Assembly (NCBI GenBank): GCA_050273025.1
Contig: CP158635.1
Span: 7,998,001 to 8,062,000, forward strand
Direction: 5' to 3'
DNA: 64,000 nt
Source: Cenococcum geophilum
Lineage: Eukaryota
The translations under genes and the position numbers were made by a program. This document shows, piece after piece, positions 1 to 64,000 of this stretch. The stretch's first letter is position 1. Every line of letters starts with the position of its first letter. A model generated the notes under the pieces. That model was not told the DNA's origin, made no database searches, and saw only the letters and a program-made list of their open reading frames with translations.

Positions 1-1099
1 TATAACCTTCTAATTTTAAAAAATAAACTTAACCACCCAAAACACTATAGAGCTTTATATAATCTATAACATTATAAAAGCTAATACAGAAACTCTAACA
101 ATTAAAGAAATTAGTTTTTTGCTATTTCAAGAGGTTATAGTATTAGTAGGGTTTAACTTGGACAAGGATCAAATTATATAGGTTAACATTAAATCCTATA
201 AGGAGGCTTATATTACCTAGCAAGGGGTATTATAAGCCGTATTTTAGCAATATATGCTATACCACAGAAGTAAAGTAGAATTTATACTTAAGAGTACCGA
301 TTATAAGTTCTTTTAACAACATCTAGCTATCTATATACTAATAATTGCAGCTAAGCATTTAATTACAGAAATATTATACTAAATACCGCGCAAGCAGAGC
401 ATAAACCCTCCCAGTATCGCCAATACCCTAATTCGCCAGTCTTTGCACAGCAAGCCTATACACAAAAAACGGCGAAAGACTGCGTCTAAGCAGACTTACA
501 AGTACTTAGAATACTTAGATAATAAGTTCGTTAATAAAGACATTAAAAGTAAGAGCGATGCTTTATTAACCTTATTAGCGTACAGCAGTATTCTAAGTTT
601 ATTAGGTCGGAAGAAACGTAGTTATAAAAGAAAGCAACCTACTAGAGTATCTAAAGGCAAATTATAGTAAGCTACTAAGGACGGCTACAGCGGTCTAGCT
701 ATCTAGCCTATAGGGGTCCTAATAGTATAGAGAAGAATAAAGACAATTATAATGCTCTCTAAAGCGCAACCGCTCTAGATCCTAAACTAGCTTAACTATA
801 GGTTATAACCGCAGACAATCTAGCTAGTAATACTATATAGGTTTCTATAGAAGACGACAACCTAGAAGAAAAGGCCCTTAAAGATATAATAAATAAAGCC
901 AATAGGGAGGCAGAGGCTGCTAATTATATTAAGTAAAGGTATAGGCATATAAGCATATAGAGTACATCTTAAATTAGACTAATATTAGCTTTTTTCAGAT
1001 TTTAAGAAGCCGCTATAGTAAAAGTAGGCGGTAAGGTTAAGAGAATAGAGCAGTAGATATATAAACGCTTAGCTAAGCTATAGGGGGTTTCTAAAAGGG

Positions 1100-3370
1100 C
1101 CCTTCTAGGGAATAATATGGTCCCTATTCCCCGCAGATAGGGTCTAAATTTAGAGTTTAAAGCGTTTCTATACCAGCTATATAGTACATCTAAGATATTC
1201 TACTAGGAACGTATAGAGCTAAATAGTAGGGTTTTTATAGACGGTATAGGGACCGGCAAAACAGTAACCATATACTTAACTATTGTCCTTAACTACCACT
1301 ATACTATAAACCTAGATAAAGTAGCTACTAATCAAGCGGCTAAAAATGCTACTTAATATCTACTAAAGGGCCACTAGGCTAATAGCGTTAAGTATCCTAG
1401 CTAGGATAGAGTGCCTCTACTATACTTATATATAAATCGCAACGCTATATCTATAATACGTAAACAGTATAGTGCCAGCCTAGTTATTATAGTTCCACAT
1501 ATTATTACTGCTTAGAGAGATAATTATATCTTATTATTTAAAGACTTATTACTTATAACACAAGCGTAGGCACCACTAAAAGTTACAATGTACTATTTAA
1601 CGGCGGATGTTTTTCTAGGTATAGAGCAGCCGACTTTAGATAAGTGGCTAGAAATAGGAATATTAGGAAACTAAACCGCCTATAATGCTTTAAATACTTA
1701 TTAGGCTCTTATAGATAAAGTAAAAACCCCTTACCTATGGTTCTCCGACAGTATCCTACCACTTAAAAAGGGCAATCCTTTAGTTAGTACCCCGGCTGCC
1801 TTAGTAATAAGATTTATTATAATTATAATATCTAAATGCCTAAAACAGTATATTATTAACAACTTTATAATTACTAGAAGAGTCCACCGCTTCTTATCTA
1901 ATAGTAAGCAAAAGGATAAAGGTTAGTAGTCGGTTAAGACTATATTTTTTAGTAGGGTTTTATAGGATAAGTTTTATAACGAGAAGAATAAAGAGACTAT
2001 AGTTAACTAATTTCTTTATTTCTATAAAAGTACTATACTAAAACGTCTTAGATTCTTTATCTAGGCTATATTAGGGACTCTAATAGAGAATAGTATTATA
2101 GATATATATTAGTTTATTATAAGTAGCCTTTTAAATCTAGATTAAGCAAGCGCTTAAGATAATAGCATTTTTAAAAAATATATGTCCATTAAAGTTATAA
2201 AAAAAAATAGCAAAGCTATAGAGTTATTTTTTAAAATAAGGAAAGAGTAACCCTAAAGGGGTCTTATAGTCTACGGTATATAAAGAATTAGTTTAGGTTA
2301 GCGAAGAAATACTTATAAACTTTAAAATTCGCTATACCTTAAATACCATCGGCTTTAACAGAAGAAAATTAAAAGTTGTTTTAGGCGAGCTCCGAATTTA
2401 CCACCTAAACTATAAGTATAGAACTATAGAAATTGAATTGCTATAGGGCATAAAAAATGTAATAGCATTAGAAATAGAAGAGGCATTTTAGCAGAAAATG
2501 GTTAAATAGAAAGAAGATAGTTCTTTTAAGGGGAACCAACCAGTATAAATGGCCGGTACCTCCTTAAGCACCTACTTTATATACTATGTTACAGCAATAA
2601 CGCCCAGGTTACTTTTATAGAAGGATAGATATAATAAGAATCTACTAGACAATAACAAAATCGATATATAAGCGAAATTTTACGCAAAATTAATTAAATC
2701 TCCTATTAAAAGCATCTTGGATAAGAATAAGGAGGAAATTCTTTACGGTAATATAAAGTTTAAGGCGCTTTTAGCTATCTATAAAGAAGTTATACAATTA
2801 AAAAATATCGGGGGGTATTATAGCAAGGTTATTTTAGCACTAATTTCCTAACTATTAGGGCGGTATATATAGCAGTAAGTAACAAAACACTTTATCTTTT
2901 TACCTCTTAATAGCAGCTTGCTTAACTAGAACTCTAAGTTAATACTTATTTTAGGCCTTAGTTACTAAATATAGCAAAAACGCTATTATATATCTCCCTA
3001 AAGGAACATTACTAAAGTAAAAGAACTATATTATCTATAACTTATAAAAGCAGCCAAGCGGACCGTAGATTCTTTTATTATCTCTAAAGGCTATTATAGA
3101 GGGTATTACCCTTAATAAGGTATACTTTATTATGCTTATAGAGCTTAATCCGTCCTTTAGTAAATAGGAATAGTTTATATACCATATCTACTAAATTAGC
3201 CAAGAAACCCCTCTTATAATAGCATATATTTTATATAACACAGCTTCCTATATTAAGATTAGAATTCTAAATAAGTATAAGTTTAAAAAGACCACTATAA
3301 ATAAGATACTAGACGTAGATATAAATAAGCCAGGGAGTTTAAAGGAGTAGCTAGTAGAAGTATTCTAGCG
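1100..3370 (+). pseudogene. RIP-degenerated SNF2-family helicase/ATPase gene (5' boundary uncertain, may extend further upstream)
   Basis: After reversing RIP transitions: motif I GVF.DG(M)GTGKT at ~1225-1266; motif II D(E)F(H)NEK at ~1965-1986; motif III (W)A(M)(S)GT(P)(M)EN at ~2060-2091; motifs V/VI EGITL...L(M)E(P)...E(Q)...(HR)I(G)Q at ~3095-3205. Probable intron GTAAGT...CTAAC...TAG at ~2875-2954. Many TAA/TAG stops. Confidence 0.7.
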
Positions 3371-4265
3371 AGGTATTTTTAATATTTTAGCGTAGAATTA
3401 AGTAATATATTAGGCAATTTACCGCAAAGTCTTATCTAATAAAAAAAAGTATACTAGGCTATTATTTTAAGAATTAGGCAATATAGTGGGCAATATACCG
3501 CAGTCTTATAGCTAATAGAGGGCATATACTGGGGGTTTTTTTTAATGGAGTAAGCAATGTTTCTTAGTAATATACTATATTCTTACGGTTAATAGAAGGT
3601 ATATTAGGTTGTTTTTTATAAAATAGGGCAATATATCAGCAATATACCGCAATTCTTATATTAATAAGAGAAGTTTATTATTTTACTATTTAAGGAACTG
3701 GGTAATAAGCAACCAGATATATCACAGTGCTCTAATAATAAGCGATAACTACTAGCTTACTATTTAAGGACCTAAGTAATGCGCCAGGCGATATATTATA
3801 GTGCTCTATTAATATAATAAGTCTGCTAGCTTACGACGTAGGAACCGGGCAATATACGAGCTAATATATCGGAATACTCTACTAATAGGCGACGCCTACT
3901 AGCTTGTAATTTAAAGAATTAGGCAATATACCTAGCAATATATGGCAACTTTGTGCTTAGTAGTAGAAGTCTACTAGCTTGCCGCTTAAAGAACTAGGCA
4001 ATGTGCTAGGTAATATATAGCAGTTTCGCGCTTAGTAATAGAAGTTTACTAGCTTACAGCTTAAGGAACTGGCGATATACCAGGCAATATGTGGCAGTTT
4101 TGTGCCCAATAACTAGAGTATACTAACTTACTACTTAAGGAACTGGGTAATATACCAGGCAATATACGGCAATTTTATACTTAATAATAGAAGTCTGCTA
4201 ACTTGCCACTTAAAAAACTAGGAGTGTGCCTATTAATATATAGCAATTTCGTATTTAATAAGAGA
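3370..4265. repeat. Degenerate 75-bp tandem repeat array (~12 units)
   Basis: The agctt...aagaact.ggcaat.t..c.ggcaatat unit recurs at 3901, 3976 and 4051 (period 75) and diverges progressively leftwards. Confidence 0.8.
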
Positions 4266-4639
4266 GGTCTACCGGCCTACCCCTATGGTTACACTTCCTA
4301 TACATTAGGAAAATTTTTTTAGCCACGTTGTTGCGGCCAAAAATTAGGGTTGCGTATTTGTAGTAAATTGCTATAAATTGCCCGCAAATTGCCAAAATTG
4401 CGACTTACGCAGGTTTTGCAGACCCCGATTTTCGCTTATAATAACATAGCCAAAAAAAAAATCCTAATGCTTCTTTAGTAAAAGAATTCTATAAGGACTA
4501 TCCTTCGCGGCCTACTTTAGCTAGATAGATATAATATAAAGGTAAATAATTACCGCCCAACACAAATATACGAAAAATAATAATAAGAACTTAAAATATA
4601 TTACGACGTTTATAATACGGTTATATAACATATAAGATA

Positions 4640-5222
4640 TTAAGGAACTTTAACTAATGGTTAAAGTTACCTAATTAGTTAGATTGCCTTGCTAAAACCT
4701 ACTATAAAGATATTAGTTGCGGCTATTAAAAGATTACAACTAAATTCTCTTATAGGTGGACAAGAACTAGTCTTTAAAATTACGCGAAGTTGCTTCTACC
4801 TAGCTAGTAGGGGTGTCTCTATTAACTTCTATTGGGTTCCTAGCCACCTAGAAATCTATGGAAATAAAATAGCAGATAAACTAGCTAAAAGGGGCCTTTC
4901 TAAAAGAAAAATATAGTCTTCTTATACCTCCTTAGCCTATATAGGGAGAATAGCAAGAGAAAAGATACTAGAATAGTGGAAAAATAATTAGCAACTGAAC
5001 AAAAAGAAAGGAAAACACTATACTAGAATCTGTAAAGGAGACTATTCCTTTTCTCTTAAAGCCCCCAAGGATAGATATTCTAAAAAGCTATAGTTCGCTT
5101 TCTTTTAGCTAAAGCTAGGAAAAGGCTACTTTAAGTCCTTCTTAAAGACAATAGGAAAAAATAAAGAAGGCAGATGCTTTAGAGAATATAGAGCTATACA
5201 AACTCCTAAATATCTACTCGTT
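4640..5222 (+). mobile_element. LINE (Tad1-like) 3' fragment: RNase H and C-terminal Zn-finger region
   Basis: INFYWVPSHLEIYGNKIADKLAKRG RNase H motif; downstream QLKLGKGYFKSFL...RCF.E(C)...QTPK(H)LL; RIP stops. Confidence 0.75.
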
Positions 5223-6461
5223 TGTAAGGCTATTATATTATATTAAGGAGCGTGTTTCGGTGTTAGGCGTAGTATATTATTATACCATTTATTAATAACG
5301 TTTATATAGGCATTAAGGGCTCCTAGTAGATCTACGCCAATTAGGGAGGTTTTTAGTTTAGGGCTTAAAGATTTAATAAGGCTGTTAATTAGTGCGAAGT
5401 TGTTCTAGCCTATTTCCCTTATATAGCGGTTAAATTTGGAGAAGTATACTAGGAAACTTTTCGTTCCTTAAGCTATATAGTTTATCTTCCTCTAAGTAGT
5501 AGCTTAGCGGTTTAGGTTACCATATAAGGCTTTAAGAAGTACAACTAGGCTTTATACTAAGTTTAGCTAAAGAGGTTTAATAAGGTTAGCTGCCTCTTCT
5601 CCTAGTCAACTTAGGGCGTAACAGAGTTAGTTAGCTTTAGTTAGGTAATAGTTAGCTTATTTTTAAGCTAGCCTAGAAATAATTAGAGTTCTTATTATTT
5701 ACTAATAAATACTAAGGCATCTAGTAGTCGTTCGGATTATTTTAGTATAGTAGTTAGTTTAGGGTGAATAACTACTATAGGTTCAGGGCTTACATTCCGC
5801 GTGTTTATCTCTAGAGATAGTATTTAGTCTTAAGGCCCTAATATAGGCATCTTAAGTATGCGAATTTCTTCTTAGAGGTCCTTAATTAATTGCTAGTATC
5901 GTGCTTCTTATTCGGCTTATTATTAATTTAAAGTGGCTTAGTTTTATACAAGGGCGTTTATAAAAGACTTCTATATCTCTACTAGTTATTTTTAAAGTAT
6001 AGATATAATACTAGCGGCCGTTATAGGGGCTTTAGGGTCGTTCTACATTTTAAAGGTAGTATATAAAGTTAACGCAACGTAGTATTACGGAGTAAGTATA
6101 AGCGGCGGTAATATATAGCAAAGTAGATATTATTAAGCTATATACATAAACTATATAAGAAGTTAAGATGTTATATAAGGAAAGAGGGTAGGAAAACGGG
6201 AAGAAAGGGTATATATTATGGACTTAGTTGCTTAGTTAATATATATATGGGGTAGGATAGGATTTAGGTGGTAGTCTTAGTAGAACTTAGCAGGATTTAG
6301 TAGAACTTAGTAAAACTTAGTGGAATATAGTAGAATATAGCAAGTTGCCGTCAGATTGCCGCAGATTGCTATTAGATTGCCATTTTGTAGTCAGTCTTTA
6401 GTTACTAAGTTGGTGGAAATAGGTAGACGTGTATAAGGTATTATAGGGGTGTCTTATAACA
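5223..6461 (-). mobile_element. LTR-retrotransposon relic (LTR plus degenerate gag-like sequence)
   Basis: The right end, read on the minus strand (TGTTATAAGACACCCCTATAATACC...), matches the LTR starting at 35028 on the plus strand and has the same ~10-bp AATTCTGCT-type internal repeats. The left end is TGTAAGG. Confidence 0.5.
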
Positions 6462-9400
6462 CTAGGCCGTTCCATCTTCTAGTTCTTTATTATAACCTAA
6501 ACTATATCGCCTACGGTAAAGTTAAGTTTGCGCCTATACTTATTTGCCTACTATTCTATTAATTTCTAGGCCTTTTCTAAATTTATATAGGCTATTATCT
6601 AGGCTTCTTCTAAGCACTTAGCGTACTACTAGGCTTCCGTATAAGACAGTTTCTTATATATAGTCTATAGTCCTTCTAGTCTATCCCAGTTAAAGCTTAT
6701 TTAGGGTAAATACCCTATTTTTAGTTAGATAGGTGTAAATCCTATAGAGTTATAGGGTAGGGTTGCCTAGGCGTAGTCTATTAGGGGTAGTAGGTTACCC
6801 TAGTTGTTTTAAAAGTAGTTAATAAAAGGCCGGAGTCTCTAATCTAAATATTAATTTATAATTTTTATCTAGCCGTTTATCTAGGAGTAGTATACTATAG
6901 AGAGCTTTAGCTTAATACCTAGAATCTAGGTAAACTTATTTTGGAAGGCCAATATAAATTACAGGCTATAATTAGATATAATAGTATCTAATAGTCCGTA
7001 AATGTGGTAGATATAGTAAATATATAGTTAGGCCGCCTTTTTAGTATTAATATTCTTATAATAGGGAATTAAAAATAGGCGCTTACTAAAGCGGTTAACT
7101 AAAATTATAAGTATATTATATCCGTCGCGGTCTATAGGTAGCTTATAGAAGTCTATAGGGATATACTACTAGGGGCAGTTAAGTATTAGGAGAGGTTTTA
7201 ATAGTCCTAAGGTCTTATCTTGTGGAATTATAGACCTATAGTAGTTGTTATAGTTCCGTATATAACGGTTAATATTTATAACTATTCTAGGCTAGTAGTA
7301 ATGGTTACTAATAATCTTATAGGTCTTATTTTTTCTAGGGTAGGCCATAGAGACCTAGGTATATGCTTTAGTAATAAGCCGGATTTATAAGTTTTATTCC
7401 TTTACTACTATTAGCCGTTCCTAGTGCTTAAGCAGTCTATTTTTAAGGGACTATAGACTAGTAATATACTTTACCTTTTTACGGTACTCCTATAGAGAAG
7501 GGTCCATATAGTTTACTTATAGTAGTTTATTAATAAGATTAAATTCTATAGGGTTAATGGGATATATTATCAGCATTTTGTTGGGGTGCCAAGATCCTGG
7601 AGGCCTCCTGACAGGATTTTGATTTTCCTGATCGTCCTGATCGTCCTGATCGTCCTGGCAGGCTCCTGACAGGAACCTCCTATCCTGATGCGATCCTGAC
7701 AGGACCCTACTATCCTGATGCGTTCCTGATGCGTTCCTGATGCGTTCCTGACAGGACCCTATTATCCTAATGCGTTCCTAACAGGACTCTTTCATCCTAA
7801 TGCGTTCCTGACAGGACTCTATTATCCTAATGCGTTCCTAACAGGACTATTATCCTGATGCGTTCCTGACAGGAACGCCCCCCCAAAGCGACGCCCCCCA
7901 CGAAGCTCTACACGAAGCTTTCCACGAGGCTCTACACGAAGCTTTGCACGAGGCTCTACACGAAGCTCTACACGAGGCTCTGCACGAAGCTCTACACGAG
8001 GCTCTGCACGAAGCTCTACACGAGGCTCTGCACGAAGCTCTACACGAGGCTCTGCACGAGGCTCTACACGAGGCTCTGCACGAAACTCTACACGAAGCTC
8101 TACACGAAGCTCTACGCATAGAGGCTCTGCACGCTCTGCGCGAAGCTCTACGTACGGAGGCTCTACACGAAGCTCTGCACAAAGGTCTGCACAAAGCGAC
8201 ACACATTACTATCGGGTCCCCGCTATATTCCCAATAGCCTCTACACGTGCCTTTGCCAAGTATGTCCCCTATGTAGCCACCTTATTTTTTTTACCCTTCC
8301 TTCCTTACATCCTCCCTACCTAGGGAGGCACCAGAACGGGAGCTAGCAGAGGACCGTCACCAGAACCAGACGACCGTCGCCAGAACCAGACAACCGTCAC
8401 TAGAACTAGACGACCGTCACCAGAACTAGACGACCGTCATTAGAACCAGATAACCGTTGCCAGAACTAGATGACAACCGTTTAAACGACCAGCCAGCAAA
8501 CACCACGAACGATTCAATTAATCGATTGATTAATTAAACTAGAGCTTTAATATTGGCCCGTTACCGAATCAAATCAAGGCCTCCTAGGGAGGCACCCCGG
8601 ACGACCACCGTTTGAATGTAATTAGAGCCTTTAATTGGGCCGACTCCTCTGAATTGAACCAGACACCGATATATAGGCAGGTAGGTAGGCAGGCACTAGG
8701 CCTAGTTGGGAAATCGGTATACGGCCAGTGGATCATCGGGAACACCGCCAATCAACGATTTGGAGCCTCTGCGATAGGCTTCCCCTTCGTCTCCTCAATC
8801 AATCGCTTAACGCCCAAGCAATTATCCCCCTAGAACAACGTAGAGCTCCTATAACAGAAATAGGTAGTAGGCAGGAAGGACAGCCAGCAAACGGCTATAG
8901 AGAACGATTCGAATCAATCAGAGCCTTTAATCGGGCCGACCTCTCCCCCGAATTGAATCAGACACTAACATAGGTAGGTAGGTAGGTAGGCAGGTAGGCA
9001 AGCAGGTAGGTAGGCAGGCAGGTAGGTAGGCAGGTAGGTAGGCAGGCAGGTACTAGGCCTAGTTAGGAAATCAGTACACGGCCGGCGGACCGTCAGGAAC
9101 GCCGCCAATTAACAATTTAGAGCCTCTGCGAGGCTTCCCCATCGTCTCCTTAGTTAGTCGCTCAACACCAGAGCAATTGTCCTCCTAGAACGGCGTAGAG
9201 CTCCTATAACAGGCAGATACAGGCAGTAAGTAGGAAGGATTAATTTAGATTATATATCTTATATATAGCATAGGGTTTAAAATTAAACTAGTTTTTATAT
9301 TTATTAGCTAGCTATAAATACTAAAGTATTAATATACGTTATTTTAAAATTTTAAAATTTAATATTATCCTAATTGTCCTAACAGTACTAATAGTCCTAA

Positions 9401-11270
9401 TTGTCCTGGAGGTCCTGTAGGTCCTAAAGGTCTTAGAGGTCCTAGTGGTCCTAGTAGTCCGTATAGTCCGTGTAATTCGGGTGCGCTCCTAATAGGCTCC
9501 TAACAGGATACCGAGTGTAAGTGTCTTTTGGAGCTCCTGACAGCCCTATTAGGAGCTATTAGGAGCTATTAGTACTATTAGGAGGCATGAACATTTTGCT
9601 AATAATCTTGGCGCTTAGAGATTTAGTACTTAGTTCTTCCCATATCTAAGGGTTAAGGTACTCTAGTTATAGTAGCGTCTAAGTCTATAATAAAATCTTT
9701 ACGGCTATCTAGTTGTTTAGGTCCTATTTATGTTTTATTAGAGCGTCCGCACGGTTAGTAGCGCCTAGCCTATATATAATTAGGAAATTAAACTAGAATA
9801 GGATATCTGCCTAGCGCGCTTACCGGGCTATAAGGGCCTTAGTTATTATAAAGTATTCTAGGGCCTTATAATCTAAAACTACCTAAATAAGCTTAGGGGC
9901 CCCTTTTAGCTATACTTGCTAGTACTAAAGCTAGAAATAATAGCTAAGATTTCTTTATTATAGATTGGGTAGTTTAGCTTAGCATTTATTATAGTCTTTA
10001 AGTAGTAAGTAATAGGGTACTATTCTCCGTCCGTTTACTTTTAGAAATAAACGCCAATAATAATACTATCTAAGGTATCCGTTTCTAGCATTAAGGGCTA
10101 TTTTAGGTTAAAGTGGGCGAGTAAGGGAGCAGAGACCAGTTATTTCTTAAGCTTATTAAAAGCTTACTTATATGCGGTGTTAAAGTAAAAGGGCTAGTTC
10201 TTTATAGTAAGGTGGCTAAGAAGCCGAGTAATTCTACTATAGTTCTTAATAAAGCGTTAGTAGAAGTTATAGAAACCTAAGAATAACTATATCTCTTTTA
10301 CAGTCCGTAATAGTTTCTACTAATTAATTATAGTCGTCTTTTCTAGGTCTACCTTAATTCCGTTTATACTAATAATAAACCCAAAGTACTTTATATACTT
10401 TACACTAAATTCTAACCTTTTAATATTAGCTTAGAGGCTAGCCTTATAGAGCTGTTATAGGACCTTATAGATATGCTCCTTATATTCTAACTTATTCTTA
10501 GAGTAAATTATAATATTATCTAGGTAGGCTATATAGAAGTCATTAAGGTAGTTAAAGAGTACATTATTTATATATCGTTAGTACGTAGCCGGTCCGTTAG
10601 TTAGTCTAAAAAGAAGTACTTTATACTTATATAATCTATATTAAGTCTAAAATATAGTAAAATCTATAAATCTAGGGTCTATTTTAATTTGGTAGAAAGC
10701 CTAACGGATATTAAGCTTTATAAATACCTTAGCTCTATTTATTTGGGCTAGTGTTTTATTAAGTAAGGGCAGCGGATAACGGTCTTTATGGGTTATATTA
10801 TTAAGCTTATAGTAGTTAATATAGAAACAAAGTCCTCTATTTAACTTTTTTATAAAGAAAATAGGGGAGGTAAAAGGGGCCTAGCTAGGCTTAATAAACC
10901 CCTTTACTAGATTATTAATAAGGTACTACTTAGTGGCCTATAATTTGGCAATAGATTATTTACGGAGGGGGGTATAGCTAATGGCGTTTTCTTTATCTAA
11001 CTTAATTTTAATCTTATAGTTATATAGTTAGTACGGTGGAAGTATATTAGATACTACCTTAGAGAATACATCCTTAAACTTTTAGTATTAATAGAGTAGT
11101 TTCTATTTTACCAACTCCTCGTTTATAAGCTCGCTTTTTTATTTACTAAGCTTATTTTCCCTTTCCTTAATTATTTAATTAATTTTATATAAGTTAGTGG
11201 TAAAGGTAATAGTATTAGGCTAGACTAAGTTTTGGTAGAATTCTACAGCACTAATTGCAAGCATACTACC
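6462..11270 (-). mobile_element. RIPed Ty3/Gypsy pol relic (RT, RNase H, integrase), interrupted by the 7570-9602 element
   Basis: Minus-strand RT (AYLDNIII, KYFGFII) at ~10300-10950, RNase H at ~9900-10200 and integrase (H-C zinc motif, TDG.TE, PLIDYAQATLP) at ~6500-7400, homologous to the 17304-22260 element. Confidence 0.85.
7570..9602. mobile_element. Non-autonomous ~2-kb minisatellite-filled insertion with short imperfect TIRs and probable TA TSD
   Basis: Ends TCAGCAtttTGTT / AACAtttTGCTAA with TA on each side. Contains cctgatgcgtt/cctgacagga arrays, a 12-bp cacgaagctct(a/g) array (7899-8195), a 20-bp ccagaaccagacgaccgtca array and aggt/aggc microsatellites. Gypsy pol resumes after it. 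Confidence 0.65.
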
Positions 11271-12585
11271 CCTCTTTGTATTAACTGTAAAGAAAACCAC
11301 TTTGTAAATAGTAAAGATTGCGAGGTTCTAAAAGCAGCTAAGCTAGTAGGCAATACTAGCTTAGAAGGTTTTATGGAAGAATAAAACAAAACAAATAGGA
11401 TTCTAGAAGGAGGTAACTCCTACTAGGCTCTTAGTAAAAAGATATTAGAGAGCAAAAGGATAGAAATAAATTGCAAAAGGACAGGGATAGGTGTTAGGAT
11501 TTCCTATAGTTTTTCCTACCGTTTTCTTATTCCCTAGTAGTTGTAGTACCTTAGTATTTTATTAAGGAGCTATAACCCTTAGGGGTTTATAAACTACTAG
11601 GACATAACTACTAGTACATATTAAGCTGCCTAGAAAGGATTCATGTATATAGAACTATAGCGCCATAGCCTAGAGGCTGTATGCATAGTATTGTACGTAG
11701 TATAATACAATCGGATATAAAAAATATATAAAAAATAAAAAAAGAAGAAAGGAAATACGCGTATAAGTTATTTAACTATTACTTCCTTATAAAAACTAAC
11801 TACGCGGCCAGGGGAAGGTAATTAAGAGGTTAATTAAAGACGTATATAGGTTAAAATTATACCTAAAACGATATTATAGTATTAAAGAACAACGTTATAG
11901 ACGTTCTTAACAATTGCATTATAGCTACAATTACTATTGCGAAATATCCCTATTTGCTAGGCAGTAGAGCTACGCTAAATATACAGTATAGGACCACTAG
12001 ATTTAAAAGCATATATACTAAATCTTAAGAGATAAGTCTCTTTAACTAACTAATTAATACCTTAACCGCATCTAATAACCTAAGGGTAAATGCGGGAGCA
12101 ATATATTAGTGACGTAAGAGGATTATAAGAAAAAGATTATAAGAAAGGATTATAGACTATATCTTAGCAGTTAAAGACAACGACAAGCTAAGGCTCTATA
12201 CGTTAAATCCCATACTAAAAGGTTCTATAGAACTATACTAAAATACTAAATTATTTATAATACTTATAATTAATTACAGACCAGTATAAAGGCTTAGAAG
12301 TAGAGTTATATAAAAATCCCTACATTAGCCTAGGTAGTTACTAGTATGCTTTTAGTAGGCTTCTAATAGGTCTCCTAGCAATCCTCACATCTTTTCTCTA
12401 GTTATATTTTTTCCTTATTAAGGTTTTTTAGGAGTTTAAAGCAGGGGTTAGATAGATAATATATAGTAATATACTAATATCTCTCTAATATCTCTCTAAA
12501 CCCCTTTTGGGACGAGCCCTTATAATCTCCCTACTATAAGGTAATAGCGATTAGGGGCTAATCGTAAGAAGGGGGGGGGGGGTAA

Positions 12586-12773
12586 TATAAGGGATATTAT
12601 TGCGGACACCTTAGGATGCCCTTAGGACAACCCCTAGACGCCCCTTAAATAGTCGCCGATTATATACCGGAGGTACGTGCCTATAGTATATAGTCTCTAC
12701 AATCCCAAAGGCCTTACCTCCTTAAGGATTTGTCTCTCTTACTAATCTATTCTATTCTAATCGTGTCCTTATA
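12586..12773 (+). mobile_element. Short LTR preceded by a polypurine tract (3' end of a plus-strand LTR element)
   Basis: AAGAAGGGGGGGGGGGG PPT at ~12566-12582, then T(A)TAAGGGA...TCCTTA(T)A RIPed inverted ends. Confidence 0.5.
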
Positions 12774-15700
12774 GCCCCCTATCTATAAAGTTCTATATTA
12801 GGTACTAGGTTTAGTTTAGGTTATAGCCTTTCTATTAAATATAGTATTTTAATATTCCCTATACTATCTTTTAGGCCAATATTTTATTAACTTCCTATTT
12901 ATAATAAATTCAATTTACCGCCCGTCCCGGTCCCCCTAGTGGGTCTACGCAGGCTAATACCTTCTATAGGAAAAACTCTATCTTAGAGAAAACCCAATCG
13001 CAGGCCGCGCTAGAGAGACGACGGCATTCCGATATTGGGGCGCCGGCGACTCGCCTTCTACCTGGCTTAGAGTCTGCATATTAAGCCAACTAACCGCGCT
13101 TCGCGGACGATCTTATACTGCCCCTTCTTCCCTTATCCTTTTACCTATATCCTTTTACCTATATTCTTTTACCAGTCCTCTAAGCTTTAAAAGGGCTAGT
13201 ATTCCCTTATATCCCCTGCATCTATTACCTTTATAGCCCGGAACTGGGCTAAAGCACCTAACTATATTAGCCACTTTGCAGCCACTTAAGTACTTCTTTT
13301 ATTACTTAAGACGTCTTAGAGGCGTTTAGAGGCACATTATGCTATAAGGTCCGCCCTTTGGTATTATGGACATTGGAATAGTATATGGTGTACTATCTGC
13401 CTTATCTAACTACATTTGCACCGTGGGAGAATTTCTAGTACTCTAATAGATGCAAGCTATGCGTTAAGCCCTATTACCTCTATATAAAGGAGAAATAGTA
13501 CTATAGCCTCTGCTTTTGTTAGATCTTTATATAATAGAATTATGGGTTTCCCCTATGGGGTCTTCCACGTGGTTTCTGTGCGGTTTTTGGCCTTTGCCTG
13601 CTACCGTCGGCGCTATTCTAGGTCTGCCCATTTCGCGATAAGGGTAATTTTCCGCTAGCGGTGCTGGTGGCCTCCTGTGCGGTGGCGGCGCTCTATCTAC
13701 GCTCTGCCGGCGCTCTACTGGCTACGCCTACGGGGGTTTATTACAGCTTCTTGCTCTATATAATTCTTTTGGTATACGAGGAACCCCTATATTTTATTCT
13801 TATGGCCCTTTACGCGGTCCCTAAGCACTTTTAGTAGTACTAGTGGCCGTCTTGTTTTCCACTGGCGCTTTATTAATATTTTTTAGATACCCTTAAGTGC
13901 CTCTACTAATTCCTTTTTTACCCTATCGGAAGCTGTCTTGGCGGCTCTTTGGAGGGCTATTGTTTTAATATAGAGTTAGATTAGGGGAATGGCCGCTTCC
14001 TTCTTAATTACAGCTATTAGTGTTCGCTGGTATGCTCCTGTAACCCTACGGAGGCATTAGTTCTGGACTTTCTATAGCGGTTTAAGCAGGCTTTTCGCTG
14101 GCGTTCCGCCGTCGTCCCGTACTCCCCACACTTGGGCGCCATACAGTATCGCTAGTTGGACGGTGGCTGTATATAGGAGGCGCGAGCGGCGTATTAATGG
14201 GCCCTATGTAGACAAAGTAATCCTTAACATCGCTTCGAAGGCTGCTGATCCTTTAGTTGCTGCCTTCTTAATCTATTCTTTCTACTGAAGCTTAGGGTCT
14301 ACCTAAATCCCTAGGATTTGCATACTGGTTTTCTGGGGAGCTGTCTCGCAGCTGGCGATACGTATGGTGGACGCAAGGTCTGCGGTGGCGTGGCGCCGTC
14401 GCCTTGTAAAGTGCATAAGCTAGTACTTTTTAGGGGCGAACGCCGCGCCGTGTCGGTTTGCCTATGTAGTGTAGTAGTTATAGGCAGCTTCTAATTGTTG
14501 ACAGTTCTCTGCCGCGGAGCCCCCCTAGGTAATAAGATTTGTGTTATCTACAAAGCCGAACCCCAGCGTGCCGCTATTAGGACTCTAGAATTTCTCTAAA
14601 AGTTCTAATATAAAAAAGAGAAATAGAATTGGCGATAAGGGAGACCCCTAGGGGATGCCTGTCTGTGTCTAGATTTAATTGCTCTTGTATTCTATAAACC
14701 TAATACGGGTCTTATATACTATTAGGAAGCTTTATATAAAGTCTATAAGCCACTTTAAAAAGCCTTTTTTTTTTAGAATATAGAGGAGCCTTTTATGGGA
14801 TACGTTATTAAATGCTCCTATTAAGTCTAGGCTTAGTATTAACACTACGCACCCGCGGCGCGTTTGCCACGCTGTCTATACGTAAGAGCTAAACAGTCCT
14901 ACTACTAATAGTGTAGATCGCTTGCGTCTTACTCCCATCTGGTTCTAAGGGAGTAGACTGTGCTCTTCCGCTACTTCCGATATAATATTAGCTACGTGCT
15001 TTTCTAGGACTTTTGCTAGCGTATTTTTAAGGGCAATTGGTCTATAGCTGCCTAGGAGAGAGTAGTCTTTCTTTCCTTTCTTGCGTAATACTATAGTTAT
15101 AGATTCTTTGAGACTTTCTAGTATTATTCTATTAGTAAAGCAGTGGCTAGCTGCTTCTACTAAGTCTTTTATAATAACTGGGGCAACTGCTTTAAGAACT
15201 TTGTTTAGTATGCCATCTAGCCCTAGGGCTTTTCCATTAGGAAGGCTCCTAATTAGCTTGCCGATTTCTTCTGTTAAGATAATAGGGCTGATGATAAGTG
15301 CTCTTTATTCCATTGTTGCCTCTATCTTAATATCGCTAAGGTCCGCTATTCTAGTCTTAGGAAAGAATTTGGCTGCAAGGATATCTGCTTTTATAGTATT
15401 ATTGTCTGTTAAGGGGTCCTTAATGGACCTCCTAAGGTCTGGTAAGTGGGGTCCGCCTTCGCTATACTTGCTTTTCTGCTCCATTTTAATAGGATCTAAA
15501 GTTCTTTATTATAGGGTTTTAATTAATCCTTAGTAAGTTTATGAATAAAGCGCCTTTAGTTATTATAACTAACTCTCCTAGTTTCTTTCTAGAGTTAATT
15601 GCTTAGTGTTAGGTATCTTTATAAGTCCTAGGGGTCGTTATAGTCCTGGTACTGTCGCCGCGCCTAGTGGGCGCTGGCGTGGAGCTGTGTGGCATTTAGT

Positions 15701-18700
15701 AACCATTCTCGGCGGGCCTACTAGCTAGGTTGTGCTTGCGGGCAGTGTTCTTTAAGTGCTTGTTTAATCCCTTCCTAGAGGGCTTAAAGGGGGTCTTCAG
15801 ATATGGCCCAGTCTAGCCCCTGGATGCTTTAGAGGAGGCCCTGTAAGTCTAGTTTTTTAAGGGCGAGGCGCCGGCGTTCCGCTAGCGGATAGCTGGCGTT
15901 GTTAATTTGGATGCGGATGGGTATATGGTCTCTTATAAGGGCCCATTCCTTAACTATGCCATAGAAGTTGACTCTTCTGTATAGATTTGGAGATATAAAT
16001 GTGAGGTCAATCACACTCTCCTGTTGCCCTCTTTTCCATATAGGCTCTCCTTTTGGTGTGGCAAGTACAAGACCTCTGGCTTCGGTTTCGGCCAGCAGGC
16101 GTTCCGCCTGTTCTTCGCTCGCTAGGATACATTTGCATTGTAGAGCTACGAGAGTTACATACAAAGTAGAGTTGCGGAGGCCCTCTTGCCAGGGCCCTCT
16201 ACCATAGTTTTCCACTTCGGACGCCCCTTGACGTCTGTCTGCTTCCACAGCAGCCAGCCGGCCAAAACCAGCCACTGCCTATGTGTACCTGATTTGCTCC
16301 ATAAGCCTATCCTTACAGCCTGCCCTACCTAGATAAACCGACACGCGTGTCCGTCCTTTTAGGTTATACAGACAGTGTTATTAACAAGGTGTTAATCCTT
16401 CCTCTAAGACAGGTCTACTAGGAGTTAGAGCCTAGTAAAGGGGTAAGGTTCCTGGAGTCGTCCGTCACTGCCATTATATACCACACCCTACAGCCGTTGC
16501 CAGCTGCTTCGCGTTACCTATAACGCTCTCGCAATAACAGGCCAACCATGTCTTATAGGCGTGGGCCTATAATAACTCAACGCCGCGCAGCTATTGTCCC
16601 TCAGCCGCCTACTAACCAAACTTGTTATCCTTCCATCTTAACCAACACTTGCATCTAGGTCCGTTCTAGCCTACCTATACAGGTTCGTCCTAGCTCTTTT
16701 TTAGTCCGTTCTGGATTAACGTCGCCACCTAGAGAAAGGTTAACGCCGCTGCATACAGGTTCGTCCTAGCTCTTTCTTAGTCCGTTCTAGGTTAACGTCG
16801 CCGCCCAAAAAAGGGTTAACGCCGCTGCGTAGAAAGGGAGGATTAACGTCGCTAAATGTGGTTAATAGTGTTGAGATTCTTCCTATACCCTCGCTGTTGG
16901 ATAGTCTTAGAGCAGAATAAGTACAGAGGTGCCCTATTATCCCCTTAGATCCACCTATCGCTTCTACCAGCAAATACAAGCGCTGGCTTATAGCCCTAGA
17001 TTAGAGCCTAGGTAAGAAGACGTTAGGTAGTTCTTAAAACCATTCCTCTATTCGTGATAAGTTGTCCTTATAGTTTTTTGATTCTTGGCACGCCAAGACC
17101 CGCGAAAACTCTGCTGTTCTGACGGCGTTAAGGACGACACATTCAAAAGCGCCCTCTAGCCACGACGTAACGCCGCTGCATCGGTAACAGACGAGATCCT
17201 TACTTTTAGCTTGACCGTACGGACAGGATAAGACGGAAAGGAACCCCCATAGGACAGTATATGTCGGATCTCGCTTTTAGTGTTCCTTTAACTTCCTATT
17301 TATTATTACCGTTTACTTAAATTAGTAGGGGAGGCTTATTCTTTTATCTGGGTAATAGGTTATTTATAGCTTTCTATAACTTATCTAGTAAGAAAATAGG
17401 ATATACCCTAATTAAATCTAGGAACTTTACTTATATAAGTTACCTATCTTCTTAAGGACCTTATATAGTCCCGCTATTTAGTAGTCTAGCTTCTAGCTAG
17501 GTTGTTTAGTCTTTTAATTTCTTATTATAACCTAGACTATATCGCTAGGGGCAAAGTTAGGCTCTTAATAGTGTTTATTTACCTACTATTTTATTAATCT
17601 TTAGACTTTTCCTAAGTTCTTACAGGCTAGTATTTAGGCTTCCTCTAAGCACTTAGCATACTATTAGGCCTTACTATATAAGATAGCTTTTCTTATATAG
17701 CCTAAGGTTCTTTTAGCCTTTTTTAGTTAAAGCTTATATAGGGTAAGTATCCTATTTCTAGCTAAATTAGGGTAAACCCTATAAAGTTATAGGGTAGGGT
17801 TGCTTGGGCGTAGTCAATTAAGGGTAATAATTTAGACTAGTTATTTTAAAAGTAGCTAATAAGGGGCCTAAGCCTCTAGTCTAGGTACTAATTTATAATC
17901 TTCGTCTAACTATTTGTCTAGGGGTAATAAGCTATAAAAAGCTTTAGCTTAATACCTAGGATTTAGGTAAACTCGTTCTAAAAGGCTACTATAAACTATA
18001 GTCTATTATTAAATATAATAGTATCTAATAGTCTGTAAATTTAGTAGATATAATAAATAAATAGCTAGGCTACCTCTTTAGTATTAATATTCTTATAATA
18101 GGGAATTAAAAACGGGCGTTTACTAAAATGGTTAACTATAACTATAACCATATTATATCTATTACGGTCTATAGGTGGTTTATAAAGGTTTATAAAGATA
18201 TACTATTAAGGGCGCTCTAGTATTAGGAGTAGCTTAAGTAGTTCTAAGGTTTTATCTTATAGGGTTATAGCTCTCTAGTAGTCTTTATAGTTCCGTATAT
18301 ATTAATTAATATTTATAACTATTCTTAGCTAATAGTAGCGGTAGTTAATAATTTTACAGGTCTTATTCTTGCTAGGGTATACTATAAAAACTTAGCAATA
18401 AGCTTTGCGGATTAGTTTAGTCTATAAATTGTTAACGTTAGGAACTATAAGCCGCTTTTAGTATAGGAGCAACCCTTTCTCTATTTTAAAATTAGGGTTT
18501 TCTTTTACAGCTTAATTGCGGAGGGCCTTTAGGGCGTTAGCTGTGCGGTTTATAGTTAGGAGGCGGTTAATTAGCCCTATTAGTTTATTTAAAGACTCCT
18601 TTAATAAAACTAGCTCATTTTACTAGGGGTCTAGCTCCTTAAGGATCTATAGGTTAAGCTATTTACGATAAAAGAGGGCATGTATCTAGTATTAAGTCTT

Positions 18701-21700
18701 TAGCTTATCCTAGGGTCTTATATCCTATTCTCTTTGGGTTAAAGTATTAGCCTTAAAGTTTTGTTTACTAAAACGATATATAAGTATATAAAAAAATTAG
18801 GAGAGTATTTTAGCCTACTAAGCTTATTATTTAGTAAGCTGCTTTATAGTTATAAAGTACTTTAGGGCTTTATAGTCTATATATATCTTAATTCGGAAGG
18901 TTATACCTTTAAGCTCTACGTACTATTAGGATAGTAATTAAATAATAGCTAGTATTTCTTTATTATATACTTTATAGTTATACTTAGCTAGGTCCATTGT
19001 TTTTAAGAAAAAAGTAATAGGGTACTATTTGCCGTCCAGGTATAGCTATAATAGGATTCCTGCTATAACCCTATTAAAAGTATACGTTTCTAATATTAAT
19101 TTAAGGTCTAGGTTATAGTAATAAAGGATTAGGAAAGAGATAAGCCGATCTTTTAACTCTTTAAAGGCTTTTATATAGTTATTATTAAAGATAAAAGGTG
19201 TATCTTTCCGGGTAAGTTATATAAGAGGCTTTGTTATAACTTTATAATTATAGATAAAACGGTAATAGAAATTATAAAAGCTAAGGAAGGACTGGATCCT
19301 CTTTATAGTATATAGGGGCTTCTAGTTATAGATTGCTTTAACCTTTTTAGGGTTAACTTTAATCCTATTTATACTTATAATAAACCTAAAGTACTTTATA
19401 CACTTTACCCTAAATATATATTTTTTAATATTAACTTATAAACCTGCGTTCCGTAATCTTTCTAGGACCTTCTTAATATAAACTTAGTATTTGAGTTTAT
19501 TGTCTAAGTATATTAGAATGTTGTCTAGGTATACCATATAGAATTTATTAAGGTAATTAAAAAGAATATTATTTATATACCTTTGGTACGTAGCCAGTTT
19601 ATTTATTAGTCTAAAAGGAAAAACTTTATATTTATAGGACCTATAACAGGTATAGAATGTTATTAAATCTTTAAATATAGGGTTTATCCTAATTTAGTAG
19701 AAAGCTTAGCGGATATTAGCTTAGTAAAGATTTTAGCCCCATTTAGACGCGTAAGGGTCTTATTAATTAAAGGAATAGGGTACTAATCCTTTTAAGTAAT
19801 AGCGTTTAGCTTTTAGTAGTTAATATAAAAATTAAGGCCTTTATTAGGCTTTTTTATAAATAGGATAGGGGAAGTAAAAGGGGCTTAACTTAGCTCGATA
19901 AACCCTTTATTAAAGTTATTAAGTAAATACTACTTTATTGCTTTTAGCTTATCTATTAATTATTAGTAGAGGGGGCTATAGCCTAGTAAGTTATCAGTTT
20001 CTAATTAAATCTTATAATCGTATATATCTGGTAAAAAGGTAACTTATCTAAAGCCGCCTTTAAGAATATATTCTTATAATTTATATAGATAGTAAAAAGG
20101 AGGCATTTAACTAGTTCCTTACTAGCTTCCTTAGCTAGCTTTTCCTCCCTATTATTAATAATTCGGTTAATCTTATATAGGCTTGTTATAACAACCTTAT
20201 TATCCTTTTAGTATATATTAAAGTAGAACGCTATAGCGCTAATCATAGTAATATTTACTATAGGGGTGTTATATAATAATAGGGGCGTATATAAATTTAG
20301 GGGCTTCTAGGGTATTAGTGTTATTATTACTCCTTTTAGCTCCTATCGCATTTTTTAGAGGTTATCCCTTATATCCTATTAATATATTCCTCCCTATACC
20401 GGTTAAATCTACGCAATTTAGATATTATTTATATTACTTTCTATTCCGCTTCTATATATAGAGTTCTTTTTAAATATAATACTTTAGAAGAGTATTTTTA
20501 TTAGTATAGAGTTCTTTCTAGCTTTACGGCAGGTGTCTTTTTAAGTAAAGGCTAGGTTACGGGCCTAGACGTCCTACTAGTAGGTAGGGTTAGCCTTTAT
20601 AGCTAGTGTCTTATAGTTAGTTTAGATTTCCCTAACAAAAAAAGGTACCTTTAGTCTATCCTCCGGTTAGATAAATTATCTTTATTATATATTTAGCCAA
20701 ATATTAAAATAGAACATTTATTTTTGGCTAAGGATTATATTATAAGACCCTAGGTCTAGGATATAAAAAGGGATACTATATTAGCGTTGTCTATTAAAAG
20801 TAATATATAACTTTAAGACGTGAGTAACTAGCTAACCGGCTTAGCTGTTATAGCCTTTTACCTAAATAGGCTTCTCTAGTTAGGTAGCTTTTATATTTAA
20901 AAACCAGTAATATTATTTATATAAGTAGTATTTATAAAGGTAAAGCTATTTACTCTAGTATTAATAAGGGCGGTTATATTAACTCTATATTTGTTTTAAA
21001 ATACTATATATAAAACTATATAATGCTTTCTACCTATTAACTAACTAAGATTAATCTCTTTAAGATTAATAGGGTACCCTAGGGGGGAGTCTTTCCCTAG
21101 GGTTCTTTTTTTCCTAACTTATTAGACGTTTCTCCTTCCTCTATTTTCTTAATATTACCTATATCCTTTAGCTCTAGGCAAGACAAGGTAAAGTAATCCT
21201 CCTTATTATAGTTATAGTACGTAGCTAAGGTAGGGTTAATTAGGGTATTGTAATAAGTACTAGTTAATAGTATAGTATATAGCTAGTTAGGCAAGGCTTT
21301 TTAGTATATAAATATAACCGCTTTTAGTATAAGAGCCGTTATGGCTTATCTTCCTACTCTAGCTCCTATAGGTATAGCTAACGCGTTTTAACTATTATAG
21401 GCCCTTTATTATTAATTAAAACGGGTATTAATTCGCTTTAGTTCTAAGTTTAGTAATAAATATTAGGCTATAAGTCTTTAATAGGTTAGTAGGTCGTCTA
21501 AGGCTACCATAACCTTCTCTTATAGTTAAACCGTTAGCTTATCATATAGGTCTAAATAGTAGTTTTTAAAGGGAACCTAGCCTTCGCCTATTAGGTATAA
21601 GAATTAAGTCTAAAACTTAGTAAAGGATTAGTTTAACTTTATTATTAAGCCATTATAGTTATAACGCGCAGCTTATACTTTATTTAGGTTTATATATATA

Positions 21701-22758
21701 GCAGCTAAATACTATAGCATTTTATTAATAAATATAAAGCGAATAGGGAAGTCGTCCTTAAATTTGGCTTAAAGGTAATATTAGGCATCTCCTATAGTTT
21801 AACTAAAGAGGTAAAGTATCTTAGCTTCTTTAGAGGGGAAATAGTTATAGTTAATACAGAGTTTTCCTTATACTTAAATCCTCTAATTCTTAAAGGTAGG
21901 GTCTATCCTACTAGATAGGGGTTAGGGGTTAGGGAGCTTAACGGACTTTAATTACTTTATTATTGTATCCGTACTCCCTAGTATATTATATTTAGTAGAG
22001 TAAATAGGTTAGCTAGGGCTTTAAAAAAGGGAAATTAGGCTATTTTATAGGGCTATAAGGCTTTTTGGGATCTCTTATAAGGTCTTTTATATATTTCTTA
22101 GTTTAAGATAATTAGCTTTCTAGCTAGCCGTAAGTATATAAATCTGCTTACGTATATCTATAACGTTATTATTATCTTTAATCTCTAATCCTAATTAGAT
22201 CTCAGGTTCCTCTTAAATAAAGGTAGCTCTTTTAGATAAGCTTGCTTTAGGTATCATCATTAGCTTTCTAGAATTTATTAGTATTATACGCTTTAGTTTT
22301 AATTTTAGGGGTATAGGTCTAGTCCTATCTAGCTTATAAAGTGGGATATTATTAAGGCCTTCCTAGACAGTATAGAGTTGTTTTAGTGTCTAAGTATAGT
22401 ACGCTAACGCGTTGTTGCAGATAAAGTTTCTTTTAGGGTAGGATATTATTAAGGCCTTCCTAGGCAGTATAGGGTAAGCTTAGTATAATATTACGGCTTA
22501 AATAAATGCCTCTAAACCAAAGCTTAAACAAATGCTATATTATAAAGATACTAAGCTAAGGAGAAAGAAAAGGGGTTGCTAGGACTAATGTAAACAAATA
22601 TATAGGGTAAGCCGCTAAGGCGCTAGCTTTGGGCGAGCCAATTATAGGTTGGCAGAATATGGCAGAATATGGCAAGTAACGTGCGATAGCGCCGTTATAG
22701 TTTGCTAAGGTAAGGAAAACCTAAATACGGTTTATATAAGACCTTATTAACCTTAACA
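12774..22758 (-). mobile_element. RIPed chromovirus-type Ty3/Gypsy element (5' LTR 22447-22758, gag, PR, RT, RH, INT, chromodomain ~12790-12900)
   Basis: LTR T(A)TTAAGG...CCTTAACA; gag at ~21150-22260; protease ALI(D)T at ~20960; RT at ~19300-19980; integrase at ~17400-18400; chromodomain E(W)EV(D)..L...LKY..(W)KGY(D)P..TWYP split off by the LINE. Confidence 0.85.
12903..17287 (-). mobile_element. Tad1-like LINE (partial APE, RT, RNase H-like and C-terminal regions) with 16-bp TSD, inserted at a Gypsy chromodomain
   Basis: TSD TTAACTTCCTATTTAT at 12887-12902 and 17288-17303. APE C-terminus SVIDLTF...DHIPI at ~15920-16020; RT motifs GIP(Q)GSPLSPILFLF and GFVDNTNL at ~14530-14660; lightly RIPed. 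Confidence 0.9.
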
Positions 22759-23851
22759 AAATTAATATACCCTCCCATAATACCTGTCGATATAAAAATT
22801 ACACCAAATTATAGAGAAAGGCCTACTCTATAAAGCTATAAGATTATTAGCTCCTTATACCCACGCGGTATTAAGAGAAAATCATCGCCGTAGAGGCCCT
22901 AATTCTACCTCTATACCGCTAAGCCGCTTAGTAAACACTAATGCTAAACGCTTACGCCTACGCCGCTAGCCCTTTATATAGAGCTATGGAGCCTTATAAG
23001 AGCTTTATAAAATAAAGCTTAAGGGGAGACCTATACGGAGCTCTATATAGAGCTCTACCAAAACTCTCTAAAAGCTCTGTTTAAAGCTCTACTTAAAGAC
23101 CTGCTTAAATCTCTATATAAGGCTCTGCCTAAAGCTTACCCCCTAGTAGTAGTAGAGGCACTCTAGGCTAAAGGAGGATATTTTTAAAGAAGGACCCAAC
23201 TATAGTTACTTACTAGGTGTTATAATAGTAGATTTCTATATATCTATAATTTTATCTATATTAGTAGACTATTTAATAAGATATAATATATGCTTATACT
23301 TTTAATAAAATTAATATTAAGACCGAGTAATAACCATATAATAAAATTTAGAAGCCCTAAGGGGTCGTGCGTAACCTAAGGTTATACTAAGCTTAACGTG
23401 GACCTTCGATACCTACCTAGGTATCACTTAGAAGTTAGTAAGCTAAGGTAGTTAATTTCTTAGCAGCAAAGACTTTTAAAACGCGCCTCCGTACTATGCA
23501 ATACTTTTTATAACACTTAAACCCCCTTAATACGATATAGGGTATATAACGATATCCTCTACATTACGATCTCCACCCCTTAATCAAGCCTTTTTTGGTG
23601 TAATATTACGATAATCTGACTTTTAACAATATCGTTAAGGTAGCTCTACTAAAATCGTTATAACTAGATAAGATTTTGTATAGGAAGAGCCCTATTTAGC
23701 CTATATAGTAGGTGTCTTATACCCTTTTAGGGTAGTTAGCCTCCCTTTTTCTGCTTAACAACGCATTACGTGACTATTTAGTATAACAATACCATTGGTA
23801 TTACGATATGCTCGGCTGCAAAACCGGTATCGTATTAAAGAGGTTTTACTG
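22759..23851. mobile_element. Right-hand part of a Tc1/mariner-type element (TIR end)
   Basis: The terminus reads TA-CAGTAAAACCTCTTTAATACGATACC on the minus strand, with subterminal TACGAT repeats and aagctct repeats at 22980-23140. The matching left TIR was not found. Confidence 0.45.
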
Positions 23852-23925
23852 TAGTGTTTAATTGTTCGGCAGTATTTTGGTGTTTGTGGGCCTAATTAGG
23901 AAGGCGGTAGTAGCCGACCGTCATA

Positions 23926-24423
23926 ACCCGGCGCTTTCAACCAGCAGGGGGCCGCCACCTCAAACGCACCACATACTCAAGCGCACCAACACTCTACATT
24001 ACTTGTAATTCTATTATTATCAACCATAACCATGCTCTCCTACTATACAAAGAAGAGGTTAAGGTCTAGAATGTAATGCATGCGTACCAAGCCGGTTTTA
24101 CACGTCCGTAAAAGCTGCAGCGCTTAGTTGTAACGCGAAGCCGTCGCGCGTTCGAGGTCGATTAAATGGCTAATAGTTAAAGATGGAGCTACCAGGTGTT
24201 GGTAAGCTCCTGACACTAGAAGAGGAGGTAGAAGGCAGAACACGCTATTGCTGTTGCTTACAGGCGAGCAATAAGGCAGGCTAATAAGGCCTTAGGAATT
24301 AAGACACCAAGGTTTAGGAAGAATGGTTGATAATCCAATAATATACTATTTGGTGCGCTTGAGCATGTGGTGCGTTTGAGGTGGCGGCCCCCCTGCACAG
24401 CAGGGGGGTTGAAAGCGCCGGGT
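23926..24423 (+). mobile_element. Pogo/Fot1-type deletion derivative (MITE-like, ~500 bp) with long TIRs
   Basis: TIRs of ~65-75 bp: ACCCGGCGCTTTCAACC...GGCCGCCACCTCAAACGCACCACAT.CTCAAGCGCACCAA at both ends. Internal HTH remnant ...HAYQAGF...SVKAAALSCNAKPSRVRGRLNG. Confidence 0.85.
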
Positions 24424-25056
24424 ATCACCTACGTTATAACTGTCTTACACTAACCTATTGGCCTTCCTCACTTGCTCCCGAAGAGTCACCACCGGCTGCT
24501 CGCTATGGCGCCCTTTTCCCTCCTAACTACACCGCTAAGTGTGATTTCTTCTACTTTAACCCTCCTCTTCCAGCTCCTTTACAGGCCTAGTGCCGCATTT
24601 CCTCGCTGTGTCTCGTCTCCCGTCTCCTTTACAGACGCCGTTTCAGCCCTATTGCCTTACGTTTCGTGCATAAATTGTCGCTCACTTATCTTAGAAAACT
24701 GCCATTGTGCCCCGTCCAGCCGTCCAGGCAAGGCCAGACCTAACTATACCCTAACATTATCACAAGCAAATCTAAGGGTGTTGTTAGGTTTAAGTTCTAG
24801 AGACATCTTATGAAGGCATAAAAGTTAACCTAACCGGCCAGTATCTACTTGCCTACACCTACCTACTAGCGTCCTCCTCGTTTATTACAGTACACTTAAA
24901 CCTAGCATATCATCGACACATCCGAGCTATTCCGGAACGCCTATACACAAAATTTCCTTAGGGATCAATAGTTCTTCTTATCTTTAATCATTTTCTACTG
25001 GACAGCAGCGCTTGTCGCTTTTTAATTACTTCCACAACAGAGCAGTGTATCTTACG

Positions 25057-26037
25057 ATGCGTATACCACAGCACATACAGCAAGCCGTTGCGCTGTTTCT
25101 CCCCCTCTGGGCAACCGCTGCTACCGCTATCTCCCTCTCAAACTTTACACCTCGCATTAATGACCTCCCGTCCGCCTGCAATACCGTCTACACACAAGCA
25201 ATCCCAGGATGCCAGGTATCCGATTTCACGGCAAACGCACAATGCTCAAAAGCCTGCATAAATGGACTGGTTCAAATCAGCGCTGAGGTGAATTCGCAGT
25301 GCGCGAACGCAGACGTGCCCGAGACCTCGATAATCGGTGTATTCCTGCTGGGCCAAGGCATCCCGGCGCTCTGCAACAACACCCAGGTGACGACGGCCCC
25401 CGCAACCACACAGGACGGGCCTCTCACCACAGGCAAACCCATCACCTATACCGTAACGGCCCCCAGCGGCGCCATCGTCACCACGACCGCCGCGCCGATC
25501 GGCGGCAATGGCGAGACCAACTCCGGTGGCAAGAGCGGCACCAACATCGCCGCCATCATCGCCGCCGTTATCGCCGGCGTCCTTGCGATCGTCGCTGCCT
25601 ACTTCGCGTTCTGCGCCTGGGTCTACCGCAAGCAGCTCATCCTGTACAAGAACCACGCTGCGATGGCGCAGCGCGCGGCGACCGACCCGGCGCGCGCGGA
25701 GAAGGACGCGTTCATGCTGGCGCCATCGTCGTCGGCGGGCACAGGCGGACGCGATGCGGGGTCGGCGGTTGGGTCGTCGGGGGCTGGGAGCAGGCCGAGC
25801 AGGCCGAGCGGGACGAGCGGCTGGAATACGGGCGGGAGCGGGAGCGGGAGCGGGAGCGATGGGATTGCGGTTGCGGGTGGCGCGGGAGCGGGGAATGGTG
25901 GTAGTTTGGGGAGGAGGAGGAGCAGCTCGGGGAGTTCGACGGATGATTTGTTGGCGGGGCAGGAGCCGGCGTTTTGGGGGAGTAGGGGCGTGTTGCTGAA
26001 TCCGAGGAGGAGTTTAAGGGTTATTAATTGGGATTAA
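25057..26037 (+). CDS. 326-aa signal peptide + 6-Cys extracellular domain + Thr-rich stalk + single TM helix + Gly/Ser-rich cytoplasmic tail (type I membrane protein)
   Basis: ATG at 25057 (the ORF track starts at an upstream TTG). Signal peptide MRIPQHIQQAVALFLPLWATAATA; six Cys in the following ~85 aa; TM segment IAAIIAAVIAGVLAIVAAYFAFCAWVY followed by RKQ; C-terminus LLAGQEPAFWGSRGVLLNPRRSLRVINWD. GC-rich and not RIPed. Confidence 0.8.
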   Translation: MRIPQHIQQAVALFLPLWATAATAISLSNFTPRINDLPSACNTVYTQAIPGCQVSDFTANAQCSKACINGLVQISAEVNSQCANADVPETSIIGVFLLGQGIPALCNNTQVTTAPATTQDGPLTTGKPITYTVTAPSGAIVTTTAAPIGGNGETNSGGKSGTNIAAIIAAVIAGVLAIVAAYFAFCAWVYRKQLILYKNHAAMAQRAATDPARAEKDAFMLAPSSSAGTGGRDAGSAVGSSGAGSRPSRPSGTSGWNTGGSGSGSGSDGIAVAGGAGAGNGGSLGRRRSSSGSSTDDLLAGQEPAFWGSRGVLLNPRRSLRVINWD

Positions 26038-26729
26038 TTTGGGGGGGTTGGTGGTTGGGAGTGGGATAAAAATTAAAGGGGAAGGGGGGTGTTACGAGAT
26101 ACCGATTTACGAATGTTCGGAAATTTTTGTTGCTCTGTTCATGACTGCTTTTTTTTTTGTTAAGTTGCTGCTTGCTTGCTTCCGCTTTATGCGTTAACAG
26201 AGATACCACCTTCCTGTTTCTCCTTTTGTTTGGCTTCTGCTTCTCCATCTGTCTTTCTTCCCCCTCGTCCCTTTTTCTTCTACACAGGGGAGGGGGGTGG
26301 GGTATATGGGCCGTTGAAATGGCTGGGGGTTAATGAGTGCGTATCCCTTGTGCGATTTACGCGAAATCCGAGAAGTTACTGTAAATCCGCCAGCGAGACT
26401 AAAGCGGGCCCAGAGCGGCCTTCAACGGCAACTAGATCTAGGAGGGACTAGGCCCAGTCAAATAACCAAAACGGTAAAATCCTAAAAAGAAAAACAACTA
26501 ATGAACTCGTCAATATTGAACTTGACGATCCTCGGAGAGTCCTCAATTGGGCGCTGTGGCTATGCACGCCAAAATAGGTCCCTAATGCTCCACAAGCACA
26601 CTTCCACATTTCGGTGTTAGCCCTTTCTTGGCCCCACTTGATGTGCCTAAGCGATACTATAGCTACAATTCGTTGGCAGTACCAACTACCAACAGTTAAC
26701 ATCACTTGCTGAAATACTTGAGATAGCAT

Positions 26730-28173
26730 TTGTATCACAAAGGGCTCCGACCATTTCCGGATCCAAATATGTAGACACCATGGATTGCTCAGCTTCCCGG
26801 ATTTCTCTCGTCATCCACAAAGCCGGCACTCAAGCTCTCCGTACGCGCAACGTTGATGGCATTTTACGCCAAATTGCATAAAGACTTATCAATTCAGATT
26901 TATTCTTACCAGTGGTACGTCTCTGGGCTCAATCGCCAACGGGCGGCTTTATCTAGACTTGATGAAACGGCCACACCAGACATCGAAGAAGTTCTCGTCC
27001 CGATCGTTCTTTCCCTATATGAAGTCTTTACTGGCGCAACACCGATGAGTGTCTTTCAGCATCTTGCGGCTGCAGCAAAAATCTTTGAAATGAGAGGGCC
27101 CAGCAACTGCATTACAGGAATAGCTGTCGATCGGTAGTCCGTGCACCGATTGTAAGAAAAGAATGAGAACTCTGTCTATTAACGAGGGCTCTAGAAGCTC
27201 TCTATATACATAAGATAGGTCCAGGCAACTAAGCCAAATACCATAGGCAACTGAGACAGAATAGGTAATAGAAACAGGTGGTAGGACGTAAGGTACTAGG
27301 CATCAAAGACAGTTGTAAGACAGTAGTAAGACGGTGGTAAGGAAATCCGATCTGGATCGACAGTAGCTCACTGGCTTTTCAAAGCGATGAGGGTTACTAA
27401 TGTCAGTATTTCTCTTTCTTGAAAGTTGCGTATGCCCTAAAACTGACGGTTATAGGCGTCGATCTCTGTAATATTGAACAAACCATCAGTTTTCTCCTCA
27501 CCAGAGTGGTGAACTCTTCCATTCACCGAACAACCGAAGCAGCCGCTTCTTCTCTTCACTGATATACTGCTAGCTATACCGAACTATCTTGCGTATTTTG
27601 AAGAGCAACAGTCTCTAACAGAGTTCTTTGGAAATAAATGTGGGACAAATAGTGCTCGAGCCTCCATCGAAAAAATATCGGCACATCTATTACATGCCCT
27701 CGGTAATTGGTGGAGACTTTGAAAAAAGCTATCTTCACAACTGCGTGAGATCAACACCCGACAATATGCCAATGGCAAGTGCTGAGGGCCTAGGCCCTGA
27801 ATCGAAGATTTTCTCAACGCCATTAGTATTCAACGATAGCTTCGCTGCACTAATTGCCTCCATATACCATGCCGCAAGTCTGATCGTTCATCGGGTCCTC
27901 CACCATTGCTCGTTGCCTAACATATTAATCTCAAACCCGAACTTCTACGCACAGCAAGCAACGTCAAATGCTACTTCCGTCTTCGAAATTGTAACACTTC
28001 TCGAACCTTATCGCCCCGTCGGCTTTGGCTCCATGCGTTGCGCCTTTCCACTTATTGTTGTGGCTTTGGTCAGCCCAAGTACTGAACAAAGGATGCTCGC
28101 GACAGCTACATTGCAGAGATGGGGATCAAGTAGAGGATTGAATGGACTATGTAATGCTTGGATGAGTTTCTAG
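26730..28173 (+). pseudogene. Disrupted fungal-specific transcription factor (Zn2Cys6-family C-terminal regulatory domain) remnant
   Basis: Reads WIAQLP...LSVRATLMAFYAK...YQWYVSGLNRQR...LSLYEVF...FQHLAAAAKIFEMRGPSNC, typical of this domain. It is interrupted by a solo LTR at 27125-27362, then resumes HWLFKAMRV, an intron at ~27403-27455, and KPSVFSSPEW followed by an in-frame TGA and a frameshift before the 27628-28173 segment. No Zn-cluster N-terminus is visible. Confidence 0.7.
27125..27362. mobile_element. Solo LTR (238 bp) inserted in the TF gene
   Basis: TGTCGATC...GATCGACA inverted ends; flanks ATAGC / GTAGC (5-bp TSD with one transition); the coding frame resumes after it. Confidence 0.8.
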
Positions 28174-28482
28174 GCTTTCCCGATGAGTATTTTGCTCAAA
28201 AAGGCTTAATACACTTCTGTGCAAACGAATAGCTGTGCATTTCTCTTCGAAGAAAGAAAAGTAAGTTTTCCCTTTCACCTCTGGAAATCATCTCACTCAT
28301 ATTGTTTCTGTCATAAAAGCCTTAAGTTCGCAGGAATTCATCGGAGTAACATTTTTACCAAGCGTTTCTATATACGAATGATTGTACTTTTAGCAAAAGC
28401 TATCTACATTTTAGTCCGCATACCCGACCGCTACATTACCCACACCACCGCGGCCGCCCTCTCATACAACATGCCTCGAGCT

Positions 28483-31024
28483 CTACCAGGTCGAAAACGA
28501 TTCGCCTTTGGAGTGTACGGTGTGAGCATAGTTCCAGAAGTCGCCATTGGCGCCAAAACCAGACGCATCACCACGCAGCGAGACATTCGAAGGTATCTTG
28601 CGCAGACCACTGCGTGGAACAGCCAAGGATTCTGCGCCGCTTCCCTGCTTGATGATATTAGAGACAACCGGGCTAACAGCCTTAATAATTTGAGGAGCAG
28701 CCTTCATGACGACAGGGCCAACCTTGCGAACCACGGAGGCCATGATATCGAAGAATCCTTCCTCTTCAAGGATATGTTGCGGAGCCTTCATGGCAGCCTG
28801 CAGAGCAGCCTCACCAAGCACAGCACGCTCGCGTAGGCCCTCCATAGGCGCCATGACAGGTGGGGCTTCATCCGCAATGTCGGACTCTGTGAGAGCATGC
28901 TGCAACAAAGGCAGGCCATGCTTGGCGACCTCCATGAGAACAGGACTCTTGATAGCCTTGGAAGCAATCCCTCCAAGGAAGTCGAAGAATCCCTCAGAAT
29001 CCTCGCTGCTGGCAGCAGCCAGACGAGCCATGAAAGCCTCAGATCCAGAATCGGCAGCCAGATGAAGAGACTTCCGGGCTCCAGTGTGAGGTCGCCGAGC
29101 TCCACTTGGGGCAGATGCTCCGCCTGGGATAAGTGCTCCGCCTGTAGGAGCATAAAATCCTTCAGCGCCCCCATGCGGCCCTTTCTGGAGCGCATCCAAA
29201 GCTAGTCGCAGTGTCGGCTCCGCAACTACATCCAGGACCTTCGGCGCGACATTCTTAACTACCGAGCCGACCCTGCTGATAACCTTCCTCATGTCGTCGA
29301 AGAAGCCCTCCTCAGCCAATTTTTGCTTGTCCATCTTCATCATAGCCGTGAAAGCCGCTTCAGCAAGGATGGCGCGTTCAGCCACTCCTTCAGTTGGATC
29401 GCCAAAGCTTTCGGCGCCTGTGTGGGACTCAGCGAGCTTGCCCGCAGCGGAGATGGCAACGCTAGCTAACGCGCCAACGGGACCGCCCAGAGGGCCAAGT
29501 ACCATAGGCAATCCCGTGCTGAGGACGCTGTTCAGGAGCGGGCCACCGATCTTCACACCTTGCTTCAAGAAGTCGAAGAACCCTTCTTCGTCGAGAGAGC
29601 GACCGGATGAAAAAACGTTGCGCGGATGGCTGTACAGATCATGGTCTCGTGTGACGTTTATCGTTGGGCTATGTTTGTTTCCGTGGTGACCTGAGTGGCT
29701 GACATAGGACTCATGACCTCCGTTATGATGACCTCCGTTATGATGACCTCCGTTATGATGACCTCCATCGTGATGGCCTCCGTTATGATGGTTTCCGTTG
29801 CCATAATGGTTCCCATTGAAGTTACGAGTACCATTGTGGCCGTAGTTAGCCGTTTGATCGCTACTGTAGTTGGAATGGTCAAAGCCGTGCTCACGGGTGA
29901 ATCTACCGATGCCACCATGGGTGAGGTCGACAGGGCCCTTAAGAACATCTGGAGTCTTTGACGTTGGCACGGTCACATACTGGATGCCGGGAGTCGAAGC
30001 GGCGCCAGGAAGCTGGACCTTGCGCGCATGCAGGTCGAACGCAGCCACATAGTCCAGGAACGGGTTGCCATACATTCCGACTACTGACGCAGAGTTCGGG
30101 TCTCCTCCATATACGTGCACTCCGATAGCAACGTGGTCATTTTCGCGCAAAACTGGGGATCCAGAGTTTCCTTGTACTGTTAGTGCTACGCCGGGACTAT
30201 CTGCGGTAATACGTACCGCCAAAAGTATCGATCTTGTACTCCAACATTCTCCACTGTGATTCGGCAAGGTTGTAGTTCGTTTGCAGAAACATTTCGTACA
30301 TCTCCGCCCCTGGCTCACCTGCCCTGTCCTTCAAATCGCCTGGATAACCGACGACTCCAATAGACAAAGATCCCTGGACAGGGGTATCGGCGAATCTGAA
30401 AGGTTCGATACCGGTGAAAGGTGCTTCAAGTTGGATAAAAGCGACATCGAAGTTTCGATTGCCTTTGGCCGTGAGCCATTCTAAAGTCGTAGCGACTCTT
30501 TTGCCGAAACGAAATTGAACACCAGCCTTAGGATCGTTGATTGATCCTTGACCAGAATATCCAATGTAAGCCTTAACTTGGGCAAGTTGGCCCAAGTTAT
30601 GACCCCAATCGAACGCACAGTGACCAGCAGTCACGAGCAGATCAGGACGGATCAACCACCCTGTTGCAATCGGCCATTTAGCATTAGGCTTTTGCTTCTC
30701 ATAACGGCAGAAAAGCTTGACAATTGCTAGCGTTTTGTCAGTACATATTTTTCTACGGTTATAGAAGTACTCACAGCGGTATTTTCCACCAGGCATGAAA
30801 TGCTGAGGCGGGACCTTCTGACGCTCATCGTCCCCAACAACCGATTCGGCGCCAGCGTTAGTGAAACTGAAGGATTCTGCAGAGGGGACCTTGTTGCTGG
30901 TGGATTCGAGATCCCAGAGCGGAACAATGGTGTCCGTCAACTTATTTTTCGTTGCTGTGTTTCGAAGGCCCACTAAGCCGATGCTTTCAAGGGGGGCACT
31001 CTGAGTAGCTGATATAGGAGACAT
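28483..31024 (-). CDS. 815-aa V8/glutamyl-endopeptidase-like (trypsin-fold) serine protease fused to a C-terminal repeat region with four EGFFD amphipathic peptides; exons 31024-30775, 30726-30217, 30170-28483
   Basis: ATG at 31024. Intron 1 is 30774-30727 (GTGAGT...CTGAC...TAG, 48 nt, in frame); intron 2 is 30216-30171 (GTACGT...CTAAC...AAG, 46 nt). The spliced length is 250+510+1688=2448 nt, one open frame. Catalytic motifs are LVTAGHC, NFDVAFI and DTFGGNSGSPV (the last restored by splicing). The S1 Thr (DT) and His (IGVHVYG) match V8-type Glu-specific proteases. The putative mature N-terminus AE|SVVGDDERQKV resembles Bacillus glutamyl endopeptidase SVIGSDDR. Confidence 0.92.
29713..29790 (-). 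repeat. 15-bp coding minisatellite encoding (HHNGG)n in the protease linker
   Basis: Plus-strand atgatgacctccgtt units, about 5 copies; translates on the minus strand as HHNGGHHDGGHHNGGHHNGGHHNGGH. Confidence 0.9.
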
Positions 31025-32514
31025 GGTAAAGGCTTAGGATTATTTTGTGGAGATAAATCGATGCCGCAATGAAGATATGATATTGCTGAAGGTTGTTGTG
31101 CGAGTGCTGTAATGGATTCAGAAGGTAGGAATACGCATTCTTAAAGGATTTTGGATCCTCTTGTCCTGAGTAAGTGATCAGTCTCCTCAGTACGAAGTGG
31201 AGCATGGCCGACCCTCGCCTAACCCGGGTTTGAGCGCCAGAAACCTCAGAATTGAGAATATTTCGCGCGCGTACGAGTAAATGCGAGCCGGAAGCCCCGA
31301 TCCGTGGCGGTATTCCTAGTTTCTTTGGCTAATCTACCTTTCAGCCCACCACAGTATTTCCAGAAAAGAGGAGTTGCAGAAGCCCGGATCTAAATTTTTT
31401 AGTGAAGCGAAATCAACAACGGATTTTTGAGAAGATTTTAATGCTCATTGCTCAGAAGCACGTAGTTTCATTGACGCCATTGAGCCGCAGTGGCTAGCTG
31501 TTAGATAACAGCCGCGCCACGGGTAACGTGGTCCCTAAGTTGCAGCAGCCATGTGTAATGTCTTTGAGGAAGCCTAGCCCCCTGGCACTAGTTCGGGAAA
31601 GTAAAAGTCTCCCTTTAGTTCCGTCTTTGAGATTTCCACCTTCGCGCACCGGGATTTATGCTACGCGTCGGTGCAGAGTTATATCTAGTTTAGTTATGGA
31701 ATAATAACGCGGAGAGGCTTCTGTCGGGTCTTCGAAGTTTTGAAAGCTACAATCTTGATCTGTCGAGCTCCATTTTTGTTGCTTTACTTTACTCCCAAGA
31801 ATGTAGTTGTCTAAGTCCAGCACAGGCTTCTCAAGCTCTGTCCAATGATGGCAGCAATAGATACGGGAAGCTCTGCATCGCTTAATGACCCAGGTCTAGA
31901 ACAAATTTCCAACTTAACGATTCTTTTTCCAGCAATTTGTGTATCTGCTGTCGCTGAGACAGTGCTCAGTTGTCAACCGTTGCCTGTAATTAGATATCAT
32001 TATTTGTGGGTCAAAGAGGTGACATACACCTTAGCGCTGAATATGCATTTATGTTTCTTTTCTGTAGCTTTGCATAGTACCTGTAATGGGGACGAGCCGG
32101 AGCGGTCGCTGTGGCTTGTGGCGCATGGAGGCTTTTCGGAACTGATTCGCTACTCAGCTCTCCTCCATTCGTCATGGCAGCTGAACATTAGCCACACAGC
32201 TCATTAGCGTCATAAATCGCCTAGTAGCGCAGCCGTTTCCTTGGCTAGCACTAAAAGGATCTAATCTTACTCAACGTCTCTTCTCACCTCCAATCAAAAC
32301 TCAAACGCTCAAGGTACAGGAACAAGAAATAAATATAGGCGCTAATGCACCACTACACCTGCAGAACAAGCCTAGAATTCCTAGGTAGCACAAAAAAGTT
32401 TATTTGTGTGACTTGCTAAGGGGGCTAGACTACACATACTCGTCGTGGTGAACTTTCCATGCGCTCGTAGCTTCATTATCAGCTTGGGGCACGTTTGATG
32501 GGTTTTTTTTTTGT

Positions 32515-34560
32515 TAGGCCGACTCCACTAGGTGGGCGCTCTAAAAATCTACCTGGGCCACCTGGGCCACTTGGTCACGAACGGACCACCAATATCGATA
32601 TCCACCTGATGCATACTATCCATTCGGCGCCCCAGGTGGATTTTGGGTAGATTAGCCATCTTGGCAACGAAAAAGGAGATTTTACCTGGCTGGGTAGAGG
32701 CGTTTGCGCTAATCATAATTACGCTCCCAAATCTAGTATAGCAGCAAGCTTTATTAGCAATTTAAGCTACTAGGTAGTCTACCTAAACTTGCTATTTTAA
32801 AGAGGGAGTTCTAGTAAAATGTTAATATTAACTATAAAGCTTTATATATTAGCTGTAATATCTATAGGCGTTTTAGTAATAATATTACTACTCTATATAC
32901 TTATTAAGTATATAAAAACCCTTTTAATATTAAATAGTTAGCGTTAACGGGTTATTAATCCCTTTTATAATAAGGTAAAATTATTATTATATAATCCTCT
33001 ATAAGCATTTAAAATAGTAATACGCTTTAATTAATATTTAAATTACTTCTTAATTAGCCTATTAATGACTATAAACTATATATATAGAAAAGTATATTAA
33101 TAGAGTAGAAGCTAATAATATTTATAACTAGATATAGAAGTGAGCTAACTAAAAGGTTTATAGTATAGGAGTTTTAGCACTTAACGTCTATAGTAAGCCT
33201 GTTAGTAAATATTATTTAATAAATAAAATACTTTAATTAACCTGTATTAGCCTTTTATAAGAGTTTTAATACTCGATATAAGTTATATAAAGATATTACT
33301 AAATTCCTACTTAATTAAATACTTAAATAGATAGAATTTAATAATAAGATATAGCTCTTTTTTTTATAGATTATATTGGCGTATTAGATAGCTTATATAT
33401 ATTAATATTAGTTCCTAACTAGTATAATATAATATAAAAGATTAAATCTTATATAATATATTTATAGTATACGATTTTAATATATACTTAGATAGAAAGG
33501 CTCTATATATAGCGGCTATATATTTATTTTTATAAAGATAGTAGTTTTTATATACTGTTAGGTAAAACCTAAGTAGATAATTGTATAGCCGTAAGGTATG
33601 GGCAACCCAGGGGCGACCTAGGGGTGACTTGCCTATAAAGTACGTACGCTATACATGCTTAGGGAAACCCCTTCCTTACCTCGCATACAAACTCCTCCTT
33701 TTCCCTTAAGAATTTGTCTATCTATATAATATACCCTATTGTTCTATTAATTGGACCCCCTATCTCTATCCTCACCTTATATATACTTTTAGGCCGCTAT
33801 TATCTAGTAGACGCTAGCTATACTATAGGTAATTCTATAGTATTTATTCTATATTAAAAGGTATAATATTATTTAAAGGAATAGATAAAGGCAATATAAT
33901 GGGCTCTTCTAAAAGGTACGTTAGATAAAGGTTTCACTAACGTCTTAGAGAAGACGTAGTTAGATAGATATAAGGTATAGGGTTTTACTAGTATCTTAAA
34001 AGTATTACAAAGGGAGCTTGTTCTCCTCTAGAGAAAAACTATTAATTAGTCTCTAAATAGATAAGGTTAGAAAGCATTTATCCTTTAAATACGTAAAGTG
34101 CATCCTATCTTTAACTCACCCTCGACTTTTATTCAATACTATTAATTAGATAGTTATACGTTCCGGTCAGACTAGCCTCTTATAGGCAAATAAGAGGTTA
34201 AAGAATTAAAAAGAAACTATTTAACTTATACTACGCTTCTTTAAGAAATATAATTAAATAAGTATTTAGTGTCCTAAAGGTGTAAAAATATATATATTGG
34301 CGACGGGAAGCGGGACACGTTATAATTAACCTGCTTTTTATACTAGGTAAAGGCAGTAAGGGCTATAGTTTAAAGACCTAACTTAAGATTATATAGGTAT
34401 TAATAGAAATCTATAACTTTTTAAATATAAACGACTAAAACTTAAATAAAGTAGACTCTAATTATATAAGTAAAGAGGATTTAAATACTAATAAATTCAT
34501 AATTCTATATTGAGTAGATAAATGGGGAAAAAGCTAGTAATAAGAGGATATAGTAGAGGT
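32515..34560 (+). mobile_element. RIPed PIF/Harbinger transposon relic, with small inserts at ~33582-33780 and ~33900-34190
   Basis: GC-rich terminus TAGGCCGACTCC at ~32515. Transposase motifs RYYL(A)DA(G)Y at ~33795-33822 and KELFNL(RH)ASLRN.I(ER).F(G)VLK at ~34210-34280. Confidence 0.7.
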
Positions 34561-34562
34561 AA

Positions 34563-35350
34563 TGTTGGTCACACGGGGTGACTCACCAATAACGACTACT
34601 TGAGTAGGTTACAGTGATGTTGGTTAATATATTTTTTTAATGTGTCGAACGTTGAGGTCACTGTCAGGTACCACCTTATGACTCACACCCTGTTTCTATT
34701 ACCTATTACCGACTGAGTGGCAATATCGACCTGATGGCGATTGAGTAATAGTTCCAAATCGTCGTCAGTGTCGTCGTCAGTGTCGTCGTCAATCTTTTGC
34801 CCCTACCTCATGTATATAGAGAGCTTCTAGAGCCAGCTTCAATCGACAGAGTTCTTATGAGTGACTTGTCTGTCCGACATAATGGAATGAGGAAGGGCGC
34901 GGAGCTTAAGACTCCTCGCCACGCTAGTGCCGTGGCAACACGTGACGACCGCTTGCCTTATTCCCGACACTGGCAACTCTTCTTTTGTAGTTGCTATCTA
35001 TATATAAATACTGCTTAACTAGCGTAGTGTTATAGGACCACCCTATAATACCTTGCATACGCCTACCGATTAAGCCTAGTTATAAGACCGCAATTTGCCG
35101 CAATTCTGCCGCAATCTGCTATATTCTACCACGCTATAGAATTCTACCGAATTCTGCTAAGCTATAGAAATCTGCCAAATTCTGTTAAGCTATAGAATTC
35201 TGCCAAATTCTGTTAAGCTATAGAGTTCTACCAACTTCTGCCAAGCTATGGAATTTTGCTAAATTCTATTAAGCTATAAAATTCTACTAAATTCTATTAA
35301 GCCCTAACAGCGTATAGTACGTGCCCATTAACTATTGCTATTATAATATA
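34563..35350. mobile_element. LTR (TGTTGGTCAC...) with a second solo LTR (35028-35309) inserted
   Basis: Shares blocks with 63499-63805 (tgttggtcaca.gggtgactca.caataacgactact; ggaatgaggaagggcg.ggagcttaag...ctgcttaact). The insert begins TGTTATAGG and ends CCCTAACA. Confidence 0.6.
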
Positions 35351-38283
35351 AGTCTTACTCCTACTCCCTTTTAACCTAACCTTTAACTCGTATATATAGA
35401 GTATTTATATTAATAAATGTCTCTAGAGCCTTGTTTAGGTTTACCTTTATTATTATATTTACTAGGTTGTCTTGGCCGTTAATTTATTAAATCTTAAAGA
35501 GTTTTTACCATTTGTAGAATTACTAAAGTGCTATAATATCGATTATAAGACGCTTCTCCTTTATAGTACTAAGCTTAACTAAACACTTATAGAGGGAATA
35601 TAAGTTAGTGCACATAATTATAGGGATAATAGGAATTTTAAGTTAATTTATAATTATTTTTAGGGTAGTTCTAATTGTAATTACTATATTAACTCCGCTA
35701 ACTATTCTATATATCTCTAATACTAGAACGCTTTAAGTAACGCGCTTACTCTTAGTTAAGCTCTAATAGATAAGATTACTATAGATTATAAAGTTATTCT
35801 CTCTAGTAGATTTGTTTATAATAATAATTTTATATCCTAACTAGGAGCTAAAATCTTTGTTATTTATAAATAATCTATTAATAAATATAAAGAGCTTAGT
35901 AGTAGGAAGATTGATAGGTATATAGAGTATTCCCTAATTAAGATGATTTATTTACTAGGAAAGACGCTTATTTAAGGTAAGAACGTTATTCTTAGTTAGT
36001 TCCTAGTATTAAGCGGCAATAGAGAGATTAAATAAAGCCTTAAGTTAATAGATAGAAGTAATATAAGCTCTATAAGCGCGTTGCTCTATATATCCTTGCT
36101 TTAAAGAATTAACGTTAATAACGTTAATCTTCTTACCTTAACCCTTCTAGCGTAAAGTAATATAATCCTTATTTAGGGAGAGGATGCATTTATTAAAAAG
36201 TAATGGTGTTATTAAATTAAGCTTTTCCTTTAGCTTTGCTATAAGATTTGCCTTTACTAGCTTATCTTCTTTAAAAGCTAAGAATTGGTCGTCTCCTAAA
36301 ATAATTATATTACTAGTTTATATGCCAACGATTCTAAATAGAGTTCCCGTAGCTATAATAAGAAAGTAGGGATTAAATATAGAAGTAGTTATTAAGAGCT
36401 TCTCTTTATGGTGCTTACTATAAGTAGCCTACTAATAAGTTCCCGCCTCTGCAATTCTATATAATAGCTTAAGTATAACTATAATTATATCTTTAAAATA
36501 TTAGTGGCAAATTTACTCTAGAAGGTATACTAATATTAAGCGCTAAAGGTGCGTCTCTAATTAGGTATAGGCCTAAGTAATATCTTATAAATAAACCGCT
36601 ATTTTATTCTTTATTAAGGAGGGAGCTAGCATAATAATAACTTGCTAACTAGCTTGTTAAATTATAAAAGACTGCGTAAGGATTACCTCCTTACTATTAT
36701 TATTATAACCTTAAATAATAAGCCTTAATTTCTTAAATAGGGTGTTAGTAGCTTTACCCTTAATCTTATTAACCATTTTTAACTTAAAGATGTAAACTCT
36801 ATTAAATTTAGTAGGGTTATACTTCTTAAATTTAAAGACTTCTCTTATAATAAAACTATTAATCTTCTACTTATTAGATGCTTAGAAAGGAGCTCTAAAG
36901 GTTATAATATAACCTTCTTTTTAGAGCTATTTTATAAGCTTAAAGTTAGCCTTCTCCTTAGCTGTTATAAAGGCCATTAATAACTTAACTCTATTCTTAA
37001 TGGCGGCAACGAATTGCTCTTTAAAATTAATAAGATGTTGGCGATTTTATAATCCCTTTAGGCGACCTCTACCGCGTCGTAGTTACGGCATATCTACTAT
37101 AATTATATTAGAATTATAGTTCTCCTTTAGGTTTTCTTTTAGGGCATCCTATAAAGGCTTAAAACTATTATCTTTATAGTAAGGCTTAATAACAGTTAAA
37201 TAGAATTAAGTAGGTCTGTAAGGCATTTAAATAGTATAAGTTTAACCATTAATTATAATAAGTTAATATGGGCCTAATTATCCTCCCTTTTTACGCCATA
37301 TGTATACCTTAGATTAAAGTGGCAGATTAAGCGTAGTTAAGGTATTTGGGCCATTTCTTATTCCTAGTACATTATTAACCTAGCGTATAGCGTAAAGACG
37401 TTATATCTCTTTTATTGCCTTATAAATAGCCTTAGCTTATTATATAATAGAAGGAGATAGTAAAGAATTATTAGTTATTTAAGGGTAGGCGCTAAAGGCT
37501 AGTAATATAGGTATAAGTCTATTTAGGCTAGCGGAATTACTAATAGCTTTAACAGCTATTTATAAGGTAAGTTTTTTATTAGCGTCCTCTAGTTTTAAAG
37601 AGATAATCTTATATACGCGGCGTAATGGCGCGTAATATTGCTCTACTTTTCCGATACTATTATATACCTTAACAGGAACTTCCTTAACCTTAATTACTAT
37701 TGCCTTTATCTATTATTAAAACTCTATAGATAAAAAAAAATCTTTTTTATATTATAGATAATTTAATTAGGGGGTTCTAGGTAGATATTAATCTAATATA
37801 ATTAAAGGGTATTCTATATATTTCTAGCTAATATATCCTTTAAAAAACATATAGCTTAGAAAAAGGTTAAGAAATTAATAACTTAGAGTACTAGCTTGCC
37901 GCTAAAATATATAACGTTAATAATAATATAGAAGTTAAAGTCGTAGTTATCTTTAAGGGTAAACTTAAATTGGCTAGGGGACTTTTAGTTTATTTAGTAG
38001 TAATAGCAGTACTTTATAAGATACTTAATCGCCTTAACCTTAACTTTATAGCCTACTTGCTAAAGAACCCTAAGTAATTAGTAAATAGATAGGTAGCTAA
38101 AACGATGGTATAGTTAATGTAATTCTAGCTTAGTTAAGTGGCTCTAAGTAATACTCTTTTCTAGTTAATAAAGGAGCAACTAGGGGTAACCCTACTTGCG
38201 TATAACGGGTACCCAATTATCTCCCTAAATAAGTATATTCTTAAGGTTATTAAGCTTAACGCCTAATTTATCTATATCTCTAA
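35351..38283 (-). mobile_element. RIPed Ty1/Copia pol (integrase-RT-RNase H); apparently continues at 63156-63498
   Basis: Minus-strand fungal copia-like RT (...VNKIKGKAT....KSRL(V)I(Q)GY; PLYG..EAG..W..TY..(H)(H)) at ~36250-36850 and integrase (G..E(R)Y(H)APLRR.Y.II) at ~37400-37950. Confidence 0.75.
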
Positions 38284-38594
38284 TATAACGAAGCCTTATA
38301 GGAAATACTACGGTGGACTTGTTAATAGGCTAGGTATATAGGTAAATAGGAAGTTAATAACGTAATAATAACTAGTGGAGTAGTTGCCTAATAGATTAAC
38401 TCTAATTGTATTTTAAGATTTACTATAAAGAAGAGAACTATCTAGGTAGGGACTGTGGTCCTTTAAATACACAACTATACTCCTAAGAAATCCCCTTTAT
38501 ACGTAAATAGATTACGTTATATAACCTTAGCTACCATTTTTTATTATATAGCTCTACTGGTTCTATTCTAGACCGTACCTATATTAACTAACTA

Positions 38595-41301
38595 CATCGG
38601 GAAAATATTCGCAGGATGAGATTTAAGTAGACTTTAGTTTTCGCGTTTCGCGTAATTAACATGCAATTTAACTAACTTAACACGCAATTAACTAACTTAA
38701 TATACAATTAACCAACTTAATATGCAATTTAATTAACTTAACACGTAGTTGACCTACTTAATATATAATTTAACTAACTTAACACACAATTGACTTACTT
38801 AATATATAGTTAACCTACTTAACAACTTTAAAAGCTAACTGTATATTTCTTAACGTGCGATTAAGGTAAAGTTATATACTATATATTTAACTATTATATA
38901 TAATCCTATACAATCTTATACAATCTCATACAATCTTATAGTCTTATTACTTGGAGGCTCTGCACGAGGCTCTATACGAAGCTCTACGTATAGAGGCTCT
39001 GCACGAAGCTCTACGTATAGAGGCTCTGCATAAAGCTTTGCACGAAGCTTCGCATAAGGCTCTTCACGAGGCTCTACACGAAGCTCTGCGTACAGAGGCT
39101 CTGCACGAAGCTCTGCACGAAGCTCTGCACGAAGCTCTGCACGAAGCTCTGCACGAAGCTCTACACGAAGCTCTGCACGAAGCTCTGCACGAAGCTCTGC
39201 ACGAAGCTCTGTACGAAGCTCTACACGAGGCTCTGCACGAGGCTCTGCGCGAGGCTCTGCGCGAAGCTCTGCGTACAGAGGCTCTGCACAAGGCTCTGCG
39301 AGAAGCTCTGCGTACAGAGGCTCTGCACGAGGCTCTGCGCGAAGCTCTGCGTACAGAGGCTCTACACGAAGCTCTGCATCGGGTCCCCGCTATATTCCTA
39401 ATAGCCTCTACACGTGCCTCTACCCTATATAACCACCTTATTTTTTACCCTTCCTTTCTTCTTTATATCCTCCCTACCTAGGGAGGTACCAAAACGGTAG
39501 CTAGTAGAGAACTATTACTAGAACTAGACGACCGTCGCTAAAACTAGATAACCATTACTAAAACTAGACGACTATTACTAGCTAAACAACCGTCGCCAGA
39601 ACTAGACGACTGTCGCTAAAACTAAATAACCATTACTAGCTAGATAACCGTTACCAGAACTAGACAACTATTGCTAAAGCTAGACGACTATCGCCAGAAC
39701 TAAATAACCGTTGCTAGCGCTAGACGACCGTTACTAGAACTAAATAACCGTTGCTAGCTAGACGACTATTACTAGAACTAGATAACCGTTGCTAAAGCCA
39801 AACAACCGTCGCTAGAACTAGACGACTATTACTAGTACTAGACGACTGTTGCTAGAACTAGACAACCGTCGCTGGCTAAATAACCATTACTAGAACTAGA
39901 CGATTATTACTAGAGCTAGATAACCGTTGCTAAAACTAGACAACCGTTACTAAAACTAGATAACCGTTACTAGCGTTAAACGACCGTTGCTAGAACTAAA
40001 CAACCGTTGCTAGCTAGACAACCGTTACTAGAATTAGATAACTATTACTAAAGCTAAACAATTGTCGCCAGAACTAGACGACTATTGCTAGCGCTAGACG
40101 ACCGTCGCTAGAACTAGACAATCGTCGCTAGCTAGATAACTATTACTAGAACTAGATAACCGTTGCTAAAGCTAGACAACCGTTACTAAAACTAGATAAC
40201 CGTTGCTAGAACTAGACAACCGTCGCTAAAACTAAATAACCGTCGCTAAAACTAGACAACCGTTGCCAGCTAGATGACCGTTACTAAAACTAGATAATTA
40301 TTGCCAGAGCTAGACGACCGTCGCTAAAACTAGACAACCGTTACTAGCGCTAGATAACCGTTACTAGAACTAGATAACCGTTGCTAGCTAGATAACCGTT
40401 ACTAGAACTAGACGACCGTTGCCAGAGCTAGATAACTATTGCTAGAACTAGACAACCGTCGCTAGAGCTAGATAATAATAACTAGCCAGCTAATACTATA
40501 AACGATTTAATTAATTAATCGAATTAAGGTAATATAGACAGGTAGGCATAAATAGGTAGATATTAACGGGTTAGGTAAATATAGACAAGTAGGTAGATAT
40601 AGATAGGTAAGTAAATATAGATAGGTAGGCAGATATAGACAGATAAGTAGATATAGATAGGCAAGCAGATATAAATAGGTAGGTAAATACTAACGGGTAG
40701 GTAGATATAAATAGGTAAGTAAATGCAGATAAGTAGATATAGATAAGTAGGTAGATATAGATAGGTAAGTAGATATAGATAAGTAAGCAAATATAGATAG
40801 GTAGATAGATACTAACGGGTAGGTAAATATAAATAGGTAGGTAAATGTAGATAGGTAGGTAAATACAAATAGGTAGATATAGATAGGTAGGTAATATAGA
40901 TAGGTAGGTAGATACAAATAGGTAGGTAATGTAGGCAGGTAGGTAAGTTAATAGGTATAGTAAATAGGTAGAAAAGAACCATCGCTATATTATAATAAAT
41001 TATCTAAAATAATAATATTTATTTTGCTAGCCTTATAAATAGCTTTAAAATAGCTTTTATTTATTTAAAATATGTTATTAGTATAAAAGAGGTAAATATA
41101 ATTATGGTTGCTAAATACGCAGATTGCTGGTAGGTTGCGCGTAGGTTACGCGTAGGTTGCGCGCAGGCTGCGCGCAGGCTGCGTGTCAAAAAAACATAAC
41201 ATAGGCTAGTCGGTCGAGTTGCCAAATGCCCTCAACTGCGCGCCAATTGCGTCAACCACCAACCACTGAGGCCATTGAAAGGGTACTATATTTTGCCGAT
41301 A
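38595..41301. mobile_element. Non-autonomous ~2.7-kb TIR element with TA TSD, filled with minisatellites, inserted in the 3' LTR of Gypsy A
   Basis: TIRs CATCGGGAAAATAT / ATATTTTGCCGATA. The empty site in the sister LTR is taactaactagcttcttc (56691-56708), so TA is duplicated. Arrays: ~20-bp ttaacacgcaatttaactaac, 12-bp cacgaagctctg (38955-39378), ~20-bp ctagaactagacgaccgtcg (39500-40470), and taggtagata microsatellite (40540-40970). Confidence 0.85.
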
Positions 41302-42049
41302 TAGCTTCTTCTAACTTCTCTCCTAGTAGTTATAATATTGTACTTAAAGCGTCTATAACACTATCTCCCTCCTCTTTATCTTCGTCCTTAAAGATTTTAA
41401 ATATCTTTAAGTTGTTTACTAAAGGTATAATATCTGTCTAATTAATTTGGTTAATATCGTTGCTTAATACCTAAAGCTTCTCCTTCCTCTTCGACTGTTT
41501 GTCGTGCTCGTACTATTGCTGCAATATTATCTCTTAGTAAGATTATACTATCTCTGTATTCTCGTTATTCGAAAAAGGGGTTGGTTTATATTACGTTGGC
41601 AAGCCTATCCTTATAATAACTGTCCTCTTACTTAAAGTGCACTAAAGCGAATATTTATTCGTCCTATAACGTTCGCTCCGTCTCTAATACTAAATATATA
41701 CGTTTTATTACTTTTAATAGTTATCTAGTTCCCTAGTTAATTTATCTTAGGGTCTTATATTTAATCTACTACTGCGCGGCTAAATAATAAACTATTAGTC
41801 GCTCTGGCAAAGTTACGTTGTTCTTATAATGCTAAATAAGAAGCTGCCGATACTTAGTAATAGGCCTTTAACTCTTATCTTACGGCGTCTACTCGGTTAA
41901 TCCGTCTTAAAAAGGTTTATAAGAAGGTCCGTTTTAAGGAGTAGATTCTTTTCTAACTAAGAAGGAAATAAATCTAAGTAGTTTGGCAACTGCTCCTCCT
42001 AAGTTTCCCTTAAGTGATTTATTTTTTAGTAATCCTTTTTTATTAATGC

Positions 42050-45000
42050 TGTTACGGACGCTTTAAGTACAATGTTACAACTACTTAGAGAAGAGTCGAA
42101 AGAAGCTAGTTAGTTAATATAAGCACGGTCTAGGATAGAACCCGTAGAACTATATAACAAAGAATGGTAGCTAAGGTTACATAAGGTGCTACGTAAGGAA
42201 CGTAAAGAATAAAGGGAACTTATATACCTTACGTATAATATATATATTACGTATAAGAAGGATTTTATAGGAGTACGGTTATATATTTAAGGACCCTTAG
42301 TCCCTACCTAGATAGTTCCTTCCTTATAGTAATTCTTAGAATATAATTAGAGTTAATCTATTAGGCAACTACTCCACTAGTTATTATTACGTTATTAACT
42401 ACTATCTTTACATTTCCTATACACCTAGCCTATCAATAGAACCCATTATAGTTCCTACTACAAGGTTCTATTATATAATTACTACCTAGTTATAATATTA
42501 AATATAGAAAGTTAAATAATATGCCACTAAAAGCAGCTACTATAACGCCATTAACAGCGGCAACTACTTTAAGGTTAGGGGGTAACACTAATATAGCGGA
42601 CACTAACTCACAATAACCTATAATAGTAGGACAATTATAAGAAATAGTGGATTAATTAACAGAAAATAATACAGTACTTAAAAATAGACTTAATAAAATT
42701 GGAGTAGTAAAGGTTAAGTTACTATTAATCAAATAATTTTTAGGAGAGAGATTAAAGCTTAAAGGATTTTTAACGTAGATGCATTTTAAAGTCATGCAAG
42801 AAGGGGCTAAGTTAGCCATAATAATGGACCAAATAGCCTACGTAGGACTATTCCTAACGGGTTAAGCACTTAAATGGTTTAAACCCTACTTAATAAAAAT
42901 ATAGACTAACGGAATAACTACTGCCAATTAAGAGGTACAATTTGTGTTTTCTAGCTAGGTAGGATTCGCGGAATAATTAACACAGATATTTAGGGACCCG
43001 GAAGTAACAACTATAGTAAAAAAAAAGCTTTAGGACCTAATATAGCGAACTTTAGCAATTGAGTATATAATATAGTTTTAAATACTTGCGATATAAGTCG
43101 AGTGGAATAATAAGGCGCTTATGGCATAGTATAAATAGGGACTTAAGGCTAAAATCTAGGACGCAATTATTCTAATAGAAGATATAGATACCCTAAGGGA
43201 ATTAATAGATTAAGCGATTAAGATTAATAATAGGATCTTTTAAAGGGAATAGGCTAAGAAAGGCTAGGATAGAGTTCTATAGTTATATAAGGCGCAGAGC
43301 GCGTAACAACTAAAGCTAAGTTAAAAACTATAGTATGGCGTAGAGCTAATAGACCTAAGTAGTACTAAAGAAGCCTATAAGAGATAGAGTAAGAAACTAT
43401 AGAAACCTAGAGGTTAAGGATCTAGTAATTATAGGACTAAGAAGCATAGGCTAAACTAGGGATCTTATTAGCAGAAGATATTTAGGCGAACTCTATAACA
43501 GAGTTAGTGGTTTAGAGATAGAGCTTACATAAATTACGGAAAATAGGGTTATTTCGCGAGGGATTATAAAGATAGTTAAAGTTACTATATAATAAAGGGA
43601 ACTAGACTAATAGTAGGAGATATATACGTATAGAGGGATAATAGTATACTGCGTAGAATAAAAGAGTGTTTAATTAAAAGTTTCGCGTTTTATTATAACA
43701 ACGTATACCAAATTTATAAAAACGCTAAGTATAGTGCAAGCTATTGGCTATAAGAGCTAGAGTTAAAAGGACTTAAAGGAACTAAAGAGTTAAATAAAGA
43801 ATAAGATTAACTCTACGAGCTGGATTAAGATATTATAGTAACGTATAAATAACGATTAGCAATAATAACAATAGAGTTAGAGTACTTATTAATTAACAGT
43901 AATGAGGACAGTAAAGGAACTAACTAGGGGTATCTAAACCTTAATAACGTAATAAAAGTAGAGACTAAGACCACTATAGAGCAAGGTTTAGTAATGGGTA
44001 TTATAATACCATTAGACACGGCGTCTATCGCTTTATAAGACGGAAGGAGTAATATTTAAAGACGATTAAGTAAGTAGACGACTGCTAGTGCTAGCTTACC
44101 ACTTAATAAAGGTAAAAGGCTATAGGCTTAAGATTCTTAAGACGAGATAAGAGATAACTAAGATTCTTAAGATGAGATAAGGTATACCTAAGGACCCACA
44201 ACAGACGAAAATTGATAGAGTAGGGTAGTAGCTTAGTTTAAGAATATATAAATAAGCTTGGGATAAGAGTTTCCTATAGTATAAGATTCTTAAGATAAGA
44301 TAAGTAAGATTTAAGACTCTTAAGATAAGATAAGAATACTACGGACGCCTAGTTAGACTAAGGCGGGAGCTAAGCTTAAGTTAGAAGTAAGCTTAGGATT
44401 AAGTAATCTAAGGGGTTAAGAATTCGGAGTATAAATTAGGATACCTATAAGTAAGAGGTAAGGAGCTTCTTTATAGATTAGAGAATCTGTAGCACAAATA
44501 GTAATTAGACTAGGAGACAGATATATAAACCTAGAGGACTTACTAGGGGAATATAGTGTTTAGCCTAAAGATTAAAAAGTTAATACTAAGATTAAGAAGT
44601 ATAGAGACTTTAAGGATCTACTTATAAGACGCGACGTAAAGGAAATTATGGAGAAATTTAGAGTAAGAATTACCTTATAGTAAGAACAGAAACTAGAAAA
44701 GAGATTTAGCATATTAGGACGTATAAAGGATAGAGCGCTAGTATAAAGGATTACTAATAGGCCTAGAGTAGGCATATTAAGAGCTAAGTAGTTTACCGAA
44801 CTAGAATAAGAAGAGGATTTAGAGATTCCTACTAGGTTCGAGGAACGACATACTAAAGGCTGTTACAACGTAGTAATAAAGAGATATTTCCTTATAGACG
44901 AACCGTATATACTTAAGTAGCTGTACTAAAAGTGGTATAGGTAACGACACAATGATAAGTAAGAAGATTTCTATATATGGTTAGACGAAAAAGTTGCCCA

Positions 45001-48000
45001 AAACTACCTAATTACAGAGAAGGCTATAACTTATATTAAGGGAGCCTTAATTATAACGTTAAAGGATCTAAAGAAGTAATTAGAGAACTAAAGAAGCGAA
45101 AGATGAATCTTAGTACCCGTAAATAAAGTTATAACACTTAGATTAATATAAGAGAGGTTTAAACTCTAGGATGAAGACAAACTAAGAGTTAACCTAAGAT
45201 ATTAAGCATATTATACACTATCGTAAATAGCATGTATAGATGATGCGTATAATATATATAGAGCACTAAAGGATAAAAATTAAAAGTATCTAATAAGAAT
45301 ATATTAAATAATAGATAAGGCAAAGTATTAAAATGCTAAGTATATGTATAGTTAGTACCTAGTAGAAGTTTAAGAATAAGGGGACTTAATACTTTAACCA
45401 GGAAGATTCCTTATAGAAGAATGCCTAAATGGACAATAATGGTAGGAATATCTAAAGAATACCTGTCTATAATATATTAAAGACAAAAAACGAACTAAGT
45501 ATTAGTCTAAGTTAGACTAAGTATAAATAGGATCTAGTAGCTAGTAGTTAGGAAAAGTAGAGGCCTATAGGACTAGAGGGAACTAGTAGTAAAGCCTTAG
45601 ACCCTTAAAGGAATTTAAGGATAACACCTAAATTTACAAGTTAAGTGGCAAGATTAATAGTTTAAGGCATTAATAGATAGTAGAGTAATAAGGAACCATA
45701 TTTTACTAGCAGTAGTTAAAAGAATAGGGTTACTACACCGGCAGAAGGAACGTTTTTACCTATTAGTAACAATTTTAGGAGATCTAATAGCCTATAGAGG
45801 AGGCATTATTAATCTTAAAATAGGACCTATTTAGTTAACCATTAAAGGAAGATAAGTCGAGATATCTTTTGATATATTACCATTAGGAAATAATAAGGCA
45901 GTATTAGGAATACCTTAGTTATAGGAATATAATCCAAAGATTAATTGGGTTATAGGTTAGGTCGATATTAGAAATACTTAATGCTATAAGATGCGATAAT
46001 AAGCTAAGTTGGTATAGTACTAAGTAGGAGCAACCTACGAAGAAACGGAAAAAGGGCTAAGCTATATACCAAAAAGATACCATAAGTATAGCAAGAAACT
46101 ATAGTTACCTAAAAGTAAAAAGCTATTAGAGTATATAGTATAGGACTATAAAATAGAATTAGAACTAGAAATAAGTCTAAGGTTCTTTCTAATCTATAAG
46201 CTTACCGAAGAAGAAGGGAGAGTATTAAAAGAGTTTATCTAAGAGAACTTACGAAAAGGATATATTAGACTATTATAGTTATCAGCAGGATATCTAGTAT
46301 TATTTGTACTAAAAAAGAATAGTAAACTAAGGCTATATATTAACTATAGACAGTTAAACAGCATTATTAGGAAGAATAGGTATCCTTTACCTTTAATTAG
46401 CGAAATTTAAGATAGGATCGGTAATGCGTAAATCTTTATAAAGATAGATCTAAGATAGGTATACTATTAGATTAGAATTAAGGAAGGCGATAAATAGAAG
46501 GCAGCCTTTAGGTTGAAAGAAGAACTATATAAACCATTAGTTATGTAATTTAGGCTTATAAACGCATTAGCAACGTTCTAAAAGCGTATTAATAATATAT
46601 TAGGAGAATATTTGGATGAATTTGTTATAGTATACCTTAATAATATTATTATCTACTTAATAAATAAGGAAGAGCACGAAGAATACGTTAAATAGGTTTT
46701 AAAGAGACTATAGGAAGAATAGATACTAGTAGTAATTAAGAAATGTGAGTTCTTTACTAGGAAGACTAATTTTATTAGATTTATTATTAAACTAAGCCAA
46801 CTTAGTATAGATCTAAAGAAGATTAAGGCTATAGTAAATTGGTAAGAACTAAAGAACGTTACGTAATTAAGATTATTCCTAGGGTTTTATAATTACTATA
46901 GAAGGTTTATAGCGTAATAGTTAAAGAATATTAAATTATTTACGCGATTAATAAAGAAAGAAGAATTATAGGTATAGGGAGAGGAATAGTAAGAACTCTT
47001 TAAGAAAGTTAAAGAGTTATTTATCTAGGAGCTAGTTTTTAAAATCTATTAACTAGGACTAGAGACGGTTATAAAAATAGATATATTAGACTTTATACTA
47101 GGAGTATACTTTATATAAAAGCATCCAGATAGATGGCATTTAGTGGCATATTATAGTTAGAAGATAATACTACTAGAGTTAAACTATAACATCTACAATA
47201 AGGAGTTATTAGGTATAGTTATAGCACTAAAGAAATAAAAAGCATTTTTATAAGATATAGAAAAACTATTTATAGTTAAAACAGATTATAAGAACCTAAT
47301 AGGATTTCTAATAATAAAGGAGCTTAACTAAAGATAGGTTAGATGGGTAGAGATGCTTATAGAATACTATTTTAAGATTTAGTATACTAAGGGTATAGAC
47401 AACACGCGAGCTAATGCGTTAAGTTAAAAAGCTGAACTATAAAATAACGATAAGCCATTAGGGGCTTTACTATAAAAAGATATAGATGGACTAATTAGGT
47501 ATAATTATCTAAAAATTATAATAACTTAAGAGAATAAGCTAGAAAAGGTTTATAAGATATTAGAAAGCTTTTAGGTATAAAGAATTCTAGAAGTATAACT
47601 AGAAGATCTATAGTTAGATATATATAAAAATTAAGAGGCAAAGTATATCTTAAGAAGTATAGCAGAGTAGTTTATAGAGGACTTCTATAAGGGACTAACT
47701 TAAGGATATAATAGAGCTATAGGCTTAGTATTAAGACTCTAGGAGAAGTATATTATTAATAGAATCTAAAGAATAGCTAGAAGGGTTACTAAAGAGTATT
47801 TAGATTACTAAAGGAATAAACTAATAAGGTATAAGCTATATAGAGAGCTATAACCTATTAAAACACTAGAGAGACTATAGGAGGTTATATTATAGGACTT
47901 TATTATTAAGTTGCTAAAATTAAAAGACCCTATTACTAGATAGGATTATAATATAATTTTAGTAATAGTAGATAAGCTTATAAAGTGGGGATACTTTATA

Positions 48001-50080
48001 GCCTATACGGAAGAAATCTTAGTAGAAGATATTGCTAGAATCTATATTAAAGAAGTATTCGTAAGATATAAAGCACTAAGTAAATTATATTAAATAGAGA
48101 TCTAAGATTTATAGCAGTATTTTAGAAGGTATTTTTAGTGGAATAAGGAGTTTAAGTAGTAACTTCTACTGTATATTACCCGTAGATAGACGGTTAAATA
48201 GAAAGATTAAACTAGACACTAGAGCAGTATCTAAGGTATTATATTAATTACGTATAGAATAATTAGGTATTACTATTACTAGTTATATAGTTTATATATA
48301 ATACAACACTATAAGAAGAAATAGGTATGTTACTATTTAAGGCGAATTATAGATATAAGCTAAGAATATTATTATCGCTATATTAAGTAAAGAAAATAAG
48401 TAGTAAAGCTAAATAAAGAATAGAGACTTTAATAAATCTTTATATAAACCTTATGGAAATAGCTAAGGTGGTATAGTAAAGAATAAAAAAGTACTACGAT
48501 GCTAAGAGATCTAAGGGACTAGATCTTAAGGAGGGAGATAAAGTATAGCTACTATATAAAAATTTTAAAAGTTAACGACTAAGCAAGAAGTTAGACTATG
48601 TTAGACTAGGACCTTTTAAAATTATATAAAGGATTTTACTAGTTATATTTAAGTTAAACCTACTAGCTAAAATAAAGATCTACCCTATATAGTATATTGC
48701 GATACTAGAGCTAGTATATAGGAATATTAAGCCACTAGTCTATAAGGCAGATATATATAGAGGATAGGAAGAAAATAAATAGTAAGTTTTAAAGATTATT
48801 AGTTATAAGGACACTAATAATAAAATATAGTATAAGGTTAAGTGGATAGGCTATAATAAGACTACCTAGGAACTACTAAAGAATTTAAAAAATGCTATGG
48901 GAAAGGTATAGGAGTATTAAAAGAAAATAGGTTAGGTAATATTAATAAAAAAGGATCGTTAAAGAATAAGTTACCTAAGGGGGACCTAGAAAGAGCAACT
49001 GCCGAACTACTTAGAGTTATTCCCTTTACTATAAGAGGAGAGTTAGTTCTCTTATTACCTAGTTCCTATAGACCTTATTTTATAAGTTTCTACTCTTTAA
49101 AATGGACCTTCTTACGCACTTTTTTAAGACGAAGTAGATGGGCAGATACCGCAATACGAGTATTTAGAGCCTTTTGTTCCGTATCCTAAGAACGCTTAAG
49201 TTTAGTAAGGGCCTATACTAGGTTACTATTAAGCTTTGTAGTAGTAGATTAAATATAAAACCCTATAATAAATTACTTAGGGAACTTAAAGACTATTAAG
49301 AGTTATAGGACGCGCATACTTAGCGTTAAAGGTAAAGCGAATATCGTAAGATAATTAAACGTTTGCTTTAGTGTACTCTAAATAAAAGGAGGGTTGCTAA
49401 GATAAAGGACTTGCTAGCGTAATATACACTAGCCTTTCTTTTAAGCAACAAGAATACGGAGATAGCATTATTTCACTAAGCAATAGTATTATAGTAATAG
49501 TGCGAGCACGATGTTGCGCATATAAAGAAAAAGAAGCTTTAGGTATTATAAATAACGATATTAACTAAATTAATTAGACGGATATTATACCTCTAGTAAA
49601 CAACTTGGAAATACTAGGTATCTTTAAGAATAAAGATAAAAAGAAGGGAGATGGTATTACGGACGCTTTAAGTATAATATTATAACTACTTAGAGAAGAG
49701 TTAAAAGAAGCTAGTTAGTTAATATAAGTATAGTCTAGGATGGAACCCGTGGAACTATATAACGAAGAATAGTAGCTAAGGTTATATAAGGTGCTATATA
49801 AGGAACGTAAAGAATAAAGGGAACTTATGTACCTTATGTATAACATATATATTATATATAAGAAGGATTTTATAGGAGTACGGTTATATATTTAAGGACC
49901 CTTAGTCCCTACTTAGATAGTTCCTTTCTTATAGTAATTCTTAGAATATAATTAGAGTTAATCTGTTAGACAACTACTCCACTAGTTGTTATTACGTTGT
50001 TAACTACTATCTTTGCATTTCCTATACACCTAGCCCATTAATAGAACCTATTGTAGTTCCTGCTATAAGGTTTTGTTATA
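42050..50080 (+). mobile_element. Full-length RIPed Gypsy element B (LTRs 42050-42475 and 49655-50080, 426 bp; TSD AATGC), a relative of element A
   Basis: AATGC at 42045-42049 and 50081-50085; PPT AAAAAGAAGGGAGATGG before the 3' LTR. gag with CCHC remnant at ~43525-43570, PR ALIDS at ~45670, RT at ~46200-46900, RH, INT at ~47700-48400, chromodomain at ~48780-48920. Confidence 0.92.
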
Positions 50081-53000
50081 AATGCTACCTAACCTAATCT
50101 CTTTTAATACTCCTATACCTTTCTTATAGCGTTCTTTAAATTCTATAGTAGTTCCTAGGTAGCCTTATTATAGCCTATCTACTTAACCTTATACTATATT
50201 TTATCGTTAATGTCCTTATAACTAATAATCTTTAAAACTTACTATTTGTCTTCCTCTTGTCCTCTATATATATCTGCTTTATAAATTAGTAGCTTAATAT
50301 TCCCATATACTGGCTTTAGCATTATAATATACTATATAGGGTAGATTTTTATCTTAGCTAGTAGATTTAACTTAAATATAACTGGTAAAATCCTTTATAT
50401 AATTTTAAAAGGTCCTAGTCTAACATGGTCTAACTTCTTACTTAGTTATTAACTCTTAAAATATTTATATAGTAGATATACTTTATCCCCCTCCTTAAGA
50501 TCTGGTCCCTTAGATCTCTTAGTATTATAATACTTTTTTATCCTTTCTTATACCTTTTTTGCTAATTCTATAAGGTCTATATAAAGGTTTATTAACGTCT
50601 TTATTTTTTCTTTAGCTATACTACTTATTTTCTTTACTTATCTTAGTAATAACGATATTCTTAGCTTATACCTATAATTCGCCTTAAATAGTAATATACC
50701 TATTTCTTCTTATAGTGTTATATTATATATAAACTATATAACTAGTAATAGCAATACCTAATTATTTTATATATAATTAATATAATACCTTAAATACTGT
50801 TCTAGTGTCTAGTTTAATCTTTCCGTTTATCTGTCCGTCTGCGGATAATATATAGTAAAAGTTGCTGCTCTAACTCCTTATTCTGCTAAGAATACCTCCT
50901 AAAATACTGCTATAAATCTTAGATCTCTATCCAATATAATTTTGCTTAGTACTCTATATCTTATAAATACTTCTTTAATATAGATTTTAGTAATATCTTT
51001 CGCTAAGATTTCTTCTATATATGCTATAAAGTAGCCCTATTTAGTTAACTTATCCACTATTACTAAGATTACGTTATACTCTTATCTAGTAATAGGATCT
51101 CTTAACTTTAGTAACTTAATAATAAAGTCCTATAATATAACCTCCTATAGTCTCTCTAGTATTTTAATAGGTTATAGCCCTCTATATAGCTTATACCTTA
51201 TTAGTTTATTTCTTTAATAATCTAGATACTCTTTTATTACTTTTCTAGCTATGCCCTAGATTCTATTAATAATGTATTCTCTCTAAAGTCTTAATACTAA
51301 GCCTGTTGCTCTATTATGTCCTTAAGTTATTTCCTTATAAAAATCTTCTATAAAATGCTCTGCTATACTTTTTAAGATATACTTTATTTCTTAATTTTCG
51401 TATATATCTATCTATAGATCTTTTAGCTATGCTTTTAGAATTCTTTATACCTAAAAGCTCTCTAGTGTCTTGTAGACTCTTTCTAGTTCTTTATCCTCTT
51501 AAGTTACTGCTAGCTTAGGGTAATTGTACCTAATTAATCCGTCCTTATCTCTGCGTAGTATTGCTCCTAATAGCTTCTTATTGTTCTATAGTTTAGCCTT
51601 CCTGCTAAGTATATCTACTTTTATATTTTTAGTTCCTTTAATATACTAAATTTCGAAATAGTATTCTATAAGCATCTCTGCCCATCTAACTTATCTATAA
51701 TTAAGTTCTTTTATTATTAGGAACCCTATTAGGTTTTTATAATCCGTCTTAACTATAAATAATTTCTCTGTGCTTTATAAGAATGCTTTCTATTCCTTAA
51801 GTACTGTAACTATACCTAATAACCCTTTATTATAGACGTTATAGTTTAACCCTAGTAGTGTTATCTTCCGACTATAGTATGCCACTAGATGCTATGTGCT
51901 CCTATACTTCTATAGTAAATATACTCCTAGTATAAAGTCCAATATATTTATTTCTATAACCGTATCTAGTCCTAGTTAATAGATCTTAAGAATTGGCTCT
52001 TAGGTAAATAACTCTTTAAGCTCCTTAAATAGCTTCTTTTATTTATCTCCTTATACCTATAGTTCCTTTTTTAGTAAGCCTAGTAAACGGTTTAATATTC
52101 TTTAACTATTATACTATAAACCTTCTGTAGTAGTTGCAAACCCCTAAAAATAACCTTAACTGCGTTATATTCTCTGGTTCTTACTAACTCACTATAGCTT
52201 TAATCTTTTTTAGGTCTATACTAATATAACCTAGTTTAATAATAAATCTTATAAAATTAGTCTTCTTAGTAAAGAACTCGCATTTCTTAATTACTACTAG
52301 CATCTATTCTTCTTATAGTCTCTTTAAAACCCATTTAACGTATTCCCCGTGTTCTTCCTTAGTTATTAAGTAAATAATAATATTGTTAAGGTATACTATA
52401 ATAAACTTATTAAGGTATTCTCCTAATATACTATTAATTCTCTTTTAAAATATTACTAGTATATTTATTAACCTAAATTGCATAACTAATAGTTTATATA
52501 GTCCTTCTCTTAACCTAAAGGCTGCCTTTTATTTATCGCCTTCCTTAATTCTAATCTAATAGTACGCCCATCTTAGATCTATCTTTATAAAGATTTACGC
52601 ATTACCTATCTAATCCTAAATTTCGCTAGTTAAGGGTAAAGGATACCTATCCTTTTAAGTAATGCTATTTAACTATCTATAGTTAATATATAACCTAAGT
52701 TTTCTGTTTTTCTTTAGTACGAACAATACTAGATATCCTACTAATAACTATAATGGTCTAATATATCCTTTTTATAAGTTCTTTTAGACAAACTCCTTAA
52801 GTGCTCTTAACTCCTCTTAAGTAAGCTTATAGGTTAGAAAGAACCTTAGACTTATTCCCGGTTCTAACTCTATTTTATAGTTTTATACTATATAATCTAC
52901 TAGCTTTTCACTTTCTGGACTCTATAATTTCTTGCTATACTTATAGTATCTTTTTAGTATATAACTTAAGCCTCGCTTAGTCTCTTTATATATTGCTCTA

Positions 53001-56000
53001 ACTTAGTACTATACTAACTTAATTTACTGTTATATCTTATATTATTAAGTATCCCTAATATTAACCTAACCTATAATCTAATTAATCTTTAGATTATATT
53101 CCTGTAACTAAGGCATGCCTAATACTGCCTTATCCCGTCCTAATAGTAGAATATTAAAAGACATCTTAATTTATCTCCCTTTAATGGTTATCTAAATAGG
53201 TCCTATTTTAAGATTGATAATCCCTCCTCTATAAGCTATTGGATCTCCTAAAATTGTAACTAATAGGTAAGGTTATTCCTTTTATCTGTAAGGTAATTCT
53301 ATTCTTTTAACTACTGCTAGTAAGATATAGTTTCTTATTACTTTACTATTTATTAGTGCTTCAAACTACTAATCTTACTAATTAACTTATAAATTTAGGT
53401 GTTGTCCTTAAATTCCTTTAAGGGTCTAAGGCTCTACTACTAGCTCCCTTTAGTTCTATAGGCCTCTACTTTTCCTAATTATTAGCTGCTTAATCCTTAT
53501 ATACTTAGCTTACTCTTAGGCTAATATCTAGTTTACTTTTTATCCTCTATATACTATAGATATGTGTTCTTTAGGCACTCCTACCACTATTATCCATTTA
53601 AGTATTCTTCCGTAAGGAATCTTCCTAGTTAAAGTATTAAGTCCCCTAACTCCCAAACTTCTACTAGATGCTATCCGTGTATATATTTAGCATTTCTATA
53701 CTGTTACTTATTTGGCGCCTAATATATCCTTACTAGGTACTTCTAATTCTTTTCTTTTAGATTCTTATGTATTTTGTATATATCGTCTATATATATAATC
53801 CATACTAATATATAATATGCTAGGTACTTTAGGTTAACTCTTAACGTATTTTTATCTTTAAGTTTAAACCTTTATCGTGTTAATCTAAACGTTATAACTT
53901 TATTTATAGGTACTAAGATACGTCTTTTACTTCTCTAGTCCTCTAATTATTTCTTTAGATCCTTTAACGTTATAATTAAGGCTCCCTTAATATAACTTAT
54001 AGCTTTTTCTATAATAGGGTAGTCCTAAATAACTTTTTTGTCTAACCATATATAGAAATCTTCTTACTTATTATTATGTCGTTGCCTATACCACTTTTAG
54101 TATAGCTATTAGAGTATATACGGCTTGTCTATAAGGAAGTATCTTCTTATTACTATATTATAATAGCCCTTTATATATCGTTCTTTAAACCTAGTAGGGA
54201 TTCTAAGATCCTCTTTGTTTTCTAGTTCAGTAAGCCACTTAGCTCTTAGTATGCCTACTCTAGGCCTATTAGTAATTCTTTATATAGGTGCTCTATCCCT
54301 TATACAACCTAGTGTGCTAGATCTTTTATCTAGTTTCTGTTCTTACTATACAATAATTCTTTATCTAAACTCCGTTATGGTTTCTTTTGGTTTTCGCCTT
54401 ATAAGTAGATCCTTAAAGTCCTCTTACTTCTTAATCTTAGTATTAATTTCTTTAATAGTCCTTATTTGTATATTAAAATCTTAGTCTTATAGGATTCTTA
54501 ATCCTAAGCTTACTTCTATCTTAAGCTTAGCTCCAGCCTTAGTCTAATTAGGCTTCTATAGTATTCTTATCTTGTCTTAAGAGTCTTAAATCTTATTTAT
54601 CTCGTCCTAAGAATCTTATATCTTTAGGAAACTTCGTCCTAAGCTCATTTATATATCGCTAAACAGAGCCGTTACTCTGCTCTATTGGTTATCGTCTATT
54701 ATAGGTCCTTAAGCTTACCTTATCTTATCTTAAGAATCTTAGTTATTTCTTATCTCTTCTTAAAAATCTTAAGTCTATAGCTTTTTGCCTTTATTAAGTG
54801 CTAAAGTGGTTTACTATTCTACTTCTCTTGCGTTTTATAAAGCAATAGACATCATATCTAGTAGGGTCTTAATCCCTACTAATATTCCCTACTCTATAGT
54901 AGAATTATTCTCTACCTCTTTTATAACATCTCTAAGGTCTATATACTCCTAATAAGCTGCCCTTATTACCTTATTATAACTAAATATTTCGCCTATATTA
55001 AATTTATTATCCTTAATATCCAATCTATAAACTAGTTTATTAGTTCCTCTAAACTCTAATAATTTTAGCTCTTATAGCTAATAGCTTGCGCTATACTTAG
55101 CGTCCTTATAAATTTGGTATATATTATTATAATAAAACGCGAAACTTTTAATTAAATATTCTTTTATTCCTCGCAGTATATTATTATCCCTCTATACATA
55201 TATATTATCTACTAGTCTCGTTCCTTTTACTATATAGTAACTCTATTTACTTTTATAGTCTTTAACGTAATAACCTTATTTCCCGCAATTTATATAAGCT
55301 TCTTCTTTAACCCATTTTTTTTAATTATGGAGTCCGCCTAAACATCTTTTACTATTAAAATCCCTAGTTTAGCCTCTGCTCCTTAGACCTTTAATTACTT
55401 AATTCTTATCCTCTAGGTTTCTATAGTCTTTTATTCCATTTCTTATTTTCTTTAATACTACTTAGGTCTATTGGCTTTACGCCATACTATAGTTTTTAAC
55501 TTTAACTTTATTATTGCATGCCCTGCGCCTTATATAACTATAGAACTCTATCCTAACCCTTTTTAGTCTACTCTCTTTAGTAGATCCTATTATTAATTTT
55601 AATTACTTAATTAATTAATTCTCTAAAAGTATCTGCATCTTCTATTAAGATAATTACGTTCTAAACTTTTGCCTTAAGTCCTTGCTTATACTATGCTTAA
55701 GCGCCTTATTATTCTATTTAACCTATATTACCAACGTTTAAAACTACGTCGTGTATTCGATTACTAAAGTTCTCTATACTAGGTTTTAAAGTTTTCTTTC
55801 TGCCGTAGTAGTTACCTCCAGGTCTCCAAATATTTGCATTAATTATTCTATAAGCCCGCTCTAACTTAAAAATATATACCGTACCTCCTAGTTAATAGTT
55901 GTTATGCCGTGCTCCTATACCTCTGTAAGGTAAGGTTTAAACTACTTAAGTGCCCTTCCTATTAAGAACAGTTCTATGTAAGCAACTTAATCCATAGGTA

Positions 56001-56723
56001 TTCCTAGTTTAACTCCTTCCTATATAACCTTAAAGTGCATTTATATAAGGAATCCCTTAAGCTTTAACTTCTCCCCTAAGAATCGTTTAATTAAGGGTAA
56101 CTTAACCTTAGCTGCTCCGATTCCATTAATCCTTTCTTTAAATATCCTATTGTTATCTGTTAATTAATTAACTATTTCCTATAGCTATCTAACGGTAACT
56201 AGCTAAGAGTCAGTATCTACTATACTAGTGTCGTTACCTAATCCTAATATAGTTGCTGCCGTTAACGGCGTTGTGGCTGCTGCTTTTAGTGGCATGTTGT
56301 TCGACTTTATTAATACTATAACCTTAGTAGTGAATGTGTAATAAAGCCTTGTAGGAAATACTACGGTAGACTTATTAATAGGCTAGGTATATAGGTAAAC
56401 AGGAAGTTAATAATGTAATAATAACTAGTGAAGTGGTTGCCTAATAGATTAACTCTAATTATATTCTAAGATTTACTATAAAGGAGAGAACTATCTAGGT
56501 AGGGACTGTGGTCCTTTAAATACACAACCGTACTCCTAAGAAATCCCCTTTATACGTAATATACGTGTGCTCTATCTACTCTGTTATAGATTATACAGAT
56601 CCTATAGATTCTATAGATTACGTTATATAACCTTAGCTACTATTTCTCGTTATATAGCTTTACTAGTTCCATTCTGGACCGTGCCTATATTAACTAACTA
56701 GCTTCTTCTAACTCCTCTCCTAG

Positions 56724-59700
56724 TGTGGGAGGGTACGACCACTCTTAGATAGGAAAGTCACAGTGCTGTCTGTCTGTCGGTCGGTCGGTCAGTTGGTCAG
56801 TCAGTCGTAATCAATCAGTAGGAAAGCAGTCAGTAAGAAGAAAGGAAAGAATGTATTCCCCGGTAGGTTGTGATAGGAAGAAGGAGAGAAGCCGAAGGCT
56901 CGATATATACAGGAAAATGCCAAGGCACTAAGTAGTGGCCCATTTTACCCCACTATATACCTCCCCCACTAAGAACGTTGTCCCCTAACATTCTATACTA
57001 TAGAAGAATAGCTAAATAAAAGAATAGCAAAAGCAGAATAGAAAAAGGAAAGTATATCCCTAAAAGAATATAGGTAACCTTATCCTTAGCCCTCCTATAG
57101 AACTATCCTACAGTGTCCTTCCTACTAGCGGTAACCAAAATAGCTGTAAACCAGAAATGATAATAGCAGTAGCAGCAGTAGCAGTAGTAGTAGTAGTAAC
57201 GGTAGTAGTAATGGTAAAAAGCAGACAGTTAGCGCAGTAAGACAAAGCAAAACAGTCAATGGTAGAGCGATTAGTAATAGAACAGTCGGTAGAAGAACTT
57301 GGTCTGTATAGTAAGCAGTAGGACATCTAGTAGCAGAACTTTTAGTAGCAGAAATCTCGGTAGCGGCAGTCAGTCGGTAGCAGTCAGTCAGTAGCAGTCA
57401 GTCAGTAGCAGTTAGTCAGTAGCAGTCAGTCGGTAGCAGTCAGTCGGTAGTAGTCAGCCGGTAGTAGTTAGTAAGAACGGTAGTAGGAGAATAATTGAAA
57501 TAATAGAACGGAACAGTCGGAATAGCAATGGCAGTAGTGGCAGCGGTAGAACAGCTGGTCGGTAGCAGTAGAATAGATCGGTTGGAATAGCAGTATAGAA
57601 CGGCATAACAGACCTAGTAGATCTAGCAGTAAATAGACCTAGCAGCAGTACAAATCTAGGACGGTAGAGACAGCAGTTGGTAGAGACAGCAGTCGGTTAA
57701 AATAGTAGGGATAAAATAGCCGGACGGAATAGTGGCAGCAGTAGCGGTGGCGGCAGGGCAGTCGATTAAAACGGCAGAGACTACGGCCCAACTTAGTGGT
57801 TCGGCTGGTCGTTTAATATTAAGGCTCTATACCTAGCTCTGCATCGGTCTGCATCGTATACGGCTCTTAATTAAGGCTCTATCCGTGGCTTTGTATCAGG
57901 CCCTGTATCGCCAAGCTTTACGTCCATATAGCTCTGCATCTAACTGTGCGGCTGACTGTACATCTAGCTGTGCATTAGTAGTTCTGCATTACATAGTCTG
58001 CGTCCATATCTGCGTGGGTGCCTACATGCCTGCTTTAACTGTTAGACGAAGACTGTCTAATTGGTCGGCGACGACGTGCTGCAACTGATCGTTCGGTTGT
58101 TCGATTAAGGTAGAAAGTTGGCCCAGCCGAAGGCTCTAATTGTCCTGACTTGAATGCGGAGACGGCGTTTAACTAATTAAGATCTAACGAGGCCCTGGCT
58201 TAACTTAAGGTGTCTTCTACTATATATACGACTGGGGCTTTGTATTTATAGACAGTTAATTAAAGCTTTTGTATAGACGTCCGATGTTAAGGTTCCGTAT
58301 CTACCGTTTAATTAAGGCTTCGCATTTATAGGCGTCCAGTTAAGCTGCCGTACTGTTGTCCAATTAACGCTCTACACCTATATATTCTATATCCGTAGGG
58401 TCTATATATGACTCCGTATAAGACTCTATATAAAGCTCCGTATCTATATCTATAGGAAAGATTGTTCTAGTTAACTAATCTATAGGCGTTAAGACGGGTA
58501 GTAATTGATTAATAAGGGGGGGATAGCTAAGGAAAGAAGCTCCCATAAAGGCTCTAAGACGTTAATTAGCTCTACTTCTGACGTTATATTGGCCGTATAC
58601 TAATTTCCTAGTTAGGCCTAGTGCCTGTCTGTCTGCTATTATAGAATCTTTAACTGCTAATTAAAGACGTCTAATGGCGACGGTGACTGATTTGATTTGA
58701 CTATAACAACGTATAATCGACTAACATTTAAATAGGGTATTAGGTCGGCCTAACCGAAGGCTCTAATTTAATAACTTAACTGTAGAGGCAGCGTTTAACT
58801 GATTAGGATTTAACTAAGGCTTTAGCTTAACTTAAGGCGTCTTCTGCTATACGTACAACCTAGGTTCTACATCCATAAGCTCTATATCTACGGATAATTA
58901 ATTAAGACCCTAGCTGTGCAGTCGTTTTATTAAAGCTTTATATCCATATAGTTAATTAATTGGGGCTCTGCATCTGTAGTCAATTAAGGCTCTTAGTGTC
59001 CACTAGACATCTAATCTAGAGGCCTATCCTAAGACTTCCTTCTTTATAAGCACTAACAGTAGCTTCCTCTAAACCACTATAATAGGCCTAGCGCTTTTAT
59101 AGGACGTCCTTAATAGCTACTTTCTTCCTTTTCTAAATCGTCCTTGCTCTTAGCTTCTTTGCTATATCTTTAGGCTTTTATAGCTGCTTTTTTGATCCCG
59201 CTGCTAGCAGTACGCTTATATATCCTTGATCTTTTTTTAGCTTAAGAGCCTTCTAGGGACTGTCTTCTACTTTTAGTCTCTTTATTATCCGGTGACAGCT
59301 TCTTAGCTATTATAACTACCTCCGTCGCATATCCCTTGCCCTTACATCTATAATACAGTCCTTTTATTAAGATAATCTCTGAGGAAAAAGTATTGGTTTC
59401 TATACGTCCAATTCCTATTCCCCTTGTAATCCTTAATAAAGTCCTTTACTAGCTTAGCTAGATACGGCTTAGTTCTGTCTTTAGTTATATAAGGATGGTT
59501 TAAGCTTAATATAGTTAGCTACGCCTTATATATAATCTCTCGCAGAGCATCTTTATTAGTGCCTCTTTATATACTACTTTACGGTTCCGCGGTACTTGTT
59601 TCCAATATCGTGCTACTATCCTTATATATAGGTCCCTTCCTTACCATAGTGTCTGTTCTTATTATACAGCCAATATAGTACTAAATTTAGGTAGTAGGGC

Positions 59701-62700
59701 AGAGCTGCAATTAGCTATCATTTAAATAAGGAACAAAGTCGGCCCGGTTAAAGGCTCTAATTTAATAACATTTAACTAATTTAATGCAGTAACGGCGACG
59801 TGCTAATATTAAGGCTCTGGCTTAATTCGATTCTTTAACTAGTCGTGGCTTTAGTATGGTTACTCGATTAATTAAGGCATCCGTACAGTTATTTAATTAA
59901 GGCTTTGCGTCTAGCTTTGCGTTTAGCTCTATATTATATAATCGGCTCTATATCTATATAATTAATTAAGGCTCTTAGTGCCGTTCTTATTATACAGTTA
60001 GCGTATTATTAAATTTTAGGGGCGGTATAGAGTTTTGCTAGCTTTATTGCTAAATGGACTAATTAGGATTTTCCGTCCCCGGGATGGAAAATCGCTATTG
60101 GCTTAGCGACAGGCGGTAAGCTGAACTAATATCTTTACGGCAGGTCGTCTTAACGCGTCGCGATTAAGAAAGTAAATAAGAACGGAGCTTTAGGAAATAT
60201 AGTAAATAAGTAGACAAATAGAAATCTTTTATACGGCCGTTACCTACGTCCCCTCCCCCACCTTAGAACTTAACTATCCCCTAGTTAAATATTCTATACC
60301 TACTATAGAGTCTACTTTAAGTGTCCGCCTCTAATAACTGTCTCCAATAACCATCTTTAAGGGTTAGGCGATTCTGATAATAGTCCTCCCTAGCTTTAGC
60401 TACCTTCTCCATAGGCCGTAACCTAATCTGCATATAGTCTTCTAGTCGTATATTACTCTCTTATAGCTTAATAGCTGTCCTAGTTACGCGGCTATCTTTA
60501 AGGGTTAGGTAATTCTAATAGTAGTCCCCCTAGTTTATACTTTTCTTATCACTAATCTTTAGCGCTGCTCCGTCATAGAAGGCCCGCTACTATATTTATT
60601 CTTTCTTCGGTCTGTTTAGGTCTGCTCCTTAGTATATATGGAGCTAGTTCTTAATGTTTTTTAATCGTCCCTTATTGCTGAGCTATGGTAGTTTAGGTCT
60701 AGGTCGGTCGCGTATCCCAGCTACTAGTCTTCCTTAATTAGATAGATATATAAATCCTTACTAAATAAGATCCTTTAAGCCTTAATATTCGTGCTTGGTA
60801 AAATGGTAACTTCCTCTACATCTAAAATAGGTCTATCGGCCCGGGCCAGATCGCGTGCCATCCTGCTAACCCCGTACGTCCCGCTGCGGTCGTCCAAAGG
60901 TAGTAGAATCTTGTGGATATTAGAAGTCCTATGAATATCGGAAGTCCTGCGGATATTGAGAGTCTTGTAGAGGTTAGGTGCTATTCTGCTAGTCTTTATA
61001 TCCTAGTGCCAGGCCATATCCTTATACTAGGCTTTAAACTATAGCTTAATCTATAGCGGGTAAATGCTACTGCATTAAGGCTCCTCCGTATATACTTGGT
61101 CTAACTAGGTCCGTTTCCTGGCTGGCTTAACAGGCGTTAGCTGTCTTATTTGGCTAAAAGATCGCAGGTAGTTAAAGGGTAGTATCTTTGCCTATAACTG
61201 GCTGCTAATTACAGAACTGCTTAACTAGCTAATAAAGGCTCTACTCCTTAGGGTCCATTTTTAATAGACAATCCATGCCCTTATATAAACTAAGCCTGTC
61301 CTCTATAGCTCTCTATAACTGATAGAAGTTAAAGGACTCTTATCTATCTAGATTAGCTCCCGTTTTAGCTATAGTATGCCTTTAATATTTAAGCGGAAGT
61401 CCTTTTACAAACTAGTACCCTTACTAAGCGTTCCCTAGATTGCCTACCTGCGTAACCCTTTAGGAGATTAGTGTGAACTACCTATAGTACTTACGTACGC
61501 TACTTGGCAGACTATCCCTATACTACTATATATAGGCTTCTAAGAATTCTACCGTTTCCATTTATCGAAATTGGTTACTTCCTTAGTATTCCGCCCTAAG
61601 CTTTCTTACAAGCTCCGTCCAGTTACTAGCTATAAACTTAGGTAAGCTTTGGATCTATATCCTTATCTAGTAATCGCAGTACTCTAGAAGGCCCTAGTGC
61701 TTTTTCTTACTTGTTATATAGTGTCGGACGCATAGCCGTTCGTACTGCTTAATAAACTGTAATACGTCCTGTCCTATAAAGTACGGAGTTCTAACAGTTC
61801 CTAGGGCTGGTATAGGCTAGACTATAACGTAGATCCTGTCTTAAGCTATTAACTACTGGTTATAGGGTGACGTATTTAGAGCTTCCTTAGGAGCTTATAG
61901 GTGGTCCTTATGGTTCTTATCCTTTGTTTGCTAAGGGTTATCGGTCCTAGGTATTACGGGTAAATGCTATAGTAGGTCTGCTTGCATTGCCGCCTAAGGT
62001 AATGGTGTTCTAGACGGCTATTCTGGTATTAGTTTATACTTAGCAAAAGAGGTATAGGCTTTAATTCCTTCTAGCTGCTTCTTAACGCCTAGAGGTCGGT
62101 CTTCCTGGGAGAGTATAGAATTGCCATCTTCTACTACTACCGGGTCTTAATACGTCCGTCTGTTTTAGCCTGCCGTTACTTTACGCGGTAGGGTACTGCT
62201 AAGCCTTACACTTCTGCCTATATCTACTTCTTTATGGAACGCCTCTGCAGCCGCCACTAACACGATCCGGATAACTTAAAAAAAGATAAAGCTAAACTAG
62301 AATAGGAAGCTTTCGAGGGCAGATCTGATCTTATATACTTACGACCTTGCTTAGTATTCTCTTTTCTGTTCCTAAAGGGCAGCGCTAATTTCCTCTACCG
62401 CTAGATGCCTTAAATCTCGTTTCCATCTAATTAATTAGCCCTTGGCTGCCTATTATCTCTACATCTTTAATAAAGCTCTAGCCATGTCCGTGCGCAGGTA
62501 GAAGAAATTGGGTATCTCTAACTGCCGGTTAAAGCTATCTAATTGGCTCGCTGGTTCACTTGACGTCCTTACACATAACTTTCCGAGACCTTTGCCACTC
62601 CTTTTTACCACTCTTTGGCCTATGCGTTAAGTTTAATGTCTGTCTTTTCTGCTGTCTTTCTGTTTAGGGACTACCTGGTTCCCCTTACTGTCCGATACTG

Positions 62701-63117
62701 CCTGGTTCTCTACTTTCGTCTCGTCTATCTGGCTGGCGGTTCTTCTATAGCTGGTTATTCTTCTATAGCTGGCGGTTCTTCTATAGTCGTGGTATGTTCC
62801 TACGCGTATATAGTTATATGTAGAATGCCAGACTTCTAATCCAAAGAGCTTGCCGTTGTCCCTACGTGGAATGCCATAAAATATATAGGAGGGTACGACC
62901 ACTCTTAGATAGGAAAGTTACAGTGCTGTCTATCTGTCGGTCGGTCGGTCGGTCGGTTAGTCAGTCGTAATCAATTAGTAGGAAAGCAGTTAGTAAGAAG
63001 AAAGGAAAGAATGTATTCCCTAGTAGGTCATAATAGGAAGAAGGAGAGAAGCCGAAGGCTCAATATATACAGGAAAATGCCAAGGCACTAAGTAGTGGCC
63101 CATTTTACCCCACCACA
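56724..63117 (-). mobile_element. LTR element C (234-bp LTRs 56724-56957 and 62884-63117; 4-bp TSD CTAG) without recognisable RT/INT, probably non-autonomous
   Basis: Near-identical LTRs TGTGGGAGGGTACG...CCCACCACA; CTAG at 56720-56723 and 63118-63121; minus-strand PPT AGTGGGGGAGGTA next to the left LTR. The interior has microsatellites and degenerate gag-like sequence. Confidence 0.8.
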
Positions 63118-63498
63118 CTAGTAGTTATAACATCGTACTTAAAGCGTCCGTAATATCTAATATAAAATAGAAATAGGGTATTTATGGGAATAATATAGAA
63201 AGTAATACACCCTAAGGGGGTTTAGACCCTAATTATACTAAAAGAGATTATAGTACCCTTGCTAAAATAAATTGTATATTAGCCTACCGTTAAATAGTTA
63301 ATCTAAATAGAGTTATTAAGCTACTAAAGGGCTTAAACTTAAGGTTCTTCTATTATAGATACTCCTGCGGCTCTAATATCTAGTATAATACCATAGAAGA
63401 CGTTTACTAAGTATCTATTATTAAAGGAGAACGCGGAACTCTCTTTAGCTTATTAAAGATATCTAACTTTATAATAAAATAGAGTGTAGATTAGTTAT

Positions 63499-63805
63499 TG
63501 TTGGTCACATAGGGTGACTCATCAATAACGACTACTCGAGTAGGGTTACAGTGATGTTGGTTGATAAAGCTTTTTGATTGGAATGAGGAAGGGCGAGGAG
63601 CTTAAGGCTCCTCGCCACGCTAGTGCCGCGGCGACACGTGATGGCAACTTGCCATCACGTGACGGCAGTTTGCCGTACGTGACGGCAAATTGCCTCATTC
63701 CCGACACTGGCAACTCTTCTTTTGTAGTTGCCCTCTATATACAAATACTGCTTAACTATTGTAACAAATATAGATCCTTCTTATTTACTATTGCCATTAT
63801 AATAT
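63499..63805. mobile_element. LTR related to 34563-35350
   Basis: Shares sequence blocks with the 34563 LTR and is less RIPed. Confidence 0.65.
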
Positions 63806-64000
63806 AAGTCTCGCTGTCCTAAAACTTACCTCTTAGCACGTAGTGCTTTCTTGCTAAGGAGTCGTGGGTAGATATTATGTTAGGGCCGTTAGGGCCGCTA
63901 AGGCGCTAGCTATAAGCGAGCTAATAGCGATTTTCTATGCCGGGTATGGAAAATCCTGATTGGCTGGTTGAAATTAGGGTCTGTAGAGCGTTATGCTCTT

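What the first reader, a model, noticed from the sequence alone, without database searches (positions are those of the whole stretch)
28483..31024. Candidate self-processing polyprotein: a Glu-specific protease fused to four E|GFFD amphipathic, AMP-like peptides
Seen in sequence: the spliced 815-aa ORF has a trypsin-fold protease (TAGHC / FDVA / DTFGGNSGSPV / IGVHVYG) followed by four segments that each start right after Glu with GFFD and contain no Glu until a terminal one. P1 is GFFDFLKQGVKIGGPLLNSVLSTGLPMVLGPLGGPVGALASVAISAAGKLAE (52 aa, 29583-29428). P2 is GFFDDMRKVISRVGSVVKNVAPKVLDVVAE (30 aa, 29307-29218). P3 is GFFDFLGGIASKAIKSPVLME (21 aa, 28992-28930). P4 is GFFDIMASVVRKVGPVVMKAAPQIIKAVSPVVSNIIKQGSGAE (43 aa, net about +3, 28758-28630). 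Glu-rich spacers (EG..ERA.L.EAA...MK...EEG) precede P2 and P4. Established knowledge: Thr190 plus His213 in the S1 pocket define V8/Bacillus glutamyl endopeptidases that cut after Glu, and G-(F/L)-F-D-x-x-K amphipathic helices preceded by acidic pro-regions are the layout of frog-skin peptides such as aureins. Inference: the enzyme cuts its own tail to release membrane-active peptides while shredding the acidic spacers. This would be a one-gene, Kex2-independent analogue of Ece1/candidalysin or KEP precursors. With no signal peptide, it could be a cytosolic cell-death or antagonism effector, conceptually like protease-activated fungal gasdermins. I know of no described fungal system with this architecture.
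Basis: partly seen in the sequence, partly recalled or inferred. Interest (0 to 1): 0.93.

Follow-up and report, generated by a model that had tools for sequence, protein, structure and literature searches.

The report
Self-cutting fungal protease with helical tail
A fungal gene joins a glutamate-specific protease to a conserved helical tail with glutamates at likely cutting points, and relatives with a dead protease tend to lose those glutamates, which suggests an undescribed self-processing protein family of unknown function.

Summary
The minus-strand gene (31024-28483, two introns confirmed in spliced RNA contigs) encodes 815 aa: a 60-aa pro-segment, a V8/Bacillus-type glutamyl endopeptidase, a His-rich linker and a ~370-aa tail with four E|GFFD motifs. 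The tail matches no Pfam family and no solved or viral fold. The same architecture recurs across Pezizomycotina.

New evidence concerns cutting. Among 96 relatives with an alignable protease, the 71 with an intact catalytic triad and S1 pocket keep Glu at the pro-junction (57/57) and before motifs 1, 3 and 4 (51/66, 66/68, 59/67). The 15 with a broken protease mostly lose it (4/11, 5/15, 6/15, 8/14). Those 15 still keep the FFD residues and the structural Glu of the ERAILAEAAL helices. Two further Glu (GAE|S, GAE|G) behave the same way. This supports self-cleavage, but only indirectly.

The acidic spacers look structural rather than shredded. The Glu-free runs are not unusual in this sequence. 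The proposed fragments are only weakly cationic. Membrane activity is untested.

Verdict: a new variant of autoprocessing proteins with unknown cargo function.

The parts
28483..31024 (-). Whole gene: three exons (31024-30775, 30726-30217, 30170-28483 including the stop), encoding 815 aa
   Evidence: ORFs and sequence; splice and translation; both joints seen in RNA contigs of run X6
30727..30774 (-). Intron 1, 48 nt, GTGAGT...CTGAC...TAG
   Evidence: Sequence; joint 30726->30775 in an X6 contig
30171..30216 (-). Intron 2, 46 nt, GTACGT...CTAAC...AAG; it splits the GG|NSGSP active-site motif
   Evidence: Sequence; joint 30169->30216 (cut +1) in an X6 contig
30845..31024 (-). N-terminal pro-segment, aa 1-60, ending in Glu60. 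The predicted activation cut is E60|S61
   Evidence: Glu at this column in 57/57 intact-protease relatives and 4/11 broken ones. The following SV(I/V)GxDxR aligns to residue 1-2 of mature 1p3c. In the homologue model the stretch just before the site has pLDDT below 50
30031..30844 (-). Glutamyl-endopeptidase-like trypsin-fold domain, aa 61-~300, spanning both introns: H119, D177, S256, with S1 residues T251 and H272
   Evidence: Pfam Trypsin_2 30.9 bits (cut-off 27.6) and Trypsin 22.4 bits (cut-off 20.6) on exon 2. PDB profile hits are V8, GluSE/Esp and 1p3c. Foldseek top hit for the homologue model is 1p3c
29713..29808 (-). His/Asn/Gly-rich repeat (GGHHN-like units) inside the disordered linker, aa 301-449
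   Evidence: Translation. The linker is disordered in the homologue model, residues 351-434 with pLDDT below 50. RNA contigs break at 29713-29757
29410..29583 (-). Tail fragment F1, aa 450-507: GFFD start, Gly/Pro-rich hydrophobic core, ends at GAE|S (E507). Bounded by predicted cuts E449|G450 and E507|S508
   Evidence: Protease-dependent Glu columns E434 and E492 in P0011 numbering. Hydropathy maximum 1.55 at aa 476-494
29308..29409 (-). Spacer helix, aa 508-541 (AERAILAEAA...), ending in EE before motif 2
   Evidence: Its Glu stay conserved in broken-protease relatives (E506 12/15, E512 15/15). High-confidence helix
29161..29307 (-). Tail fragment F3, aa 542-590: GFFD followed by a ~40-residue Pro-punctuated amphipathic helix, ends at GAE|G (E590)
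   Evidence: Helix H105-144 of the tail model. E576 column 40/67 against 3/13. The motif-2 Glu itself is not protease-dependent
28993..29160 (-). Poorly conserved, partly disordered segment, aa 591-646, ending at E646 before motif 3
   Evidence: pLDDT below 50 at model residues 151-162. Motif-3 Glu 66/68 against 6/15
28759..28992 (-). Tail fragment F5, aa 647-724: second A-type core plus second ERAVLGEAAL spacer, ending in EEE
   Evidence: Homologous to the first half of the tail. Helices H208-222, 226-244 and 257-277
28630..28758 (-). Tail fragment F6, aa 725-767: GFFD followed by a ~38-residue amphipathic helix, net charge +3, ends at GAE|S (E767)
   Evidence: Helix H288-325. Motif-4 Glu 59/67 against 8/14. 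Charge and hydrophobic moment
28483..28629 (-). C-terminal 48 aa plus stop; low-confidence region
   Evidence: pLDDT below 50 at model residues 334-356

Best explanation
The gene encodes an intracellular zymogen of a Glu-specific (V8/Bacillus-type, S1B) serine protease that carries its own substrate.

Proposed sequence of events:
1. The enzyme is activated by a cut after Glu60. This exposes Ser61, the equivalent of residue 1 of the mature bacterial enzymes. Inferred.
2. The active enzyme, acting in cis or between molecules, cuts its C-terminal helical domain after conserved Glu residues at helix junctions: E449|G, E507|S, E590|G, E646|G, E724|G, and perhaps E541|G and E767|S. Inferred from covariation.
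3. This frees the tail from the protease and nicks it into about six helical pieces. These include a Gly/Pro-rich hydrophobic piece (aa 450-507) and two long Pro-punctuated amphipathic helices (aa 542-590 and 725-767).
4. The tail, not the protease, is the functional cargo. Before cutting it is a folded helical bundle. Cutting is proposed to release or unlock it, most likely for membrane binding or insertion. This last step is speculation.

Shown here: the gene model and its transcription, family membership of the protease, conservation of the architecture, the fold prediction, and the dependence of the site Glu residues on an intact protease.
For: 1. Protease identity. Pfam Trypsin_2 is above its cut-off. 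All eight profile hits in the PDB with E <= 2.4e-7 are glutamyl endopeptidases. Foldseek ranks 1p3c first (E 2.8e-10, TM 0.83 on the target) and V8 second. DTFGGNSGSPV and IGVHVYGG align to V8 STTGGNSGSPV and IGIHWGG.

2. Pro-junction. The fungal VIGDDDRVKV aligns to residues 2-11 of the mature 1p3c chain. Glu precedes it in 57/57 intact relatives.

3. Conserved architecture. 95 homologues were found with the tail alone, and full-length ones of 740-925 aa carry Trypsin_2 plus the tail in Geoglosso-, Sordario-, Lecanoro-, Euroti-, Dothideo- and Arthoniomycetes. There are 408 representatives at E <= 1e-30, but that profile also covers the protease.

4. Covariation. 96 of 226 family sequences have all five protease sites aligned. 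Site Glu, intact (n=71) against broken (n=15):
- N-site 57/57 against 4/11 (p 3e-7)
- motif 1 51/66 against 5/15 (p 0.0018)
- motif 3 66/68 against 6/15 (p 7e-7)
- motif 4 59/67 against 8/14 (p 0.013)
The strict catalytic-dead subset (n=12) gives 3/9, 4/12, 4/12 and 5/11.

5. Specificity of the covariation. Of 27 conserved acidic columns, nine drop in broken proteins. These are the junction Glu (E58, E434, E492, E576, E618, E699, E700 in P0011 numbering), the catalytic Asp, and the Asp next to Thr190. E506, E512, E683, E486, E218, E225 and the Asp of GFFD do not drop. P2' hydrophobic residues stay at 15/15, 14/14, 14/15 and 14/14.

6. Phylogenetic control. In 11 branch-disjoint pairs the intact partner has more site Glu in 9, fewer in 1 and the same in 1 (sign test p 0.021).

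7. Site placement. The sites fall at helix breaks or low-confidence loops in both models.

8. Tail as cargo. It stays conserved in dead-protease relatives (control columns).

9. No fusions to other domains and no conserved neighbours, so the gene is a self-contained unit.
Against: - There is no biochemical evidence of any cut.
- treekit's own independent-pairs test was not significant: 9-10 pairs, about 5.4 in the same direction, 0 in the other, about 3.6 ties, median p 0.0625.
- The broken class has only 15 members, with about 12 changes of state on the tree. Some may be gene-model errors (P0026) or trivial cases: P0090, H213L, keeps all its Glu.
- In the binary test, 3 of 14 broken proteins keep the site Glu and 9 of 67 intact ones have lost it.
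- Motif 2 shows no dependence on the protease (33/67 against 9/15).
- The tail is predicted as a confident folded domain (mean pLDDT 76.5, pTM 0.76, 162 residues at pLDDT 90 or above). Its junctions are only 2-4 residues long, and site 1 lies inside a predicted helix (H10-21), so access is not assured.
- Glu-free runs are not unusual in this sequence.
- The fragments are weakly charged (0 to +3). The hydropathy maximum of 1.55 is below the usual transmembrane threshold, which I recall as 1.6.
- With no signal peptide, an extracellular antimicrobial role would need lysis or unconventional export.
Confidence: 0.5

Rival explanations
1. The protein does process itself at the Glu sites, but the tail is a disposable C-terminal pro-domain: an intramolecular inhibitor, chaperone or tether. 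It is destroyed to free the protease, which is the real effector acting on other cellular substrates.
For: - N- and C-terminal pro-domains removed by autoprocessing are common in proteases (established knowledge, recalled).
- The covariation of site Glu with protease integrity fits this reading equally well.
- The pro-junction matches the mature N-terminus of bacterial enzymes.
Against: - The tail is long (~370 aa) and at least as conserved as the protease.
- It keeps its conserved non-site residues in relatives whose protease is catalytically dead (E506 12/15, R507 14/15, E512 15/15, R678 14/14; P2' hydrophobic 15/15, 14/14, 14/15, 14/14). A mere inhibitor of a dead enzyme should decay.
- The tail is an internally duplicated, confidently folded domain.
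Confidence: 0.2
2. There is no self-cleavage. The tail is a stable helical domain for scaffolding, regulation or membrane or lipid binding. EEGFFD is a structural element, an acidic helix N-cap plus a hydrophobic staple, repeated because the domain arose by duplication.
For: - The tail model is confident (pTM 0.76). Every motif sits at the start of a helix, and the halves are homologous.
- Some dead-protease relatives keep E before the motif: P0094 has EE|AFFD and EE|NFFD, and P0077 has EE|GFFD and AE|GFFD.
- Motif 2 Glu is independent of the protease.
- The treekit pair test gives median p 0.0625.
Against: - A structural cap should not depend on the catalytic residues of a domain about 200 residues away. 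Yet the junction Glu drop in broken-protease relatives while structural Glu and the FFD residues do not.
- The same dependence holds for the N-terminal pro-junction Glu (57/57 against 4/11), which is not part of the tail.
- The P1 residue is exactly the one this protease class prefers.
Confidence: 0.2
3. The acidic-tract-plus-FFD motifs are FFAT-like motifs that bind VAP proteins and tether the protein to the endoplasmic reticulum.
For: The motif reads as two Phe followed by Asp after an acidic tract. This recalls the FFAT consensus of two phenylalanines in an acidic tract; the consensus is recalled, not tested here.
Against: - In the recalled consensus, the position after Asp is Ala and the last position is acidic. 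Here they are mostly bulky hydrophobic and Lys.
- The motifs start predicted helices rather than lying in disordered tracts.
- VAP binding would not explain loss of the acidic residues when the protease is dead.
Confidence: 0.03

Closest known systems
Bacterial glutamyl endopeptidases of MEROPS subfamily S1B (S. aureus V8 protease 1qy6/2o8l, S. epidermidis Esp/GluSE, Bacillus intermedius enzyme 1p3c)
   Same: - Trypsin fold and His/Asp/Ser triad.
- Thr190 and His213 equivalents.
- GGNSGSPV and G(I/V)HxxGG motifs.
- The mature N-terminal sequence (S/V)VIGxDxR.
- Activation by removal of an N-terminal pro-peptide (recalled for the bacterial enzymes, inferred here).
   Different: - The fungal protein comes from a spliced gene and has no signal peptide.
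- The pro-junction itself has Glu at P1, which suggests self-activation.
- It has a disordered His-rich linker.
- It has a ~370-aa conserved helical tail that the bacterial enzymes lack.
Viral polyproteins cut by chymotrypsin-like proteases specific for Glu or Gln (3C and 3C-like, sobemovirus and barnavirus proteases, arterivirus nsp4)
   Same: - Same logic: a trypsin-fold protease, embedded in its own precursor, cuts (E/Q)|(G/S) junctions.
- The Thr/His S1 pocket and GxHxxG motif are shared. This is recalled knowledge.
- V8-like Glu-specific proteases in barna-like viruses appear in a search listing only.
   Different: - This is a cellular gene with introns, conserved across Pezizomycotina, with no replicase or capsid.
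- The tail has no viral fold match (best BFVD E 0.029).
- No homology to viral proteins was found.
Protease-activated gasdermins of fungi (HET-Q1 cut by the subtilisin HET-Q2; protease-clustered fungal gasdermins)
   Same: Conceptually, a cytosolic protease cuts a membrane-directed protein to unleash it (Clave et al. 2022, PMC8851545, abstract seen; review PMC12881547, passages seen).
   Different: - Those are two genes; this is one.
- They use S8 or CHAT proteases, not S1B.
- Gasdermins form beta-barrel pores, whereas this tail is all-helical.
- No fold match was found, and no NLR or gasdermin neighbour or fusion.
Kex2-processed repeat precursors (Ece1/candidalysin, KEP proteins) and frog-skin aurein/citropin precursors
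   Same: - Several short amphipathic peptides lie in one precursor, separated by acidic stretches.
- The start G-(F/L)-F-D-hydrophobic-hydrophobic-K resembles the start of aurein-type peptides. That motif is recalled, not tested.
   Different: - There is no signal peptide: no hydropathy window of 1.2 or more outside aa 461-499.
- The junctions are Glu|Gly, not Lys-Arg.
- The protease is in the same chain.
- The 'peptides' are helices of a predicted folded domain.
- No homology was found.
Autoprocessing multidomain toxins with an internal protease (MARTX and large clostridial toxin cysteine protease domains)
   Same: One polypeptide contains both the protease and the cargo that it releases (recalled knowledge).
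   Different: - Those are bacterial, secreted toxins with an inositol-phosphate-activated cysteine protease.
- There is no sequence or fold relation.

Membership tests
Pfam PF13365 Trypsin_2 / PF00089 Trypsin | Score above the curated gathering cut-off | tested here: met
   The exon 2 product scores 30.9 bits against 27.6 (Trypsin_2) and 22.4 against 20.6 (Trypsin). Full-length homologues carry both.
S1B glutamyl endopeptidases (V8-like) | Catalytic triad His57/Asp102/Ser195 | tested here: met
   H119 (TAGHC), D177 (NFDVAF) and S256 (GGNSGSP). They align to the V8 and 1p3c motifs.
S1B glutamyl endopeptidases (V8-like) | S1 pocket residues Thr190 and His213 (their role in Glu recognition is recalled from the literature) | tested here: met
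   T251 in DTFGGNS and H272 in IGVHVYGG align to V8 STTGGNS and IGIHWGG. 71 of 96 alignable relatives have H-D-T-S-H.
S1B glutamyl endopeptidases (V8-like) | Closest solved relatives by sequence and fold are glutamyl endopeptidases | tested here: met
   Profile against the PDB: 1qy6 2.9e-9, 1wcz, 6tya, 6u1b, 4jcn, 1p3c. Foldseek with the model of homologue P0011: 1p3c first (TM 0.83 on the target), 1qy6 second. The window protein itself was not folded whole.
S1B glutamyl endopeptidases (V8-like) | Mature N-terminus (S/V)-V-I-G-x-D-x-R produced by pro-peptide removal | tested here: met
   Homologue P0014 residues 63-72 align to 1p3c chain residues 2-11. The window protein has E60|SVVGDDER. Actual removal of the pro-peptide is not testable here.
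S1B glutamyl endopeptidases (V8-like) | Measured preference for Glu at P1 | not testable with these tools
   This needs an enzyme assay.
Self-processing polyprotein | The P1 residue preferred by the protease is conserved at domain junctions | tested here: met
   Glu at the N-site 76/85, motif 1 172/210, motif 2 130/219, motif 3 198/219 and motif 4 189/215, gaps excluded.
Self-processing polyprotein | Junction residues co-vary with protease integrity | tested here: met
   The association is significant in raw counts and in 11 disjoint pairs (p 0.021). treekit's binary pair test gives median p 0.0625.
Self-processing polyprotein | Cleavage products observed | not testable with these tools
   This needs protein chemistry. 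The complex-prediction job for protease plus tail was not folded.
Cationic amphipathic antimicrobial peptides (aurein-like) | Short, clearly cationic, amphipathic helix | tested here: inconclusive
   Net charges are +1, +1, 0 and +3. The maximum hydrophobic moment in 18-residue windows is 0.53, 0.66, 0.36 and 0.61. The segments are 21-52 aa and are predicted to be parts of a folded bundle.
Cationic amphipathic antimicrobial peptides (aurein-like) | Membrane-disrupting activity | not testable with these tools
   This needs synthetic peptides and liposome or cell assays.
Kex2-processed repeat precursors (KEP, Ece1) | N-terminal signal peptide and dibasic (KR) junctions | tested here: not met
   No hydrophobic window of 1.2 or more outside aa 461-499. 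The junctions are Glu|Gly or Glu|Ser.
Gasdermin or other known pore-forming folds | Structural similarity of the tail to a solved pore-former | tested here: inconclusive
   Foldseek against the PDB gives best E 0.4. VIA-align against 48,161 chains gives best Z 3.8 and none at Z 5 or more. A missing match does not exclude a family.

The most novel reading that the evidence does not exclude
Pezizomycotina carry a one-gene, self-arming membrane-attack system. It would be a cytosolic Glu-specific zymogen that, once triggered, activates itself by positive feedback. It then cuts its own helical bundle at inter-helix Glu sites. This would unmask a Gly-rich hydrophobic hairpin and long amphipathic helices that insert into membranes, acting as an alpha-helical, single-chain counterpart of protease/gasdermin pairs in cell death or antagonism.
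Probability: 0.2. Interest if true: 0.9.

Novelty: new variant of a known kind. Interest (0 to 1): 0.7.

Why it matters
If the reading is right, this is a widespread fungal protein family with no paper found in six literature searches. In it, a bacterial-type Glu-specific protease is fused to its own conserved substrate. That would be a cellular counterpart of viral polyprotein processing.

The family offers a clean, testable case of protease-substrate co-evolution inside one chain. It defines a new helical domain with no known fold match. It may also add a new kind of protease-controlled effector to fungal cell biology, in cell death, antagonism or membrane remodelling.

Even the minimal reading matters for annotation. 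These genes are currently labelled 'hypothetical protein', 'serine protease' or, wrongly, 'ATP synthase F1'.

Tried and rejected
- Tail against Pfam: only a sub-threshold TOR1L1_C hit (13.6 bits against a cut-off of 27.8).
- Tail fold searches: PDB Foldseek gave 0 matches at E <= 0.001. VIA-align wide gave 0 of 48,161 chains at Z >= 5. BFVD gave 0 at E <= 0.001. The ESM Atlas gave a best score of 0.83 to unnamed clusters, below the level treated as a lead.
- phmmer of P4 and of the P1 fragment against the PDB: only designed helical repeats (E 0.07) and non-significant rows, including Nora virus VP4C at E 1.8.
- Glu-free-run test on the window protein alone: not significant.
- D-versus-E asymmetry inside the cores: the cores lack both acids apart from the Asp of GFFD, so this test is uninformative.
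- Fusions to other domains: the 'longer' search found 1 protein, a merged Verticillium model with permease and cutinase. Among representatives, an NRPS fusion (P0126) and a lipase fusion (P0211) look like merged gene models. No NLR, HET or gasdermin fusion was found.
- Conserved neighbours: in 3 distinct metagenome loci (L001 = L002, L003, L004) and the window, only the gene itself is shared.
- Window neighbours have no Pfam family.
- A weak NNH2 (NACHT-associated) hit at 38942-39478 is below the cut-off and sits among eight other unrelated weak hits, so I rejected it as compositional.
- No whole genome is held for this window, so paralogues in the same genome could not be counted.
- Earlier findings of this scan: none for this place.
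- Complex prediction of protease plus tail was not folded and gives no evidence either way.
- Raw-read RNA run X19: only 10 reads were laid, mostly 95-99% alike. That is too few to read strand or level.
- Post-cleavage N-myristoylation of the new Gly N-termini was considered. An aromatic residue at position 2 is disfavoured (a recalled rule). This was not pursued.


Full report
GENE AND OBSERVATION

The finding lies in a small GC-rich island (GC 0.45-0.55 at 24-32 kb) between AT-rich stretches with GC of about 0.28-0.37. On the minus strand, two reading frames join through a 46-nt intron that splits the active-site motif GG|NSGSP. A second, in-frame 48-nt intron lies upstream. Spliced, the CDS is 2448 nt and encodes 815 aa.

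Both joints are present in contigs of one metatranscriptome run (X6). Two other runs carry the unspliced form. The stretch is held by 18 runs from 12 studies, eight of them recorded as RNA.

THE PROTEASE

- Exon 2 alone passes the Pfam cut-offs for Trypsin_2 and Trypsin.
- A profile of 32 homologues finds only glutamyl endopeptidases at the top of the PDB list: V8 at 2.9e-9, then GluSE/Esp and the Bacillus intermedius enzyme. Its DTyGGNSGSPV and IGvHvYGG stretches align to the same stretches of V8.
- An AlphaFold2 model of the closest named homologue (P0011, Trichoglossum; mean pLDDT 67.8, protease part mostly 85-96) matches 1p3c best (TM 0.83 on the target), then V8.
- The sequence after the conserved Glu of the N-terminal region, SV(I/V)GxDxR, aligns to residues 1-2 onward of the mature 1p3c chain. 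The 60-aa N-terminal segment therefore has the position of a pro-peptide, with Glu at its last residue.

THE FAMILY

A search with the tail alone returned 95 proteins. The full-length ones (740-925 aa) combine Trypsin_2 with the tail and come from six classes of Pezizomycotina. Some are mislabelled 'ATP synthase F1'. A profile search of 1.84 billion representatives gave 1957 hits at E <= 0.001 and 408 at E <= 1e-30, although that profile also covered the protease.

No real fusion to another domain was found. No neighbour is shared among the window and three distinct metagenome loci. Six literature searches found no description of the family. A 2025 review of fungal cell death, searched by term, does not mention trypsin-like or glutamyl proteases.

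THE TAIL

The tail has no Pfam family. Its two halves are homologous (6e-21), so it is a tandem duplication. Each half holds:
- an A-type core (GFFD followed by a hydrophobic, Gly/Pro-rich stretch);
- an ERAILAEAAL spacer helix;
- a B-type core (GFFD followed by a roughly 40-residue helix punctuated by Pro about every seven residues).

With 93 sequences, AlphaFold2 predicts the window's own tail as an all-helical domain with mean pLDDT 76.5, pTM 0.76 and 162 residues at pLDDT 90 or above. It has no match in the PDB or BFVD.

This result counts against the picture of loose peptides on a string. In the uncut protein the segments are most likely helices of one bundle. The E|G junctions sit at two-residue helix breaks (motifs 2 and 4), at a helix start after a loop (motif 3), or inside a lower-confidence helix (motif 1).

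IS IT CUT?

Conservation of Glu before the motif is high: 172/210, 130/219, 198/219 and 189/215. A structural cap could explain that on its own, so I asked whether the Glu depends on the protease.

Of 226 aligned sequences, 96 have all five protease sites aligned. Of these, 71 are canonical (H-D-T-S-H), 6 have T190S, 4 have S195C and 15 are broken. Glu at each site, canonical against broken:
- pro-junction: 57/57 against 4/11;
- motif 1: 51/66 against 5/15;
- motif 3: 66/68 against 6/15;
- motif 4: 59/67 against 8/14;
- motif 2: 33/67 against 9/15, no difference.

A scan of all 27 conserved acidic columns shows that the drop is confined to a few places. These are the junction Glu, two further Glu after cores 1 and 2 (GAE|S and GAE|G), the catalytic Asp, and the Asp beside Thr190. 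The Glu of the ERAILAEAAL helices, the Asp of GFFD and the acidic residues of the protease surface are unchanged. The hydrophobic P2' residues are also unchanged.

The broken state changes about 12 times on a FastTree tree built from the same alignment without the trait columns. treekit's binary independent-pairs test goes the expected way in about 5.4 pairs, the other way in none and ties in about 3.6, with median p 0.0625. My count-based test on 11 branch-disjoint nearest pairs gives 9 in favour, 1 against and 1 tie (p 0.021).

I read this as good but indirect support for cutting at E60|S, E449|G, E507|S, E590|G, E646|G and E724|G. The cases for E541|G and E767|S are weaker.

WHAT THE EVIDENCE DOES NOT SHOW

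- The Glu-free runs of the window protein are not unusual for its composition.
- The cores lack Asp as well as Glu, so there is no Asp/Glu asymmetry to exploit.
- The fragments are only weakly cationic. The most hydrophobic window (1.55 at aa 476-494) is borderline for a membrane span.
- The resemblance of the GFFD-hydrophobic-hydrophobic-K start to frog aurein-type peptides is recalled and could not be tested. The PDB copy omits chains under 20 residues, and searches with two fragments found nothing significant.
- A job to model protease and tail together was not folded.

MECHANISM

The most likely reading (about 0.5) is a self-contained zymogen-plus-cargo.
1. A cut after Glu60 creates the mature N-terminus. 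In the bacterial enzymes this N-terminus is tied to activity (recalled from the 1p3c literature).
2. Active molecules can then activate others and cut the tail at inter-helix Glu sites.
3. The tail is the functional part, because it stays conserved where the protease is dead.

What the cut tail does is open. A hydrophobic Gly-rich hairpin wrapped by amphipathic helices suggests membrane insertion after unlocking, but that is inference only.

Rivals are:
- a disposable pro-domain (0.2);
- an uncut structural domain (0.2);
- FFAT-like tethering motifs (0.03).

COMPARISON AND NOVELTY

The protease is a member of the V8-like glutamyl endopeptidases by every feature that could be tested here. The whole protein works like a viral polyprotein or an autoprocessing toxin, but it is related to none of them. 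It resembles protease/gasdermin pairs only in concept.

I rate it a new variant of a known kind (autoprocessing precursor) that carries a new domain. Interest is 0.7. It is surprising for fungal biology and directly testable, but its function is unknown.

Noticed in passing
window 29713-29808 (-): A His/Asn/Gly-rich repeat (about five GGHHN-like units) lies in the disordered linker between protease and tail. It looks like a metal-binding tract. Close relatives have His-rich linkers of different sequence, and distant ones have none. Assembled RNA contigs of three runs break at 29713-29757.
   Followed up: partly
window 1-24000 and 32000-64000: The gene sits in an 8-kb GC-rich island flanked by AT-rich DNA (GC mostly about 0.27-0.45) with almost no long ORFs: only 10 ORFs of 170 aa or more in 64 kb, and 9 of them lie in the island. 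Strong GC and AT skew of opposite sign at 42-50 kb and 50-56 kb suggests an inverted pair of degenerate repeats.
   Followed up: no
window 24988-26037 (+): The neighbouring ORF has a hydrophobic N-terminus, a Cys-containing region, one hydrophobic span and a long Ser/Gly-rich tail. It has no Pfam family.
   Followed up: partly
homologues P0017, P0020, P0022: Three NCBI records of this family (Apiospora, Seiridium) are named 'ATP synthase F1'. Nothing in their sequence supports the name, so it is probably an annotation error that has been propagated.
   Followed up: no
homologues P0109, P0122, P0142, P0156: Four family members have Cys in place of the catalytic Ser, as in viral 3C proteases, with otherwise intact sites. 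They keep the Glu at motif 1 (4/4) but less so at the pro-junction (1/3).
   Followed up: partly
window 29410-29583 (-), aa 460-498: The hydrophobic core of the first tail fragment shows a weak, non-significant likeness (E 1.8) to a Gly/Ala/Leu-rich stretch of Nora virus capsid protein VP4C (5mm2). This is probably compositional.
   Followed up: no
homologues P0014, P0017, P0020, P0016: Apiospora and Neoarthrinium proteins carry a fifth (E)EGFF motif at the extreme C-terminus, so the number of motifs varies between lineages.
   Followed up: no
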